A stretch of DNA of 64,000 bases from Candidatus Micrarchaeota archaeon (GTDB taxonomy: Archaea; Micrarchaeota; Micrarchaeia; Norongarragalinales; Norongarragalinaceae), in contig JABWCK010000001.1 in NCBI GenBank assembly GCA_013360305.1, forward strand, positions 17,209 to 81,208, read 5' to 3'. Both the position numbers and the translations under genes were made by a program. Under the pieces are notes generated by a model. It was not told where the DNA came from, did not search any database, and saw only the letters and a list, made by a program, of their open reading frames with translations. The first letter of the stretch is position 1, and each line of letters starts with the position of its first letter. Positions 1 to 64,000 of this stretch are shown here, one piece after another.

Positions 1-1
1 T

Positions 2-607
2 GAAATAATAATCAACGGAGCACTAGAATATTCAGCATACAAAGAAGCAGTTGAAACCGCTTTAAACAGCGGGACGTATAACGTCGAAAACTATGATAAA
101 GAAAATGAAACAGACACTGCACCAAACCCAGCATATAATGACAATGTCGACTCTCAGCTCGCACTAATTTTAACAGAGCTCGAAAACGGTAACGAAATAA
201 TACACACTAGAATAGTTTTTCCTGCTGAAATAGGCTTAGAGAAAATGGGAAACATTTTATCAGAAAACGGGTTCACAATCGAATCATTTAATTCTGAAGC
301 AATTTACGCAAATTCTGAAGCCAACAAAATAAAAAGAGTTTCTACCCACCAAGGAGTAAAAATATACTTAAACACAAACTACCCATTACCCCAAACAATA
401 ACTCAAAAAACAGCAGATAAAATCGACTTAAAAAATAAAGAAGAACAAAAAACAGAAGACAAACCATTGAAGATAACGTTAGTTCAAAAAAGAAAAACTA
501 CCTTTTTTGGTTTTCCAATAGAGTACGAAATTAAAAAAACAATAAACAATTCAGGAAAAATAGAAAAAACCGACAAGCCATGGTGGGCGTTTTTATTCGG
601 AGATTGA
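2..607 (+). CDS. Hypothetical protein, 5'-partial (frame is open from window start; ORF track only shows the part from the first Met at 245)
   Basis: Frame 2 has no stop from nt 2 to the TGA at 605-607; K/E/N-rich low-complexity product; no recognisable motif. Confidence 0.35.
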   Translation, partial: EIIINGALEYSAYKEAVETALNSGTYNVENYDKENETDTAPNPAYNDNVDSQLALILTELENGNEIIHTRIVFPAEIGLEKMGNILSENGFTIESFNSEAIYANSEANKIKRVSTHQGVKIYLNTNYPLPQTITQKTADKIDLKNKEEQKTEDKPLKITLVQKRKTTFFGFPIEYEIKKTINNSGKIEKTDKPWWAFLFGD

Positions 608-611
608 AATA

Positions 612-3515
612 ATGAAAAAATTCGCAATAATTGCACTAGTCTTACTGTTAACGCCATTAATCGCCACTGACGCAGATGACGATTTTTGTGATACAACAGT
701 ACATAATGCATTAAGTGGGGAAGAATTTTTTTATGATCAACATATAGACTCTCCCGGAGATGTGGACTGGTTTCACGGATACCAGCCAATGACTTTTCAA
801 GTGCGGATAAATATGATTCCTCCACACAATAAAGACTACGATATCGAAATTTATTCATCAAACTGTAACAACTTGGTAGCAACGTGTTCTAGCGGAACAG
901 GAGCTACTGAAAATTGTTTTGCATTTGTTTCTGGAGACTATTATGCAAAAGTAGTTGGAAAAAACAACGACTACGAGCCGAACGCTTCATATTTTATAAC
1001 ATCGGGAAGCGGCTTTGGAAGTTGTTCAATGAGTCCAACAGATGGAACTCCAGCCAAAGCGTTTTTTTATCGTAATGAAAACTTAAACTCAGTAAATTTC
1101 AAGTTCAAAAACACTAATACTATAACGGTTGCAGCTTACCTTAACCACCAATTATATCGGCCATCGCCTAACAACGGGTTTTTGCAAGAACAATTAATAT
1201 TTCAAGAATACCAAATATCGCCAGGACAAACCTTTTTCAGTAATTCACAATTTGTTCCAGGCGGAAACGGTTGGCCCGATATTGGAACTTATACCCATAA
1301 AGCAATAATGCTAACGTATTGTCCATCAACTGGCTTTAATGGAATAGTCACTCCATTATCTTTTTCAGACCCAATCGTAAGTTGCACTCAAAATGGAGGC
1401 GAATGCAGTTTCCCAGGAACAAGCACTCTAAATTGTTGCAGTACTTACTGCAATACTCAATTCCAATGCGATAACTTCCCCACCCCAACGCCTACACCCA
1501 CACCTACGGCTACTCCGACTCCAACACCGACAGGAACGCCTACTCCTACTGCAACGCCTACGCCTTCTGGTACTCCTACGCCTACACCAAATCCTGCTAG
1601 TCGGCCGGTTATTTTCTTAGAAGACGCTGCGGATAATATTAATATATTCAAACAACCCGGAGATTATTTGAATATCAACATAGCGTCACCAGAAAGCCAG
1701 CCTATTACGATATCTTATGATGATTCCCGGCTTCAACTAATTTCAGGCGTTTGCAACAAAGGAACTGCGTTATTAGTGTCTGGAAATAATTACTGCAAGT
1801 TTTTGATTGATTACTCTGCGCCGAATAATGCTTACCAATTCAGTGCTTCGGGTGGTTTTGGAACAGTAAACAGTCCCTTCGTTCAAGTAACAAGTAATCC
1901 AGCGGGATTAATGGTTACTAACAAGCAAAAGTTAACCGAGAGGTATAATGACGCTGCGGGAGCTAAGAGTGTTTTGGAACTAGCCTTCAGTAAAGCTCAA
2001 ACAAGGAAGACTATTGTTTACGACTTGAATGACTACTTGGAAAACCATCCCTTCAATTCTATTTATTCTTATAATGAAGACCCGTTGAATCCAAGTATTC
2101 CAGACAACAACGCTTACGCTAATAGCGTTTCTAGTTTTGTTAAACAAAAATGCGGAAAATGCACTAGCATAGACATTATCGGCGACGACTACGTCGTGCC
2201 TCACTATAGAATTGACTATGTTTCTTTAGCTAATTCGTTTAACTTGTTTGAAACACTGCAAGGACCTCAAACAAAATACATTTATTCCGACACTCCGCTT
2301 ATTCCCAAGTCTGAAAAGCCATTCAGCGAACTAGATGACTTGTTTACTTTCGAACAAATACAATTTGTTGTTCCTGACTCGATGAGTTCAGACATGCAGT
2401 CTAACTTGACTGCATTAAAGAACACTATTAGAGCAAAATATCCTTTCTCGACTATTGTTGCAGACTTGAAATCAAGTCAAGTAACTTGTGAAACGACTCA
2501 ATTAACCGGAAAAACACTCGTCTTGATCGGAGATCGTTCAAATAATAACGCCATCAAGTGCGTTCCTTGGTTCGGCAACATTCAAGACTCGGTTTCAATA
2601 GAAAGAAGCGTTTGGGGAAGTACAAGCAACTTACTTGCAAGAAAGAATTACGCCATAGTATTGTCTACTAACACTCCAGACATAGTAGCATCGTTCAGAG
2701 TAATCATTCAAGAAGATATGTTTTCCAACACAAACGAATCAACAATTACGTTCATAGAAACCACGCTAGAAGCTTGTGAATTGGTCGGGATAGTACCGCC
2801 TTTCGATATTGCAGGAGATTTTTGTGGTTTCGCTAATGATTGTGGACATTTTGGGTCTACACTAGTTCAAAGACATTCTTTAGACCAAGAAAGAGGAGCT
2901 TACTGTGGCATGAGCGTCTTGTTCATAGCATTACCAGGAATTCCTGGGGGCCCAATTAAAAAACTCGCTAAAGAGAGTAAAGATTTTGCTAGAGGATTGT
3001 TAAAACTAGACATAAAAGCAACAAAACAACTTGAAAAAATATTAAAAGCAGTAAACAATCCAAAATTTGCCTATCAAAAAGTAATGGAAGATATTGGAAC
3101 GCTAAAGGCTACACCTAACTTCCATTTGTTTTTAGAGAAACTAATTAAAGAAACAGCTAGCCAACCATCAAATTTAGGAAAATTAACCGAACTAAGACAT
3201 GGCGCAAATAGGAAAAAAGCAGGGAGTACAATATTAGGCATAACACAGGATCTACAAGGATCAGGGGGAATAAAACAAGAAATAGACTTAATACACGACT
3301 TTAATGGAGAAAGATATTTAGACGAAGTAAAAAGCTCTAACTTTTTACAACTAGATACGAGATTAAAAGACGAACTCAAAAGATATGATGAATTAAGAAA
3401 ACAAGGACTCGGAGATAAAGTAAGATTAGTAACAGCAGGTACAGTATCAGAGGATGTTAAAAACTATATTAGAAACGAAAACTTGGTCATAGAAATAATA
3501 GAAAACGGAATATAA
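612..3515 (+). CDS. Large secreted/cell-surface protein with N-terminal signal peptide and a Pro-Thr-rich linker
   Basis: N-terminus MKKFAIIALVLLLTPLIATDA (signal-peptide-like); Cys-rich N-terminal module; PTPTPTPTPTATPTPTPTGTPTPTATP linker (nt ~1480-1600); 967 aa; many NxS/T sequons. Confidence 0.55.
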   Translation: MKKFAIIALVLLLTPLIATDADDDFCDTTVHNALSGEEFFYDQHIDSPGDVDWFHGYQPMTFQVRINMIPPHNKDYDIEIYSSNCNNLVATCSSGTGATENCFAFVSGDYYAKVVGKNNDYEPNASYFITSGSGFGSCSMSPTDGTPAKAFFYRNENLNSVNFKFKNTNTITVAAYLNHQLYRPSPNNGFLQEQLIFQEYQISPGQTFFSNSQFVPGGNGWPDIGTYTHKAIMLTYCPSTGFNGIVTPLSFSDPIVSCTQNGGECSFPGTSTLNCCSTYCNTQFQCDNFPTPTPTPTPTATPTPTPTGTPTPTATPTPSGTPTPTPNPASRPVIFLEDAADNINIFKQPGDYLNINIASPESQPITISYDDSRLQLISGVCNKGTALLVSGNNYCKFLIDYSAPNNAYQFSASGGFGTVNSPFVQVTSNPAGLMVTNKQKLTERYNDAAGAKSVLELAFSKAQTRKTIVYDLNDYLENHPFNSIYSYNEDPLNPSIPDNNAYANSVSSFVKQKCGKCTSIDIIGDDYVVPHYRIDYVSLANSFNLFETLQGPQTKYIYSDTPLIPKSEKPFSELDDLFTFEQIQFVVPDSMSSDMQSNLTALKNTIRAKYPFSTIVADLKSSQVTCETTQLTGKTLVLIGDRSNNNAIKCVPWFGNIQDSVSIERSVWGSTSNLLARKNYAIVLSTNTPDIVASFRVIIQEDMFSNTNESTITFIETTLEACELVGIVPPFDIAGDFCGFANDCGHFGSTLVQRHSLDQERGAYCGMSVLFIALPGIPGGPIKKLAKESKDFARGLLKLDIKATKQLEKILKAVNNPKFAYQKVMEDIGTLKATPNFHLFLEKLIKETASQPSNLGKLTELRHGANRKKAGSTILGITQDLQGSGGIKQEIDLIHDFNGERYLDEVKSSNFLQLDTRLKDELKRYDELRKQGLGDKVRLVTAGTVSEDVKNYIRNENLVIEIIENGI

Positions 3516-3527
3516 AGAGGTAAAAAA

Positions 3528-4106
3528 ATGTTAGATAAACTCGTATTACAAGTTCAAGAATTAAATTGGCGAGAATATCCCGGCAAAAATAAAGACGGCC
3601 ACTTATGGAAACAAGGAGAAAAAATAATTCTTGGCGTTACGTCTTATTTTTCATCCAAACTAGAGCTCGCAAATACAAAAAACAAAAACTTAACGCAAGT
3701 CTATAAATGCGTATACTCTTTTCAGGGAGAAATAATAGCAGCATATAAAAAAATAAGCAATTCTGAAGAAGGATTAGTAATAGTAAACGCAGGCGAATTG
3801 ATGTTTTTGATCAGAATAGATCCGTTAGAAGGAAACATAATGCAGTTTAAAAAAGGACAAATGATCACGGGAAGAATCGTTTTAGGTGCGATATACTCTA
3901 AAAACGAGTATCCGATTACCAGTACAATACTAGAAATAAAAAAAATTACTGAAGGCGAATTCGAAAAAATAAGAGAACAAATGTCGATACCTGAATTCGA
4001 AATAGAAAGCAGCGGAACTACTATGATTACAATAAACAATATTACTCAAGAAGTCAAGCGACTTCCAAAAATAGATACAACTTATTTGAAAAAAACCGAG
4101 GAATAA
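3528..4106 (+). CDS. Hypothetical protein (192 aa) between the two giant surface-protein genes
   Basis: Intact ORF, tightly spaced with flanking genes (13 nt after the upstream stop, 3 nt before the downstream start); no motif recognised. Confidence 0.4.
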   Translation: MLDKLVLQVQELNWREYPGKNKDGHLWKQGEKIILGVTSYFSSKLELANTKNKNLTQVYKCVYSFQGEIIAAYKKISNSEEGLVIVNAGELMFLIRIDPLEGNIMQFKKGQMITGRIVLGAIYSKNEYPITSTILEIKKITEGEFEKIREQMSIPEFEIESSGTTMITINNITQEVKRLPKIDTTYLKKTEE

Positions 4107-4109
4107 AAA

Positions 4110-7100
4110 ATGAATAAACACTCGCGTCTTGCACTGTTTGCTGTCGCATTGCTTAGCTCGAGTTTTGTCTTAGCGGCGTCTTCGCAGTATGAGTCGGCTG
4201 CGGTTTCTAGGATTGTTGGCGACAGCATTAGTGAGTTAAAACAGCAATTAAGCCAAGGGGACAAGGTTTTCCAGCACGGTACTTACTATACAGTCGAATA
4301 CCCGAGTCTTGGTTGTTTGATTACTAATAACGAGCCGGGCAACAAGGTTTGTCAGAATAAGGCGTTGTTCGAACAAAGCTTTCCAGGCAGTTTTTCTTAT
4401 GGCGATGGTAGTTTTAGTAGTTGGAGTTGGAATGAGTTAAAGAACGAGTTTGATGATTGGGCTAACAACGAGTTATTTTTATTAGAATCAAACGGGGTTT
4501 TAACTAGCAACGGAGTGGTTTTGGTTAACAGGGCAGGACAACAATTAACACCTAATGATGTAATAGTGAAAAATGCTTTTGCTAATAGAAAACCATTATT
4601 TGTTTCTGATGCGGAGTATGGGGGATTGTACTTGCCTAATACTTTAGCAGGAGACAAGTCGTTTATTGGCGCGTTGGGCCAGGACTCTGTTAGCATCGCT
4701 ACCACATCAGTAAAGAATCGAGAGTTTACGCTGGCTTTAATGTGTTATTTGACTAGGGACAAAAACGTTGGTGAAGCATTCAGGGAAGCTAGGAATAATT
4801 ATTACTGGGGTTCTGGAAAACCCAGCGGCTTGGCGTTAATGTCATACTTCTTGTATGGCACTACTAGCGTCAACTATTCTATGCCCGCCCAAATACTGGA
4901 AAGCGATTGGAAGAAACAATGCAGTACTTACTTTAATTCCACGGGCTTCTCAATAGTGACGGGCAGCGATGTTTATGGCGATGTGAGGGGAACAAAGGCA
5001 GAAATATTGTTTGATTCACCGGAACCTTTAGTTCAAGAAATTAGTTTAGACTTCAATAATTACCAAATTATTGATTTCAATAATTATTCATTGTTAACAG
5101 TTAACGGAACCGCATTAAGAAGCGAGTTTTTAGAATTGCCGTTACCGGTCAAGACGATTATTTCAAAGTTTCCAGAAAAAACAATCATAGTAAACATTAC
5201 AGTAACTTCCAAAACCAATCCAATCGATTTAGATTTGAATATTCCTTCATGGAACGGAACGCAATTAATAGATAGGCTTTGTTCTTCAAACGCTACTCAA
5301 GCAGGAATAAACTTTACTGGCGCAGTCATTGAAGACGATTCGTCCACGATAGTAGACGTAAACCCGGTGGAAGTAGTTAATTGTGAAGAAGGACGATTCA
5401 AGTTGTATAGAAGTTTAGTGTATAGGATTGAGTACTTGCCTTATTCGCCGGTTTTAATAAAAACACTAGACTACGCCAATCCAGTCTTGCCTAGCACTCA
5501 AGTTAATTTGACTGCGCAATTGGAACTAGTTGGTTTCTTGAGTAATTCTACAGGAGAATACGAACCAGACGAAAACACTGTCGCGCTGTACCACTTCAAC
5601 GAAGAAGGTACTGAGGAAATAGTAGATTCATCTGGAAACGGTTTTAATGGAATAGGTCAAAACTTGCTTTCTATAGAAGGTGTTTATGATAATGGCGTTT
5701 CATTTAGTGAACCAAATTCTTATGCTAACTTTACTCAAAACGAGTTGGGTTTTGAAACGAACTTCACAGTCGAAGCACGCATAAAAATAGGAAACATTCC
5801 TGAATCGTACGAAATGTTTATTTCAAGAGAAGGATGGGGTGGTAATTACTACTTAGGTATAACCCCAGAAGGAAAAGCATACACTCAAATAAACATCGAC
5901 CAAACAGGGTACGCATTAACTAGCGACAGGATTATTGCGGATGGAGAATGGCATCACGTTGCATTGACGTATGACGGAGTTGTTTTCAAGCAATGGATTG
6001 ATGGAGTTGAAGAAAAAAGCACTGAACTAACGGGCGTCGCATACTCGGATCCGAGACAAACGACTTGGTTTGGAGGAAAGCAAAGCGCGGATATTTACAA
6101 ATTCCATGGAGAATTAGATGAAGCAAGGTTCAGTAATACGGCAAGAACAGAATTTAACGCTAACAGTATTAGTGGCAGACTAGTTTTGAAGAATGGAAAC
6201 GAAATCGTTGCTCAAAAACAATACAACGGCGAAACTAGCCAAGTGTTGGAATTTGACTCAGATGATGAAGAAAAAATCACTAGCTATAAGTTGGAGTTCG
6301 TTGAAAAAAACGAAGCCAAAGCAACTAAGAGTTTTGATTTGGAAACATTGTTGTTGAAAACTTGGGTAGAAATTCCTGAACTAGTTGAAAACGAGAGGAC
6401 TACTACAACTTTGAAACTGGACAACAAGCTCGACCATTCGATTAATGCTAATATTACTTACTTTTTATACAACAAGACTAGCTACGTGGAAGAAAGAACA
6501 GTACAAAAAACCTTGATTCCAGGAGTTAATTCTGACGAACAAGAATTCACTGGATTAAAGCGAAGCAATATTGCTTACTCTCTTACGGCAGTAATTTACT
6601 ACGAAGGAAGGAACAAAACGGTTTCTGGAGTTATTACGACTAACCACGCTCCAGAATTAAGCGAAATACAAGACATTACGGTAAACGAGACTCAGGTCGT
6701 TTTAATCAATCCCCAAGCAACCGACTTGGAAGAAGACCCGATAACTTTTGAAATAAGCTCACCGGTTGGAAATGATGGAGTTTGGAATACTACCTACAAT
6801 GATTCCGGAACTTACTTCGTTAGAGTAAATGCTAGCGATGGATTATTGAAAGACTCTAGGCTAGTAAAATTAACGATACTAAACAAAAACCGCCCTCCAA
6901 TTCTTCAACTTATCGGCAGCAAGAACGTAAACGAGGAACAACTGCTTCAAATACAATTAAACGCGTCAGACGCGGACGGGGAAGAAATAACGTACTCGAC
7001 TAGCGCAAGCGAAGTATTACCTTCAAATTATTCCTTTAATTCGACTACGGGATTATTCAAGTGGACGCCTGCACAAGGAGAAGCTGGAACGTATTTTGTT

Positions 7101-8507
7101 TCATTCAACGCTTCGGATTTAGAAGACCAAGATTTTGAAGTAGTAAAAATAACCGTGAACTCAACTCAAAACCACGCGCCAATACTATCAAGCATAGGAA
7201 ACAAAACAGTAAACGAAAACCAAACCCTAACGATTCAATTGAATGCTTCCGACTCTGACAACGACGAACTAGTTTTTGGAACTAACGCGTTTACAAAATT
7301 ACCAAGCGCGTTCTCATTCAACACTAGTACGGGAAAACTAGTTTGGACGCCGACTTTTGAAGACGCAGGAATATACAACGTGTTGTTTAACGTCACCGAC
7401 GGATCGTTAACAGATAGTGAAACAATAAACATTACGGTAAAAAATGTTAATCGGGCACCAGCATTAACCGACCCCGGAAACAAACAAATAGAAGAAAACA
7501 ACAAGCTAACCATCCAACTAACAGCTACAGACGCTGACGGAGACGCAGTAAACTATTCATCAAACGCAAACACGGCACTACCAAGCACTTACGCGCTTAA
7601 TTCCACTACCGGCTTGTTTGAATGGACGCCCAGACTAATTGATGCAGGAACTTACAGCGTTACCTTTGGAGCTAGCGATGGACAAGCAACCACGCTAAAA
7701 ACCATTAGTATAACAGTCAACAACTCGCTAGTTCCCGGTCCAGTAAGCCCAGACTATAAAGGCAAACCCACCAACCCAAGCGTTAACGGCAAACTAGACT
7801 CTTTTGGAGCGTTGTACTTTGTTTGGGAAAGAATTTCAAACGCTAAAAACTATTCAGTATCAGTAAAATACAACGGGCCTTACGCTAACTCTTTCGACTA
7901 TCCTAACGTTACTTACACCAACCAATCTGCTTCAGGAAACATTTCCCTACCAATTCCTGCCACACAAATGGACAAGCAAGCAGACGGATTTTACGAGTGG
8001 AGAATAGGCGCGTGCATTGGCGCGAGTCCAACAAACTGCGCCTGGCACGAATACTCTGACACTTGGTTTAGCTTTAATAAAACAATGATTCCAGAAACAC
8101 TAGGCCCGCAATCACAAACACTAACCACCAATACCAAGCTAGAATGGAATGCTTCAAGACACGACGCTGCAGTAAACGGCTTAGAACTAGGAGGAAAGCC
8201 AGACTACTTAATAATCAAACTGCAAGGCTTAACTGGAAGTCAAAATACTTGTTTGAGCGAACCGCTTCCAGCTAATTGTTACTTAGTATTTCCTTACAAG
8301 ACAAGCAGTGAAGGTATCCCCGGACAAGCAGGATATCAAGGAAACTACTACCAATTCAACCAAACATACTACAACCAAATAGCCCAAGGAACTTACGACT
8401 GGAGTATTTCACTATTCGAAGGCGAATTATCAACAGATCCTTACTACAAGCAATTAAGACTACAAAAAACCAGGTTCGGACAAACCAAAACAATAACTAA
8501 AAACTGA
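4110..8507 (+). CDS. Giant (1465 aa) extracellular adhesin-like protein: signal peptide, LamG/ConA-like lectin domain, four tandem cadherin-like domains, Cys-containing C-terminal module
   Basis: MNKHSRLALFAVALLSSSFVLAASSQ signal peptide; LamG-like segment (GEWHHVALTYDGVVFKQWIDGVE...FHGELDEARFSNTAR); four ~90-aa repeats of the form N[HR]APxL..IGNKTVNENQ.L.IQLNASD.D.D...F....LPS.FSFN.STG...WTP....AG.Y.V.F.A.DG; dense N-glycosylation sequons. Confidence 0.7.
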   Translation: MNKHSRLALFAVALLSSSFVLAASSQYESAAVSRIVGDSISELKQQLSQGDKVFQHGTYYTVEYPSLGCLITNNEPGNKVCQNKALFEQSFPGSFSYGDGSFSSWSWNELKNEFDDWANNELFLLESNGVLTSNGVVLVNRAGQQLTPNDVIVKNAFANRKPLFVSDAEYGGLYLPNTLAGDKSFIGALGQDSVSIATTSVKNREFTLALMCYLTRDKNVGEAFREARNNYYWGSGKPSGLALMSYFLYGTTSVNYSMPAQILESDWKKQCSTYFNSTGFSIVTGSDVYGDVRGTKAEILFDSPEPLVQEISLDFNNYQIIDFNNYSLLTVNGTALRSEFLELPLPVKTIISKFPEKTIIVNITVTSKTNPIDLDLNIPSWNGTQLIDRLCSSNATQAGINFTGAVIEDDSSTIVDVNPVEVVNCEEGRFKLYRSLVYRIEYLPYSPVLIKTLDYANPVLPSTQVNLTAQLELVGFLSNSTGEYEPDENTVALYHFNEEGTEEIVDSSGNGFNGIGQNLLSIEGVYDNGVSFSEPNSYANFTQNELGFETNFTVEARIKIGNIPESYEMFISREGWGGNYYLGITPEGKAYTQINIDQTGYALTSDRIIADGEWHHVALTYDGVVFKQWIDGVEEKSTELTGVAYSDPRQTTWFGGKQSADIYKFHGELDEARFSNTARTEFNANSISGRLVLKNGNEIVAQKQYNGETSQVLEFDSDDEEKITSYKLEFVEKNEAKATKSFDLETLLLKTWVEIPELVENERTTTTLKLDNKLDHSINANITYFLYNKTSYVEERTVQKTLIPGVNSDEQEFTGLKRSNIAYSLTAVIYYEGRNKTVSGVITTNHAPELSEIQDITVNETQVVLINPQATDLEEDPITFEISSPVGNDGVWNTTYNDSGTYFVRVNASDGLLKDSRLVKLTILNKNRPPILQLIGSKNVNEEQLLQIQLNASDADGEEITYSTSASEVLPSNYSFNSTTGLFKWTPAQGEAGTYFVSFNASDLEDQDFEVVKITVNSTQNHAPILSSIGNKTVNENQTLTIQLNASDSDNDELVFGTNAFTKLPSAFSFNTSTGKLVWTPTFEDAGIYNVLFNVTDGSLTDSETINITVKNVNRAPALTDPGNKQIEENNKLTIQLTATDADGDAVNYSSNANTALPSTYALNSTTGLFEWTPRLIDAGTYSVTFGASDGQATTLKTISITVNNSLVPGPVSPDYKGKPTNPSVNGKLDSFGALYFVWERISNAKNYSVSVKYNGPYANSFDYPNVTYTNQSASGNISLPIPATQMDKQADGFYEWRIGACIGASPTNCAWHEYSDTWFSFNKTMIPETLGPQSQTLTTNTKLEWNASRHDAAVNGLELGGKPDYLIIKLQGLTGSQNTCLSEPLPANCYLVFPYKTSSEGIPGQAGYQGNYYQFNQTYYNQIAQGTYDWSISLFEGELSTDPYYKQLRLQKTRFGQTKTITKN
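6640..7735 (+). repeat. Four tandem in-frame cadherin-like (CADG-type) domain repeats inside the giant adhesin gene
   Basis: Repeat units begin at ~6646 (NHAPELS), ~6889 (NRPPILQ), ~7171 (NHAPILS), ~7450 (NRAPALT); period ~240-280 nt; conserved LNASD / FN.TTG.F.WTP / DG motifs. Confidence 0.55.
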
Positions 8508-8549
8508 AGATTCAAAACCGCTAAAAAGGCTTGTTTCGTAGTAGTTTAG

Positions 8550-9311
8550 ATGCCTGTTAATAAGATTCCTTTTGGTATTCCTGGTTTGGATGAAGCCTTA
8601 AACGGCGGGATTCCGGAAAACAACTTAGTGTTAATCTCTGGAGGCGCTGGTACGGGTAAGTCAACGCTTTGCTTGCAGTACTTAGTTAACGGTGCTAAGA
8701 AAGGAGAAAAAGGATTATACATTTCAACAGAACAAAACCTAGCTGACTTAAGCAAGCAAGGAGAACAATACGGCTGGAACTTGCAGGAACTAGTAGACAA
8801 AAACCTGCTTCGAGTAGTATACATTGATATCATTAGGGAAGACTTTGTTTTCAAAAAAATCAAAGACTCAATACAAGACTTTAAACCCAACCGACTAGTC
8901 ATTGACTCACTAAACACTTTATCTGACTTTACTGCCAGCACTGACTTTGCTAGACAACTATACATGCAACGCGGAACAATGTCCCCCACTATATCAGACA
9001 AAGTCCTGCCAGAAAACTTGACTGAAAACTTGTTAAAGCGAAAAATAATGATGGCATTCCTATCAGAAATCAAAAACACCAAAACCACCGCCCTACTAAC
9101 AAGCGAACTACCCGAAAAAGGCGACTACCTCTCCGCAGACGGAGTCAGCGAATTCCTAAGCGACGGCGTGATAATACTGAACTACTTAGGAGTAGGCTTA
9201 ACCCAATTTAGAAGCATACAAATAAGAAAAATGAGATATAGCAACCATGAAAAAGATTACATAGGCTATGACCTCAAAGCGGGAATAGAAATACAAAAGG
9301 ACGTGGTATAA
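8550..9311 (+). CDS. KaiC-like RecA-superfamily ATPase (single-domain archaeal KaiC/RadA-like signalling ATPase)
   Basis: IPFGIPGLDEALNGGIPENNLVLISGGAGTGKSTLCLQY (GIPGLD + Walker A), typical of archaeal KaiC homologues; 253 aa. Confidence 0.7.
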   Translation: MPVNKIPFGIPGLDEALNGGIPENNLVLISGGAGTGKSTLCLQYLVNGAKKGEKGLYISTEQNLADLSKQGEQYGWNLQELVDKNLLRVVYIDIIREDFVFKKIKDSIQDFKPNRLVIDSLNTLSDFTASTDFARQLYMQRGTMSPTISDKVLPENLTENLLKRKIMMAFLSEIKNTKTTALLTSELPEKGDYLSADGVSEFLSDGVIILNYLGVGLTQFRSIQIRKMRYSNHEKDYIGYDLKAGIEIQKDVV

Positions 9312-9859
9312 TGTTCTCTACTTTAACTAGGCTAATGATGCATAAACAAATGATCATTAACGCAGGGGAAGTAAAAATTTTCGACAACAACGTAGTATTA
9401 AACCCCCTTAGTACAGAAGTTAGCCTATATACCGAACTAAAAAAAACAAATCAAGAAAAAATCATATATTACAGTGCTAAAAAAGCTGGAAAAGAATGGT
9501 TTGGCAACATGATCAACAAATACGGGATGAAAGCAAAAGACGTAATGACTTGGGGACCAGAATTAATTGATTTAGGCGGATGGGGAATAGTAAAACCACT
9601 TGAAGCAGATATGATGAAAAAAGAATTTACTTTTGAGTTACAAAAATCCACCTTCGCCAGACAATATGGCAAATCAACAGAAGCAGTAGATTACTATTTT
9701 AGAGGATTTGTCACAGGCGCATGGTCGGCAATAACTAATACCGAATTAGAAGGAATAGAAATAAAATGTGCAGCCAAAGGAGACGCGACTTGTAAATTCT
9801 TATTAAAGGAAAAAACAAAATTCGACTCAAAAGATCCATTAGTAATTAAACAACTATAA
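9311..9859 (+). CDS. V4R (vinyl-4-reductase) domain protein, partner of the KaiC-like ATPase
   Basis: C-terminal IKCAAKGDATCKFLLKEK matches the V4R C-x3-GD-x2-C-x-F signature; start overlaps the KaiC-like stop (ATGA), implying co-translation. Confidence 0.5.
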   Translation: MFSTLTRLMMHKQMIINAGEVKIFDNNVVLNPLSTEVSLYTELKKTNQEKIIYYSAKKAGKEWFGNMINKYGMKAKDVMTWGPELIDLGGWGIVKPLEADMMKKEFTFELQKSTFARQYGKSTEAVDYYFRGFVTGAWSAITNTELEGIEIKCAAKGDATCKFLLKEKTKFDSKDPLVIKQL

Positions 9860-10726
9860 TAACGAAGAAAACCCAAAAACAATTTGGACTAAAATAACAA
9901 ACAAAATACTCACCGTAACCAAATTAGACTGTAAAACTAAATCTTTCAAAGAATTTCGACGAGCATAATTTCTAGAAACCAACTTGAACTGAAAAATAAA
10001 CAAAATTAAAGAAAAAAGTATTGAATAAAAATAAATAAAACTGACAAAATTAAATAACGCAGCTAAAAATAACGAAAATAACAAAACAAACTCTCCCCCT
10101 AACATAAAAAGGGCCGTCTTCTTTTCGCCTAAGACAATAGGTAGTGATTTCCTCCCCACTTTACGCTCTCCTGCGATATCTTCAAAATCCTTACTACTAG
10201 CAATAACAAAATAAAGACCCATGAAAAATACTAAAAAAACATAGTTAACAGGATAGCTAACTAACACAAAGTGTGCAATTAAATAAGGAATTAAACCGTA
10301 TAACAACGCACCCATAACGTTAGACGCTAACGGAAAATGACGAAAACTAAACTTTGGATAATTATAAATCGTACTCAAAAATATAAACAACAACATAACT
10401 AACGGAAGTTGTTCATTAACTAGTAAAGCAATAAATAACCCCGAAAAAAATAAAAGAAAAGATAAGAAAAACGCTTCATTGATACTTACCCTTCCCGAAG
10501 GGATTGGTCTACGAGGCTTATTTATCTTATCTACATCTAAATCAAAAATCATGTTAGTAACATTAAAGCCCAAAACTACCAAAGAAAATGAAACTAAAGC
10601 TAATACAAAATTAAAAGAAGGCAAACTAGCACTAATAACTAAATAAGAAGAGAAAGGTGCAATAAACGAAATTAACAAATAATGGGGAGCGATTAACTCC
10701 CAAACGTTTCTAAAAATCAAAGACAC
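9854..10726 (-). CDS. UbiA-family membrane prenyltransferase (possibly DGGGP synthase-type lipid prenyltransferase)
   Basis: NMIFDLDVDKINKPRRPIPSGRVS (Asp-rich motif followed by RPIPSG, characteristic of UbiA-superfamily enzymes); multiple hydrophobic helices; 290 aa. Confidence 0.6.
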   Translation of the reverse strand: MSLIFRNVWELIAPHYLLISFIAPFSSYLVISASLPSFNFVLALVSFSLVVLGFNVTNMIFDLDVDKINKPRRPIPSGRVSINEAFFLSFLLFFSGLFIALLVNEQLPLVMLLFIFLSTIYNYPKFSFRHFPLASNVMGALLYGLIPYLIAHFVLVSYPVNYVFLVFFMGLYFVIASSKDFEDIAGERKVGRKSLPIVLGEKKTALFMLGGEFVLLFSLFLAALFNFVSFIYFYSILFSLILFIFQFKLVSRNYARRNSLKDLVLQSNLVTVSILFVILVQIVFGFSSLL

Positions 10727-10975
10727 TAAACTAATACTAAATAATAGTTAAAAAATACTAAGTAAAGTCAACTAAACTACACTCAAAGGGCCTAATGCAA
10801 AAACCCAAATCAAAACTACAATATTTACAGTTTCGCCTGTTTCCGTGAACCCAATTGTTGCAATTCGAGCAGATCATATTCTTTTAGTGCTACTAATTCT
10901 ATAAAAGAATTGAGTAGAACTTAAATCAACTTTTTGTTGATTTACATAAAAACGAATAAGATATTGAAAAGCAAC

Positions 10976-11581
10976 CTAAGAAAAAACAGATTTTAATTCT
11001 TCTAAGTATCTTCTAGTGTAGACTAGTTCTTTTTCTATTAGTTTTTTTCCTTCTGGCGTTTGGAGGTCGCTCAAGGCGACTTCGATCTTTTTTTCATACC
11101 ACGCGATTGCTTGAGGAATGGTTTTTCCTTGTTGACCACATAAAGCAAACACCCTAGCTACACCTATAGGCCCCAAACCATCTAGTTTGTCAGCATCAAA
11201 CAATATTTTGGCCTCCAAACTAGTTTTTTCAGAAAGTTTTTCAGTAGAATGCTGACTCATTACTTCAATAACTCGCTCAATCCTAGGATAGTTAATTGAA
11301 GAAAGGATTTCTCTAGCTAACGAAATGCTTTTTTCAACGTGTTCACGTTTCGCATCAAACGGTTGGTCGACATCATGAAGTAAACAAGCCAATTGTAACA
11401 CTTCTAAGTCTACGATAGAATAATGTTTAGCTATTTTCAAAGCATTTTTTCTAACTCTACAAAAGTGGTTAAAATCATGCGCTAACGATTGTTTAGGTTG
11501 GTTTTTGAGTTTGTTCCTTACTATCGCTTCTACGTCTTTAACAAAAATCATTTCATTTTTCTCCTTGGAGAATTTTTCCAC
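10976..11581 (-). CDS. HD-domain phosphohydrolase
   Basis: LACLLHDVDQPFD...(H..HD) motif; downstream D (FDADKLDGLG); 201 aa. Confidence 0.6.
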   Translation of the reverse strand: MEKFSKEKNEMIFVKDVEAIVRNKLKNQPKQSLAHDFNHFCRVRKNALKIAKHYSIVDLEVLQLACLLHDVDQPFDAKREHVEKSISLAREILSSINYPRIERVIEVMSQHSTEKLSEKTSLEAKILFDADKLDGLGPIGVARVFALCGQQGKTIPQAIAWYEKKIEVALSDLQTPEGKKLIEKELVYTRRYLEELKSVFS

Positions 11582-12300
11582 TCATCCATGAAAGATTTAA
11601 AGAAGTATTTAGTGATTGCTGGATCAACAAAATGAATACCTAAATAAGCATCGGGAAAAGTCACTGCAACAATTATTTCTTTATCTTTTATTCCAAAAAG
11701 TCGCAAATAATCCGTGGATGAATTTCGAATTTTTATGTTGTCAGGATCTAAAGATGCCAAAAAATTTGCAAAATGGCTTGTTTCTAGGGAGCTTGGTAAA
11801 ATTGTATGTATAGCTACCCCACGCACTGATGCTTGTTCTAACGCAGAATAAAATTCAGTTGGATAAGCTGTACCCGTTTTAGCTTGACCAAACAACAAGT
11901 CTCCTCGTTTGGCACGACTAGTTACCCCCAATAACGCACGAGTAGTGTTTGCTCTACCAACATAAACTTTAAAGTTTTCATGAATATTAAAAACGTCTTC
12001 AACTTTTGTTTTTCCAGACATGCTTTTTTCTAAAAAATCGCCAAATGCTTTTAAGTCATGAACCCAAACGGGATTTAGACCATATTCTGAATTTTCTTTT
12101 TTGAGTAAGCCTTGGTCAGTTAATTGAATTAACATTTTATGCACGCCTTGATAACTGACATTATACCCTTCAGCTAATTCTTTTGAAATAGTTAAGTAAA
12201 TTTGTCTAGCAGATAAAAAACGCCCATCTTGTAAGGTTTTCAAAATTAATTGTTTCAAGTCTTTTTTGCTAGAACCTATAACTGAAAAATCGACAGGCAT
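11548..12300 (-). CDS. Hypothetical protein with N-terminal winged-helix-like region
   Basis: LKTLQDGRFLSARQIYLTISKELAEGYNVSYQGVHKMLIQLTDQGLLKK resembles a wHTH; remainder uncharacterised. Confidence 0.35.
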   Translation of the reverse strand: MPVDFSVIGSSKKDLKQLILKTLQDGRFLSARQIYLTISKELAEGYNVSYQGVHKMLIQLTDQGLLKKENSEYGLNPVWVHDLKAFGDFLEKSMSGKTKVEDVFNIHENFKVYVGRANTTRALLGVTSRAKRGDLLFGQAKTGTAYPTEFYSALEQASVRGVAIHTILPSSLETSHFANFLASLDPDNIKIRNSSTDYLRLFGIKDKEIIVAVTFPDAYLGIHFVDPAITKYFFKSFMDEWKNSPRRKMK

Positions 12301-12348
12301 AAAATAATATGGAAAAAAGGATAAATAAACCTAACAAAAAATAATATC

Positions 12349-13200
12349 GTGGAAAAAACAGGAGAAAATAACGAAAATTTTAGTACTACCGGAAGAAAAA
12401 CTCATACAACCCAGCCGAAAATACTTATTTTAGACTTAAGCGGCACTTTAAGTAAAAAAAGTATAGGGTTGGAATTGTTAGCTCATAAAATAGGACGAAC
12501 CAACGCTATACAAGAGTATTCAAAACTTAGAAAGCCTGGAATCAAACTAACTGAAGCAATACTAAGAGGAATAAAATTATTAGCAAGACATCAAACAACA
12601 GTTGAAGACTACCATTATACCACAGACAAAATAGTCAAAAAAGGCGAACTTAGAGGAGAATTATTAGAACTTGCAAGATATTTACAAAAACGAGGAACAA
12701 AAGTAATATTGACAAACAAAACATCTCAAATAATTGCAGAAAGAATTGCTAACCAATACGGATTAAATGGTGCAATAGGCACTAAAGAAAAAATAGAAAA
12801 CGGTAGAATAACGGGAGTAGAGGAAATATTAAGTGAAAAAGAAGGAACATACAAAGGAATCAAAACTAACACAAAAATAAATAGAATAAAGGAAATCGCT
12901 CCGGAAATAGATTCTAAAGATATTGCAGTAATAACAGATAGTATAGACGATTTAGAAACAATAAAGGAAGCGGGTTTTAGTATTCTTTATTCGCCTTTGC
13001 ATAAGGCAACGCATCAGGAAATAGCAGAAAAATTAGGCTTAGGCGATTACATCGTTCATGAAGGCGCTACTCCCGAAGAAAATTTGAAGTTACTTTATAG
13101 ACTCAAATTATTATTACGCCACCCAGGATTTGCAAGTCAACCCGAACGCCTAGAAGCGGCAGTAGAAAGGCTACACAAACTTAACCTAACGCGTTTTTGA
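12349..13200 (+). CDS. HAD-superfamily hydrolase-like protein (atypical motif I)
   Basis: ILILDLSGTLS (HAD motif I-like but second Asp replaced by Ser); KVILTNKTS; ITDSIDDLETIKEAG (motif IV-like). Confidence 0.35.
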   Translation: MEKTGENNENFSTTGRKTHTTQPKILILDLSGTLSKKSIGLELLAHKIGRTNAIQEYSKLRKPGIKLTEAILRGIKLLARHQTTVEDYHYTTDKIVKKGELRGELLELARYLQKRGTKVILTNKTSQIIAERIANQYGLNGAIGTKEKIENGRITGVEEILSEKEGTYKGIKTNTKINRIKEIAPEIDSKDIAVITDSIDDLETIKEAGFSILYSPLHKATHQEIAEKLGLGDYIVHEGATPEENLKLLYRLKLLLRHPGFASQPERLEAAVERLHKLNLTRF

Positions 13201-13537
13201 TTGCTTTTAGTGGGAGGAGGACGCATTTTATTCTAACAGCCCCGACGCTGATGCCAAGCATTTCTACTAAAGCTTCGTCAGTTAAAGATTTTATTTCCTT
13301 GACGGTTTTACCCTTAATGAAGTCGGTTAAGATTGAAGCAGAAGCAATGCTTAACGCACATCCTTCGCCTTCAAACTTGACGTCTTTCACGACGTTTTTT
13401 TCTACCAGCAATTGAATAGTAACTACATCGCCACAAACCGGATTAGCTTCCCGCCTAGAATAAGTTGGTTTTTTTAAAACGCCTTTGTTTAATGGGTGTT
13501 TGTAGTGTTCTAGTATTAATTCGCCGTATAAATCCAT
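13181..13537 (-). CDS. sufU: Fe-S cluster assembly scaffold SufU/IscU (NifU N-terminal domain)
   Basis: NPVCGD, GEGCALSIASAS and RIKC motifs (three conserved Cys ligands); 118 aa; last gene of the suf cluster. Confidence 0.75.
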   Translation of the reverse strand: MDLYGELILEHYKHPLNKGVLKKPTYSRREANPVCGDVVTIQLLVEKNVVKDVKFEGEGCALSIASASILTDFIKGKTVKEIKSLTDEALVEMLGISVGAVRIKCVLLPLKAIKNALG

Positions 13538-13540
13538 TTT

Positions 13541-14764
13541 TTATTTCACCAGCGTCTTGTGGGATAGTTCTAAAGCGTCAACGAACGATTGCACTTCACG
13601 CTTGTTGTTATAAACATAAAATGAAGCGCGGCAAGTAGACGTCAACCCCAAAGCATTCAATAATGGCTGCGTGCAATGGTGGCCGGAGCGGATGGCGATA
13701 TTCTTTGAATCGAGGATTGAAGCAACATCGTGTGCGTGGACTCCTTGAACGTTGAATGATAGTATTCCTAGTTTTTTGCTTGGGGCTGGACCATAAACAT
13801 CAACGTAGTTGGGTAGTATTTTGTGTGCGTAACTGGTTAAATCGCGTTCGTGGGCTAGTAACTCGTCAAAACCAATTCTTTGCAAGTAACGAACCGCTTC
13901 AGCTAAGCCTATTGCTCCAGAAATGTTAGGCGTACCAGCCTCGTATTTATACGGCAAATCATTCCAAGTGGTTTCTTGAATAGTTACTTCTCGAATCATG
14001 TCGCCACCAGTCAAGAATGGAGGTAATTCTTGAAGTAATTCTTTTTTTCCATATAAGACGCCGATTCCGGTTGGTCCTAGCATTTTGTGCCCTGACAAAG
14101 CAAGAAAATCACAATCCAATTTCTTAACATCAATAGGCAAGTGAGGCGCGCTTTGAGCAGCGTCTATTACGGTTAGAGCCCCAGCGTCTTTTGCTTGTTC
14201 GATTAATTGCTTGGCGGGAGTAATTACGCCAGTAGCGTTGGATGCGTGAGTGAATGCGAAGACAGTCGCGTTTTTTAGTTTGTTAAAGTCTTCAACATCT
14301 AGTTCGGCGGATTCGCTTAGTGACAAGTACTCGATTTTAGCTTTCGTTTTCTGGCTTAACAATTGCCAAGGCACGAAATTAGAGTGGTGATTCATTAACG
14401 TAGAAACAATCTTGTCATTTTTTGAAACAGGCAAGATGTTAGCAACTAAGTTTATTGATTCAGTCGCGTTTCTCGTAAAGATTATTTCTTCAGGCGAAGC
14501 ATTCAAGAATTCAGCAATAGATTCTCTAGCGTTTTCATACAATTCCGTTGCTTCTTGAGATAATTGATAGACTCCTCTGTGGACGTTAGAGTAATGGTTT
14601 TCGTAAAAATCCCTTTCAGCATCTAGCACTGAAGACGGTTTTTGAGTGGTTGCTGCGTTGTCTAGGTAGATTAGGTTTGGATTGTTTTTGAATATGGGAA
14701 AGTCTTTTTTCGTGTCGATCATTGCATTCTTACCTTCAATAGTTTTTCGCACTCGCTTCGCCAA
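13541..14764 (-). CDS. sufS: Cysteine desulfurase SufS (class V aminotransferase fold)
   Basis: LSGHKMLGPTGIGVLYG (PLP-Lys region), HHSN, C-terminal RSGHHCTQPL (active-site Cys loop); 407 aa. Confidence 0.85.
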   Translation of the reverse strand: MAKRVRKTIEGKNAMIDTKKDFPIFKNNPNLIYLDNAATTQKPSSVLDAERDFYENHYSNVHRGVYQLSQEATELYENARESIAEFLNASPEEIIFTRNATESINLVANILPVSKNDKIVSTLMNHHSNFVPWQLLSQKTKAKIEYLSLSESAELDVEDFNKLKNATVFAFTHASNATGVITPAKQLIEQAKDAGALTVIDAAQSAPHLPIDVKKLDCDFLALSGHKMLGPTGIGVLYGKKELLQELPPFLTGGDMIREVTIQETTWNDLPYKYEAGTPNISGAIGLAEAVRYLQRIGFDELLAHERDLTSYAHKILPNYVDVYGPAPSKKLGILSFNVQGVHAHDVASILDSKNIAIRSGHHCTQPLLNALGLTSTCRASFYVYNNKREVQSFVDALELSHKTLVK

Positions 14765-15867
14765 GCAGGGTTTTGGCTTTTGTCTATTATTTCTTGAGCA
14801 AAGCCTTCAATTATTAACAATTCAGCGTCGCGTTTTTTTAATCCTCGGGATTGCAAGTAGAATACGCTGTCTTTGTCTATGTGGCTGACGGACGCGCCGT
14901 GGCGAGATTTTACGTCATTAGTTTTAATCTCTAAAGCAGGCAAGGAGTTGGCTTTGGCTTTGTTGCTTAACAATAACGCTCGACCCATTAAGTGGGAGAA
15001 AGTGTTTTTTGCAGGGTTCTCGATTAAAATCATTCCTCTATGCACAGAGTTGGCTTCGTCGTCTAGTATTCCTTTAGCTAGCAAGTTGCCGGTAGTGTCG
15101 GGTACTGCGTGGCGAATGTTTGTTGACAAATCGCTTTCTTGCTTGTTTTTTCCAAAAAACAACAAGTAAGTATCGCTGTTAGCGTTTCTTCCTTCGAGAG
15201 AGGAATTGAATTCTTGAATTGTTGAAGAAGAACCAAAAGAAGCAGCAATCCATTGAAAACTAGCTTTTTCGCTTAAGACGCTTTTCTTTAAGGAATAATT
15301 TTGGCTAGTTATTGAAGCGTTTTCTAGAAAATTGTAGTCTGTCTTCGAGTTTTCTCCAATGAATACTTCAGAAAAACTAGTTGACGCGTTAGTTGAAGAA
15401 AAGTCTTCAAAGTAATCGAGCTTAGCGTTTTTTCCAGTAATTACTATAGAGTGAGCTAGGACGCTTTCGCCGGTAAAGCTTGTTTTCACGCTAGCCTCAA
15501 CATCCTCAGGAACTATTATCAAGCAGCCAGTGTTGAATAAGGCGAAATGCAAGGCAGCGTTTCGAGAAATTTCTGGATTTAATAATTTCTGGAAGTGTTT
15601 TTTTACTAGTGATTCTTCTTGTTGCAAGGCTGTTTTGAAATCTAAAACAATTGCGTTACCGCTTGATTCAAATTTAACGGCCGGAGAAGAATTGTTAGTT
15701 AAGTCGAGTGAAAAATTAGTGTATTTTTTTTGAGTAGGCGAGTCAGCTTCAACGTAATACTCGTTGTCAACCCATTTTTTCAACGCGTTTTTGCGTAGTT
15801 TCTCTAGCCACGAAGGCTCGTTGTTTAAACGGACTAGTTCATCGATTTTTTCTAATTGTTTATTCAA
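14719..15867 (-). CDS. sufD: Fe-S cluster assembly protein SufD
   Basis: Position between sufB and sufS; C-terminal half similar in composition to the SufB C-terminal beta-helix (LIIEGF, KSRHGASVSHIDKDSVFYLQSRGL); 382 aa. Confidence 0.6.
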   Translation of the reverse strand: MNKQLEKIDELVRLNNEPSWLEKLRKNALKKWVDNEYYVEADSPTQKKYTNFSLDLTNNSSPAVKFESSGNAIVLDFKTALQQEESLVKKHFQKLLNPEISRNAALHFALFNTGCLIIVPEDVEASVKTSFTGESVLAHSIVITGKNAKLDYFEDFSSTNASTSFSEVFIGENSKTDYNFLENASITSQNYSLKKSVLSEKASFQWIAASFGSSSTIQEFNSSLEGRNANSDTYLLFFGKNKQESDLSTNIRHAVPDTTGNLLAKGILDDEANSVHRGMILIENPAKNTFSHLMGRALLLSNKAKANSLPALEIKTNDVKSRHGASVSHIDKDSVFYLQSRGLKKRDAELLIIEGFAQEIIDKSQNPAWRSECEKLLKVRMQ

Positions 15868-18494
15868 CCTACTGCACCTAGTTTTTCCATTTCCAAGTGA
15901 ATCAATCGATTCAATTCAACTGAAAACTCGAGAGGAATTTCCTTCATTACGTCATCCAAGAAACCTAACACTATCATTGAGCGAGCGTCTGCTTCATTCA
16001 AGCCGCGGGACATCATGTAAAACAATTGTTCGTCACTAATCTTGCCAACGCTGGCTTCATGAGTAAACGACGCAGTTGGTTCATAAATCTCGTTATGAGG
16101 ATAAGTATCGCTTCGTGAATCCTTGTCTAGAATTAAAGCATCGCATTGGACGTGGCTCTTAGCATTTAACGCCCCGGCATTAATTCTTAACAAACCCCGG
16201 TAAACAGACACTCCACCGCCTGACGAAATGCTTTTAGCAATCACTTTAGACGTAGTGTTTTTGCCAATGTGAAGCACTTTAGCACCGCCGTCCTTCCACG
16301 TATCTGAAGTGCCGAAAGCAATGTTCAAGTGAGACGCGCTCGAATTGTCGCCTTTCAAAATAGTCATTGGATACAACATTGTCAGCTTGCTGCCCAAGCT
16401 TCCGCCTACCCACTCCATTTTAGCATTCTTGTCAACAATAGCGCGTTTAGTGTTCAAATTGTAAACATTCTTGCTCCAGTTTTGGACAGTAGTATAACGC
16501 ATTTTAGCGTTGTCGTGAACGAAAATCTCTACTATAGCAGAATGCAGCGAGTTAGTCGTATACTTTGGCGCCGTGCAATTATGCACTGCAACGCCGCCCG
16601 CGACATAAGATTCGTCTTCATCGACGCTAAAATTGTAAACAGGCAAATCAACTACTTCTTCGAAAGAAATTGTTTTTACAGGAACAAAAGCATACTTTTC
16701 AGTAATATGTGCATATGACTTTGCTAAACTTGCTTGAGAAAGTTTTTGTAGTGCTATTTGTCTTTCTACTGCGAACTCATTAACAGGTTGAGCGTTTACG
16801 ACGTTTGCAAATTTCTGTAGAAATGAGCCGCCGACGTATACCGTGTGCATCACGTGCTTGTTTGCTCTTTCTTGAGAGTTTATTCCTGCAAAAACATCAA
16901 GCCTTAACAACACGTCGCGTAATTGTCTGGCTAAAGTTGAAGAAACCGTGTTCATTCTGAACATTCTTTTTATTCCCCAAGAATATTGTTGGTACATATA
17001 ACTTCCGTCTCCTCGCCAGAATCCTTTAATTAATTCTGCTTGTTTTTCGGGAGACTCGTGAATTACCCATAAAGGTAATTGTTTGGTGTGTGCGTGGTGA
17101 TTAAATTCTGAGTTAAAGAATCTGGCCGCCTTAGTCGAACACAACGTTAAAGAAATTCCGTTGTTTCTAATTTTTCCTTGAATCGGTTCTTTCTCAAAAT
17201 ATTTTAATAAAAGGAATTTGACGTCTTCGAGATATTCTTTTTCTTTAACGTTAAACGTAAAGCTGACGTAGTGTCCGCCGATAGTAGTTCCTTCAGACAA
17301 ATAATATCCTAATAGCCGGAAAAAGTCTTTGTCGGTTCTTAATGCGAGAGTAAACGAATTAAATTTCCCTTTACTCTTTCCAAAATTAACATTAAAAACG
17401 CGCACGTCACTAGACATCACTTCCCGGTCAATAGGCATCGCTAAATAATCTCCTTTTTGAATGTTGTTTACAGGGCTCCAATCAGGATTCCAAGTGGTGT
17501 TCTTGTATTCTGCGCGTTCTTTCTTTACTACTAAAAAGGGGTGTTCTTCGGTTGCTTTAATTTCAGCTTTGCTATCCCCATAATAAGTGACCGAATAAAG
17601 TTTTCCCGAATAAGGCCTAACTTGAGTGTGATAAACAGTTTTGAACCGGTTTTCATGAGTTAATACTTTTTCTCCAACCGTAACTTCTTCAATTGGTTTG
17701 TCACTTGTTTCGGTTTTTACTGGTGTGCCTTTAACAAAACATCCTTCGACGTAATGGCCTTCGCTTCCTTCTTCTGCAACGATTAAAGTATGCTCGAATT
17801 GTCCTTCGTTGGCAGCGTTCATTCTGAAATAAGTTTGAAAAGGCAAGTCAACCTTTACGCCCTTAGGAACGTAAAGAAAACTGCCACCACTCCACACTGC
17901 GCCATGCAATGCAGCGAACTTGTTGTCAGTGTAAGGCACGCACTTCATGAAGTATTTCTTTACTAAGTCAGGGTGTTTTTTTAAAGCAGAATCCATATCC
18001 ATGAATATTACGCCTAAGTCGTCGTAAATTTTCTTGACGTTAGCGTAAACGCTAGTCGACTCGTATTGAGCAACGCTGCCGGCTAAGTATTTTCGCTCTG
18101 CTTCAGGAATACCGAGTTTTTCGAAAGTGTCTTTGATTTCTCCCGGAACATCCTCCCAATTCTTAGCGTTTTCAGCAGCCATTTCCGGAGTAATGTAGTA
18201 ATACATTTCTTGAAAATCAATTCCACTCAAGTCAGCGCCCCAAACCGGCATTGGCCTGCGCAAGAATTCATTGAAAGACTTCAAGCGGTGTTCAAGCATC
18301 CATTCCGGTTCTTGCTTTAATTTAGAAATTAGTTTAACTGTTTCAATAGACAATCCTTTCGGTATTTTTTTGACTTTAGCCGCGTCCTTGAAGTCGTACT
18401 TGTTCAAGTCAATTGAGGGAATGTCTTCTATTCTTTCAACTGATTCAACCAAGAACAACACCCTTAACGTATTCAGCGTAGCCTTTTTCTTCAA
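15864..18494 (-). CDS. sufB: Fe-S cluster assembly protein SufB, interrupted by a 388-aa intein
   Basis: Extein sequence is typical SufB (FQTYFRMNAANEGQFEHTLIVAEEGSEGHYVEG | ... | CTAPKYTTNSLHSAIVEIFVH...GGGVSVYRGLL...FYMMSRGL); extein length ~488 aa after removing the intein. Confidence 0.85.
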   Translation of the reverse strand: MKKKATLNTLRVLFLVESVERIEDIPSIDLNKYDFKDAAKVKKIPKGLSIETVKLISKLKQEPEWMLEHRLKSFNEFLRRPMPVWGADLSGIDFQEMYYYITPEMAAENAKNWEDVPGEIKDTFEKLGIPEAERKYLAGSVAQYESTSVYANVKKIYDDLGVIFMDMDSALKKHPDLVKKYFMKCVPYTDNKFAALHGAVWSGGSFLYVPKGVKVDLPFQTYFRMNAANEGQFEHTLIVAEEGSEGHYVEGCFVKGTPVKTETSDKPIEEVTVGEKVLTHENRFKTVYHTQVRPYSGKLYSVTYYGDSKAEIKATEEHPFLVVKKERAEYKNTTWNPDWSPVNNIQKGDYLAMPIDREVMSSDVRVFNVNFGKSKGKFNSFTLALRTDKDFFRLLGYYLSEGTTIGGHYVSFTFNVKEKEYLEDVKFLLLKYFEKEPIQGKIRNNGISLTLCSTKAARFFNSEFNHHAHTKQLPLWVIHESPEKQAELIKGFWRGDGSYMYQQYSWGIKRMFRMNTVSSTLARQLRDVLLRLDVFAGINSQERANKHVMHTVYVGGSFLQKFANVVNAQPVNEFAVERQIALQKLSQASLAKSYAHITEKYAFVPVKTISFEEVVDLPVYNFSVDEDESYVAGGVAVHNCTAPKYTTNSLHSAIVEIFVHDNAKMRYTTVQNWSKNVYNLNTKRAIVDKNAKMEWVGGSLGSKLTMLYPMTILKGDNSSASHLNIAFGTSDTWKDGGAKVLHIGKNTTSKVIAKSISSGGGVSVYRGLLRINAGALNAKSHVQCDALILDKDSRSDTYPHNEIYEPTASFTHEASVGKISDEQLFYMMSRGLNEADARSMIVLGFLDDVMKEIPLEFSVELNRLIHLEMEKLGAVG
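16578..17741 (-). mobile_element. Intein with LAGLIDADG homing-endonuclease domain inserted in SufB
   Basis: Starts with Cys right after HYVEG (CFVKGTPV...), ends ...VAVHN followed by +1 Cys (CTAPKY); two dodecapeptide motifs LLGYYLSEGTT and LIKGFWRGDGS; boundaries counted codon by codon from the start at 18494. Confidence 0.7.
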
Positions 18495-19248
18495 GTTTTA
18501 AGGCTAGTTCTTTTCCGCCGCTTTCAACGATTTTACCATCAACCATTACGTGAACGAAGTCCGGCTTCAAGTAGTGAAGTATTCTCTGGTAGTGAGTTAT
18601 TACTAACAAGCCTATCCCTTCCTTGTGGGCTTTTTGAACTGCTGAAGCAACGCTCTTCACAGCATCAATATCCAATCCGGAATCAATTTCGTCCAACACC
18701 GCGAATTTGGGTTGTAAAACCATTAATTGAAGTATTTCCGCGCGTTTTTTTTCTCCACCAGAAAAGCCAGCATTCAAGTAACGCGAAGAAAAAGACTCGT
18801 CGAAACTCAAGTCCTTCATTTTTTCCTTTAATAATTTTTGAAAAGCAGCAACGTCTTGCAATGAATTAGTTTTTTTGTGAATTGAATTATAAGAATTTCT
18901 CAAGAAAGTAGAAAACTTGACTCCAGGAACTTCAAACGGGTATTGAAATGCTAAAAACAATCCCTTCCTAGCCCGCTCGTCAGGACTCCATTCCAGAATA
19001 GACTCGCCATCAAGCAAAACGTCGCCCGAAGTAACTTCATAATACGGGTGGCCCATTAAAACGCTAGACAAAGTGCTTTTCCCTGAACCGTTTGGCCCCA
19101 TTATTGAATGAAGTTCGCCCTTCCTTACTTTTAAAGAAACACCTTTCAGTATTTCTTTTCCTTCAATGGATGCGTGCAAGTCTTTAAACTCTAGAATTTC
19201 TTTCAAAAAAACCACCAATATTACGCGTTTCGCTTGGCTTCCCAGCAC
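18445..19248 (-). CDS. sufC: Fe-S cluster assembly ATPase SufC (ABC ATPase)
   Basis: Walker A GPNGSGKST, ABC signature FSGGEKKR, Walker B FAVLDEIDSGLD, H-loop ITHY; 267 aa. Confidence 0.85.
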   Translation of the reverse strand: MLGSQAKRVILVVFLKEILEFKDLHASIEGKEILKGVSLKVRKGELHSIMGPNGSGKSTLSSVLMGHPYYEVTSGDVLLDGESILEWSPDERARKGLFLAFQYPFEVPGVKFSTFLRNSYNSIHKKTNSLQDVAAFQKLLKEKMKDLSFDESFSSRYLNAGFSGGEKKRAEILQLMVLQPKFAVLDEIDSGLDIDAVKSVASAVQKAHKEGIGLLVITHYQRILHYLKPDFVHVMVDGKIVESGGKELALKLEEKGYAEYVKGVVLG

Positions 19249-19514
19249 GAAACTATTTCCTTAGATTGAGAATTCAAGTAGTACTCTACAACTAAAGGAT
19301 CGCCCTTAGCTTCCTTTCTGACTAGTAAACCAGCTGCTTCCAACTCCTTCAACCGCTTAGAAAGCAGTTGAGGCGTTATTTTAGGCAAGCCTCGCTTGAT
19401 TTCATTAAAGTGAGTCTTTCCCTCGTAAATCTCGGTTAAAATCTTTAAAGCCCACTTTTTCTCAAAAACATCCAAGTGAATAACAATAGGGCAAACCCTA
19501 GGAGAACAATGCAT
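19221..19514 (-). CDS. HxlR-family winged-helix transcriptional regulator, first gene of the suf cluster
   Basis: CPIVIHLDVFEKKWALKILTEIYEGKTHFNEIKRGLPKITPQLLSKRLKELEAAGLL fits the HxlR wHTH; 97 aa; overlaps the sufC start. Confidence 0.7.
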   Translation of the reverse strand: MHCSPRVCPIVIHLDVFEKKWALKILTEIYEGKTHFNEIKRGLPKITPQLLSKRLKELEAAGLLVRKEAKGDPLVVEYYLNSQSKEIVSCWEAKRNA

Positions 19515-19570
19515 AACAGTATGTTTTTCATACTAGTATAAAAAAGGTTTTGTTCTCGTAAATTATAGCA

Positions 19571-20443
19571 ATGAAAATCACAATAATCGGCGCCGGAGGA
19601 ACTGGTTCTTTCGTCTGTCAAGAACTCGCTAAACTAAAACAAGTAAGCGAAATAACACTAATAGACCGAGACGTAGTCAGTGAAGAAAACCTTTCAAGAA
19701 GCGACTTGTTTGAAAAAAAAGACGTAGACAAATTTAAGGCACTAGTGGTTAGCAGCAAGATAAAAAAAGTAATTCCTCGAGTATTCAATTTAGACTCCGG
19801 AAACATTCACCAATTAATAAAAACAAAGCTTTTCATTGACTGCACAGACAATTACGAGACTCGAATGCTTTTAGACGAATACGCCAGAAAAGAAAACAAG
19901 ACGTGGATTTACACCGCAGCAATCAAGTCATTCGGAATGGTTTCAACCATTACTCCAACGCATTGTTTTGCTTGCTTTGCCAAGAAACCAAAACACACTT
20001 ACTCCTGCAACGAACTAGGCATAGAAAAAAAAGTCTTAAAACTAGTAGCCAAAAAAACAGCGAAAGAATTCTTACTATTAATAAAAGAAAAACCCGCTTT
20101 AGTTGAGGAATTGTGGTTTGTTGATTCCGCAACTAGTGAAGAAAAACTAATCCCCCTGCCTAATTGCAAATGCAACAATAAATTCAATTACTTGAAGAAG
20201 AAAACTAGAAAAATAGTGTTGTGCGGAACAAACGAGTTCTTATTCATTACAAACAAGAAAAACACTGCGACGCAATTAACAACTAAACTAAAAGAATTCG
20301 CGCCAGCAAACAAGGAATTGTTTGTTGAATTATTATTCAAAGAAGGAAAAGCCCGAGTGTTTCCCGATGGACGAATCATTACGACTCAATTAAGCGAAGA
20401 AAAAGCAGTTCAACTATCTAAAACAATAGAAAAAAAACTATGA
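19571..20443 (+). CDS. ThiF/MoeB/HesA-family E1-like adenylyltransferase (UbaA/MoeB-like; second E1-type gene in the window)
   Basis: MKITIIGAGGTGSFVCQELAKL (Rossmann GxGxxG); IDRDVVSEENLSRS; two Cys pairs (CFACF...YSC; PNCKCN); 290 aa. Confidence 0.7.
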   Translation: MKITIIGAGGTGSFVCQELAKLKQVSEITLIDRDVVSEENLSRSDLFEKKDVDKFKALVVSSKIKKVIPRVFNLDSGNIHQLIKTKLFIDCTDNYETRMLLDEYARKENKTWIYTAAIKSFGMVSTITPTHCFACFAKKPKHTYSCNELGIEKKVLKLVAKKTAKEFLLLIKEKPALVEELWFVDSATSEEKLIPLPNCKCNNKFNYLKKKTRKIVLCGTNEFLFITNKKNTATQLTTKLKEFAPANKELFVELLFKEGKARVFPDGRIITTQLSEEKAVQLSKTIEKKL

Positions 20444-20507
20444 ATCACCGGAATTCACCTCAGAAAGAGAATAAAAATCGAGGCGGGATGAAAAATTATG
20501 ACACACA

Positions 20508-21191
20508 ATGACCGTAGTTCAACCATGCCCGGAAAATATTGAAAAAACACCCGAGTTAGCATATGTAATAGGCACTATGCAGGGGGACGGTTCGTTTTGT
20601 GAGTGTAAAATAAAAGGAAAAAAATATAAGGCAACAGTCTTGACTATCGAAGCCATGGACTTGGAAATGATCGAACAAACGAGAAACTTTTTTGAAAAAA
20701 GTTTCGGGAGAAAAGTTGCTATTTTTAGAAAAACAAAAGGTTCGTATGGGATTCGTTATTTAGTTAAAGGATTACTTTCAGCATTTCAAAAACTAGAACT
20801 AGATTTTACAGATCCACCTAAGCCACCAAAATGGGTTGAAGAAAAAACAGAATTTTTTGGAGCTTACCTCGCAGGAGTAATTGACTCGGATGGAAACGTT
20901 TGCATAAAGAGACCGACGTATCCAATGTGTCAAATAAAAATAACCTCCGGCACCCCACAAATAAAATTGCAAGAAGCAGTGAAAAACAACTTAAAATGCG
21001 GAACAAACATAGATACAGTTACAGATTTCAATAAAACGTGGAAAAAATGGACTACCCGAAGCAATTTACGTTTTGTAATCTCTAAGAAAAACTTGGAAGT
21101 AATCAAAAAATTTGTTTTGCCATACCTAACAATTCCAAGAAAAAGAAACAAAATATCAGAATATATCGAAACAAGATATAAAGCGGGCTAG
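20508..21191 (+). CDS. Free-standing double-motif LAGLIDADG homing-endonuclease-like protein
   Basis: Motif 1 YVIGTMQGDGSF and motif 2 LAGVIDSDGNV spaced ~100 aa apart; 227 aa; 3' end overlaps tRNA-Cys by ~10 nt. Confidence 0.6.
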   Translation: MTVVQPCPENIEKTPELAYVIGTMQGDGSFCECKIKGKKYKATVLTIEAMDLEMIEQTRNFFEKSFGRKVAIFRKTKGSYGIRYLVKGLLSAFQKLELDFTDPPKPPKWVEEKTEFFGAYLAGVIDSDGNVCIKRPTYPMCQIKITSGTPQIKLQEAVKNNLKCGTNIDTVTDFNKTWKKWTTRSNLRFVISKKNLEVIKKFVLPYLTIPRKRNKISEYIETRYKAG

Positions 21192-21252
21192 GAGAGTCGA
21201 ACTCCTATATCTCGATCTGCAGTCGAGCACATGGCCGCTCTGTCAAACCCGC
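21182..21252 (-). tRNA. tRNA-Cys (GCA)
   Basis: Minus-strand read GCGGGTT...CTCGA-CTGCAGA-TCGAG...AGGAG-TTCGACT-CTCCT-AGCCCGC-T: 7-bp acceptor stem, perfect anticodon and T arms, anticodon GCA, U73 discriminator (the Cys identity element); D-stem has one mismatch. Confidence 0.6.
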
Positions 21253-21340
21253 AAACCTTTCTTTTGCTAAAGAAAGCTTTACCAAAGAAATTTTGCAAAA
21301 AAAAGAGGAATAATATACTGCAGTCAATGCTTGAAAAACG

Positions 21341-21820
21341 TTATTCCTGCATTAGTTTATCGGCTACAGCAATAATTGCTGGAAAAGTATCTAGCTCGCG
21401 TACTTCACTCAAAGAAAACCACTTCAAATCAGACGCTTCCCTCTCGGAAACCTTCTCATTGCCCTCAACGCACTCGCCGATGAAAACAAAATCAAAATGC
21501 AAGTGTTCCGGAGTTGATGCATGTGCAGGAATCAACTCAAGCAAACAACAATACGGGTTAACCGCTGTTTCTTCTTCTGGTGAATTTAAATCTAGTTTTG
21601 GACTAAAATCAAGTAATTTTATTCGTACACCCGCTTCCTCGAATGCTTCTCGAACAACGCATTGAGCAGGAGTTTCTCCTTCTTCCAAGTGTCCGCCAGG
21701 GCCAAGCCATTTCTTTAGTTTTCGATGAAATAACAACAAAGTCTTAGTCTTGGAAGGGTTTAAAATGAAAACACTCGCTACCAAGTCTGTTTTCAAGTTT
21801 TTTTTACTAGCAGGAATCAT
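21341..21820 (-). CDS. NUDIX hydrolase
   Basis: Nudix box GHLEEGETPAQCVVREAFEEAGV (Gx5Ex7REUxEExGU); 159 aa. Confidence 0.75.
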   Translation of the reverse strand: MIPASKKNLKTDLVASVFILNPSKTKTLLLFHRKLKKWLGPGGHLEEGETPAQCVVREAFEEAGVRIKLLDFSPKLDLNSPEEETAVNPYCCLLELIPAHASTPEHLHFDFVFIGECVEGNEKVSEREASDLKWFSLSEVRELDTFPAIIAVADKLMQE

Positions 21821-22575
21821 TTTCTTAACAATATTCTGCCTATGTCTTCAAATTCTTTTCTTCCAGACTCTAATTCTTTGCGTTTGAATAAGCCTAAATA
21901 AAGCACGCCAAGCAAGGCTCCCCACGCGTGAACCCAGAAATCAGTAGGCGTTTCTTCTTGTCTTGTTTCGCCCCGGACGACTATTTGCTTTGTTTTTGAA
22001 ACAACGTCAAGTTTTTCTTTCACTACTAATGCTTGGGGCAAGTTGTTTTCTTTGACTAGTTGAGAATATTGAGAAGCTAGTTTTTCTTGATTGGTTGTTA
22101 AAAAATGTTTTTGGGCGTTGGTCGCATAATCCGAGAAGGGAAATATTATGAATTGAATCACTAAAGGCGACAATAACAACAAGACTAAGGCCAATTTGGG
22201 GCGTAGTGCTAAAGCAGCAGCCATTACTCCTGCTCCAGCCGCTGAAGCTCCGGCTAGGAAGGTGAACGGGTTTAGTAGTGAAAAACTGATTCCTGCAATC
22301 AAGCCTGAAGAAAAGAATATTGCAAGCACATGCTTCCAATTCAATACTGCTTCTAATAACAACGCAAACACTAAGACGATAAACAAATTGCCCAGCAAGT
22401 GTTTTAATCCGACGTGGTTGAATAAGTAAAACACTGCGTTCAAAACAGGGTTGGTACCTACGTTCAAGGACCAGTTTGAAACAATGTTTTCAGGCAAGTA
22501 ACCAGTTCCTTGAGAAAACAACAAGTAAGGTACTAAAATAAAGAAACCCAACACCAAGGCACTAACAAAACGCAT
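21817..22575 (-). CDS. Polytopic membrane protein, rhomboid-like (putative intramembrane serine protease family)
   Basis: Multiple TM helices; GASAAGAG segment and FWVHAWGALLGVLYLG (AHxxGxxxG-like histidine helix); the serine motif is non-canonical (GASA, not GxSG). Confidence 0.35.
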   Translation of the reverse strand: MRFVSALVLGFFILVPYLLFSQGTGYLPENIVSNWSLNVGTNPVLNAVFYLFNHVGLKHLLGNLFIVLVFALLLEAVLNWKHVLAIFFSSGLIAGISFSLLNPFTFLAGASAAGAGVMAAALALRPKLALVLLLLSPLVIQFIIFPFSDYATNAQKHFLTTNQEKLASQYSQLVKENNLPQALVVKEKLDVVSKTKQIVVRGETRQEETPTDFWVHAWGALLGVLYLGLFKRKELESGRKEFEDIGRILLRK

Positions 22576-22668
22576 TAAAAAATTAATTAACTTGAGATTA
22601 AGTTCTTTTTCATCAAAGTTTTTCTTTTAAAGAAAAACGTTGTTTTGATTAAACTTTTTAAAAAGAAC

Positions 22669-22692
22669 GGTCGCCAAGCCCTTTCGGGCTTG
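22669..22692 (-). terminator. Stem-loop followed by a T-run on the minus strand, downstream of tRNA-Lys
   Basis: GCAAGCCC-TTTC-GGGCTTGC hairpin (8-bp stem) followed on the minus strand by TCTTTTTAAAAAG. Confidence 0.3.
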
Positions 22693-22809
22693 CGATAATT
22701 AGGCTGGCTTTAACACCAGTGATTGCGACTCGTTCAACCCACCTTCACAGAATCCGCATAGTAGAAGTCAGAAAAAGAGTATTTAAAAGTTTCCATAAGA
22801 GGAAAAAAG

Positions 22810-22934
22810 CGGGCCCAGGGGGATTTGGACCCCCGACATTTCGATTTCTTTCAAAAATTTAGGAAAGTTTTGATGCAACTTTTCCTAAAAGTTGCTAAGA
22901 GTCGAACGCTCTGGCCAAACTGAGCTATGGGCCC
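22810..22934 (-). tRNA. tRNA-Lys (CTT) with a ~50-nt intron at the canonical 37/38 position
   Basis: Minus strand GGGCCCA-TA-GCTC-AGTTTGGCCA-GAGC-G-TTCGA-CTCTTA[intron ~50 nt]A-TCGAA-ATGTC-GGGGG-TCCAAAT-CCCCC-TGGGCCC-G; all four stems pair; anticodon CTT. Confidence 0.7.
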
Positions 22935-23032
22935 AAACTTTTTTCTGAAAAGAGATTGGGTTTCACTAATAATTCGAGAATAATACTATGCTTGGATTGG
23001 TTTAAAAAAATATGGAAACATTAATTGTTTGA

Positions 23033-23542
23033 ATGAAAGTAACGGTTTTGAGATTAGGTCACCGAAAGGAACGAGATAAGCGCATTTCTACTCATTGTGG
23101 TTTGGTAGCGAGAGCGTTTGGTGCTAGTGAAATTATTTATGCTGGCGAAGAAGACTCTACGTTAGTAAATAGTTTGGATAAAGTGTCTGAAAAATGGGGC
23201 GGAAAATTCAAAGCACGTTATACGCGCAGTCCTCTAGCCGAAGTAAAGAAGTTCAAGAAAAAAGGCGGAGTAGTTGTCCATGCGACTATGTATGGAGAGA
23301 ATTTTTGGGACGTAAAAATACCTAAGAAGCCGTTAATGATTATTATTGGAGCAGAAAAAGTACCTAGAGAATACTATGAATTAGCAGATTATAATGTAGC
23401 GATAGGAAACCAACCGCATTCGGAAGTAGCGGCGTTGTCTATTTTATTGTATTACTGGTTGGAAGGCGGTTTGAAGAAGAAAATACGAGGTAAAATCAGC
23501 ATTTCTCCAAACGCGCGTGGAAAAACAATCAAGAAAAAATAA
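23033..23542 (+). CDS. trm56: tRNA (cytidine56-2'-O)-methyltransferase aTrm56 (SPOUT family)
   Basis: MKVTVLRLGHRKERDKRISTHCGLVARAFGASEIIYAGEED...VHATMYGE...PHSEVAALSILL matches the archaeal aTrm56 pattern; 169 aa. Confidence 0.75.
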   Translation: MKVTVLRLGHRKERDKRISTHCGLVARAFGASEIIYAGEEDSTLVNSLDKVSEKWGGKFKARYTRSPLAEVKKFKKKGGVVVHATMYGENFWDVKIPKKPLMIIIGAEKVPREYYELADYNVAIGNQPHSEVAALSILLYYWLEGGLKKKIRGKISISPNARGKTIKKK

Positions 23543-23583
23543 GGGTACGGATATAAATATTTTCTCTACTAAAGTATTAGCAT

Positions 23584-24231
23584 ATGCCTTCGCCTCGTAA
23601 AATCAACAAAACTATTTCTAAGAAACCAGTTAAGGCAAAAACAAAAAAAATAATTAAACAAGTTAAAAACAAGGTCGCTAAGTTAAAACAACCTAAAGCG
23701 ATTACTCCGCCAGTAATGGAAGAAAAACCAAAAGCTGACCCTAAACTAATTCAACCATTCATTAGCGAAGTAGCTGGCGAAAGAGGTTTGAAAGTTATTG
23801 AAGCAATTGGCGACGGCGCTATTGATGAAAAAATAGAAGAAAAAACCAAGTACAAAATGGCCGAAATACGCCACGTGTTAAACTTACTGCACAATCATGG
23901 AATTGTTGAATATTCTAGAGTCAAGAACTTGGAAACTGGTTGGTTTACTTACACTTGGTCAGTCAACTCAGACCGAGCATTGTCTAACTATTTAATGAAG
24001 AAAAAGAACGAGTATGAAGAATTGCGTTCCAGATTATCTGCTTCAGAGAATACGACTATTTACGCTTGCAAAGCAGGGTGCTGCAAGCTTCCGTTTGATG
24101 AAGCTTTTGATGCTCAATTCAAGTGTCCTAGTTGCGAAAAAAAGCTTCAATACACTGAAAACAAGAGCGAGTTAAAGGAATTGGAAACTAAGATTTCTTC
24201 ACTGCAACAAATACTAGAAAGAAAAGTTTAA
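23584..24231 (+). CDS. tfe: Transcription factor E (TFE/TFIIE-alpha homologue) with a Lys-rich N-terminal extension
   Basis: Winged-helix region (KMAEIRHVLNLLHNHGIVEYSRVKNLETGWFTYTW) followed by a zinc ribbon CKAGCC...KCPSC; 215 aa. Confidence 0.55.
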   Translation: MPSPRKINKTISKKPVKAKTKKIIKQVKNKVAKLKQPKAITPPVMEEKPKADPKLIQPFISEVAGERGLKVIEAIGDGAIDEKIEEKTKYKMAEIRHVLNLLHNHGIVEYSRVKNLETGWFTYTWSVNSDRALSNYLMKKKNEYEELRSRLSASENTTIYACKAGCCKLPFDEAFDAQFKCPSCEKKLQYTENKSELKELETKISSLQQILERKV

Positions 24232-24292
24232 ACCCGCTAGGTTTAAAACCGTTGAACCGCATTATTTTCTTCTATTGCTGTAATTTTTTTAT

Positions 24293-24367
24293 AGCGGGGT
24301 AGGGTAGCCAGGAGTGCCCGCTGGGCTCATAACCCGGAGACCGTCTGTTCAAATCAGGCCCCCGCTA
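24293..24367 (+). tRNA. tRNA-Met (CAT), probably initiator
   Basis: AGCGGGG-TA-GGGT-AGCCAGGAGT-GCCC-G-CTGGG-CTCATAA-CCCGG-AGACC-GTCTG-TTCAAAT-CAGGC-CCCCGCT-A; A1:U72 and three G:C pairs at 29-31/39-41, as in archaeal/eukaryal initiators. Confidence 0.8.
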
Positions 24368-24458
24368 TTATTTTTTTAAAATAACTAGCGTTAAGCAACT
24401 AAAAAGAAGTAGTGAAAGGAAGAAAAGTTTTGGTAAAAATCTTTTTTTAAAAGATTCT

Positions 24459-24782
24459 TTAGAATCCGCCGCGTTTGTATTTTGCGGAGTAGGGTAATGG
24501 TTTTTGTGGCATTGTTGGTGCTTCTTCTTCGTCATCCATTGAACCCATGTTTGGTGAAATTAAAATAATGTTGCTTACTGCTTTGACTGACTTGTACATT
24601 ACGGTTTTTTCTCTGAAAATGCGCTTGGCTTCGTCTTTGCTTGATGCGCGGATTGGTTCTAGTGTTAAGCGAACGACTTCTCCTTTTTGTAAGTCGATTA
24701 TTACGTCATATACTTTACCGACCATGGTTGCTCCGTCGGAGTAAATGTCCATTCCAATTAGTTGAGATACTTTTACTGACAT
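24459..24782 (-). CDS. PRC-barrel domain protein
   Basis: SQLIGMDIYSDGATMVGKVYDVIIDLQKGEVVRL resembles the PRC-barrel fold of small archaeal proteins; 107 aa. Confidence 0.4.
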   Translation of the reverse strand: MSVKVSQLIGMDIYSDGATMVGKVYDVIIDLQKGEVVRLTLEPIRASSKDEAKRIFREKTVMYKSVKAVSNIILISPNMGSMDDEEEAPTMPQKPLPYSAKYKRGGF

Positions 24783-24862
24783 ATGAATCTTTCACCTTTT
24801 TTTGTAAATAAAAAACAATTTTCTATTGCTAAACAATAATCACGATAATTATTAAAAGCTTG

Positions 24863-25264
24863 TTACTCGACTCTTAGTGAGAGGTCTTTGCGCACTTGGT
24901 TGAGTACGTGGCCGTAGTCGCGGTAGTTGGATATGGCGAATACTTTGACGGGGTAGTTGTTTGGTTCGCTTTTTGGCGTGCTGTGGATGGGTACAGTAAA
25001 GTATTTTGTTTCGCCAGGGTTTAGTTCGCCTAGTCTGAATTCTCTTTGAAGCATTAATCCGGTCTTGTCTAGGCCTAGTTGTTTTGGAACTACTACGACT
25101 AGGGAGGTTAACAGTACGGTGTCGGAATTGTTTTTTAACGTGATTTCTAAGTCTACTGCGTCATTTCTGCGGGCAGATAGCCTAAATGGGTGGAAATTGC
25201 ATTCGAGTACGTACTCTGAATCTGTTGCTACGGGCTTTTTGCCAAAAAAATCAAATATACCCAT
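24863..25264 (-). CDS. Hypothetical protein (133 aa)
   Basis: Intact ORF; no motif recognised. Confidence 0.35.
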   Translation of the reverse strand: MGIFDFFGKKPVATDSEYVLECNFHPFRLSARRNDAVDLEITLKNNSDTVLLTSLVVVVPKQLGLDKTGLMLQREFRLGELNPGETKYFTVPIHSTPKSEPNNYPVKVFAISNYRDYGHVLNQVRKDLSLRVE

Positions 25265-25313
25265 GTAAAATAAAAACCTCTTTTAGTTGTTTTGGGGTTA
25301 AAACTTAAAAAAA

Positions 25314-25712
25314 CTATTCGTCAACCCAGTTTTTCCACCAATTCGCGTATTCTAGTAGTGCTTCGGAAAATGCTTTTGATGTGCGTAGTAAGGATTTTTT
25401 TCCTTCGTATTCTATCAAGCCGCTTTTTTCTAGGCTGGTTATTAACAAGTACAGGGTGCTTTTTTTTAGTTGAAGGGTTTGTTGTAGTTGTTTGAATGAT
25501 TGGGGCTGGCGCCTTAGTTCCATTAATACTTGCATTGTTAGGTCTTTTTTTGTTCTAGAAAAATAAAAACTGTTGTTTATGAAGTCGTATAAGGTAAATG
25601 CTTTGGTTTTTATTGTTGCGGCATCGTTTTTGTTGACTCTGAAGTAGGCGTATGCTTTCTTTTTTTGGTCTTGGTAATTAGTCTCCACTCTCCCCTCACT
25701 TCCACTATTCAT
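25314..25712 (-). CDS. Winged-helix (ArsR/MarR-like) DNA-binding protein
   Basis: TMQVLMELRRQPQSFKQLQQTLQLKKSTLYLLITSLEKSGLIEYEGKK fits HTH plus wing; 132 aa. Confidence 0.4.
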   Translation of the reverse strand: MNSGSEGRVETNYQDQKKKAYAYFRVNKNDAATIKTKAFTLYDFINNSFYFSRTKKDLTMQVLMELRRQPQSFKQLQQTLQLKKSTLYLLITSLEKSGLIEYEGKKSLLRTSKAFSEALLEYANWWKNWVDE

Positions 25713-26224
25713 ACGTTTGTTTGCTTGCTGAATACTCCTTTTTCTATTGACCCGCCTGTAGCTTGTTCAAATATTACTTGGCAAATTTTTTCTCCAGGTT
25801 TTAATAATAAAGTGTTTTTTGAAAGATTTACTATTTCTAGTACTTGTATGTTGTTTACTCCTGGTTGAATGAATGAAGAAGAAACGTGAACTATTAATCC
25901 TAACCTAGCAAAACGACTTCTTCCTTGAATCCATCCACAAATACTATCTGGTAAACTAATTTTTTCTATAGTTCTGCCTAAAACTAATTCTCCTGGTTTT
26001 AATTCTAATAATTCTTTTTCTTTTAATTTAATTAATTTAAACAAAGAAGAATCGTTAAATGATTTTTCGCTTATTTTTACTTTATTTTTCTTTTTTATTT
26101 TTTTAAATTCATTAGACAAAGTCAAATCTATCGATGCAGCATTCAAGTTTTCTTCAATAAACGGAGTAATTACTATTTTTTTTTGCTTGACTAATTGCAA
26201 GACTTTTTTCTTAGACAAAATCAT
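25709..26224 (-). CDS. dcd: dCTP deaminase (dUTPase superfamily)
   Basis: GRSRFARLGLIVHVSSSFIQPGVNNIQVLEIVNLSKNTLLLKPGEKICQVIF matches the Dcd pattern (G.S..AR.GL...DPG..G...LE..N.....L..G..I.Q..F); 171 aa. Confidence 0.6.
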   Translation of the reverse strand: MILSKKKVLQLVKQKKIVITPFIEENLNAASIDLTLSNEFKKIKKKNKVKISEKSFNDSSLFKLIKLKEKELLELKPGELVLGRTIEKISLPDSICGWIQGRSRFARLGLIVHVSSSFIQPGVNNIQVLEIVNLSKNTLLLKPGEKICQVIFEQATGGSIEKGVFSKQTNV

Positions 26225-26237
26225 TTTTCAAAACCAT

Positions 26238-27434
26238 TCAATAGTGGAAGTAAGGGGTCCCTCTTTCTTCTATTCTTAACAATTCGTTGTATTTACTAGT
26301 TCTTTCACCACGACAAGGCGCGCCTAACTTAAACAATTCTGCTTTTACTCCTGTGGCGAAGTCTGAAATAAACGAGTCTTCAGAGTCTCCTGACCTATGT
26401 GACGTAGTTAGTGTAATATTGTTTTTTCTAGCGGTTTTACCGGCTTTTATTGCGTCAGACACGTAGCCTATTTGGTTGGGTTTGATTATTACTCCAGAAA
26501 TACTTCCAACTGCTTTTTCAATTAATTCAGAGTTAGTAACAGTCAAGTCGTCTCCAACAACCATTGTTTCTTGGTTTAACTCTTTGTATGCTGAAAAATC
26601 TTTCTCGAAAAACGGGTCTTCGACGTATTTTAAATTAAATTCTTTGGCTAGTTTTAATAATTCCTTCAACAAACCGTCTTTGGATAGTTTTTTTCCTTGA
26701 AAAACGTATTTTCCTTTCTTGTAAAAAGAAGACGCAGCACAGTCTAGTCCTAAAAATGCTTTGTCTTCCCAGCCGGTTTTTTCTAGCGATTTTTGAATCA
26801 AGCTTAATGCTTCGCGGGTGGTTTTTATTTTTGGCGCGAAGCCACCTTCATCGCCTACTAATGTGCTTAGTTTCTTTTTTTCAAGCATTTTTTTTAACTC
26901 CATTCGCGTTTCAACGACGCATTGGACGGCTTCAGAAAAACTCTTTGTTTTTAATGGTAAAACCATGTGTTCTTGAACGCTTAAACCGTTGTCTGCGTGC
27001 ATTCCTCCATTAATCAAGTTTGCCGCAGGGCACGGTAAGCGTTGAGCTCCGAAAGAATTATGTGCAATGAATTCGCTTAACGAAACGCCTTGGTTTGAAG
27101 CGTAGGCTTTACAAAAAGCCATGCTTAACGCGATAGTCGTATTACCGCCTAGTGTTTTTTTCTCGTTTAATTCTTTCAAGAATCGATCGAAAGAATCCAA
27201 GCTAGGGAAATTCTTTCCTTCTGCTAAGAAGCCAGCACGCAAAGCGTTTTCTACTGCTTTGTAAACGCTTTTTCCCCCAAACGATTTTCTTTCATCGCGT
27301 AATTCTTTCACTTCAAGCAAGCCGGTACTCGCGCCTGACGGAGCGATTGCAGTAAAACCATTTATTTCTACTTCGACCGTGGGGTTTCCTCTGGAGTCAA
27401 GAACTTGTCTGGCTTTGGTTTTTGTTATAATCAT
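26238..27434 (-). CDS. eno: Enolase
   Basis: SHRSGDSEDSFISDFATG (enolase signature), IKPNQIGYVSDAIKAGK; 398 aa. Confidence 0.9.
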   Translation of the reverse strand: MIITKTKARQVLDSRGNPTVEVEINGFTAIAPSGASTGLLEVKELRDERKSFGGKSVYKAVENALRAGFLAEGKNFPSLDSFDRFLKELNEKKTLGGNTTIALSMAFCKAYASNQGVSLSEFIAHNSFGAQRLPCPAANLINGGMHADNGLSVQEHMVLPLKTKSFSEAVQCVVETRMELKKMLEKKKLSTLVGDEGGFAPKIKTTREALSLIQKSLEKTGWEDKAFLGLDCAASSFYKKGKYVFQGKKLSKDGLLKELLKLAKEFNLKYVEDPFFEKDFSAYKELNQETMVVGDDLTVTNSELIEKAVGSISGVIIKPNQIGYVSDAIKAGKTARKNNITLTTSHRSGDSEDSFISDFATGVKAELFKLGAPCRGERTSKYNELLRIEERGTPYFHY

Positions 27435-28783
27435 TTCAACAAACTCATTAACGCACTGGACTTTATTGGTCTTACCTTCCTAGCGTTAGTTTCAGTAAAA
27501 TCTTTATTGCTAGCAGCAAAACTTGGACCCGCAAGCAAGTATGGAACAGAATCGGCAGAGTGTGCTTTTTTTTCAACCGGAGTACAATGATCGCCCGTGA
27601 CTAGTAATCGCGTTGTTTTCAAATCTATTTTTTTCTTTAAAACCGAGAAAAACAACAAGTCAATTTCTTTCAACACGCGTACTTTTTCTTTCACTAAACC
27701 ATCATGCGACGGCAAGTCTGGGGTTTTCAAGTGGACGTAAACTTTATTGTTTTTTTTCAATGCTTGAATTGCTTTATTCGCGCGGTAAGCATAGTCTCGC
27801 TTGTCTAGAAACGCGTGTTTTATTGGAACTCTCTTCATTTCGAGCAGTTTTCCAATTCCTTTTTCTAAAGGCATGTCTGCTAAAATCGCCCAGTCCTTCA
27901 AGTAATTTGGAGGTTTGCGCAAACGAGTTTCCGCATCCCTCAACAACAAGCAGTTAGCAGGCATTTTTCCTTGTTTTATTCTTTTTTTATTAATGCTTGA
28001 TTTTTCTAGTACTGCGTTTGTTTTTTCAACGAACTCGTTTATTATTCTAGCAGAATTTTTTGCTTCAATTGTGGCGTCTAATGGTTTTGCTGAAATAATT
28101 TTTTTCCCTTCAGCTCCTACTGCGCGGCTAATTCCGCCCTTGTTTTTCTTTACGTATCCTGGATGAGTGTTAGTAACTTCTTTTGAATAATTCAACCCAG
28201 AAAACACTACTACTCCTCGGTAATCAACGGTTGCTTTAAAGAAGAAAGGAACGCTTAGTTTTACTTTAGTGTTTATTTCTTTCTCTAGTTTTTTTGCTTC
28301 AATAGTCGTAAAGTCTTTCCCAGGGTTTCTGTATATTACTCGCTCGTTTTTTTCACAAGCAAAATTAGTCCTCAACGCGAGTTGCCCGTTTTTGAACTTA
28401 TACCCGAGCCCCCAAGTTTCGAGTACTCCTCGCCCTAAATGGAATTTTTTATAGTCAAAGCCTAAAACCGCTAGTACTCCAACGTCGCTTTCTGGAGGAA
28501 TGCTTCCCGCAGGCAATGCGCAACCCACTATTCCTTTTCTTGAAAAATAATTCAAATTCTCGCATTTTGCTGCTTCCAAGGGCGTTTTTCCTTTTAATGT
28601 TTTACACGGCAAGTCTCCAAAACCGTCGAGGATTACTAGTAGGGTTTTCACGTTTTTCATTACGTTTTCGTTGTTTTTAACCCGCTTCCTTTTTATTTGA
28701 TTACGTGCATTTTTTTCTAGTGAAGTATTATTGCAAGAATTGTAGGAACGAGTTCGAAGCAGAAGACGCTGAAGCATGTCCAA
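27431..28783 (-). CDS. apgM: 2,3-bisphosphoglycerate-independent phosphoglycerate mutase, archaeal type (ApgM)
   Basis: KTLLVILDGFGD, LLVTGDHCTP, GVLAVLGFD; overlaps eno by 4 nt (operon); 450 aa with an N-terminal extension. Confidence 0.75.
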   Translation of the reverse strand: MDMLQRLLLRTRSYNSCNNTSLEKNARNQIKRKRVKNNENVMKNVKTLLVILDGFGDLPCKTLKGKTPLEAAKCENLNYFSRKGIVGCALPAGSIPPESDVGVLAVLGFDYKKFHLGRGVLETWGLGYKFKNGQLALRTNFACEKNERVIYRNPGKDFTTIEAKKLEKEINTKVKLSVPFFFKATVDYRGVVVFSGLNYSKEVTNTHPGYVKKNKGGISRAVGAEGKKIISAKPLDATIEAKNSARIINEFVEKTNAVLEKSSINKKRIKQGKMPANCLLLRDAETRLRKPPNYLKDWAILADMPLEKGIGKLLEMKRVPIKHAFLDKRDYAYRANKAIQALKKNNKVYVHLKTPDLPSHDGLVKEKVRVLKEIDLLFFSVLKKKIDLKTTRLLVTGDHCTPVEKKAHSADSVPYLLAGPSFAASNKDFTETNARKVRPIKSSALMSLLK

Positions 28784-29025
28784 AATGCCACAGTAAGCAC
28801 TTGGATAAAAAACAAGAAGACTCTAAACCCACGACTGAGAAAAAGTTTTACTCTTCTACAGGAATGGTTTACGGCGACACAAAGCAAGCTTGGAAGAGTT
28901 TTCACTCACAAAGCCTGACTACTCAATGCAGGAAGTGCGGTTCTGAAAAATTCAAGAACGACGTAAAACACCGTGAGAGAATTTGTTCTCAATGCGGAGA
29001 AATTTATCCACTGCCAAGGAGATAG
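28705..29025 (+). CDS. Small zinc-ribbon protein (two CxxC pairs x2)
   Basis: CKNCRNEF...CPKCHSK and CRKCGSEK...CSQCGEIY; 106 aa. Confidence 0.35.
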   Translation: MHFFLVKYYCKNCRNEFEAEDAEACPKCHSKHLDKKQEDSKPTTEKKFYSSTGMVYGDTKQAWKSFHSQSLTTQCRKCGSEKFKNDVKHRERICSQCGEIYPLPRR

Positions 29026-29332
29026 GAAAATGGGCTTTCTAGATTTTGTCGGCGATTTGAAAAACTTCGTAATGGTTAGTTACTACTCTATTTTCGAAAT
29101 ATTATTCGGGGCTTATACTGTGCCAATATATGTTTGGTTGTTAATTGGCGTATTATTCGCCATAGCTTTCCTAGCAAGATGAAAAAATTCAAGTTTAAAC
29201 CCTACGAAAAACCCTTCTTAGTCTTTATTACGCTAGTGATAGTTTTGTTTTTGTTCATGGTTTACGCCTCTTAAGCGGAACGAAACCCCAATAAGAGTTA
29301 AAAATACTCTTCCACCCTATAACTTGTTTTGA

Positions 29333-32002
29333 ATGAATTTAAGCAAAGAAATTATTGACTTATTGAAAACCAAGGGCTTTGATGACTTTAGCGAAGCCCA
29401 GAAGCAAGCAATTCCCCTCATTAAAGACAAGCACGACGTATTGGTGATTGCTCCAACTGGTTCAGGCAAAACCGAAGCAGCCGTATTACCAATACTCGAC
29501 TCTATTCTAGAAAAGAAAAAGAAAGGAGAAGCAGTACTAGGCATTCAAGCACTATACATTACTCCTCTTCGTGCATTGAATCGAGACATGCTGCTTAGGT
29601 TGAACTTTTGGTGTGACTTACTAGGGATAACTATCGGAGTACGCCACGGAGATACTTCTTCTTCTGAACGAGCCAAGCAAAGAGATTTACCACCTAATTT
29701 TTTGATTACTACTCCCGAAACACTCGAGTCGTTGTTAATTGCTCCAAAATTGTCCGATTACTTGAAGAACGTTGAATTCGTTGTTGTTGATGAAGTGCAT
29801 GAGCTAGTCGACTCGAAGAGGGGCATTCAATTAAGCGTTGCTTTACAAAGACTAAAACAAAAAACTAGTTTTCAAACAATCGGTTTGTCTGCTACTGTGG
29901 GCGACGAAAAACTGGTTTCAAGATTCTTAAGCGATACCGCAAAAACCGTAAAAATTGGTTTGCCTAAAAAAATTCTTTTTTCCGTAGAATTGCCAACCAA
30001 GTCAAAAAAATCTTACTTAGGCTTAAGCAATGAAACTAATTCCAAACTAGGTAGAATAATCGACTTGATTTTAACTCACAATAGGTCTTTAATTTTTGTT
30101 AATACTCGATACACTGCAGAAAGTTTGGCGTCGTTGTTAATGCAGATTCCAGATGCTAAAGACTCGATTGCAGTGCATCATTCTTCACTATCCAAGGAAA
30201 GCCGTTTGGAAGTAGAGGAAGAATTCAAGAAAAACGCTTCAAAACTAAAAGCAATAATTTGCACTTCAAGCCTAGAATTAGGAATAGATGTCGGTGCGAT
30301 TGATTTAGTAATACAATACGTTTCTCCCCGTCAAGCTTCTCGTTTGCTTCAAAGAGTTGGTCGAAGCGGCCACAAACTAACCGGCGTGCCCAAGGGAATA
30401 ATTGTAGCTACTGACGCAATGGATGCGTTGGAAGCTGCTGCTTTAACCCACAAAGCAACTCTGGGTAGGTTGGAAGAATTATTGTACGAAGCAAAACCTT
30501 ATGACATTTTAATCCACCAACTAGCTGGTTTAGCTTTAGACTACGAGTCAATCACTAAAACTAAAGCGTTAGAAATAATTCAAAAAGCACTACCCTTCGT
30601 TAACTTGTCCATGGAAGAAGTAACTGCAGCATTAGAATTCATGCAGCAATTAAGAATAATCATCCTGACCCCGACCGGCTTCGTAAAAACCAGCCGCACT
30701 AAGTGGTATTATTACGAAAACGTTTCAATGATTCCCGACGACAAAAAGTATTTCGTTAAAAATTATTCCACTCGCAAAAACGTTGGAGTATTAGACGAAG
30801 CATTCGTTTCTGAATACTTACAAGAAGGAAAAACGTTTATTACTCGCGGAAAAGCATGGAAAGTCGTTTCAATTGAAGACAACGAGTTGATTGTAGAACA
30901 AGCTGAAGATTATACTGCCGCAGTTCCAGACTGGGTCGGTCAAGAAATACCTGTAGAAGAAGACACGGCACAACTAGTATTATCCTTCTTCCAAGGCAAA
31001 AACCAAGACGTATTGAAAGAATACTGCGACGAGCCGGCTTTGAAAAGCATTGAAAAATTATTGAAAAAACAAGCTGAATACTTCACTCCAGAAAAAGTAG
31101 TAATAGAATTCAACGGAGACGCCGCGTTGATGCACTCGTTTGCAGGAAATAAGGCAAACGAAGCACTCGCTAGAATATTCGGCGCGTTCTTTTCATCTGC
31201 ATTAGGTTCGGGAGTTAGAACCAACTCGAACACGTATGGGGTTTTCTTTGAATTTCCACAACCCGTTTCTTTAGAAAAACTATCAACGCTTATTGAAACT
31301 GCTTCAAAATCAAACGTGGAAGTCGTGCTAGAAAAAGCATTACTAGAAACCTCTTTGTACCGAAGGTTATTCGTTCACAATGCTAAAAGAATGGGCGCGA
31401 TAAAAAAAGACGCGGATTATTCCTCGATTAGCTTAAAACGTTTAGTCAAAGCATTTCAAGGCAGCATAGTTGAAGAAGAAGCCTTGAAGGAATTAAAACA
31501 CGAGTATTTTGATTTAGCTTCTGCTAAAAAGTGCCTGAGTAAAGAAAAACAATTTTTAGTAGTAAAAAACTGGTCGCCTTTAGCACAAGCGTTCTTTTCA
31601 TTCGGAGGATTTACTGAATTATTTGTTCCTGCTGACCCGACGAGTCAAGTTACTGAAGCATTCAAGAAAAGTTTAGAAGAAAAAACAGTTCGATTGAAGT
31701 GTTTGTACTGCAATAAAACTTTCGCTTATGCTTTGTCTTCAAGCGAACAACCTGCTTGTTTTTATTGCAATTCAAAAAGACTAACTCTAGAAAAAGCAAA
31801 AGGCAACGACGCTGAAAGAATAGGTTCTTTAGTTTCGTCTTATGGCAAGAACGCGTTGATTGCTTTAGAAACTTACGGCGTAGGCAGCGAAAACGCGGCG
31901 CGAGTCTTATCCCGGCTGCACAAGAATGAAGACGAGTTTTATGTGGATTTGCTTGAAGCACAAAAAACCTTCATGCGCACTAAAAAATACTGGCGGGTTT
32001 AA
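29333..32002 (+). CDS. Lhr-like DExH-box ATP-dependent helicase with C-terminal zinc ribbon
   Basis: Walker A APTGSGKTEAA; DEVH box (VVVDEVHELVD); motif III GLSATVGD; motif VI QRVGRSGH; C-terminal CLYCNK...CFYCNSK; 889 aa. Confidence 0.65.
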   Translation: MNLSKEIIDLLKTKGFDDFSEAQKQAIPLIKDKHDVLVIAPTGSGKTEAAVLPILDSILEKKKKGEAVLGIQALYITPLRALNRDMLLRLNFWCDLLGITIGVRHGDTSSSERAKQRDLPPNFLITTPETLESLLIAPKLSDYLKNVEFVVVDEVHELVDSKRGIQLSVALQRLKQKTSFQTIGLSATVGDEKLVSRFLSDTAKTVKIGLPKKILFSVELPTKSKKSYLGLSNETNSKLGRIIDLILTHNRSLIFVNTRYTAESLASLLMQIPDAKDSIAVHHSSLSKESRLEVEEEFKKNASKLKAIICTSSLELGIDVGAIDLVIQYVSPRQASRLLQRVGRSGHKLTGVPKGIIVATDAMDALEAAALTHKATLGRLEELLYEAKPYDILIHQLAGLALDYESITKTKALEIIQKALPFVNLSMEEVTAALEFMQQLRIIILTPTGFVKTSRTKWYYYENVSMIPDDKKYFVKNYSTRKNVGVLDEAFVSEYLQEGKTFITRGKAWKVVSIEDNELIVEQAEDYTAAVPDWVGQEIPVEEDTAQLVLSFFQGKNQDVLKEYCDEPALKSIEKLLKKQAEYFTPEKVVIEFNGDAALMHSFAGNKANEALARIFGAFFSSALGSGVRTNSNTYGVFFEFPQPVSLEKLSTLIETASKSNVEVVLEKALLETSLYRRLFVHNAKRMGAIKKDADYSSISLKRLVKAFQGSIVEEEALKELKHEYFDLASAKKCLSKEKQFLVVKNWSPLAQAFFSFGGFTELFVPADPTSQVTEAFKKSLEEKTVRLKCLYCNKTFAYALSSSEQPACFYCNSKRLTLEKAKGNDAERIGSLVSSYGKNALIALETYGVGSENAARVLSRLHKNEDEFYVDLLEAQKTFMRTKKYWRV

Positions 32003-32117
32003 ATTTTTTTCTTCAAAAAACCTTTTTCCGGAATAAACTCGATAGAAAACTCGCCTTTAGGTGGTTCTTCTTCAGAAAAATCCGGCTCAATTATTTTAAC
32101 TAGCTTGGGTTTTTTCA

Positions 32118-32591
32118 TTAAATTATCCTCGGCTTGTTGGGTTTTTTATCCTCGAAAACACCTTCAAGTGCGTTAGGGTTTTGTTCAAAAAATTTAGCCG
32201 CTTCCTTGTTCAACGGATCCCTCGGGTTGGGGTGTTTCAATAAGTGTTCCAATGCCTTAACTACCGAAACCACTGTTTGGTTCTCGCTCCAATCATTAAC
32301 TAATTGAATGCAAACAATTCCATCTTCTGCCCGAATATTTGGGTGAAATATTGGCGTAAGCCAGTAAACCATTATTCCTCCCGGGTAAGGATAACTGCGC
32401 AACAAGTCTATTTCTGCAGTGTGGGATTCTCTTTTCATCAAAGAATTATTTTGCTTATGCAACGCCGGCCCGTGCACGGTTACTACGTACTTGTTTTTTT
32501 CAGGATTAACTTCAAACTTGAATCCCGATGAAAGCATTTGATTATATTCGCTTTGCAAGCGGCGGTTGTATATTTCCGAAGGTAATTCCAT
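32118..32591 (-). CDS. Ubiquitin-conjugating enzyme E2 (UBC fold)
   Basis: NRRLQSEYNQML...YPYPGGIMVYWLTPIFHPNIRAEDGIVCIQLVNDWSENQTVVSVVKALEHLLKHPNPRDPLN: HPN motif, catalytic Cys, the Trp and the PNP.DPL motif of eukaryotic UBC domains; 157 aa. Confidence 0.85.
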   Translation of the reverse strand: MELPSEIYNRRLQSEYNQMLSSGFKFEVNPEKNKYVVTVHGPALHKQNNSLMKRESHTAEIDLLRSYPYPGGIMVYWLTPIFHPNIRAEDGIVCIQLVNDWSENQTVVSVVKALEHLLKHPNPRDPLNKEAAKFFEQNPNALEGVFEDKKPNKPRII

Positions 32592-32855
32592 TCAAAGCGC
32601 CTCTTTAACAGACTGAATTCCTTCCCTGCTCAACCCACGAATAGCTATGTAGTGATAATTAGCCTGCATTCCAATGCTTTCTGCCCGCGCGTTAGAAAAG
32701 TTTTGTTGAAAAAACGAATTCAAACTCTTTATCGTCGGTTCTGGAGATGGGTTGTTGATGGTGTTGAGTTTGATTATTATTTCAGTATCCGTGAATTCGG
32801 CCTTCAAAGAATAAGGTTTTAGTTTGGAAGCTAGTTTCTCGAAAAACTCGTTCAT
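32592..32855 (-). CDS. Hypothetical 87-aa protein translationally coupled to the E2 gene
   Basis: Stop abuts the E2 start codon (32592/32591); no Cys, no motif. Confidence 0.4.
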   Translation of the reverse strand: MNEFFEKLASKLKPYSLKAEFTDTEIIIKLNTINNPSPEPTIKSLNSFFQQNFSNARAESIGMQANYHYIAIRGLSREGIQSVKEAL

Positions 32856-32890
32856 GTCATTACTTACTCAAGAAAAGAATAAACGCTTTT

Positions 32891-33736
32891 CTACAACCAG
32901 CCTTTCTTCTTCATCCACAAGGCGGCGGTTAGTGTTACTATTATTTGGCCGACAATTACTGCCGGATACGCCCATTCGATTGCTAATTCGGGCATGTATA
33001 TGAAATTCATTCCAAAGTGTCCTGCTATGATGTTTGGAATCATTAAAACAATCGTTATTCCTGTCAATCTTTTTACTACGAGGTTCAATTCTTCAATTCT
33101 CTTGTTAGTTTCTTTAGTTTGTTTAGAGTCAATTTCCCACTGAATGTCCCTCAACTGGCTTAAATGGTTTCTACAACGGTCGAGTAATTGTTGCGCTTTA
33201 GTGTAAACCAAGTCGTAATCGTAAGCAACCAATCCCGTGTTTACTTGTTTTATTTTTCTTTCTTCCAAACTAGTCAACAATATTACGAAGTCTTCGATTC
33301 TGTTAGTGAGTTTTCTTAATTTTACCGTCGCGTCTTCTACGATTTCTGCTTTCAAACCTTTTTCTATTACGTCAATGTTTTCGTCTATTTGGTTGAATGT
33401 TTGCTGATAGTTTTTGACTATTGCTCTGAGCGTAAGCAAGCTCAAAACCGAACTCTCTCCGTATTGTTTTTGCATTGAAATGCGAAACATTTTGTAATCA
33501 TTGTCGTTGAATTGCTTGTTTTCCGAATAAAGCAAGGCGTTTTTCTCGCTGAGCAAAAGAATATTGTTTTTTGGTTCATTAGTTCCGTTATAGTCGCGCA
33601 CGCTGATGATTACGTAATCTTCGTAAGACTCTAAGAAGACGATGTTTAAACTAAGCAATTCATCCAAGTTTACGGCTACGCCTAGTTCAATAGCTCTTTT
33701 TTTAAAGTCGTCAAAATTAACGAAGGTTTCAATCAT
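32891..33736 (-). CDS. corA: CorA-family divalent-cation (Mg2+/Co2+) transporter
   Basis: C-terminal GMNFIYMPEL plus two TM helices (CorA GMN motif); 281 aa. Confidence 0.65.
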   Translation of the reverse strand: MIETFVNFDDFKKRAIELGVAVNLDELLSLNIVFLESYEDYVIISVRDYNGTNEPKNNILLLSEKNALLYSENKQFNDNDYKMFRISMQKQYGESSVLSLLTLRAIVKNYQQTFNQIDENIDVIEKGLKAEIVEDATVKLRKLTNRIEDFVILLTSLEERKIKQVNTGLVAYDYDLVYTKAQQLLDRCRNHLSQLRDIQWEIDSKQTKETNKRIEELNLVVKRLTGITIVLMIPNIIAGHFGMNFIYMPELAIEWAYPAVIVGQIIVTLTAALWMKKKGWL

Positions 33737-33765
33737 TGCTAAATGAATTAACTATTTAGTTGTTT

Positions 33766-34014
33766 TTAAGCTGAGCCCCCTGTTGGATCAGGGATTAATA
33801 GCAATTTAGCTCCTTCTGTCAGACCCGCATCTTGAATCGTGAGCGTCGGTTCGAGTATTTTGTTGTCTTCAGTGGATAAAATAAACCTGTCTTTTAACTG
33901 CAAGTTTTCCATTAATACTTCCAAAACACTTTGGATTGTGAATTCTGGCTCCACTGCCATAGTTATTTCTTTACCTGAAGTAGTTTGAATAATCACGATA
34001 TTAAACTCAGTCAT
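33766..34014 (-). CDS. Ubiquitin homologue (beta-grasp), precursor form with C-terminal GG followed by Ser-Ala
   Basis: IVIIQTTSGKEITMAVEPEFTIQSVLEVLMENLQLKDRFILSTEDNKILEPTLTIQDAGLTEGAKLLLI...TGGSA aligns position by position with eukaryotic ubiquitin ([34 protein letters not shown]...LVLRLRGG); 82 aa. Confidence 0.85.
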   Translation of the reverse strand: MTEFNIVIIQTTSGKEITMAVEPEFTIQSVLEVLMENLQLKDRFILSTEDNKILEPTLTIQDAGLTEGAKLLLIPDPTGGSA

Positions 34015-34076
34015 TTGCTTTTCACCACTTTTTATTTTCGGAAAGAGATTTTATATTAGTTTTGAGTGGTTCTTAT
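34015..34076. promoter_or_regulatory. Divergent AT-rich promoter region between the ubiquitin gene and the GG-protein/JAMM/RING operon
   Basis: TTTTTATTTT and TTTTATATTA TATA-like boxes in a 62-bp divergent spacer. Confidence 0.3.
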
Positions 34077-34724
34077 ATGCCTGCGGATTCAGATGATTTG
34101 AAAGAGTATAGTTTTGCTGAAAGCGATTTCGTTGCTAAGAAAAAAAAGCCAGAGCCCTTCGTCAGTGGAGCCGTTGAACGTTCCGTTGACGCTGAACCCA
34201 AACCAGATTTAAAACCCGCCGCCCCTAAAGAAATTACTCCCCAGCCAAAAATCGTTTCACCCACTAGACCTGCAGTTTTCGTTACCGGCATTGTACAAAA
34301 AGAAAAAACCCCAAAAGAAGAGCCAAAGACTGAAGACTCTCGAGTAATCGATTCATTACCTAAAGAAGAGCCTTTGAAAGTAACTGAAGAAGAAAAGCCA
34401 AAGAAATTATTTGAAGAAAAAAAACCAGAAGTAAAAAACGTCAAGCAACCCGAAAAAAAACCAGCCGTAAAGAAAACCGTTGACTGGAGCTTGTTTGATG
34501 AAGCTGTTTCTAAAGGAAAGACGCCCAACCAAGCCGTAGAACTAGCTACTGACAAAGACGTAGTAAAACAAATACGCCAAGACGCTTCAGCTGATATTTT
34601 ACCTGTCCAAAGAAGCGTCGACCGAGCATTAAACAAGGAAGCTCAAGCGCAGGAAGCCATTCGAAAATATGAAGAAAACAAAGCAAAGAAAAAGGGTTTT
34701 CTTCAAAAACTCTTTGGCGGTTAA
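34077..34724 (+). CDS. Lys/Glu/Pro-rich intrinsically disordered protein ending in Gly-Gly
   Basis: Start taken at ATG 34077 (ORF track uses TTG 34062); KPEPxxK/EEKP low-complexity; terminal ...KKKGFLQKLFGG-stop; the opposite-strand ORF (34073-34636) is an S/F/G antisense artefact. Confidence 0.45.
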   Translation: MPADSDDLKEYSFAESDFVAKKKKPEPFVSGAVERSVDAEPKPDLKPAAPKEITPQPKIVSPTRPAVFVTGIVQKEKTPKEEPKTEDSRVIDSLPKEEPLKVTEEEKPKKLFEEKKPEVKNVKQPEKKPAVKKTVDWSLFDEAVSKGKTPNQAVELATDKDVVKQIRQDASADILPVQRSVDRALNKEAQAQEAIRKYEENKAKKKGFLQKLFGG

Positions 34725-34726
34725 CC

Positions 34727-35158
34727 TTGTACGAAATATACTTCGAACCAACTCCATTCAAGCAAGCATTAAGCCATTTTAAACGCGAAGCAGGAAAAAA
34801 CCTTGAAGCACTAGGCTTATTGCTCGGAGAAGTGCGAATTCACAACGGCAGGAAGTACGTGGTAGTAAAGGAATACGTTACTGCAGAAAACCACGCGTCA
34901 AGCATTTCGGTTCGATTTACTCAAAACGCATTCAAAGAACTGTCTCCAAAACTAAGCGACAAAATAATCGTTGGATGGATTCATTCACATCCTTCGTATG
35001 GTTGTTTCTTGTCCAGCACTGACGTGCGCACACAACAAGCCTTCTTCAACGAAGACTATAACTTTGCATTCGTAATAGATCCCGTTCAAAATGATTACCG
35101 CGCGTTTAGAGTAAAAAACGGACGGTATTATGAAGTTTCATTCGCAGTAATTGATTAA
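34727..35158 (+). CDS. JAMM/MPN+ metalloprotease (Rpn11/JAB1-like deubiquitinase/Ub-precursor peptidase)
   Basis: EALGLLLGE (conserved Glu) and GWIHSHPSYGCFLSSTD (HxHx7Sx2D zinc motif); only a TTG start is available in-frame; 143 aa. Confidence 0.8.
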   Translation: MYEIYFEPTPFKQALSHFKREAGKNLEALGLLLGEVRIHNGRKYVVVKEYVTAENHASSISVRFTQNAFKELSPKLSDKIIVGWIHSHPSYGCFLSSTDVRTQQAFFNEDYNFAFVIDPVQNDYRAFRVKNGRYYEVSFAVID

Positions 35159-35863
35159 ATGAAGAAAACAAAACGCAAGGAAAAAATCAAGGGCTTCGAC
35201 AAAAAATTGTTCGAAGTAGTTTCTAGCGGAGTCACTAACAAGAAAATCATTCTCGAATCCCTAGTCGTAGACGAAGGAGAATTCGACAAACGCGTTTCTT
35301 CACTGATTAAAAAGAAATTATTCGTCTACTCCGGCGAAGACTTGAAACTAGGCATTAACGCATTCGACTACTTTAAGGAAAAACCCAAGAAGACAAAACC
35401 AAAAGAAGAATCCTTAATCGAAAAATTATCTATTCCAGAAAACCCTATCGTCGTACAAACTCCTCCAAAAATCGAGCCTGAAACGAAAGAAGAACCAAGA
35501 ATAGACTTAGATTCACTACTACGTTCGGGCGCTCCAAAAGAAAACGTAATGCAAAAAACCCTGGAAGACAAGGTACTCGTTGTTTCAAGTCCACAACAAT
35601 TATCTGCCGCTGTTGGGAAGCCATTAATGACTGAAGGAGAAGAAGCCTGCGAATTATGCAAAGCAAACTTCAAGTTAAACGTCAAAAACACTTCCGACTC
35701 CAAATACGGCCACTGCTTCTGTGGGGCTGCGTATCATAAGGATTGTTATTCTGCATTACTTAATGGAACAACTCGCTGCGTTCGCTGCGGAAGAAAACTA
35801 GAACTAGTATTAGACAAACAAACAGAACAAGCACTCAAAGGACTACGCGGAGTATTCGATTAA
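35159..35863 (+). CDS. C4HC3 RING/PHD-like zinc-finger protein (candidate E3), N-terminal wH-like region
   Basis: C-terminus CELC-x18-CFC-x4-H-x2-C-x10-CVRC = C-x2-C...C-x-C-x4-H-x2-C...C-x2-C treble-clef pattern; ATG follows the JAMM stop directly (TAAATG); 234 aa. Confidence 0.5.
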   Translation: MKKTKRKEKIKGFDKKLFEVVSSGVTNKKIILESLVVDEGEFDKRVSSLIKKKLFVYSGEDLKLGINAFDYFKEKPKKTKPKEESLIEKLSIPENPIVVQTPPKIEPETKEEPRIDLDSLLRSGAPKENVMQKTLEDKVLVVSSPQQLSAAVGKPLMTEGEEACELCKANFKLNVKNTSDSKYGHCFCGAAYHKDCYSALLNGTTRCVRCGRKLELVLDKQTEQALKGLRGVFD

Positions 35864-36594
35864 TGCAGCGGACAGTCTCTTCTTTGAGAAACCTCGTAAA
35901 TCACTACTTCATTCTTTAACCCATTAAAGAAAGCGTATTTTCCAACTAACGCAGGCAATCCGTGAACTAGCTTGATGAATTCGTTTACTTGCATTGAAGC
36001 AATAACGCTAGTCGTCGTCGCTAAAGCAGGCATTTTAGAACTCATAAAGTCCAAAACTTCTCCCACGCAAGAATATTTTTTCCACAAAATCTTGTAATCG
36101 CTCTTAGTCAAAGAACACTCTAAGCACGCAGTCTTGTCAACTACTTGAATTTTACCGTTAAACGCGTTAGTTCCACCGTCAATTAAAATTATTTTCCCGA
36201 AACACTTAGCATTCAAATGAATCCTGGCAGCTAAGTTGTCAAGACAAGAAAAACAATAATCAAAACCCGCAAAGAATTCCTCACTCAATTCTTCCAACCG
36301 CTTGTCAACTGCAGTAATCTCGCTGGAATTGTTTAGTTTTTCCGCCTTCTCCTTCAAAACAAAACACTTCTTCTTCCCTACATCTTCAAGGGAAAAAAAC
36401 ACGCACCTATTCAAATTAACTTCCGCAATCTCGTCATAATCAACAATAGTAATCTTTCCTACTCCTAGTTGTACTAGTAACTTGACTGCTTCATTGCCTA
36501 ACGCTCCCGCTCCCAAGACTAAAACGTTCTTTGAACTAATTTTTTCCTGGCTCCAACCTTGAATTCTTTTTTGTCGATCGAAAACGTCAGTCAC
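35860..36594 (-). CDS. Ubiquitin-activating E1-like enzyme (ThiF/MoeB/UBA family)
   Basis: RQKRIQGWSQEKISSKNVLVLGAGALGNEAVKLLVQLGVGKITIVDYDEIAEVNLNRCVFF (E1 adenylation-domain signature); candidate catalytic/zinc Cys (KTACLEC); 244 aa; convergently overlaps the RING gene stop. Confidence 0.75.
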   Translation of the reverse strand: MTDVFDRQKRIQGWSQEKISSKNVLVLGAGALGNEAVKLLVQLGVGKITIVDYDEIAEVNLNRCVFFSLEDVGKKKCFVLKEKAEKLNNSSEITAVDKRLEELSEEFFAGFDYCFSCLDNLAARIHLNAKCFGKIILIDGGTNAFNGKIQVVDKTACLECSLTKSDYKILWKKYSCVGEVLDFMSSKMPALATTTSVIASMQVNEFIKLVHGLPALVGKYAFFNGLKNEVVIYEVSQRRDCPLH

Positions 36595-36630
36595 AATAAT
36601 CTTTTACTATCTCAAAGCATAAAACTAGTT

Positions 36631-37353
36631 ATGCCGCTTATTGTTTGCTCTAGTCAAAACGAGCTAGGCCTCAACGCTTTCAATTTGCTACAAGAAAAAA
36701 AAGCAAACTGCTTGCTGTTAGAAGAAAACGCTTTGTACTCGAAAAAACAATTCGAAACCGATTTGGTAGTGTATTGTTATACTCACAAGAGTTCCTCGAA
36801 CGAGCCTTGTTTTACTACCCACAGCCAAGGCAATTTTAGTGAAGCAAAACTAGGCGGGGAAGAAAAAACCCTAGCAAACACGTCAGGCACTGCCGTGAAA
36901 CTAGCTTACACCGAATTACTCAAACAAACCAACTTGCCTGTTTTTTTGGAAGCTACTCACCACGGACCAACCTCGCTTCATTCTCCCTCATTATTTATAG
37001 AGTTAGGTGCTACTCCGAAGCAATGGACTGACTTAGAATTACTAAATAACTTAACTAGTGCTTGCATTTCCGTAGCTGAAAAATTCAAGCCTACGCAAAA
37101 AGCGGTTTTAGGCTTTGGAGGCACTCATTACTGCAACGCCTTCCTGGAACTAGCAAAAAAAGAAAGTTTTTCGTTTATTTGCTCAAAACACTACCTGGAT
37201 TTTATTGATGCAGAAATGATTGAACAAATGGTTTCCAAAACAATCGAGCCAGTAACAAAAGCATTCGTCGACAAAAAAGGCTGTTCGGGCGAGCAAAGGC
37301 GAAAAATAATCTCGCTACTTGAAGAAAAAGCAATCGAATGCGAACTAGTTTAG
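36631..37353 (+). CDS. Archaeal-type D-aminoacyl-tRNA deacylase (DtdA)-like protein
   Basis: MPLIVCSSQNELGLNAFNLL N-terminus and LEATHHGPTS motif resemble the DtdA family; start taken at the internal Met because the longer ORF would overlap the E1 N-terminus. Confidence 0.4.
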   Translation: MPLIVCSSQNELGLNAFNLLQEKKANCLLLEENALYSKKQFETDLVVYCYTHKSSSNEPCFTTHSQGNFSEAKLGGEEKTLANTSGTAVKLAYTELLKQTNLPVFLEATHHGPTSLHSPSLFIELGATPKQWTDLELLNNLTSACISVAEKFKPTQKAVLGFGGTHYCNAFLELAKKESFSFICSKHYLDFIDAEMIEQMVSKTIEPVTKAFVDKKGCSGEQRRKIISLLEEKAIECELV

Positions 37354-38501
37354 TACTCGAATAGTTTTTTCTGGCTAAACAAGTTGCTCTTAGCTAAGTA
37401 TTTTTCCAACGGGTTCTTCAACCTCGTTCTCAATTCATCCTTTAATTCCTTAATTGAAGAAAAACGCATTGGCTGGTTTTCAAACGCGTGCTTTACGTTC
37501 TCACGCACTTCCCAAACCCCGACCGGAATGCTGTATTCCTTACTAATTTCTCGAATCACGCACACTCTAGCCTGCCGTCCTTGTTTTCGCAAAGCGTCGC
37601 AGACAGAAAATCGCGAAGCATAAAACCCGCCACCCTCGCTTTCAGCGTACTTAGTACGGCCCTCAAACGGTTCATGCTCGTAAGCGAAGTCGTGACCCTC
37701 CCACGCCTCGAATTGCTCGAATTCATATCTGCCCGGCAAGAGAATTACTTCGAAATGGTTAAACAAGTAAGTATTCGAATACAATAAAATCGAGTTATTC
37801 TCTGGAAACTCCTTGATTTCTTTCAGTAAATAGTCTGCAACCAAGTTGTCGACTGCAGTAATACTCCACTTGGTAGGCACCATTTTCTTCTTATTGCCTA
37901 AAATCCCTGCAGAAAACACTTTTTGAAGATAATAATAATCAAACCTGCCGACTACTTCCGGCAACGCCTCTCGAACAGTCAAGTTTTCTTGAGAAAGAGA
38001 ATCAATCTTCCTCGGAATAACCGGGTTTCCTGCTAAATCCATTTTCTCTAATTCCGCCGAAGGACCCATCGGCTGGCTCTTGTTAAAGAAAGAAACGTTG
38101 AAACTAGGCAGTTTTTTGAAAGAAACCTCTAAATCAATGGTTTTTTCACTCATTACAGAGTCCTTTAAATCCCCCAAAAACCTTTCCCGAGAACCAAAAA
38201 CACTAGTTTTCTTCATTCCCCTCGCTAAATTAGCTCTATATTCAATAATTTTATCAAAAGTCAAGCCATACCACTGGTCAGGCGAGTCCAAAAGACGAGC
38301 ATCCACTTCAGAATCCAGTCCCACAAGGGGGCCAACAAACACGTTAGGATAACCGTATTCTCCAACGAATAAATTAGGCGGAGTAGGGCCGAAAATATTT
38401 TTACCAATCTTCGGTATTTTTACATCAATTTTTTTCTTCTTAACCCACTCTAAAGGCGTTTCTCCAGACCAATCACTATTCATTTCATCAAAATAATTCA
38501 A
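37350..38501 (-). CDS. Nre-family (NreA-like) putative DNA-repair protein
   Basis: FGPTPPNLFVGEYGYPNVFVGPLVGLD resembles the conserved N-terminal motif of archaeal Nre proteins; 383 aa. Confidence 0.45.
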   Translation of the reverse strand: MNYFDEMNSDWSGETPLEWVKKKKIDVKIPKIGKNIFGPTPPNLFVGEYGYPNVFVGPLVGLDSEVDARLLDSPDQWYGLTFDKIIEYRANLARGMKKTSVFGSRERFLGDLKDSVMSEKTIDLEVSFKKLPSFNVSFFNKSQPMGPSAELEKMDLAGNPVIPRKIDSLSQENLTVREALPEVVGRFDYYYLQKVFSAGILGNKKKMVPTKWSITAVDNLVADYLLKEIKEFPENNSILLYSNTYLFNHFEVILLPGRYEFEQFEAWEGHDFAYEHEPFEGRTKYAESEGGGFYASRFSVCDALRKQGRQARVCVIREISKEYSIPVGVWEVRENVKHAFENQPMRFSSIKELKDELRTRLKNPLEKYLAKSNLFSQKKLFEY

Positions 38502-38520
38502 GCAAAAAATTTAAACCAAC

Positions 38521-38645
38521 GCTTTTACTAGTCTTTTATACGTCTTTTATGAGTCACTTACAAGTCATTTACTAGTCGCGTACAAGTCTTTTACAACTTG
38601 TTTCATGGATGAAGAAAGTCTTTTAAATGTCTTTTACGTGAGCAT
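38521..38645. repeat. Array of about seven short direct repeats (core GTCTTTTA[C/T]) in the divergent intergenic region upstream of the AAA+/wH ATPase
   Basis: gcttttactagtc / tagtcttttatac / acgtcttttatgagtc / caagtcatttactagtc / caagtcttttacaac / aagtcttttaaatgtc / atgtcttttacgtg at 12-20 nt spacing. Confidence 0.5.
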
Positions 38646-38675
38646 TAAGCCTTGTATTATTAAAGGGTAATAATT

Positions 38676-39842
38676 ATGGATTCTGTTTTCGAAGCAAAAG
38701 ATAAATTGCTGCATCATTTAAAATGGACTGAAAATCCATTTGTCAAAGACTTAAGAATAGAGGATGAAGAATCATTCTTGAAGTACTATTACCAGTTGGA
38801 AGCAAAAGAAATATTGAAAAAACTCGCCTTCGACGCTAAAGCATGCATGTTGATTGGTCCAAAAGGCGTCGGAAAAACCAGCGCAATGTATTTCGTGCGC
38901 TATTCTTTGCCTCAGGAAGAGTTTGTTTCAATAGTTTTCAAGCAGCCTCCTGAATCAATTGACTCTCTAGCAAGAGAAACCGGACTGTTTCCTTCAAACG
39001 AGGGCGGTTTAGTAAGCAATTTAATGAGTGTTTTCGGCAAAAAACCAGAAAAAAAGCCTATATCGCGCTCTGAACTAGTTTCGAAACTAAAATCAGTCGG
39101 CAAAAAACTAGTTTTCTTCATGGATGAAGCTCACTTAGAGAAAAACCACGACATGTACATGGAATTCAAGTACTTGCTCGATGAAGTCCCAAACTTGAGG
39201 CTAGTAATATCCGCCCTCGGAAAAGAAGGCTTTCCAGACTCGTTAATTCAATTAATCGGCGAAGGAAACATTTTCACTAGAACTGGTTTTACGAGGGAAG
39301 AAATGCTTGAAATAATCAAGCATAGAATAAACGCAGTAGGCGGCAACGACGTAAAACCGTTTTCTAAAGTTTTTTTGGATAAAGTATTAAGCGGACAAAA
39401 CTTGCTTTCTCCTCGATACGTTTTCGACGAGTTAAATTCATTCCTAGCAAGCATGGCTTTAGGCGATGACTCGTACAAGAAATACGAATACGCAGATGAT
39501 CCAATAATTCAATCAGCAATCCAGTACTCGAGTGAACAAAAAATTTCTAGAGCAAACGCTAATTGGTGGCCAATGCTATCGCCTTCACAACAAAAAATAA
39601 CCGAATTACTAGTTCGAGATGGAGAATTAACGCTTTCTGAAATAATGGAAAAGACTGAATTAAGTCAAAACACTGCCTTCAACGCGTTATACCAATTGCG
39701 CGGAGGCGACGAAGCAGAAAAAAAACGCAAACCAAGCGTGCCGTTTCCCTTGATTAAGGTAAAATCAATCGGTTCAGGCGCTAGGAAAAAAAACGTGTAT
39801 TCGTTGAATCCAAAAATCAGAAACTTGTTTACAATGCATTAA
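38676..39842 (+). CDS. AAA+ ATPase with C-terminal winged helix (Orc1/Cdc6-like or Arch_ATPase-type)
   Basis: Walker A GPKGVGKTS, Walker B VFFMDEAH, C-terminal wH (LSPSQQKITELLVRDGELTLSEIMEKTELSQNTAFNALYQL); 388 aa. Confidence 0.55.
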   Translation: MDSVFEAKDKLLHHLKWTENPFVKDLRIEDEESFLKYYYQLEAKEILKKLAFDAKACMLIGPKGVGKTSAMYFVRYSLPQEEFVSIVFKQPPESIDSLARETGLFPSNEGGLVSNLMSVFGKKPEKKPISRSELVSKLKSVGKKLVFFMDEAHLEKNHDMYMEFKYLLDEVPNLRLVISALGKEGFPDSLIQLIGEGNIFTRTGFTREEMLEIIKHRINAVGGNDVKPFSKVFLDKVLSGQNLLSPRYVFDELNSFLASMALGDDSYKKYEYADDPIIQSAIQYSSEQKISRANANWWPMLSPSQQKITELLVRDGELTLSEIMEKTELSQNTAFNALYQLRGGDEAEKKRKPSVPFPLIKVKSIGSGARKKNVYSLNPKIRNLFTMH

Positions 39843-39855
39843 CGGGGTGGAAGTT

Positions 39856-39990
39856 ATGAGTGAAGAAAAATCATTAAAACAAATCTTGGAAGAATTAAGT
39901 GGAAAAAACGTGGCTTACAAATTCGGCGTTTATGGTGGAGACGCAGTAATTCAAGTCGACGGATTCATGAAGACTTTAAGTTTCAGATAG
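39856..39990 (+). CDS. Possible small protein (44 aa), not in the ORF track
   Basis: MSEEKSLKQILEELSGKNVAYKFGVYGGDAVIQVDGFMKTLSFR, preceded by a GGGGTGG SD-like element 6-8 nt upstream. Confidence 0.25.
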   Translation: MSEEKSLKQILEELSGKNVAYKFGVYGGDAVIQVDGFMKTLSFR

Positions 39991-40059
39991 TTTGCAGCAA
40001 GTTTTTTTGTGGGAAAAAACTTTTTGCTAAAAAAAATATTTTTGTGGGTGGGTATTCAA

Positions 40060-40263
40060 ATGAAGTGTTTTTCGTTATTCGAAATGGACGACTTAATTCG
40101 CTCTGCAGGAGCTGAACGAGTCGACGAGCGAGCGAGTAAAAAATTATCCGACTTATTGGAGGACAAGGGTTCAGCAATACTAGAACGCGCTAGAATACTA
40201 GCAGACCACGCCGGCCGCACTAAAATAACTAAAGAAGACGTCTACCTAGCAGTAAACGTATGA
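40060..40263 (+). CDS. Archaeal histone (HMf-type histone fold)
   Basis: LIRSAGAERVDERASKKLSDLLEDKGSAILERARILADHAGRTKITKEDVYLAVN aligns with HMfB (GRIIKNAGAERVSDDAREALAKVLEE...AKHAGRKTIKAEDIELAV); start chosen at Met 40060 to give ~68 aa. Confidence 0.7.
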   Translation: MKCFSLFEMDDLIRSAGAERVDERASKKLSDLLEDKGSAILERARILADHAGRTKITKEDVYLAVNV

Positions 40264-40823
40264 AGCGCTGTGCATGGGTGGCTAACGCTACTCCATTAAT
40301 GTTGAAATATCACGACGAAGAATGGGGTTTGCCAGTACACGATGACAACAAGTTATTCGAAGCAATTGTTTTAGACGGCGCACAGGCAGGCTTGTCGTGG
40401 AATACTGTGCTAAACAAGCGAGAAGCTTACAGAAAGGCGTTCGCCGGCTTCAATCCAAAGAAAGTAGCTAGTTTTAACGAAAAAGATGAAGCCGCGCTGT
40501 TGCAAAATGAAGGCATTATCCGCAATCGTTTAAAGATTCGTTCAGCGATTAATAATGCAAGTCGGTTTTTGGAAGTGCAGAAAGAATTCGGGTCATTCGA
40601 CACTTACTTGTGGAGTTTTGTTAACAACAAACCAATTCAAAACAACTTCAAGACTTTGAAAGACTTGCCTGCCAGAACCGATTTATCTGACGAAATTAGT
40701 TTAGACTTGAAGAAACGAGGCTTCAACTTTGTTGGGTCGACTATTATTTACGCAATGATGCAAGCCATAGGCATGGTAAACGACCACACGACAGACTGCT
40801 ACAGGCACAAACAATTAATTTAG
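40260..40823 (+). CDS. tag: DNA-3-methyladenine glycosylase I
   Basis: RCAWVANATPLMLKYHDEEWGLPVHDDNKLFEAIVLDGAQAGLSWNTVLNKREAYRKAF: near position-by-position match to the Tag family; 187 aa. Confidence 0.85.
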   Translation: MKRCAWVANATPLMLKYHDEEWGLPVHDDNKLFEAIVLDGAQAGLSWNTVLNKREAYRKAFAGFNPKKVASFNEKDEAALLQNEGIIRNRLKIRSAINNASRFLEVQKEFGSFDTYLWSFVNNKPIQNNFKTLKDLPARTDLSDEISLDLKKRGFNFVGSTIIYAMMQAIGMVNDHTTDCYRHKQLI

Positions 40824-40842
40824 TTTTCAACTAATTTTTTTT

Positions 40843-41343
40843 ATGCCTTTATTGCACGAGTCTCTCTCCGATTTCCAAGAACAAGTTAGAAAGTCAAAAG
40901 GACGAATTATTGCAATAATTCACCCTTACTATGGTTCAAAAAAGACTCTAGAAAAACCCTACTTGGATATGCTGAAAAAGGTAGTTGAAAAATCTCGTTT
41001 TCCTATAGTTGTGTTTGAAGAAGAAAAGAAAGCACAAGAAACTCAAGAAAACATTCCGAACGCGTTTATGGTTCACACTTTTTCGGGTGATCCTAAACCA
41101 TTAATGACTTGGCAGTCTTTACATTCGTTATTAAAAGAAGCAGGCGTTTCTCAAATTCAAGTTGGTGGACGGTATGCTCATTTTGATGAACCTATTCCTC
41201 GCTACCATGAAGATATGCCGCCCTATGTTCTCATGGTGGGTTGTGTAAGTGGCGCGTATAAAGAATTTGTTTGGAATGGTTTTAAGGCGCGAGTTATTCC
41301 AGAATTACTTTATCCTGACAAACCAAAACTAGTTAGAAAATAG
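40843..41343 (+). CDS. Hypothetical protein (166 aa)
   Basis: Intact ORF; no motif recognised. Confidence 0.4.
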   Translation: MPLLHESLSDFQEQVRKSKGRIIAIIHPYYGSKKTLEKPYLDMLKKVVEKSRFPIVVFEEEKKAQETQENIPNAFMVHTFSGDPKPLMTWQSLHSLLKEAGVSQIQVGGRYAHFDEPIPRYHEDMPPYVLMVGCVSGAYKEFVWNGFKARVIPELLYPDKPKLVRK

Positions 41344-42762
41344 TTGTGTTTTCAAGACTTCTTTTGCTTTTAACAAGAATTTCTCATCATTTTCCTTGCT
41401 AGTATCAAACGTGCAGCCAGCTGCTGGCTTGTGGCCCCCGCCAACTCCGTTGACAATTAATCCTGCCGTCTTCATTACTTGGCCCAAGTCCAAACCCTTC
41501 TCTACTAGGGTTTTATTTCCTCTACTAGAAACCTTGGTTTTTCCTTTATCGTCCAAAGAAAAAGCGATTATTGGTTTGGATGCTTCAACGATTCCAGAAC
41601 CCAAGAACGCGCCGGCAATACTACCAATAACCGTGTCGCTAATTTTTCCGCGTCCGTCAAAAAAGTAGAATTCTCCAAAATCCATGAAATTCTCTTGAGC
41701 ATAGTTGATGCCAATACTGATTTCTTTTCGGTGTTCTAGCAACAATTTTTCAGCATCGCTGATTTTCTCTTTCTCGCCTAAACAAACGCTTACTCCCAAA
41801 TCTCCCTGGTCGTGGCGTCCGCAAGCGTTTAATAGCGTCGAGAACTCGTAAGCCTCCTTCATTACTCTAGTTTCTTCAAAAGGAAACAAGTAAATGTCTC
41901 CAATCATTTCCTTAACTGCTTTTTCAGGAACTTTCTTCTGCAGAGCGTAATTCACTAAAGCACTAATAAAACGCTTTTTTTCGCTATCATTCAAGTCATA
42001 ATACGCTATGTACGCGTTGCCTTGTTTTACTTGAATGGAGTTGTTTTCTAAAAAAACCGCGCAATTCTTTGACTTACCAGTCAACCCTGGAAGAATTGGT
42101 TCAGTGCAATAACTCAAAAATTGAGTTAACGGACGAGACATTTTACCAAACAAGCGCAAGTCCTTCCTTACTTCAACAAAACCCTTACTAGCAGCTTCCT
42201 CGACTAGCTTCTTGTTTAAGTCCTTAAAACCGCCTTCGCTGTCTTGCATGTCTCCAACTGCTCCGACAATGCCTAGTTGGTATATTCTCGCGTCACCCAA
42301 GTGCTTGAAACAATAAGCAGCAGTGCTAGCCGCGCTTACTGCAGTGCCCCCGTCAAAACCATGATAATGCGCATTAATTTGCTCTACGTCTGCTTCAACA
42401 GGCGGGTGGTGGTCAATAATAGCTATTTTTCCTCCTAGTTTTTCTCTAAGCTTGTCAGCATAACCACAACCCAAGTCAACGAAAACGTATTCCTCGCTCT
42501 TCGGAAGAGAATCGATCTCTTCCTCCCCAATCTTCTTCAAAATAATGTTCGAATATTGTTTGCCAACTAACTTACGAGCCAAACAAACGATTGCGCCCGA
42601 ACTCAAACCATCACAATCATAGTGGTGAACAATGACGGGATTATTCATTCCTAAAACAATGTCGCCGATTTCGCGAGCACGTTTTTCAAAACCAGCATAA
42701 TCCCTATCCTTGGGAGACTCGTTTTTAGGCGGTTCAAAATCCAAACTAGTTTGATACTTCAT
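41329..42762 (-). CDS. DHH-family RecJ-like nuclease (GAN / archaeal Cdc45-RecJ homologue)
   Basis: VIVHHYDCDGLSSG (motif I/II), AIIDHHPP (DHH motif), DHH-associated C-terminal domain; 477 aa, similar in size to archaeal GAN. Confidence 0.65.
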   Translation of the reverse strand: MKYQTSLDFEPPKNESPKDRDYAGFEKRAREIGDIVLGMNNPVIVHHYDCDGLSSGAIVCLARKLVGKQYSNIILKKIGEEEIDSLPKSEEYVFVDLGCGYADKLREKLGGKIAIIDHHPPVEADVEQINAHYHGFDGGTAVSAASTAAYCFKHLGDARIYQLGIVGAVGDMQDSEGGFKDLNKKLVEEAASKGFVEVRKDLRLFGKMSRPLTQFLSYCTEPILPGLTGKSKNCAVFLENNSIQVKQGNAYIAYYDLNDSEKKRFISALVNYALQKKVPEKAVKEMIGDIYLFPFEETRVMKEAYEFSTLLNACGRHDQGDLGVSVCLGEKEKISDAEKLLLEHRKEISIGINYAQENFMDFGEFYFFDGRGKISDTVIGSIAGAFLGSGIVEASKPIIAFSLDDKGKTKVSSRGNKTLVEKGLDLGQVMKTAGLIVNGVGGGHKPAAGCTFDTSKENDEKFLLKAKEVLKTQLFSN

Positions 42763-42834
42763 TTTACGATAATATTAGTCGCTAGAAGCAATAAACCAAT
42801 TCCGGTGCGGTAAACCGCTGTTTTATATTGGTTT

Positions 42835-43095
42835 TTGGTTTTAATTACTAGAATGAGCAAGATTTCTCAGAAAACGTTTCAAAAACTCGCTGAAAACACT
42901 TTAGGCATTTTGTACGAGCATTATCCTCGAGCGTATTCTACGACTGCTTTGGCTAACGAACTAGTTCGAGATAATGAGTTTGTGTTGAAGATTTTGTTGT
43001 TTTTAGAAAAAAACGGGTACGTCGAGAGAAAAGGCAAGAAATGGCAGCGATGGATTTTAACCAAGCAAGCAAAAGAAAAATACGACGTTATTTGA
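42835..43095 (+). CDS. Hypothetical small protein (86 aa), possibly wHTH
   Basis: Intact ORF; YVERKGKKWQRWILTKQAKEKY C-terminus. Confidence 0.3.
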   Translation: MVLITRMSKISQKTFQKLAENTLGILYEHYPRAYSTTALANELVRDNEFVLKILLFLEKNGYVERKGKKWQRWILTKQAKEKYDVI

Positions 43096-44386
43096 TTTCG
43101 ATTTCTTCGCCGATTTCGGGTACTACTGCGTCTAGGTTCTTGATTTTTTTCTCTAACTCTGAAGCGAGTTCTTCACTCTTTTTTTTCTCGCCGTGAACAA
43201 TGAACGCTCTCTTTAATCCAGACACGTTTTTAGCGAAATCAATCAATCCTTGAAAGTCGGCGTGTGCAGAGAATTGGAATTGGTCTACTTGCAAGTTAAT
43301 CGCGTAATCTTGGTCATCGATTTCGATTCGTTTTTCTCCGTCCAAGATTTTGCGTCCATTAGTTCCTTCAGCTTGGTAGCCCACTAGTACAATCTTGTTT
43401 TCTCGTTGAGAACCTAGTTCTTTCAAGTATTCCAAGACTGGTCCGCCGTTTAACATGCCTGAAGTCGTAACAATAATGCACGGGCCTCCGCGCGTGACGT
43501 CGCTGCGGTCTTTTTTCGCCGGCACTTTATAGAATTCGCTCTTGAATGGGTCGTCGTCTGATGTTAGGATGCGGTGTTTGACTTCGTCTTTCAAGTAAAT
43601 CGCGTTGTGCCTGTAAATTCGCAAGCACTTTTTAACCATTCCATCCAAGTAGACTGGTACTTGAGGCATTTGTTTTGTACGCATATAGTTCTCGATAGTA
43701 AACAATATTTCTTGTCCGCGGCCTATAGCAAAAGTTGGAATAATGACTTTGCCTTGGTTGGATAGTGTTGAATTAATGCTTTTTATCAAGGAATTGCTGA
43801 CTTCCTTCAAGGAAGGGTGGGCGTCTTTTTTAGAGCCGTAAGTGCTTTCCATTATTATTGTTTCGGCCGAGTGTTCTCGTGCGCAGCCTTCTAGTAATCG
43901 TGATGGGCGAACTGCAAAGTCGCCTGTGTAAAGAATTTTTTCTTTAGTCAAGTTAATCGTTGCTGACCCGAGAATGTGTCCAGCGTCTTTGTAGATTATA
44001 TCGCTAGCGTCGTTGTATTCTTTGATTTCAATGTTTTTCAACAATTTGTCTAAGTCTTTTTGAGTGTAGGCTTTGTTTTTGTCTTTGTTAATGCGTAAGT
44101 AATCTGCTAGAAGCAATTGAATCAAGTCGCGGGTTGGTTTAGTCATTTTTACTTTTTTTGAATAACCCTTAGCATACAGCGCGGGCAAATATCCAGAGTG
44201 GTCTAAGTGGGCGTGGCTTAACAATACTTCGTGCAAGTTTTTAGCTTCAGTAGTAGTAATTTCTGGAAATTCTTCAGCCCCGTCTTTTAGCTTGATTCCG
44301 CAGTCTAGCAAGTAGTTTTTGTCAGTTTTTACTAAGAAACTGCTTCGGCCTACTTCTCCGCTAGCGCCTAAAAACTTGATTTTCAT
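43088..44386 (-). CDS. beta-CASP metallo-beta-lactamase ribonuclease (aCPSF2/RNase J-like)
   Basis: N-terminus MKIKFLGASGEVGRSSFLV; HAHLDHSGYLP (HxHxDH); beta-CASP region with conserved D/H; 432 aa. Confidence 0.7.
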   Translation of the reverse strand: MKIKFLGASGEVGRSSFLVKTDKNYLLDCGIKLKDGAEEFPEITTTEAKNLHEVLLSHAHLDHSGYLPALYAKGYSKKVKMTKPTRDLIQLLLADYLRINKDKNKAYTQKDLDKLLKNIEIKEYNDASDIIYKDAGHILGSATINLTKEKILYTGDFAVRPSRLLEGCAREHSAETIIMESTYGSKKDAHPSLKEVSNSLIKSINSTLSNQGKVIIPTFAIGRGQEILFTIENYMRTKQMPQVPVYLDGMVKKCLRIYRHNAIYLKDEVKHRILTSDDDPFKSEFYKVPAKKDRSDVTRGGPCIIVTTSGMLNGGPVLEYLKELGSQRENKIVLVGYQAEGTNGRKILDGEKRIEIDDQDYAINLQVDQFQFSAHADFQGLIDFAKNVSGLKRAFIVHGEKKKSEELASELEKKIKNLDAVVPEIGEEIEIK

Positions 44387-44405
44387 TACTAAATAGTTAG
44401 TTTAG

Positions 44406-45110
44406 TTGTTTTTTTATACTCGCGTTAACAGTTTGTTTATAATGTCTATAGAGGAAATTGTTGCTTCGCTGAAATCAAAGCGTTTGGAAAAAACTCGAGT
44501 TAAAGACAAGGCTCCTTTTAGGGAACAGGACAATTGGAAGGCTAAAGCGCTAGCTTACAAGGAATTGTTAGAGAAATACTCTGAATTTATTGAGTTGCAT
44601 GAAGAAAAAACCATTCCAGAATTAAAAGCATTAGTGACTCCAAAACATGAAGCAGTTGCTTCGTTGAGGACTGACTTGTTTGAACAATTAAGCGTAGAAT
44701 ATTTGGAAGGCGATTCGTTCGAGAAATTCGTTTCTTTAGCTAGTGACTTCGTGCAGTCATTGCCTGCAATTGGGTCTGAATTGTCGTTTAGTTTTTGGCT
44801 CGCGCCCGAACAATCGTTGAAAGTAAAAGCAGGCGACTCGATGGATAAAGCGTTGTTGTTGTGTTCGTTGTTGTTGTCTGCAGAAATTCCCGCCAAGATT
44901 CGAATAGTTGAGTTAAACAATGGTTTGCGACAGCCTATTGTTTTAGCCAGTTTAGGTGACAGAGTAGTGTTGTGTGATTGTTCTGGAAAAAAGAAGCCTA
45001 GTTTTGGTTTGAATGACGAATCTGTTGTAGGGACTTACTCGTTTGAAGGAACTAACGCAGTCAAGAGCTTGTATGAATACAACGATTCATTCTACAAGGA
45101 CTTCGAATGA
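44406..45110 (+). CDS. Hypothetical protein (234 aa)
   Basis: Intact ORF; no motif recognised. Confidence 0.35.
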   Translation: MFFYTRVNSLFIMSIEEIVASLKSKRLEKTRVKDKAPFREQDNWKAKALAYKELLEKYSEFIELHEEKTIPELKALVTPKHEAVASLRTDLFEQLSVEYLEGDSFEKFVSLASDFVQSLPAIGSELSFSFWLAPEQSLKVKAGDSMDKALLLCSLLLSAEIPAKIRIVELNNGLRQPIVLASLGDRVVLCDCSGKKKPSFGLNDESVVGTYSFEGTNAVKSLYEYNDSFYKDFE

Positions 45111-45142
45111 ATTAAATTTCTTCTCGTTTTTCTAATTGTTGA

Positions 45143-46126
45143 ATGTTTGAAGAAGCGAGAAAATTGTTAGAAACTACTATTCCGACTAGTGTTGGTAAAC
45201 CGTTTTTAGCTAATCCTGCTGCGAAGGAATTCGAATTCAATAAAGAAAACTTTTCGCCAATAAACACGGAGGCTAGTTTTTCTGTTGCGGGCGTTGATTC
45301 TGGCAGTGTTACTGTTTTTTCTGCCCCTGGGGTTTCTGTTGGATTCGTACGAACTTTTTACAACGTTTTTAAAAACTTGCAACGCTTACGCCAAGAAAAA
45401 AAAGATTTTTTAGTAGTAACTAAGCTAGTCCCTAAAGGCGGGGAGGCTTTTCTCGAGTCGGTAGTATTGCCGTTTCAAGAATCCGAGCTTCCGCTAAAAG
45501 AACACTTGGTTTTGAACGCTAGTGATTCTTCCTTGGTTTTGAAAGGATTTCGCGCCATGCCTTCGGCAATGACGCCGGTAGTTAGAAAATACTTGGAATG
45601 GATTGCCTGCAAACAAGCTTCAAAACACGCGGACTTAGTAGTAAAAGACGGGAGCCTTGCGACTTCTGCAACTAATGAGTCTTTTTATGCCAAGCAGTTT
45701 TTTGAGGCTGACTGCAAGAAGAGCGCTTTAAGCAAGACTTGTTCGCTAGTTACTGATACTGGGTTGTCTTTAACTAGTGCGGTTAACAAACTCTCTCCTA
45801 AAGGCAAGTGGGTTTATTCGAGGGTTTACGAGAATCAAAAGGAAGATTTTGATTTTTTCGTAGTAAAACTTCACGATAATGCAAGGCATTGTTTTAGGTT
45901 CGAGTACTTGAAAAACCAAGATTGTTTAAATAATTCTTTAAGCAACTTAGCGCAGTATTCGAGGGATTCTGGTTTTTTGGGTTATCCTTATGTTTTAGTT
46001 GATGCTGACAATAATGGTCGTGTTTCTAGGAAGGAAGCGGACGTAATAAATTCTTTATTGCAGTCTAGTTTGTTGAGCGATGAATTGCTTTCTTTAAACG
46101 CTCACGACGAGTTGGATTTAGTATGA
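45143..46126 (+). CDS. nurA: NurA-like 5'-3' nuclease
   Basis: VAGVDSGSV and VVKDGSL (NurA D-G-S motifs); 4-nt overlap with the downstream herA (operon); 327 aa. Confidence 0.5.
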
Positions 46127-47571
46127 TTATGGTGGGTCAAGTTGTTTCAGGCAGTCACGGTGAAGTATTAGTCCGCCAAAAAACAGGCGAGACTTTAGAA
46201 CTAGGCGAAATACTCGTTTGTGATAGTAATGGAAGAAAATTATTGTTTCAAGTTTTTGACTTAAAGTACGGCAGCCAAGTGGAAGAAAAAGCCATTGAAA
46301 TGGCTTCAGGCATGTCGCTTCAAGGTTTTTCAGAGCAACACTTTCTAGATGATGATTTAAGGAATTATGTTCTAGCTTCACTAAAGCCGTTAGCCGAAAT
46401 AATCGGCAGCGACGTAGTAACCGTCAAGGCGTTGCCTAAGTTTTTTTCATCACTAAGGCGGCTTGAAGCAAAAGACTTGAGTTTCTTGACTAAACCAGAA
46501 CACGCTTTGTTTGTTGGAAACGTTCGCTGCGGGTCTCGTTCTCTAGACTTGCCTGTTTACTTGAATGGTCGTGAAGTGCTTCCGCACCACGTGTTTATTC
46601 CTGCAACGACTGGCCGCGGCAAAAGCAATTTAGTTAAAGTAATGCTTTACTCACTACTTCCTGAATCTTACTGTGGCATTTTAGTGCTCGACCCGCATAA
46701 CGAGTATTACTCTGCTTTAAGCAAGCACTCGAAGAAAGAAAAACTAGTTTATTATTCCACTAAGCCGTCAGCTGGCGGTTTTTCGTTGAGGATTAATTAT
46801 TCTTCGCTGCGCCCGTGGCATTTTCAAGGAGTAATGCCTTTTTCTGACCCCCAACAAGAAGCAATGCACGCTTTGTATAATGCGTTCAAAGACCAATGGG
46901 TGTCTAAGATTTTATCAGATGAAGTTGACTTCAAAAAATTCGGCATTAACGAATTAACTTACCCCGTGTTGCAGAGGAGGTTAAAGCTAGTGTTGAATGA
47001 AAGCGTTTTCGTAGAAAACGGCGGAGAAGCGTTAGTTGATGATGTAGTAAGCGACTTGTTTTCTGGAAAGAAAGTAATTATTGACACTTCGCGTCTTTCG
47101 GGAGAGTCCGAGTTGTTGGTTGGTGGATTACTCGCGTCAAGTGTTTTTTCGAAAGCAAAAAGCGATGATTCTCCTAATAGGCCGGTTGTTTCAATCGTTA
47201 TTGAAGAAGCGCCTCGTGTATTGTCAGAAAAAAACGGTTCGAGTGTTTTTTCTTCTATTGCTCGCGAAGGCAGAAAATTCGGGGTTGGTTTGATAGCAAT
47301 AACTCAACTCGCTTCGTTGATTCCGCGAGAAGTTTTAGCAAACTTGAACACTAAGATTATTCTAGGCAACGAAATGGCTCAAGAGCGGGAAGCAATTATT
47401 TCTTCTGCAGCACAAGACTTGTCTTCGGATTCTAAGACAATAGCTTCCCTCGGAAAAGGAGAAGCGTTGTTGTCAAGCGTGTTCAGCAAGTTTGCTGTTC
47501 CTTTGATTATTCCCAAGTTTGAAGATTTTTCCAAGAGTGATTCGAGTAATTCTAAAAAGGTGTTTGTTTGA
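46123..47571 (+). CDS. herA: HerA-type DNA helicase/translocase (DUF87 ATPase)
   Basis: Walker [11 protein letters not shown]; HerA-type Walker [12 protein letters not shown] (hhhhEEAH); 482 aa. Confidence 0.7.
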
Positions 47572-48074
47572 AGGCTGCATTATTTGACTTGGATGGCACG
47601 CTAGCTAACATTTCTCTTGTTTCAAAGTTTTCAAAACACCATTACTTGAAAGTCGCTTGCGCTAAAGCGTTTGGTTTCTTGCCTCGATCGTTGAAACCAA
47701 TGGCTTTTTCAGTAATAGACTTGCTTGAACACGCTCCTACTAGGAAAGCGTTATTCAACCGTGTTTTGCTTAAAAAAATTATTTTAATGAAGAAAAAAGG
47801 CGTCAAGGTCGGCATTGTTTCAAGCAATACTCGACACACCGTGCTAGCTTGCTTGCATAAGGCCGGATTCAAGAAAGACTTTTTTGACGTAATTATATGC
47901 ATTAATGATGTTGACTTCTTGAAACCTGATCCTGACCCGTTGCAAAAAGCGTTGAAAAAATTAAGTGTTTTACCAAAAGACGCGGTTTATTACGGCGACC
48001 ACTGGGTTGATGCTGAAGCAGCTAAAGCTATAGGAATGAAGTTCGTTAAAGTCTCTTCTGTCAAATGGGCGTGA
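47568..48074 (+). CDS. HAD-superfamily phosphatase (small)
   Basis: [11 protein letters not shown] (DxDGT motif I), GIVSSNT, C-terminal GDHWVD; 168 aa; inserted between herA and mre11. Confidence 0.6.
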
Positions 48075-48130
48075 GCCACCGGAATGCTGGTTTGAAAGCT
48101 TATTTTAGTTTTTGCGTGCAATAATAATTA

Positions 48131-49342
48131 ATGGTTAAGTTCGTTCATTTTGCTGACGTTCACTTGGGTGCTTTTAGAGACAAGCGCTTGCGTGAATTGA
48201 ACTTGAATGCTTTTGAGAAAACAATTGATTATTGTATTGAAAACAAAGTAGACTTTGTAGTAATAGCCGGCGACTTGTTTGATATCGCGGTTCCTGAACT
48301 TGAAGTAGTAAAGAAAGCGGCTGCAAAATTATTACAACTAAAAAACGCGGGAATTGATTGTTTTGCTATTTATGGTTCTCACGATTACACGCCAGGCCAA
48401 ACCAGTGTGGTTGATGTCTTAAACGCGTCTGGCTTGTTGACTAAAGTGTCGGATGGTTATTACTCTGATGATGGAAAGCTTTGCTTGAATGCATGCAAGC
48501 ATTCTTCAGGTGTTAGTTTCGTTGGTATTTCGGCTCGAGCTAAAAGCATTGATTCTAGTTATTTTGGAGATTTAGATTTAGCTAGTTTAGAAAAAATTCC
48601 TAACCCTAAAATATTCTTGTTTCACAATACTCTCGCGGAAACCAAACCAGACTTCCTAGCAGGTGTTGCATCATTACCGTTCAGCGTGTTCCCAAAAGGT
48701 TTTGATTATTATGCAGGGGGACACGTTCATGAAAAAACCAACGTAGTTGAACCTGGGTATGGTAGATTCGTGTTTCCCGGACCATTATTTGCTGCTGATT
48801 ACCGGGATTTAGAGGAATTGGCTAAGCACTCTACTGGGTTTTTCTTGGTTGAATTGAAAAACAACGAGTCTTTTGCAGAGTTCGTTGAGTTGAATAGAGT
48901 TTGTCGAGTGGAGTTGTTTGATTACTCTGTAACTGGAAAGAGTGTTTCGAGGATTAATGATGATTTGGCTAGTTTGCTTTCGCGTTGCAGTGACTCGGTA
49001 GTTTTGCTTAAGTTGAGTGGCTTGCTTGATGGAAATGTTTCGGAGATTAATTTTGATTTTATTCGTTCTTTTTTAGAAGAAAAGAAATGCATTTTTTACT
49101 TGAATAGGAATGCGTTGGAAAAACAATCGTTAGATCGAGTGAGAGTGCCTTTTTCTTCCAAGCGCGAGGCGGAAGAGAAAGTGTTTAAGGAATTAGTTTC
49201 ACAGCAATCGTTTTCATCAGAATTGACTGCGCCTGATAAGGCGTTTGCTTTTTTTGAAGCGTTAAAACAGCCCTTGGTAGAGGGAGAGTCTAAGAAGGAT
49301 TATGAGTCGAGGATTGTTTCGGCCGGCTTGAAGTGTTTTTGA
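48131..49342 (+). CDS. mre11: Mre11 DNA double-strand-break repair nuclease
   Basis: Phosphoesterase motifs FVHFADVHLG, IAGDLFD, YGSHDY, GGHVHE; 403 aa. Confidence 0.8.
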   Translation: MVKFVHFADVHLGAFRDKRLRELNLNAFEKTIDYCIENKVDFVVIAGDLFDIAVPELEVVKKAAAKLLQLKNAGIDCFAIYGSHDYTPGQTSVVDVLNASGLLTKVSDGYYSDDGKLCLNACKHSSGVSFVGISARAKSIDSSYFGDLDLASLEKIPNPKIFLFHNTLAETKPDFLAGVASLPFSVFPKGFDYYAGGHVHEKTNVVEPGYGRFVFPGPLFAADYRDLEELAKHSTGFFLVELKNNESFAEFVELNRVCRVELFDYSVTGKSVSRINDDLASLLSRCSDSVVLLKLSGLLDGNVSEINFDFIRSFLEEKKCIFYLNRNALEKQSLDRVRVPFSSKREAEEKVFKELVSQQSFSSELTAPDKAFAFFEALKQPLVEGESKKDYESRIVSAGLKCF

Positions 49343-51346
49343 ATGAGGATTAAAAAAATTTTTCTAGAAAACTTGCGGAGCTACGTTTCGCAAGAAGTAG
49401 TTTTTCCTGAAGGAGTTGTTTTGTTAGAGGGAGACATTGGTTCGGGCAAGAGCACGTTGTTGTATGCTGTTGAATTCGCGTTGTTTGGTTTGGGCGACTT
49501 GAATTCAGCGTTCTTGTTGAGGAATTCTGCCAACGAGGGGCGAGTTAGGTTAGATTTTTCTATTAATGGAGTAGACTGCGTTGTTGAACGCACTCTAGAG
49601 CGAAAAAAGAAAGGAATACAGCAAGGAAACGGTTATCTTGAAATAAACGGTTCCAGAACAGAGTATTCTCCTGCTGAATTGAAAGGAGCGGTCTTGAAAT
49701 TACTAGAATTCAACGAGCCTTCTTCACGCAGCCAGTCGGTAATTTACAGGTATGCCGTGTTTACTCCTCAAGAGGAAATGAAGAAAATTCTAGAAGAGAA
49801 AACGAGTGATCGGCTGGATACTCTCCGCAAGGCGTTTGGTATAGAGGATTATGAGCGTGCTAGGGAGAATGCTTTGCTGGTTTCAAAGTCGCTTAAGTCT
49901 GATATGGATTTTTTAAAGGGCCGGCTCGATTCAATGCCTGTAGTCAAGCAAAGTATTGATTCGAAGACTGTTGAGTTAAATCGCGTTTCGAGTGATTTGG
50001 CGTCTGCAGAAGTTGTTTTTAGAGAAAAAAGTGTTTTGCTGGAAAAAATTAGTTTAGAGTGGGAATCGTTGCTTGCAGTAAAACAGGATTTCGAAAAGTT
50101 ATCGAGCGAGTTGCCTTTGATTGAAAAAAGGCGTCTTGACTTGGTTAATCGTTCATCGTCTTTAGATAAGGATTGTTCTAGGCTGGAGGAGGATAAGCAG
50201 CGGATTGAAAAATTGCTGCCGCTTGAAGTGGTGTTGCCAGACAAGCAAGCTTTAACCAAGCAATTGGCTGGCGTTGAAGCAATTCAGCGCGATTTAACAT
50301 CTAAGATAGGCGCGGTTCAGTCTAAGAAAAAAGATTTTTCTTCACTGAAAGACAAGGGGGTTTGTCCGACTTGCTTGCAGTCGTTCTCTGATTCTTTTGA
50401 AGACAAGATAGTTCACTTGACTGCTGAGGAAGGGAAACTGGTTGCAGAGTTGAGCGTGTTTCAAAAAAATGCTTTAGTTTTGCGCAACGAAATGGATTCT
50501 CTCCTTAAACTTGAGTCCGAGCACAAGTTGAGGCAAGAATTGTTGTTTCGGATTAGTTCTATCGAGCGAGAACTAGCCTTAAAGCAAGCAGAGTTGAAGG
50601 TTTTGTTGAAGGAGATTCCTTTACTTGAATCGGAGCTAGTTGTTAAGAAAAACAAGTTGAGTGATTTAGCGCAAGTTGGTTTGAAAGCTAGTTTGACTCA
50701 AGATTCTTTAAAACGAGCCCAAGAAGAAGTAAACAAGGCCTTGTCTCTTAAGAGCGGGTTGTATTCAAGCAAGTCTGCGTTAACAGCCCAATTGTCTGAG
50801 TTAAACAACCAATTGATTGGTTTAGAAAATGATTCGAGGAAGCTGGTTTTAATTTCAGAAAAAAAGAAGTGGGTCGAGGAGTTTTTCGTTCCGTCAATGG
50901 AGTTGATCGAGTCGCACGTGATGCAAAGCATTTCGTCTGATTTTAACGAGTTATTCCAGAAATGGTTTTCGTTGTTAGTTGATTCTGGAGAAATCGCGGT
51001 TTCTTCAGATTATTCTTTCGAGCCAGTAATAAGTGTTTCTGGTTATGAACAATCATTCCAATCTCTTTCTGGTGGCGAAAAAAGCGCTTTAGCGTTGGCG
51101 TACAGGCTGGCGTTGAATTCAGTCGTGCGCCGAGTTTCTGCTTCCATGAAGGACAACTTGTTGATTCTTGACGAGCCGACTGACGGCTTTTCGAAAGAAC
51201 AATTGCACAAAATGAGGAGTGTTTTCAACGCTTTGGACTGCGATCAAGTATTGATTGTTTCGCATGAACGAGAGCTGGAGGCGTTCGCGGACCACGTAAT
51301 TCGCGTTGAAAAACGCGGCGGCATTTCTTCAATATCTCTTTCCTGA
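49343..51346 (+). CDS. rad50: Rad50 ATPase (short form) with zinc hook
   Basis: Walker A GDIGSGKSTLLYA; long coiled-coil; zinc hook GVCPTCLQ (CxxC); signature LSGGEKSALALAYRLAL; Walker B/D-loop LILDEPTDGF; 667 aa; start codon overlaps the mre11 stop. Confidence 0.85.
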   Translation: MRIKKIFLENLRSYVSQEVVFPEGVVLLEGDIGSGKSTLLYAVEFALFGLGDLNSAFLLRNSANEGRVRLDFSINGVDCVVERTLERKKKGIQQGNGYLEINGSRTEYSPAELKGAVLKLLEFNEPSSRSQSVIYRYAVFTPQEEMKKILEEKTSDRLDTLRKAFGIEDYERARENALLVSKSLKSDMDFLKGRLDSMPVVKQSIDSKTVELNRVSSDLASAEVVFREKSVLLEKISLEWESLLAVKQDFEKLSSELPLIEKRRLDLVNRSSSLDKDCSRLEEDKQRIEKLLPLEVVLPDKQALTKQLAGVEAIQRDLTSKIGAVQSKKKDFSSLKDKGVCPTCLQSFSDSFEDKIVHLTAEEGKLVAELSVFQKNALVLRNEMDSLLKLESEHKLRQELLFRISSIERELALKQAELKVLLKEIPLLESELVVKKNKLSDLAQVGLKASLTQDSLKRAQEEVNKALSLKSGLYSSKSALTAQLSELNNQLIGLENDSRKLVLISEKKKWVEEFFVPSMELIESHVMQSISSDFNELFQKWFSLLVDSGEIAVSSDYSFEPVISVSGYEQSFQSLSGGEKSALALAYRLALNSVVRRVSASMKDNLLILDEPTDGFSKEQLHKMRSVFNALDCDQVLIVSHERELEAFADHVIRVEKRGGISSISLS

Positions 51347-53002
51347 AAACAACCTGTCATCGCTTTTGCCGCTGAAAATAAAGAACGCTAAGAGGATTAG
51401 GCTGATTGTTATTGTTCCTAGTTCTGATAGGCCTGTAGTAATATTGAATATTGCTAGAAGCAATGGAGTGATTATTGCTAGCCCGATTATGATGAAGAAT
51501 ATAGTGATTTCTTTGAATACGCCTGGGTAGCTCTTCATTTTTTGAGATATTGTCGAAATGGTTTTTATTATTCTAATTATTACTTGAGCTAGCACGTATA
51601 AGCCAATCAATGCTGCTATTGCTAAGAGCAAGTAGTCTAGGGGAATGGTTTGGTCTAGTATTTTGAAGTGGTTGTCTTTGAACAAATATCCGATTATTAT
51701 TGCGGCGGTTACTATTACTATCAACAATCCTAGGCTTTTGACTGCTTCGTACCCGCTTCTAATTATCTCTAGGCTGTGCTCTATAGTGTTTATAGTCAAC
51801 ACCATTTTTCTAGCAGTGTTTCTGCCTGCGTTTTTGAACGATTCGGGAACTAGCCTTTGCACGATTTCGTGTACTATTGAGTAATGCGATATTGTAAGCG
51901 AGCTTACTAATACCGTCGCTAGTACTAGTATTGAAGTAAAGCCAACCATGTCTATGCTAGTGCCTTGTGCTTGTTTGGCTATTAACAGAGAGAATTCGCC
52001 TATTGAAAGCATTGCGAGGCCTGCGAATACTGCCGACTTGCTGTTGTATCCTGCTAAGTACATGCTTGCTCCGTTGGCAATAAAGTTGAGTATTATTATT
52101 GCGATAGTGAAAACTATTATTACGCCCAAGTTTTCTATTACTGAGTTTAATTCTACCAGCAAGCCTATTGACAAGAAGAAGATGCTTGAGAACGTCAAGA
52201 CAAAGGGCCATATTTGTTTTTCCAATTCGTCTTTAGATTGCAGTGTTGCGGCCAGACTGCCGGCTAGGAAGGCGCCTATTGCTGGCGATAAATTCAAGTA
52301 TTGTGCTATTGCGCTCAATCCGATTCCCAAGCCCAGCGCGATTGACAGCGTGGCTTCGTTTTCAGTTTGGTACTTGCTTATCATTTCAGAAACAGGCTTC
52401 ATTGCCTTTGACAGCAGGATGTATACTATTCCGAGTATTAATGCCGCTTGAGAAATAGAGTATACGACGCTTATCGTGCTGACGTCTGCGTTTAAACTCA
52501 ATGCGGAAAAGAAGGTTAGCAGGAATACTGCGAACAAGTCTTCGACGATCAAGCTCCCGATTAATACGCCTACTTCTTCTTTGTGAGTGAGTCGCTTGTA
52601 TTCTAAGATTTTAATCATTAATGCCGTGCTAGTAATGCACATTATTGCTCCAATGTAAAGCGCGGTTATTGAATTCATTCCCAGCGCCAAAGCTAGCTCG
52701 TAGGAAACTAGGTATACAAAGCCCATTTTTATTAAAGCGATGGCTATTGGCCGCACGCCGTAGTTTAATAGTTTGCCTAGGCTGAATTCGATGCCTATGG
52801 CGAATAATAACAATACTGCTCCGAGTTCTGCAAAGTCTGCTATTACTTCGCTTTGCTCTATCCAGCCTAGTCCAGTTGGGCCGATGAGCATTCCTGCGAG
52901 TATTAAACCTATTACGGGAGGCTGCCTGAATTTCGCGGCTACTATCGCGCCGATTGTAGAGAAGAGAACGATTAAGCCTAGTTGAGCGAAAAAATCAGAC
53001 AT
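51329..53002 (-). CDS. Cation:proton antiporter (CPA/Kef-type Na+/H+ or K+/H+ exchanger)
   Basis: About 12 predicted TM helices; composition and length (557 aa) typical of the Na+/H+ exchanger family. Confidence 0.55.
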   Translation of the reverse strand: MSDFFAQLGLIVLFSTIGAIVAAKFRQPPVIGLILAGMLIGPTGLGWIEQSEVIADFAELGAVLLLFAIGIEFSLGKLLNYGVRPIAIALIKMGFVYLVSYELALALGMNSITALYIGAIMCITSTALMIKILEYKRLTHKEEVGVLIGSLIVEDLFAVFLLTFFSALSLNADVSTISVVYSISQAALILGIVYILLSKAMKPVSEMISKYQTENEATLSIALGLGIGLSAIAQYLNLSPAIGAFLAGSLAATLQSKDELEKQIWPFVLTFSSIFFLSIGLLVELNSVIENLGVIIVFTIAIIILNFIANGASMYLAGYNSKSAVFAGLAMLSIGEFSLLIAKQAQGTSIDMVGFTSILVLATVLVSSLTISHYSIVHEIVQRLVPESFKNAGRNTARKMVLTINTIEHSLEIIRSGYEAVKSLGLLIVIVTAAIIIGYLFKDNHFKILDQTIPLDYLLLAIAALIGLYVLAQVIIRIIKTISTISQKMKSYPGVFKEITIFFIIIGLAIITPLLLAIFNITTGLSELGTITISLILLAFFIFSGKSDDRLFSGKRY

Positions 53003-53080
53003 TGAGTTAATTACTTTTTTTTGTTTTAAATTACTTCGTACGCGAAAACCGTTTTAACTGAGTCAGCGTGTTTTTTTAGA

Positions 53081-53869
53081 ATGATTTTAATAAAGAATCT
53101 CGTTTTGCGTTTGCCTAAAAAAAATTCTAGAAAGGGAGATAATGGCGTTTTAACTGTGGTTGGCGGGAGCAAAAAGTATCACGGCGCACCATTGTTGGCT
53201 ATTAATGCTGCTTCGCGGTTAGTGGACTTGGTTTATTATTACTCTCCTGAAAAACTCAACGAGAAAGTAATGGCTTCAATGAAGGCTTCTGCTTTATGCA
53301 GCATTTTCGTTCAAAGGAAAGACTTGTTTGCTTGCGTAAAGAAAAGCGATTGCGTGCTAATCGGCAACGGCTTGGCTTTAAGCGAGTCTAACAAAAAACT
53401 AGTTAATTATTTACTTAAGGCGTTTCCTGAGAAAAAATTTGTTTTAGACGCCGGCGCGTTGAGGCTCGTCGATTTAAATAATTTGAATCCCAACGTCTTG
53501 GTTACTCCTCACTCGGCAGAGTTTAACGCATTGTTTAAAACTAAGGCTTCACCTGAACAAGTGTTATTTCAAGCGAAAAAGCACGGGTGCCTGGTTTTAT
53601 TAAAGCAAGGAAATTGCTTTGTTTCTGACGGCAAAAAAATTTATTACAATAAAAACGGCAACGCCGGCATGACTAAGGGCGGCACTGGCGACGTATTGGC
53701 AGGATTGTGCGCTGCTTTAGCTTGCAAGAATTCTCTACTAGCCTCGGCTAAGGCTGCTGCTTGGCTTAACGGCGAAGCAGGTGATTATTTATTCAAGAAG
53801 CAAGGCTTTGCTTTCAACGCGCTGGATTTAAGTAATGCGCTGCCGATTGTTTTTTCGAAAAACGTATAA
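53081..53869 (+). CDS. nnrD: ADP-dependent NAD(P)H-hydrate dehydratase (YjeF C-terminal/Nnr family)
   Basis: KGDNGVLTVVGGSKKYHGAPLLA and GTGDVLAGL motifs; 262 aa. Confidence 0.8.
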   Translation: MILIKNLVLRLPKKNSRKGDNGVLTVVGGSKKYHGAPLLAINAASRLVDLVYYYSPEKLNEKVMASMKASALCSIFVQRKDLFACVKKSDCVLIGNGLALSESNKKLVNYLLKAFPEKKFVLDAGALRLVDLNNLNPNVLVTPHSAEFNALFKTKASPEQVLFQAKKHGCLVLLKQGNCFVSDGKKIYYNKNGNAGMTKGGTGDVLAGLCAALACKNSLLASAKAAAWLNGEAGDYLFKKQGFAFNALDLSNALPIVFSKNV

Positions 53870-53893
53870 ACTCTAACTAGCGAAATAATTAAC

Positions 53894-54154
53894 ATGGTTG
53901 AAGTCGCAATAGGCATTGCTTTGTTTGGCGTATTATTGCTAGTCGCAGGCTTGTTGTTTGTCGTTTTCTTCAAGCGATTCTTGGAAAACTCGGTTGTTGG
54001 CTTAATTGCTTTGTTAGTAATAAATTTTCTAGGCAATAGTTTTGGAGTAAACCTGCCGATAAACTTGTTGTCTTTAGTAATCACTGCTTTATTCGGCTTA
54101 GCTGGAGTGGGGTTATTGTTAGTACTGCAATTCGCAGGAATAACCGTAAAATAA
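53894..54154 (+). CDS. Small hydrophobic membrane protein (86 aa)
   Basis: Three predicted TM segments; no motif. Confidence 0.3.
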   Translation: MVEVAIGIALFGVLLLVAGLLFVVFFKRFLENSVVGLIALLVINFLGNSFGVNLPINLLSLVITALFGLAGVGLLLVLQFAGITVK

Positions 54155-54170
54155 AAAGAAGGAAAAAGAG

Positions 54171-55202
54171 TTAGTCGCCGATTCCTTTTTCGGTGACGTT
54201 AAATATTGCTTCCCCATCAGGCATGTTTGGACTATCTACTAGTTTAGCAATACGTCGAGTTTCCTTGCTTCTGCGCAAGTACAACCTGTAAGTACTAGTG
54301 TGTGCTAAAATGTGTCCGCCTATTGGGGTAGTAGGGTCTCCGAACAGTATTCCGGGATTATCCATTACTTGGTTAGTAATGTACACTGCCACGTTGTACT
54401 TGTCTGCAAACTTTAACAAAGTGTGAATGTGCTTGTTCAACTTCATTTGTCTTTCAGCTAATTGTCCGCGGCCCATGTAATCACTTCTGAACGCGCTAGT
54501 AATAGAGTCGACTACAATCAACTTGATTGCACCCTTCTTTATTTCTTCCTCAGCCTTGTCTAACAACAACATTTGGTGGTCTGAATTGTAAGCCCTAGCT
54601 ACTAAAATGTTTGATAATACTTGTTCTGGGTTCAAGTTTTTAGCTAGCGCGATTTGAGCAATTCTTTCCGGCCTGAAGGTTCCTTCAGTGTCAATAAACA
54701 TTGCGCCTGCTTCGGCACCGCCTTGGTCTTTAGGCATTTGAATGTTAACGCATAATTGAAAACCAATCTGGCTCTTGCCTGAACCGAATTTTCCGAATGC
54801 TTCAGTAATGGCTTGAGTTTCAATTCCTCCGCCAAGCAACGCGTCTAATTCATTGCTTCCGGTAGTTATTTTTTCAATATTTTCTCTCCTATGCAACACG
54901 TCAGTTCCTGTTTCGAAACCCATATCCATAGTTGCACGAGCGGCATTGATTGCTTTAGCAGCAGTAGCTTCACCTATCCCGCATACTTCGACTAATTCTG
55001 AAGGCATGCTGAACGCAATAGCTTCAACCGTGTCATAACCAGCTTCTCTTAGCTTAGATGCCGTTGCATCACTGACTCCTGGCAAGTCTTCAATTTCTAA
55101 TAATTTCTCTTCTACTGTTTCTTTCTTTTTGCTGCTAGTTTCTTCTACTGCAACAGCTTCCAATTCAGAAGCATTTTCGCCTTTAGCCATATCTATTATC
55201 AC
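54171..55202 (-). CDS. radA: DNA repair and recombination protein RadA
   Basis: N-terminal HhH (LPGVSDATASKLREAGYDTVEAIA), Walker A EAFGKFGSGKSQ, Walker B KLIVVDSITS; 343 aa. Confidence 0.9.
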   Translation of the reverse strand: MIIDMAKGENASELEAVAVEETSSKKKETVEEKLLEIEDLPGVSDATASKLREAGYDTVEAIAFSMPSELVEVCGIGEATAAKAINAARATMDMGFETGTDVLHRRENIEKITTGSNELDALLGGGIETQAITEAFGKFGSGKSQIGFQLCVNIQMPKDQGGAEAGAMFIDTEGTFRPERIAQIALAKNLNPEQVLSNILVARAYNSDHQMLLLDKAEEEIKKGAIKLIVVDSITSAFRSDYMGRGQLAERQMKLNKHIHTLLKFADKYNVAVYITNQVMDNPGILFGDPTTPIGGHILAHTSTYRLYLRRSKETRRIAKLVDSPNMPDGEAIFNVTEKGIGD

Positions 55203-55240
55203 CTGTTCTACTACTTCACAAAAACAGTATTTAAACGATT

Positions 55241-55906
55241 TCAGACATGAATTCCGGTGGGTTGTCTTCTTCGGGTCATTGCGCGTTCTACTCTGGTATA
55301 GGGTGTTATTATTACTTGTCTTGCTGGAAGGTTATACGGCCGACTTTGTATTTCTGCTATAGTTGTTTTGATTGCTTTTTTTCGAGTTTCTTCATTTAAC
55401 AATAAGTGGTGTTTCATTATCCCTTCTTCGGTTAATGGGTTATTGGGCTTTATGATGGGGTCTTCTAGTCGGTTTATTTTTGATGCTTCGGTTTGTATTA
55501 TTGGCGCGCCTATGTGTAAGTCATCTCCTGTTTTACCGAGTATTTGTTCGTATCTTTCTTGCGCTTGGAGGTATTCTTGTGGATTGTTTGGAGAATTAAC
55601 TGTTATCAAGTGTGTTTCTATTTTTGGATTAACGTGGCTTAGTCGGTTAATTATTGCTTGAGCAGTCAAACCGCCTTGGCTGTGTCCAACAAAAATAATT
55701 CTAGAATATTTTTTTAAAGATTGTTCTAATTTTTCAAATCCTTTGTCGGCTTTTTCTCCAATTGAAGAAAATTTTCTTTTATCTTCTAGTGGCAAATGTA
55801 GTGTTTTGAAACCAAGCTGGTTTTCTACTTCAATGCCTAGTTGGCTTAAGAAAGGATTTTTTCTTCTTCCGATTCCTGGTACGGTTACTACGAGTGTTTC
55901 ATTCAT
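55241..55906 (-). CDS. Alpha/beta-hydrolase (lipase/esterase-like, GHSQG nucleophile elbow)
   Basis: IFVGHSQGGLTAQ (GxSxG); 221 aa. Confidence 0.5.
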   Translation of the reverse strand: MNETLVVTVPGIGRRKNPFLSQLGIEVENQLGFKTLHLPLEDKRKFSSIGEKADKGFEKLEQSLKKYSRIIFVGHSQGGLTAQAIINRLSHVNPKIETHLITVNSPNNPQEYLQAQERYEQILGKTGDDLHIGAPIIQTEASKINRLEDPIIKPNNPLTEEGIMKHHLLLNEETRKKAIKTTIAEIQSRPYNLPARQVIITPYTRVERAMTRRRQPTGIHV

Positions 55907-56844
55907 GTTTTTATTAAGGAGTAAAACTTTTTCTTTGTTTCTTCTGTAACTTTGACTAGTACTACTCCCCTGTTCGGTTGACCGTAAACAACAACGCTTT
56001 CTAAAGGAGAAATCAAGACTGCCGGAATAACTGCTAAATCTTCTTCCCCGTCTACTTTAACGACCCCGCCGTTGACGATTGCTTTTTGAAGTGCTTTGAC
56101 TAATGATGGAGTAATAGTTCCGGCTGGGTTTTCTGCGTAAAGCAAGCTTTTTACCGAGTGCTTGAATTCCTTCCTCTTATTTTTGAAGTCGATTACTGCT
56201 GCTTTAGCAATGTTTTTCAAGTTCTTGAAGACAACATCTCCTACTAGTACGACGAGTGTTGGTTTTAACTCTTTAATTCTTTCCTTTGCGCGACTAGTTT
56301 CGACTAGTTCTCCCCATGGTTTTTTGAATTTCTTCAAGTCAGCAGAACTAAAACGAATTTTTTTGACTAGTTTTTTAGCATAAACTACTCCACTTCGGTC
56401 TTCTTTTCCTAACCTGATTCTTGAAGACGAAATATGTTTCCCGTCCTGTCCTTTTACTAGTTTTACTTTAATTATTCTTGCCTTCGTTAATCCTTTTTCA
56501 AAACGTTCTTTGTTAATCAACTTAGCGCCTTCCAGTGTAGAAGACGTGCAAATAATTGCTTCTACTTTGTTGTTAATGACTGCTGGCCCGAAAGAATCGT
56601 TTAGTTTGACTATTCTCGTTCTACTCAACCAATTGTTTTTTTTCAAAAATTCCCTTAAGTCGACCAAACGCTTTGAATAAGGTTTGATTATCTTAGACAA
56701 CCGCTTGTTTTTGACTATAGCGTCACTAGTCAATCCAATAATGACTTTATCACTAGCTGCGAAAGCGTTACGTAATAGAAACTCGTGTCCCTTATGCAAT
56801 CTGTCAAAAGTTCCTCCAGTAGCAACTAGCTTGTAGTGGGTCAT
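55903..56844 (-). CDS. Bifunctional CoA-biosynthesis protein: N-terminal cytidylyltransferase-fold phosphopantetheine adenylyltransferase fused to a DUF359-type (GTP-dependent) dephospho-CoA kinase domain
   Basis: N-terminal VATGGTFDRLHKGHEFLL (nucleotidyltransferase (H/T)xGH motif); C-terminal LVVLVGDVV...GEEDLAVIPAVL resembles DUF359; 313 aa. Confidence 0.5.
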   Translation of the reverse strand: MTHYKLVATGGTFDRLHKGHEFLLRNAFAASDKVIIGLTSDAIVKNKRLSKIIKPYSKRLVDLREFLKKNNWLSRTRIVKLNDSFGPAVINNKVEAIICTSSTLEGAKLINKERFEKGLTKARIIKVKLVKGQDGKHISSSRIRLGKEDRSGVVYAKKLVKKIRFSSADLKKFKKPWGELVETSRAKERIKELKPTLVVLVGDVVFKNLKNIAKAAVIDFKNKRKEFKHSVKSLLYAENPAGTITPSLVKALQKAIVNGGVVKVDGEEDLAVIPAVLISPLESVVVYGQPNRGVVLVKVTEETKKKFYSLIKT

Positions 56845-57050
56845 AACATGAATTTTTTTTTACTTCAATTAAAAACATTAACTACGTCGCCAAACAACGA
56901 TTTTTTGGTAAAGCTTTTTGTAGCGACAAAAAGGTTTATGGGGTCGCCGAGATTCGCAACCAACTTTTCTTTTAAGAAAAGAAAAATTGACTAAAGAAAA
57001 ATAGGGGGGGGTAGGGTCCATCAGTGTAGGGGTCTCCCCTGTGGTGATGA

Positions 57051-57123
57051 TGGGGTCGCCGAGATTTGAACTCGGATCGCCAGATCCCGAATCTGGTAGT
57101 CTACCAGGTTATCCTACGACCCC
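57051..57123 (-). tRNA. tRNA-Pro (CGG)
   Basis: Minus strand GGGGTCG-TA-GGAT...-CCAGA-TTCGGGA-TCTGG-CGAT-CCGAG-TTCAAAT-CTCGG-CGACCCC-A; acceptor, anticodon and T arms pair perfectly; the D arm is irregular by my hand-fold. Confidence 0.6.
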
Positions 57124-57253
57124 AAACTTTTTTCTAAAAAGTTTGACCAAAAAACTGAAAACTAGTGAGAATTACAATAGTGGAAGGCGTGGTTTTTATA
57201 TTCGTGTTAATCGTTATTTTTCCTAACCCATTTTTCAGAGAGAGTATTATAGT

Positions 57254-57583
57254 GTGATTGCCGGTATTGGAAAAAGCTTGAAGTCGCTCCCGAGAATTAT
57301 TAGCGTCAGCAGGCGTGAAACGAGCTTAATGGATTATAAGAGGCCTGACTGGATTGACGGCCGCAGCATGAGTGAATTTAGTTCTTTAATGACTGATTAT
57401 GAAATCAAATTGTTAGTCGTATGGGCGCTAATTTCTCCTCTAGCGGCTTTAGCCTTCGTTATTTGGACTAAGTACGACAAGCTCAAGTGGATTGCTTTGC
57501 CTTTATTCGTGGTAAGTATTTTCCAATTCATTGGCCATTGGGGAGGGTTTTTCTGGGTATTCGAACGCTTCTTTAACCCTTAG
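57254..57583 (+). CDS. Hypothetical small membrane protein (109 aa)
   Basis: Two or three hydrophobic helices (LLVVWALISPLAALAFVIW; WIALPLFVVSIFQFIGHW). Confidence 0.35.
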   Translation: MIAGIGKSLKSLPRIISVSRRETSLMDYKRPDWIDGRSMSEFSSLMTDYEIKLLVVWALISPLAALAFVIWTKYDKLKWIALPLFVVSIFQFIGHWGGFFWVFERFFNP

Positions 57584-57628
57584 AAAAGCAATAAATTCTC
57601 TTCCAAACCCTATTTTTATCTATATTGT

Positions 57629-57744
57629 GGGTCCGTAGCTCAGCCTGGATAGAGCAATTGCCTTCTAAACTTTTTTGTTAAAAAGTTTAATCAAAAAAGC
57701 ATGAGGAAAGCAAGAGGTCGGGGGTCCGAATCCCCCCGGACCCG
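57629..57744 (+). tRNA. tRNA-Arg (TCT) with a ~41-nt intron at position 37/38
   Basis: GGGTCCG-TA-GCTC-AGCCTGGATA-GAGC-A-ATTGC-CTTCTA[intron]A-GCAAG-AGGTC-GGGGG-TCCGAAT-CCCCC-CGGACCC-G; upstream TTTTTATCTATAT TATA-like box; downstream oligo-T (TTTTATTTTATT). Confidence 0.7.
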
Positions 57745-57746
57745 TT

Positions 57747-58370
57747 TTATTTTATTGAGTAATAGTATCTTTCTTCTGTTATTTTCAGTTTTTCTTCTTT
57801 GGCTAGTTGTTTTATTTCTTCTTCAAATTCTTTTCCAATTGGGACGCGCATACCGTTTCTTACTTTTGTTTTATATATTTTTAGTCCAATTTTTTTTTCA
57901 CGAGCTAATTCTAATGCATACTTTAACGCGTGTTTTTTCCAGTCCTTATACGTTTCGTGCAAATATGGGTCTAGCTTGATTTTACCGCTTAGTTTGTAGT
58001 GTGATTGTGCTTCCGCTACTTCAAGAAAACCATGTCTGACGTCTAATACCATTGTTCCTATTGCTCTGGGGTTTTCTTGAGCATGCCCTTCCATCATTGT
58101 TCCTTTTGAAGCGTTTTCAAATGCCTTGAAGTCTAAGGGGTGAGGAAAAGCAATAATTGTTGTTCTGGGAAATCCTTCTGCCTCTTGCATTGTGGGCAAA
58201 TAGTTCCTCACTAATACCATTCGTCCAGCTAATCCGTGTGGTGTTTTTTCTAGTATTTTTTTTGTTTTAATTCCGTCATATTTTATTATTTCTTCTGGAC
58301 TTTTCCATGCTAGTTGTGCTAATCTAAAAGTATAACGGTCGAATTGTCTTTCTGAATTCGGATTGGCCAT
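57747..58370 (-). CDS. Hypothetical protein (207 aa)
   Basis: Intact ORF; no motif recognised. Confidence 0.4.
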   Translation of the reverse strand: MANPNSERQFDRYTFRLAQLAWKSPEEIIKYDGIKTKKILEKTPHGLAGRMVLVRNYLPTMQEAEGFPRTTIIAFPHPLDFKAFENASKGTMMEGHAQENPRAIGTMVLDVRHGFLEVAEAQSHYKLSGKIKLDPYLHETYKDWKKHALKYALELAREKKIGLKIYKTKVRNGMRVPIGKEFEEEIKQLAKEEKLKITEERYYYSIK

Positions 58371-58947
58371 TTATTTTTCACGAGTTTCTTGTAAATATTT
58401 GTTTTTATTCTTGTTTTGTTTTATCTTTTCGATGGAAAAGTTTGGTTTAAAGGATTCGTTTACTCTAGCTAATGCTGCTATGGGTGTAATGGCTATAGTT
58501 TTCTATTCTTTCGGTTACTTGGCGTCATTCTTGTTCTTACTAGCAGCTATGCTTTTCGACTTTTTGGACGGTTATCACGCGAGGTCTTCGAAGACGAGCA
58601 ACGCGTTTGGAAAACAATTAGATTCGCTGGCTGACGCGATTAGTTTCGTTACTGCTCCGGCTTTAGTAGTATTGTTTTCAGTTACTCGAGGGTTGTACGA
58701 CGTGTCTTTAGTTTTATTCGCTTTAGTGTCTGTATTAGTGTTCGTAATGGCTGGGTTGACTAGGCTAGCTAAATTCAACTTGCAAAAAGAGAAAGGTGTT
58801 TACTATGGCTTGCCAACGCCTTACGCTGCATTGTTTTTAATGGGTTTGATGCCTTTCTTGAATTATAATTTGTATGCTGTCAGTTTGGTTTCAGTAGTCT
58901 TAGCGGGTTTAATGCTTTCTCCTTTGAAGGCTAGGAAATTATTCTAG
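58363..58947 (+). CDS. CDP-alcohol phosphatidyltransferase (archaeal polar-lipid head-group transferase)
   Basis: DFLDGYHARSSKTSNAFGKQLDSLADAISF = D-G-x2-A-R-x8-G-x3-D-x3-D signature; multiple TM helices; 194 aa. Confidence 0.75.
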   Translation: MAIYFSRVSCKYLFLFLFCFIFSMEKFGLKDSFTLANAAMGVMAIVFYSFGYLASFLFLLAAMLFDFLDGYHARSSKTSNAFGKQLDSLADAISFVTAPALVVLFSVTRGLYDVSLVLFALVSVLVFVMAGLTRLAKFNLQKEKGVYYGLPTPYAALFLMGLMPFLNYNLYAVSLVSVVLAGLMLSPLKARKLF

Positions 58948-59337
58948 TGCTTTTTCTAGTGCTTGTTTTTCTTCTTTGAAAAACAATTTTTGTAAAGCTT
59001 GTTTTGGCTCGAACCACTTGCAGCCAATAATTCCTTCACTTATCGCTTCGCTTGGCGTGGCGGGTTCTTGAGTGGTTTTCATTACGTAAGTAGTTATTTT
59101 TTGAGGCACGTTTCTTGAAACTTCGTAGTAAAAAACTTTTTTAGGTTCAATTATTTCAGTTATTCCTGTTTCTTCTTTTAATTCTCGTTTTAAGGTTTCT
59201 AAATCGTTTTCTCCTTCTTCAATTCCGCCTTTAGGCAAGCGCCAGTATTTTTTAGTTGAAAACAAGTCTTTTTTTTGAATCAATAAAACGCGTTCATTTT
59301 TGAATACTATTGCTTGAATTCGCTTGTTAGTCCTCAT
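58939..59337 (-). CDS. NUDIX hydrolase
   Basis: Nudix box LPKGGIEEGENDLETLKRELKEETGI; 132 aa. Confidence 0.75.
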   Translation of the reverse strand: MRTNKRIQAIVFKNERVLLIQKKDLFSTKKYWRLPKGGIEEGENDLETLKRELKEETGITEIIEPKKVFYYEVSRNVPQKITTYVMKTTQEPATPSEAISEGIIGCKWFEPKQALQKLFFKEEKQALEKALE

Positions 59338-59987
59338 TTTACCAACTCTATAATATTGCCGCGGCCCTTCTTGTATTTCCTAACTAATCCTTTTTGGGAT
59401 AGTACTTCCAACTCCATGCTTACTCTAGCTTCAGAGAAAGAGACTTGTTTTCTCAAATCCGTTTGAGTAGTCGTTCCGCCAAGCTTTTTGATTTCAGAAA
59501 CTAGCGTTTCCTGCACGTCGTTCAAACTATTCGTTTCGGTTTTTGGTTTTTTATTGTATAAGAAGTATCCGATTAAGGTTATGGCGACTAGTATTATTCC
59601 TATTGCGAGCAAGTTGTTTTCAGGCAAGCTGAATGCGTTTTCTTCGTCTGGCGTTAACTCCACGTCCCCATCAAAAGGCGAAACGCTGGTGTCAATCGCG
59701 AATGATAAGAACAACAAGTCAATATTGAATTCCCCATTAGTGTTTACTTTAATTGCTTCGCTTTCAGTATTGACGTTGTTTTTAGTCATAGTAATCACGT
59801 ATGTTCCTTGACTAACTTCGAAAGAATAGTTTCCGTCTTTGGATACGAGTGTTTGTTGGGGCGTAGTATTGATTTCCAGTACTACGTTTTCTAACTTGTT
59901 TAAATTAGAGTCGTAAACGCTTCCGCTTATGATTGCGGCATTAATCATTGCAGAAGCAATTAAAATTAGGAGTAATTCTTTTTTCAC
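59334..59987 (-). CDS. Membrane-anchored protein: signal/TM, extracellular beta-sandwich-like domain, TM helix, cytoplasmic C-terminal winged-helix
   Basis: N-terminus MKKELLLILIASAMINAAIISGS; internal TM LLAIGIILVAITLIGYFLY; C-terminal GTTTQTDLRKQVSFSEARVSMELEVLSQKGLVRKYKKGRGNIIELVK (wHTH-like). Confidence 0.4.
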   Translation of the reverse strand: MKKELLLILIASAMINAAIISGSVYDSNLNKLENVVLEINTTPQQTLVSKDGNYSFEVSQGTYVITMTKNNVNTESEAIKVNTNGEFNIDLLFLSFAIDTSVSPFDGDVELTPDEENAFSLPENNLLAIGIILVAITLIGYFLYNKKPKTETNSLNDVQETLVSEIKKLGGTTTQTDLRKQVSFSEARVSMELEVLSQKGLVRKYKKGRGNIIELVK

Positions 59988-60169
59988 TAGTAATACTTTT
60001 TTTGAACGCGTTATTAAAGCGATTGTTTTTTTGAGGCTTCCTGAAGCTTTGTTTGGTCTAAAACGCTTTTTTGAAGCTTTAAATAAAGCTTTTCTTAAAG
60101 AATGTTTTTAAAGAAAGTTTTTTTAGTTATGTTCTAAGTTTTTTTCTCAAAAAGAGGTGTTGAAATAAA

Positions 60170-61150
60170 ATGAAGTTGTTTTCAAGCATGGTTTTCGCAT
60201 TGTTTGCGATTGGAATGCTTTCTCCGTTTGTTTTAGCAGACGATTCTGCAAGTGTTGAAGCAAGCGTTACTGCTAAGGGTCGTTTGTTGGATGTATTAAA
60301 AGAAAGGCGTGATAACGCGGTTAAAATCTTAGAACAAAGAAAGCAAGAGTTACGTACTGCTATTGCAGTAAGAACTGGCGTTGATAATGTTAAGGAACGA
60401 GTTCGCGAGTGTGATGGCGACAAAGCGTGTTTAGCTAGAGTTAGGTTAGATGTTGTTGCTTTCATTGGAGCTCACTGGGATTCGTTCTCAAAAATATTGA
60501 TTTGGATGGAGAACCATGGTGTTCCTCAATCAGAAATTACTGCAATGAAAGAGTACTTGGCTGAAAAACGAGCTGAAATTGCTGCTGCCGAAACCAAAGA
60601 AGAAGTAAAAGCGATAATCAAGGAAGTAAACGACAAGTGGGGCGAGTATAGAACCAAGGTTTGGATGTATGTCTTGCAAGATAAGGAAGATGATGCGATT
60701 ACTAGGACTGAAATAGTTTTAGAATCAACCACTACTTTACGCGCGTCTCTAGTAAACCGTGGTTTTGATGTGACTGCTTTCGATCGCGCTGTAGCTAATG
60801 TTGAAGCCAAGTTGGATTTAGTAAAAGCAGATGATGCTGATGCACGAACTCAATGGAAGTACTTGATTGAGTTAAAGCATTCTTTAGTGGTGTTAAAGCG
60901 AGTAATTTTCAAAACGCTAAACAATCAAGAAATAACTAATGCAGACATCAAAATATTGTCTGAGGCTGAAATTCAATCGGAGTTGCCTGACCAGTTAGTA
61001 GTAGACTTGCCTTCTACTGATGCAAGCGTACAAGCTTCAGTTGAAGCTTCTGTTGCGGCTAGTGTCGCTGCTACTGCTTCGCCTACTGTTGAAGTAGAAG
61101 ATGAAAATGAAATCGAAGTAAGTATTTCAGCAAGTGTTGGAATCAACTAG
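60170..61150 (+). CDS. Secreted hypothetical protein with signal peptide and A/S/V-rich repeats
   Basis: MKLFSSMVFALFAIGMLSPFVLADD; DASVQASVEASVAASVAATASP repeats; 326 aa. Confidence 0.45.
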   Translation: MKLFSSMVFALFAIGMLSPFVLADDSASVEASVTAKGRLLDVLKERRDNAVKILEQRKQELRTAIAVRTGVDNVKERVRECDGDKACLARVRLDVVAFIGAHWDSFSKILIWMENHGVPQSEITAMKEYLAEKRAEIAAAETKEEVKAIIKEVNDKWGEYRTKVWMYVLQDKEDDAITRTEIVLESTTTLRASLVNRGFDVTAFDRAVANVEAKLDLVKADDADARTQWKYLIELKHSLVVLKRVIFKTLNNQEITNADIKILSEAEIQSELPDQLVVDLPSTDASVQASVEASVAASVAATASPTVEVEDENEIEVSISASVGIN

Positions 61151-61205
61151 TTTTCTTCCCTTTTTTTAAATATTGGATTCCTTGTTTCTTTGGAGGAGTG
61201 ATTGA

Positions 61206-61442
61206 ATGAAGTTATTTTTGTTATGTGCGTTGTTGGCGGGTTTTGTATTATTAGGATGCACTGCCCAGTCTAACACGAATGTTGAAGTTGGAGCAAGCGT
61301 GCAAGCGACCCCTCAAGCTACTATAGCTGATTCACAAATCAATTCACAAATTGATGCAGCAATTGAAGGCGCAGATGTTGGAGAAGAAGATTTGGGAAGC
61401 GAAGTAGTCGTTACTGACGACCAATTAAACGCCTACAACTAA
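61206..61442 (+). CDS. Small secreted/lipoprotein-like protein (78 aa)
   Basis: MKLFLLCALLAGFVLLGCTAQ (lipobox-like LLGC); acidic remainder. Confidence 0.3.
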   Translation: MKLFLLCALLAGFVLLGCTAQSNTNVEVGASVQATPQATIADSQINSQIDAAIEGADVGEEDLGSEVVVTDDQLNAYN

Positions 61443-61457
61443 AACCCTTCTTTTTTT

Positions 61458-62672
61458 TTATTTTTGTAGTTTTACCGATTTTTCGAAGTTCATTGATATT
61501 GCGCCTTCAATGACTGATTCTTTGTTGGTTTTCAAGTACGGCCATAGTTTGCTTCTGGACAACAAGCGCGTTCGTTCTTCTAGTTCGCAATTATTGCCGA
61601 TTAATGCGTAATCGTCTATTCTGGCGTGTTTTCCAATGATCGAGTCGTGGTCTATTACTGCGTCGCGAATTTGAACGTCTTCTTTTATTATGCAGTTTTC
61701 GAAAACAATGCTGCCTGAAATCATGCTTTTCTTTCCTACTTTGCAGTTCTTCATTAAATGAGTATATGGTCCAATGATTGATTCTTCTTCAATCACGCAG
61801 CCTTCTTCTATGATTACTGGTCCTTTAATGATTGTTCCTGGTTTTACTTCTGCGCCTTCAGCAATGCTTATTCCTGCACCTGAAGTAATTCCTTTGTTTT
61901 TGCTGGTATTCTTGTCTCGAACGATTAAATTCATAGCTAGCTTGTTTGTTTCAATATATGTTTCGGCAGTTCCAATATCTCCCCACAAGCCTTGGAAAAC
62001 TACTCCTTGCAATGGTATTTTTTGAACGTAATGCTGCCACAAGTCTCCGGGCTTGTCTGGTTTTTCTCCTTTGGATTTTTTTTCTTTAACGTATTCCGGC
62101 AAGTGCTTGTTTACGAATTCTTGAGAAAAACGATAAATCAAGGTGGATGCCAAGTTGGATTTAGCTTCTTCTACTCGTGGTTTTTCTTGGAATGAAGTTA
62201 TTTTTCCTTTACTGTCGACGACTGCTATTCCGAATTGTTCGACTAAGTTTATGTTGTTTAGCGTGTACAAAGCAATGCTGGCGTGGTGGTCGTGCTTCAT
62301 TTTCTTCAAGTCAAGTCCGTAGACAAAATTGTCTCCTCCGAGGATTAAACATTCTTCTTTGACTTTCATTTTTTCAATAACGTAATTAATCGCTCCCAAC
62401 CCGCCTAGTTTGTTGGAGTCGCTAGTGGTTTCTTCGTAGCAGTATGCAATGTTTACTCCAAACTTGTTTCCGTTTCCGAAGAATGACTCGATGTTCTTCT
62501 GGTTCGTGTTTAGCCCAATGATTATTTCAGTAATTCCTGCTTGCTTCAGCATTTCGATTAAGTATTGAATTACTGGCTTGCCTGCTACTGGGAGCAGTGC
62601 TTTAGGCCTTAAAATGCTGATTGGGAATAATCTAGTAGCGTAACCGCCTGTCAACAAAATTGCTTTCTTCAT
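61458..62672 (-). CDS. Bifunctional sugar-1-phosphate nucleotidyltransferase with C-terminal left-handed beta-helix acetyltransferase-like domain (GlmU/RmlA-like)
   Basis: N-terminal LLTGGYATRLFPISILRPKALLPVAGKPVIQY (G-x-G-T-R nucleotidyltransferase motif); C-terminal hexapeptide repeats; 404 aa. Confidence 0.7.
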   Translation of the reverse strand: MKKAILLTGGYATRLFPISILRPKALLPVAGKPVIQYLIEMLKQAGITEIIIGLNTNQKNIESFFGNGNKFGVNIAYCYEETTSDSNKLGGLGAINYVIEKMKVKEECLILGGDNFVYGLDLKKMKHDHHASIALYTLNNINLVEQFGIAVVDSKGKITSFQEKPRVEEAKSNLASTLIYRFSQEFVNKHLPEYVKEKKSKGEKPDKPGDLWQHYVQKIPLQGVVFQGLWGDIGTAETYIETNKLAMNLIVRDKNTSKNKGITSGAGISIAEGAEVKPGTIIKGPVIIEEGCVIEEESIIGPYTHLMKNCKVGKKSMISGSIVFENCIIKEDVQIRDAVIDHDSIIGKHARIDDYALIGNNCELEERTRLLSRSKLWPYLKTNKESVIEGAISMNFEKSVKLQK

Positions 62673-63628
62673 TTCATCACCATGTGTTTCAATATTGATT
62701 CGTCGTGTATTCCTTCAATAAAGCGAATCGTTTTGGAAGAACAACGCATTACTACTGAGTGAGTAATTATTTTTTGTCCTGTAAAACGAACTCCTTTCAA
62801 AACAGTTCCGTTAGTTACTCCTGTAGCAACAAAAGACGCTTCACTAGTTTTGCACAAGTCGTTCAATTCTAGCTTGTCGAATCTAGCGTTCATTTTTTCA
62901 GCTTTTTTTCTTTGAGCATCGTTAGCAAAAAACAATTTTCCTTGAATGTTTCCATTCAAGCACTTTAATGCAGTTGCAGTCAACACTGCTTCAGTAGTGG
63001 CACCAATTCCCATTAAAGCATCTACTTCGTAATCAGGCAAAGCTGCAGCAATCGCTTCCCAAGTATCGCAATTCATTATTAGTTTAGTCCTAGCGCCTGC
63101 TGCGCGTATTTTCTTGATTTTTTCCTTATTGCGTTCTCTATCGAGTAATGCAATGTTTAACTCGCTTTTTTTCTTTCCCAAGCAATCCGCAATGATTCGA
63201 ATGTTTTCTTCCACTTCGTTGTCTAAATCTATTTTTTTCCCTACTTCAGACCCGACTGCTATAGAGTCAATGTACCCGTCTGGAGCGTGCATGAATGCGT
63301 TTTTAGGACCTAAAGCAATCATGCTTGATGCGCCGTATCCTCCTTCGGCAGCTGGGTCAGTTCCGTCTAATGGGTCGACTGCTATTTCTAATTCTATTCC
63401 TTTTCCGGTGCCTATTTTTTCTCCAATAAACAACATTGGCGCTTCATCTTTTTCGCCCTCGCCGATTATTACTTTCCCGTTAAATTCGAGAGCATTCAAC
63501 CTGCTTCTTAATTGCTTTACTGCGACGTCATCTGCCTTGTGCTTATCGCCTCGGCCTACTTGCAGTGATGAAGCAATAGCTGCGCTTTCAGTAGCTCGAA
63601 CAAACTCGAGTGCTAGGTTTCTATCCAT
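62669..63628 (-). CDS. glpX: Fructose-1,6-bisphosphatase class II (GlpX)
   Basis: MDRNLALEFVRATESAAIASSLQVGRGDKHKADDVAVKQLR...IIGEGEKDEAPMLFIGEKIGTG...IAVDPLDGT matches GlpX closely; start taken at Met 63628, immediately after the upstream aldolase stop. Confidence 0.85.
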   Translation of the reverse strand: MDRNLALEFVRATESAAIASSLQVGRGDKHKADDVAVKQLRSRLNALEFNGKVIIGEGEKDEAPMLFIGEKIGTGKGIELEIAVDPLDGTDPAAEGGYGASSMIALGPKNAFMHAPDGYIDSIAVGSEVGKKIDLDNEVEENIRIIADCLGKKKSELNIALLDRERNKEKIKKIRAAGARTKLIMNCDTWEAIAAALPDYEVDALMGIGATTEAVLTATALKCLNGNIQGKLFFANDAQRKKAEKMNARFDKLELNDLCKTSEASFVATGVTNGTVLKGVRFTGQKIITHSVVMRCSSKTIRFIEGIHDESILKHMVMK

Positions 63629-64000
63629 GTTTTTTGCTCCATTGTTTAACGAATTCCAAGTAATTACTGCAAACCAAGTCAACTGCTTGTTTTCTAGTCA
63701 TTTTTCCTTCATTGAATCCTTTAATAGCGTCCCAGAAAATCGTTCGACCAACCGCGAATCCGACAACGCCTTTTGTTTCAGCTCCAATCTCGACCCATTT
63801 TAATGCTGCTTCCTTGTTTTGGCCTCGTCCTAGAATAACGATTCCCTCGCATTTCTTTTGCTTAGTCTGCAAAACGAGTTTTTCCGCGTCTTTCTTAGAG
63901 TTAACTCCTTCAAGCTTCCAAACATCTGGTTCAATGCCTGATTTTTGAAGTTGTGAAATCGCTTCAACCATTAATTTTGGGCGAATTTTTTCATCGTAGT
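63621..64000 (-). CDS. Class I fructose-bisphosphate aldolase (DhnA/FbaB-type), C-terminal part; gene continues beyond the window end
   Basis: VILGRGQNKEAALKWVEIGAETKGVVGFAVGRTIFW resembles the DhnA-aldolase C-terminus; reading frame stays open upstream of the first Met to nt 64000. Confidence 0.5.
   Translation of the reverse strand, partial: YDEKIRPKLMVEAISQLQKSGIEPDVWKLEGVNSKKDAEKLVLQTKQKKCEGIVILGRGQNKEAALKWVEIGAETKGVVGFAVGRTIFWDAIKGFNEGKMTRKQAVDLVCSNYLEFVKQWSKKHG

Follow-up and report, generated by a model that had tools for sequence, protein, structure and literature searches.

A winged-helix protein with a divergent C4HC3 RING-type domain is conserved in the ubiquitin cluster of Micrarchaeota and is a candidate E3

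Does the ubiquitin gene cluster of Micrarchaeota encode an E3, and is it the 234-codon open reading frame that follows the deubiquitinase gene? To our knowledge, Caldiarchaeum (Aigarchaeota) is the only source from which a complete eukaryote-like ubiquitylation cassette with a RING E3 has been studied biochemically; discussion of such cassettes as precursors of the eukaryotic system has centred on Asgard and TACK archaea. Micrarchaeota are a DPANN lineage with reduced genomes, and in the literature that we searched for Micrarchaeota and DPANN no description of the ubiquitin system studied here, or of its RING component, was found. An earlier note, made on the 64-kb stretch of DNA analysed here (hereafter the window), had pointed to this reading frame as a candidate E3 zinc finger. 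The genes concerned are the following.

32118..32591, - strand: canonical UBC-fold E2 with an HPN motif and catalytic Cys94 (UQ_con, E 4e-19)
33766..34014, - strand: ubiquitin-like protein ending in ...PDPTGG-SA
34062..34724, + strand: K/E/P-rich protein of 220 aa, first gene of the transcription unit that also holds the JAMM gene and the gene under study
34727..35158, + strand: JAMM/Rpn11-like metalloprotease, directly upstream of the gene under study (Pfam JAB, E 5e-13)
35159..35863, + strand: the gene under study, a 234-aa open reading frame for a winged helix-linker-RING protein
35860..36594, - strand: ThiF-type E1 of 244 aa, convergent with the gene under study (ThiF, E 2e-50)

The neighbours are those that the earlier note had named, namely JAB, a ThiF-type E1, an E2 and a ubiquitin-like protein. 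The 234-aa product is identical to the GenBank entry [quoted passage not shown]. As the note had described, its ATG (35159) follows the JAMM stop codon (TAA, 35156-35158) without a gap, giving TAAATG in the sequence, and its own stop codon (35861-35863, + strand) overlaps that of the E1 gene (35860-35862, - strand), the four letters TTAA being common to the two frames, which end at 35863 and 35860. A short divergent promoter region (34015-34061) adjoins the transcription unit. The first product of this unit, the 220-aa protein, is conserved across loci in its last ~45 aa only; its FGG end had made it a candidate second modifier, which was rejected on finding that the GG end is present in the window and in its closest relative only, the other orthologues ending in ...G[FL][KRE].

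To place the gene in a wider context, 56 loci of the family were compared. The JAMM gene was linked to it in 54, the E1 gene in 51, the ubiquitin gene in 49 and the E2 gene in 44; in the 54 loci JAMM lies directly upstream, with a spacing between stop and start codons that is mostly -8 to +12 nt, and the two genes are translationally coupled. The conserved neighbourhood of this cassette, which is a conserved core locus of Micrarchaeota, comprises Lhr, the ubiquitin system, Nre, an Orc/Cdc6-like ATPase, a histone and DHH. On sequence comparison the partners of the protein are eukaryote-like: the best PDB matches of the E2 were Rad6/UBE2C-type E2s, those of JAMM were eukaryotic Rpn11 (E 1e-12) and CSN5, and that of the ubiquitin-like protein was ubiquitin itself. 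An anti-phage ubiquitin-like system (Bil, CBASS Cap2/Cap3 or 6A-MBL) was considered and rejected, the synteny being of a housekeeping kind and PADLOC and NCBIfam giving no support: the 234-aa protein, the ubiquitin-like protein and the E2 had no PADLOC match, and E1 and JAMM showed generic ThiF and JAB similarity only to defence models. In the nearest non-micrarchaeal E2 clusters (L057 and L059) the equivalent slot holds no gene. No RING partner is present in L057, and the convergent 407-aa multi-TM protein of L059 was discarded as a RING partner at an hhalign probability of only 50%; its tail reads C-x2-C-x11-C-x-C-x4-C-x2-C-x10-C-x2-C.

The 234-aa protein belongs to a previously unclassified family, seen in Micrarchaeota only. 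It is a closed family of ~90 representatives, 100% of them from Micrarchaeota, with an overall identity of 33-63% and lengths of 156-422 aa. When 1.84 billion representatives were searched exhaustively by HMM, 72 matches lay below 1e-10 and none beyond that; this search gave no non-micrarchaeal relative at E <=0.001 and no sequence bridge to other RING families, and the only matches of a word-indexed search, taken to E 10, were family fragments. The protein has no NCBIfam match, no family member reaches a Pfam gathering score, and neither Pfam, NCBIfam nor PADLOC recognises the protein at their own cut-offs. Its parts were delimited as follows.

35159..35194, + strand: basic N-terminal tail, aa 1-12, MKKTKRKEKIKG
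35186..35374, + strand: winged helix-turn-helix domain, aa 10-72 (AF2, Foldseek and weak Pfam matches)
35375..35647, + strand: disordered K/E/P-rich linker, aa 73-163 (pLDDT, alignment gaps and composition)
35501..35536, + strand: short helical motif within the linker, aa 115-126, I-D-L-D-S-L-L-R-S-G-A-P (alignment, and AF2 helix 117-122)
35648..35788, + strand: divergent C4HC3 RING domain, aa 164-210
35801..35860, + strand: amphipathic C-terminal helix, aa 215-234 (alignment and AF2)

The eight-ligand pattern at the C-terminus has exactly the spacing that the note had given for this 234-aa frame, C164-E-L-C167-x18-C186-F-C188-GAAY-H193-KD-C196-x10-C207-VR-C210. Across the ~90 representatives it generalises to C-x2-C-x16-19-C-x-C-x4-H-x2-C-x9-11-C-x2-C, with C164, C167, C188, H193, C196 and C210 invariant and C186 (one Cys-to-His replacement) and C207 (one Trp) nearly so. 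Because all eight ligands, L1 to L8, are invariant or close to it in so many sequences, the pattern is not a matter of chance. The spacer between L4 and the His is 4 in all members, while the C-x-C spacer can become C-x2-C, as in homolog P0092. His185 was rejected as a ninth ligand or an alternative ligand 3, since Tyr or Asn replaces it in 7 representatives. When a generic RING-type regular expression was run over open-reading-frame segments of >=50 aa in all six frames of the 64-kb window, this site was the sole match.

We then examined the positions that touch the E2 in known RINGs. The residue before ligand 2 (L2-1) is L/I/V in 90/90 sequences, the equivalent on the central helix (L6+4) is L/I/V/M in 85/90 and the residue after ligand 7 (L7+1) is V/I/A/L/P in 90/90, which makes L166, L200 and V208 putative E2-contact residues; in addition, L2+4 is Phe in 90/90. 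At L8+1, the canonical linchpin position, 87/90 sequences have Gly rather than a basic residue, with R/K at L8+2 in 87/90 and Arg at L8-1 in 74/90, and an aliphatic residue stands where RING-H2 domains have the central-helix Trp.

In a Pfam scan of 62 zinc domains of the family, in which every match was sub-threshold, the family matched most consistently was Prok-RING_1 (PF14446), found in 61 of the 62 (best 25.9 bits against a gathering score of 29.1, E 9.9e-6; 12.7 bits for the protein of the window) over roughly two thirds of the model, counted from its start. Just as many domains, 61/62, matched zf-RING_2, the best at 23.0 bits (cut-off 27.3; E 9.4e-5) spanning model positions 2-43 of 44. 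A profile search against the PDB gave 19 matches at E <10, of which 18 were RING E3 ligases and one a PHD finger; the best was gp78/AMFR (E 0.0029), in an alignment that is gap-free from L3 to beyond L8. In single-sequence alignments, the eight zinc ligands of the NOT4 C4C4 RING (C-x-C-x4-C-x2-C) pair one-to-one with those of the protein, at E-values of 0.13-0.2 that are not significant alone. This evidence, consistent across methods and individually sub-threshold, supports placing the zinc domain in the RING superfamily, and together with the linkage to the cluster in 44-54 of the 56 loci it upholds the earlier proposal of an E3 zinc finger at the level of a candidate.

The protein is most likely the E3 of the cluster, because a RING-type finger and a winged helix are encoded together inside a set of ubiquitin, E1, E2 and deubiquitinase genes. 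We consider it probable that it acts as an E3-like ligase and adaptor of the Ub/E1/E2/JAMM cassette, its cross-brace RING binding the E2 and its basic tail and winged helix providing the targeting. Points in favour of this reading are the conserved ligands and E2-contact positions, the RING-directed profile matches, the second-half spacing of the Caldiarchaeum E3, the linkage to eukaryote-like partners, the conserved P68-Y69 pair in loop 4 of the E2 and the fact that no other site in the 64-kb window has a RING-like pattern. It is weakened because the Pfam matches are sub-threshold, NCBIfam gives no match, AlphaFold models the zinc domain with low confidence, the linchpin is Gly, the RING-H2 Trp is lost, loop 7 of the E2 is divergent (W-S/A-E, not W-S-P-A), no sequence bridge leads to other RINGs and the equivalent slot is empty in L057 and L059.

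The same linkage could be read in another way, with the protein as a ubiquitin receptor or a non-catalytic adaptor or regulator of JAMM whose zinc domain and motif recruit the deubiquitinase and do not activate the E2. The tightest linkage is indeed to JAMM, in the 54/56 loci, its stop codon overlapping or abutting the start codon of the gene, and the canonical linchpin residue is missing. Moreover, a terminal GG is already encoded by most of the family's ubiquitin genes, which would leave JAMM mostly with deconjugation, a task for which it could need a targeting subunit. Set against this, the profile matches are overwhelmingly to E2-binding RING E3s, the three hydrophobic E2-contact positions are conserved, and neither the cluster nor the window offers another E3 candidate. 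We regard such an adaptor or receptor as unlikely.

The N-terminal domain raises a different alternative. AF2 modelled aa 10-72 with a pLDDT of ~95 as three helices followed by a beta-hairpin wing, and Foldseek matched the model to MexR/MarR/ZitR/DtxR-type winged helices with a probability of 0.99-1.0 and an rmsd of 1.2-2.5 A over ~60 residues; the matches include the MAGE-G1/NSE1 complex (5hvq_C). At the sequence level, one of ten homologs passed the HTH_24 cut-off (24.2 against 21.9 bits) and the rest gave weak MarR/TrmB/AsnC matches, with no Pfam HTH match at E <=0.1 for the protein of the window itself. F13, D14, G24, R45 and L49 are conserved. We can therefore confidently predict a winged helix at the N-terminus, followed, as the note had suggested, by a Lys/Glu-rich linker, which has a pLDDT <50 over most of aa 73-163 and varies in length from 57 to 170 aa in the family. 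For the N-terminal tail that precedes the domain, the family medians are 31 aa in length and +7 in net charge.

A winged-helix transcription factor of the ubiquitin cluster or of other genes, with the zinc domain as a dimerisation or sensing module, would account for the likeness to DNA-binding MarR/DtxR/AsnC/TrmB-type domains, for the strongly basic tail (median +7) and for the divergent promoter region at 34015-34061 beside the gene. However, the winged-helix core is neutral in mean charge across the family, with one conserved basic residue (R45) in the putative recognition helix, and a disordered linker of 57-170 aa joined to a RING-like domain is atypical of archaeal regulators. Such a role would also leave the RING-specific profile matches and the strict co-occurrence with E2, E1 and ubiquitin unexplained, and we consider it improbable. 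DNA need not be foreign to the E3 reading: the winged helix and basic tail might tether the RING to DNA or DNA-bound proteins, making the protein a chromatin- or repair-directed E3, a tentative idea that we hold to be rather unlikely.

Two further elements are conserved outside the folded domains. Within the variable linker, the motif DLxxLLxxGAP has an invariant D116 and L117 in at least 90% of members, and its helix is a candidate docking motif for some partner. The C-terminal helix, with the consensus LDKxSEEAxKxIKDVF[DE], is also conserved, F233 being present in >=90% of members and invariant in a 36-sequence alignment (A1); it is possibly a helix that packs on the RING or mediates dimerisation. 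The terminal V-F-D was considered as a proteasome-docking HbYX-like tail and rejected, because the conserved Phe stands at a distance from the C-terminus that varies, from 0 to 4 residues, among the sequences listed.

Which kind of zinc domain this is was assessed on the remaining matches. The earlier description of the pattern as intermediate between RINGv and PHD proved less apt than that of a RING: PHD (PF00628) matched 4 of the 62 domains (best E 0.0029), RINGv did not rank among the 25 Pfam families hit most often, and L7-2, where PHD fingers have their hallmark aromatic, lacks it, being Gly in 51/90 and aromatic in 2/90. A PHD-, C1- or FYVE-like domain that reads lipids or protein tails, those of histones for example, in place of an E2-binding RING, would suit the C4HC3 order with x4 before the His, as in PHD, the sub-threshold matches to C1_1 and RH_dom in 43/62 domains and to PHDvar_NSD in 17/62, and the histone gene in the conserved wider neighbourhood. 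Yet we judge it very improbable, given the rarity of PHD matches proper and of the L7-2 aromatic, the helix that AF2 predicted (in a low-confidence domain) right after L5/L6 as in RINGs, the RING-H2-like C-G-x-x-[FY]-H-x-x-C core with an L6-L7 spacer of 10, and the lack of a final C-x2-C pair in C1. A last alternative is that the eight ligands make up a pair of independent zinc ribbons or knuckles, one after the other in place of a cross-brace, with a function unrelated to E2 binding. The unconfident AlphaFold fold would fit it, as would the minority sub-threshold matches to Zn_ribbon_5 (12/62), DZR (6/62) and ADK_lid (22/62), but we judge it very improbable as well: the ribbon matches are partial, the alignments over all eight ligands are to RING domains, and L5/L6 (H-x2-C) fall on a predicted helix, as is usual at treble-clef cross-brace sites.

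AlphaFold modelled the zinc domain with low confidence (pLDDT 44-76 in the full-length model, mean 58 for the domain alone), and Foldseek with this model returned nothing significant (TM ~0.2). For this reason we infer the cross-brace pairing from the way in which the ligands pair one-to-one with those of NOT4 and RING-H2 structures, which would place C164/C167/H193/C196 at zinc site 1 and C186/C188/C207/C210 at site 2.

Returning to the protein as the probable E3, we can put forward a working model, in which binding to the E2, activity as an E3 and what the winged helix does are inferred. The C-terminal divergent RING would bind two zinc ions at sites 1 and 2 in a cross-brace, so that L166, L200 and V208 would face helix 1 and the loop-4 Pro68-Tyr69 of the cognate E2, and this contact would promote discharge of E2~Ub onto lysines. 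The basic tail and winged helix would select the substrate or the site of action, be it a protein or a nucleic-acid-bound protein, while the flexible ~90-residue linker with its DLxxLLxxGAP helix would join them to the RING. Translational coupling of the two genes would link conjugation with deconjugation by JAMM.

These findings make a cassette of this kind a conserved core locus of a DPANN lineage, with a RING component that is modular (winged helix, linker motif and RING) and not a bare small RING finger. If the protein is an E3, the cluster would amount to a minimal ubiquitin system of five genes, targeting domain included, whose reconstitution could probe how RING E3s came to be specific for their substrates and what role ubiquitin has in an obligate episymbiont. 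Were the chromatin- or repair-directed reading true, this protein of a DPANN archaeon would be the first RING ligase of a prokaryote to carry its own targeting domain, and would imply that E3s combining a targeting domain with a RING, and ubiquitin signalling in genome maintenance, arose outside Asgard and TACK archaea.

Comparison with known systems places the zinc domain more precisely. PHD fingers share the C4HC3 order and the x4 before the His, whereas the protein has no aromatic before ligand 7. RINGv (RING-CH) domains share the C4HC3 order and the C-x-C pair but separate ligand 4 from the His by ~7 residues, where the protein has 4. Nse1 of SMC5/6 likewise combines a winged helix with a C-terminal C4HC3 RING variant, zf-RING-like (PF08746), which gave sub-threshold matches in 18/62 domains; in Nse1 the winged helices are in tandem and a long linker is missing, the sequences showed no significant relationship, and the resemblance is architectural, with no evidence of homology. 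What defines the Prok-RING_1 family is its association in prokaryotes with genes for Ub, E1, E2 and JAB, a neighbourhood that also surrounds the protein studied here, and many of its members carry transmembrane helices, in place of which the micrarchaeal family has a winged helix.

RING-H2 domains (gp78/AMFR, RCHY1/Pirh2, RNF24) have in common with the micrarchaeal domain C-G-x-x-[FY]-H-x-x-C-x10-C-x-x-C, aligned without gaps to gp78 and Pirh2, the Phe at L2+4 and the hydrophobic residue at L6+4. They differ in that the ligand-4 His is replaced by Ala in the protein, its role having apparently moved to the Cys two before ligand 3, that the Trp and Pro at E2-contact positions are aliphatic, and that the linchpin is Gly. 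NOT4/CNOT4 (PDB 1E4U, 1UR6, 5AIE), a RING solved in complex with its E2 UbcH5B/Ubc4, shares with the protein the register C-x2-C ... C-x-C-x4-[C/H]-x2-C ... C-x2-C and the Leu before ligand 2; its ligand 5 is Cys instead of His, its first loop is 13 residues instead of 16-19 and its domain context is unrelated.

A further close parallel is the small RING-finger protein srfp (CSUB_C1477) of C. subterraneum, C-X2-C-X11-C-X2-C-X4-H-X2-C-X10-C-X2-C (PMC3082918). In line with the note, srfp is a demonstrated E3; its I30, W58 and R69 are required (PMC5654768). That the micrarchaeal protein occupies the equivalent position is right for the cluster and wrong for the slot, since srfp follows E1 in the order Ub-E2-E1-srfp and Rpn11 is divergent (PMC3082918). 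Srfp is a small single-domain protein, whereas the micrarchaeal protein, encoded after JAMM, has 234 aa with a winged helix, a ~90-aa linker and a C-terminal helix; the first loop is 11 in srfp against 16-19, the L3-L4 spacer 2 against 1, W58 is replaced by an aliphatic residue and the linchpin R69 by Gly, with a basic residue one position later. On the other side, both come from an archaeal Ub/E2/E1/Rpn11 cluster, and set beside the published srfp pattern the micrarchaeal C4HC3 domain has the same X4, X2, X10 and X2 in its second half. Like the micrarchaeal domain, srfp departs from the classical RING-H2 register at ligands 3 and 4 and makes use of an additional Cys (PMC5654768), and an aliphatic residue precedes ligand 2 in each (I30 in srfp, L166 in the micrarchaeal protein). 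The loop-4 P68-Y69 of the micrarchaeal E2 corresponds to PY67/68, essential in the C. subterraneum E2 (PMC5654768). On these alignments the zinc domain seems better described as a NOT4-like, RING-H2-derived C4HC3 RING with the x4/x10 spacing of srfp, and, if the protein is an E3, the C-x(1-2)-C-x4-H/C ligand register of the NOT4/srfp type would be an ancient RING variant.

The open reading frame at 35159..35863 (+) claimed in the earlier note is a real feature of the window. It encodes 234 aa, and its C-terminal pattern, read from the DNA, is exactly as described there: C164-EL-C167-(18)-C186-F-C188-GAAY-H193-KD-C196-(10)-C207-VR-C210. This site was the sole match to a permissive RING regular expression in the six frames of the whole window. 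Both claimed gene junctions were borne out, the JAMM stop running into the start codon as TAAATG (35156-35161) and the target stop (35861-35863) overlapping that of the convergent minus-strand E1 gene (35860-35862) within TTAA. An unannotated "hypothetical protein" from a Candidatus Micrarchaeota MAG has exactly the same sequence as the product, which falls below the thresholds of Pfam, NCBIfam and PADLOC and belongs to no curated family. The following genes accompany it:

32118..32591, minus strand: UBC E2 (Pfam)
33766..34014, minus strand: ubiquitin-like protein ending in GG-SA (Pfam)
34727..35158, plus strand: JAB/MPN+ protease, JAMM (Pfam)
35860..36594, minus strand: ThiF-type E1, 244 aa (Pfam)
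38676..39842: 388-aa P-loop ATPase with a C-terminal wHTH (weak AAA_22 match)
40009..40263: archaeal histone

A further 35 full-length proteins are homologous to the target at 28-63% identity, and Pfam annotates none of them. An exhaustive search of 1.84 billion cluster representatives with the zinc-domain profile returned 72 proteins below 1e-10 and nothing further, which makes this a closed family; a relaxed word-indexed search gained fragments only. A search of 185,579 species-representative genomes gave 53 loci, each labelled Micrarchaeota, Micrarchaeia, Norongarragalinales or plain "archaeon". By tblastn, JAMM lies immediately upstream of the target in 54 of 56 loci and the ThiF E1 lies nearby in 51, in most of them convergent and immediately downstream, while ubiquitin was found in 49 and E2 in 44; most of the missing genes belong to short loci ending at contig edges. 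The distance from JAMM stop to target start is mostly -8 to +12 nt, with an ATGA-type 4-nt overlap most frequent; in 11 loci the stop codons of target and E1 share 4 nt. With JAMM translationally coupled to the RING protein, the two look like a paired writer/eraser module. Gene order is also kept more widely, as Lhr - E2 - Ub - X - JAMM - target - E1 - DTD - Nre - AAA+wH - histone - DHH, in the window (29333..40263), in database loci L001, L002, L008, L012 and L015, and in others. The locus is core chromosomal, neither mobile nor a defence island; PADLOC and NCBIfam gave no match for the target, the ubiquitin-like protein or E2. The neighbours (Lhr helicase, D-aminoacyl-tRNA deacylase, Nre, DHH phosphoesterase) give the surroundings a DNA-maintenance flavour, which may or may not be functionally linked to the ubiquitin system.

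Across the wider family, C164, C167, C188, H193, C196 and C210 never change; a single Trp occurs at C207 and a single His at C186, and the C-x-C pair has the variants C-x2-C or H-C-H-H-C. His185 was rejected as a ligand because, though invariant in close relatives, it is Tyr or Asn in seven representatives. By inference, C164/C167/H193/C196 would hold Zn1 and C186/C188/C207/C210 Zn2. When 62 zinc domains were scanned one by one against Pfam, no family member reached a gathering score; Prok-RING_1 (best E 9.9e-6; 25.9 bits, cut-off 29.1) and zf-RING_2 (best E 9.4e-5, whole model covered) each matched 61 of the 62 below threshold. The family profile found 19 matches at E<10 among all PDB sequences, 18 of them RING E3 ligases, led by gp78/AMFR (E 0.0029) and including Pirh2, RNF24, NOT4, RNF4, RLIM, EL5 and RNF126. 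The gp78 and Pirh2 alignments run without gaps from ligand 3 to past ligand 8 (C-G-[H->A]-x-[FY]-H-x-x-C-x10-C-x-x-C). In a divergent family member, every one of the eight ligands aligns with the NOT4 C4C4 RING, whose structure with bound E2 is solved and which shares the register C-x-C-x4-C-x2-C; this member also aligns with RNF24 (C-P-C-K-H-A-F-H-R-K-C).

These matches, with the ligand register common to NOT4 and to srfp, the small RING finger protein of Candidatus Caldiarchaeum subterraneum, make it highly probable that the zinc domain is a RING-superfamily cross-brace domain. We assign it to a putative new, lineage-specific RING family with an NOT4/srfp-like register. The assignment rests on sequence register, not on the structural model: AlphaFold2 gave pLDDT 44-76 and 58 in two runs, and Foldseek found no match to the zinc-domain model. 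The predicted secondary structure is RING-like: ligands 1 and 2 lie on a hairpin, a helix begins at H193/C196, ligands 7 and 8 lie on a knuckle, and a C-terminal helix follows.

The candidate-E3 reading of the earlier note gains support from this affinity, from the cassette linkage and from conserved hydrophobic residues at positions of E2 contact in RING ligases: before ligand 2 (L/I/V in 90/90), four residues past ligand 6 in the central helix (L/I/V/M in 85/90) and after ligand 7 (V/I/A/L/P in 90/90). The core Phe four residues past ligand 2 is kept in 90/90. Two points count against it: 87/90 members carry Gly at the linchpin position behind ligand 8, and E2 loop 7 reads W-S/A-E in place of the eukaryotic W-S-P-A. 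Basic residues occur close by, R/K one position beyond the linchpin (87/90) and Arg before ligand 8 (74/90). On balance, we think it somewhat probable that the target functions as the E3 of the cassette.

A non-catalytic adaptor of JAMM or ubiquitin is a main rival, favoured by the Gly linchpin and countered by the conserved contact positions. A second is a wHTH regulator. The family alignment and AlphaFold2 model divide the target into six parts, beginning with (i) a basic N-terminal tail (charge about +7). The possible winged helix of the earlier note proved to be present at residues 10-72 (pLDDT about 95); Foldseek relates it to MexR/MarR/ZitR/DtxR-type wHTH domains (probability 0.99-1.0), and its Pfam matches are weak (HTH_24/MarR/TrmB/AsnC), one homolog passing the HTH_24 cut-off. 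This core is neutral on average. The suggested Lys/Glu-rich linker likewise exists, disordered, K/E/P-rich and very variable in length, and contains a short conserved helix, I-D-L-x-x-L-L-x-x-G-A-P, with D116 invariant; then follow (v) the zinc domain (164-210) and (vi) a conserved amphipathic C-terminal helix ending in VF[DE]. The third rival, a PHD/C1-like reader, draws on sub-threshold matches to C1_1 and to RH_dom, each in 43 of the 62 domains; of the further cross-brace families, Vps41 RING matched 23 and the Nse1 RING-like domain 18. Against it, PHD matched only 4, and a single PHD finger appeared in the PDB search. Sequential ribbons, the last, are countered by the RING alignments that cover all eight ligands.

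For E2, JAMM and the ubiquitin-like protein, comparison with solved structures placed eukaryotic proteins nearest: eukaryotic E2s (E 4e-12), Rpn11 (1e-12; then CSN5, then C. subterraneum Rpn11) and ubiquitin itself. The family's ubiquitin genes end exactly in PDPTGG in about 40 of 48 loci (L001-L055); the window's protein extends two residues (SA) beyond GG, and a few others by 1-8. Since most already end at GG, JAMM would mainly deconjugate, precursor processing not being its main job. In the cognate E2, the HPN motif and catalytic Cys are retained, as is Pro68-Tyr69 in loop 4, a point in favour of the E3 reading: the C. subterraneum cascade cannot do without the equivalent pair, PY67/68 (PMC5654768). 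At only 244 aa, the window E1 consists of just a ThiF/MoeB-type adenylation domain bearing C-x2-C motifs; it lacks the catalytic-Cys domain and the C-terminal Ub-fold domain that eukaryotic and Caldiarchaeum E1s carry as separate units. The annotated 5' end of E1 overlaps that of the divergent DTD ORF (36559..37353, +) by 36 nt. [quoted passage not shown]

X (34062..34724, +), a 220-aa K/E/P-rich ORF ending in LFGG, comes first in the JAMM-target transcription unit and is a possible partner or substrate of the system. Most loci fill its slot with an ORF of 82-440 aa, conserved only in the last ~45 residues (..DI.P...A..IWEEK.KKK..F..L..fG[FL]x); the GG end occurs only in the window and its closest relative. 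Between the window's Ub and E2 lie a CorA Mg2+ transporter gene (32891..33736, -) and an 87-aa ORF (32592..32855, -) with no family match and no counterpart in any other locus; a CorA match occurs in one other locus (L036), outside the Ub-E2 interval and about 5 kb from the Ub gene.

The cassette is of a known kind, the archaeal eukaryote-like Ub operon. Apart from the species list of the 2017 survey (a figure), the literature searched yielded no account of a ubiquitin system in Micrarchaeota or DPANN archaea. Outside Micrarchaeota, the E2 has its nearest relatives (34-36% identity) in archaeal JAB-ThiF-E2(-Ub) clusters (L059; L057 6447..8862), near a Ras/Arf-like small GTPase. L059 also encodes, in convergent orientation, a multi-pass membrane protein of 407 aa (4119..5342, -); its tail, C-x2-C-x11-C-x-C-x4-C-x2-C-x10-C-x2-C, shares the target's x4/x10 register, and the protein is a possible membrane RING E3. 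Likeness to Nse1 and cullin-Rbx is by analogy only. The srfp motif, C-X2-C-X11-C-X2-C-X4-H-X2-C-X10-C-X2-C (PMC3082918), has a second half identical to the target's. Hennell James et al. noted that srfp ligands 3 and 4 are shifted two residues relative to RING-H2, with an extra Cys, and established srfp as a bona fide E3 requiring I30, W58 and R69 (PMC5654768). The target has the same two-residue shift; it differs from srfp in architecture (wH, linker motif, RING and helix) and in its gene slot behind JAMM. By inference, it would work like the Caldiarchaeum srfp.
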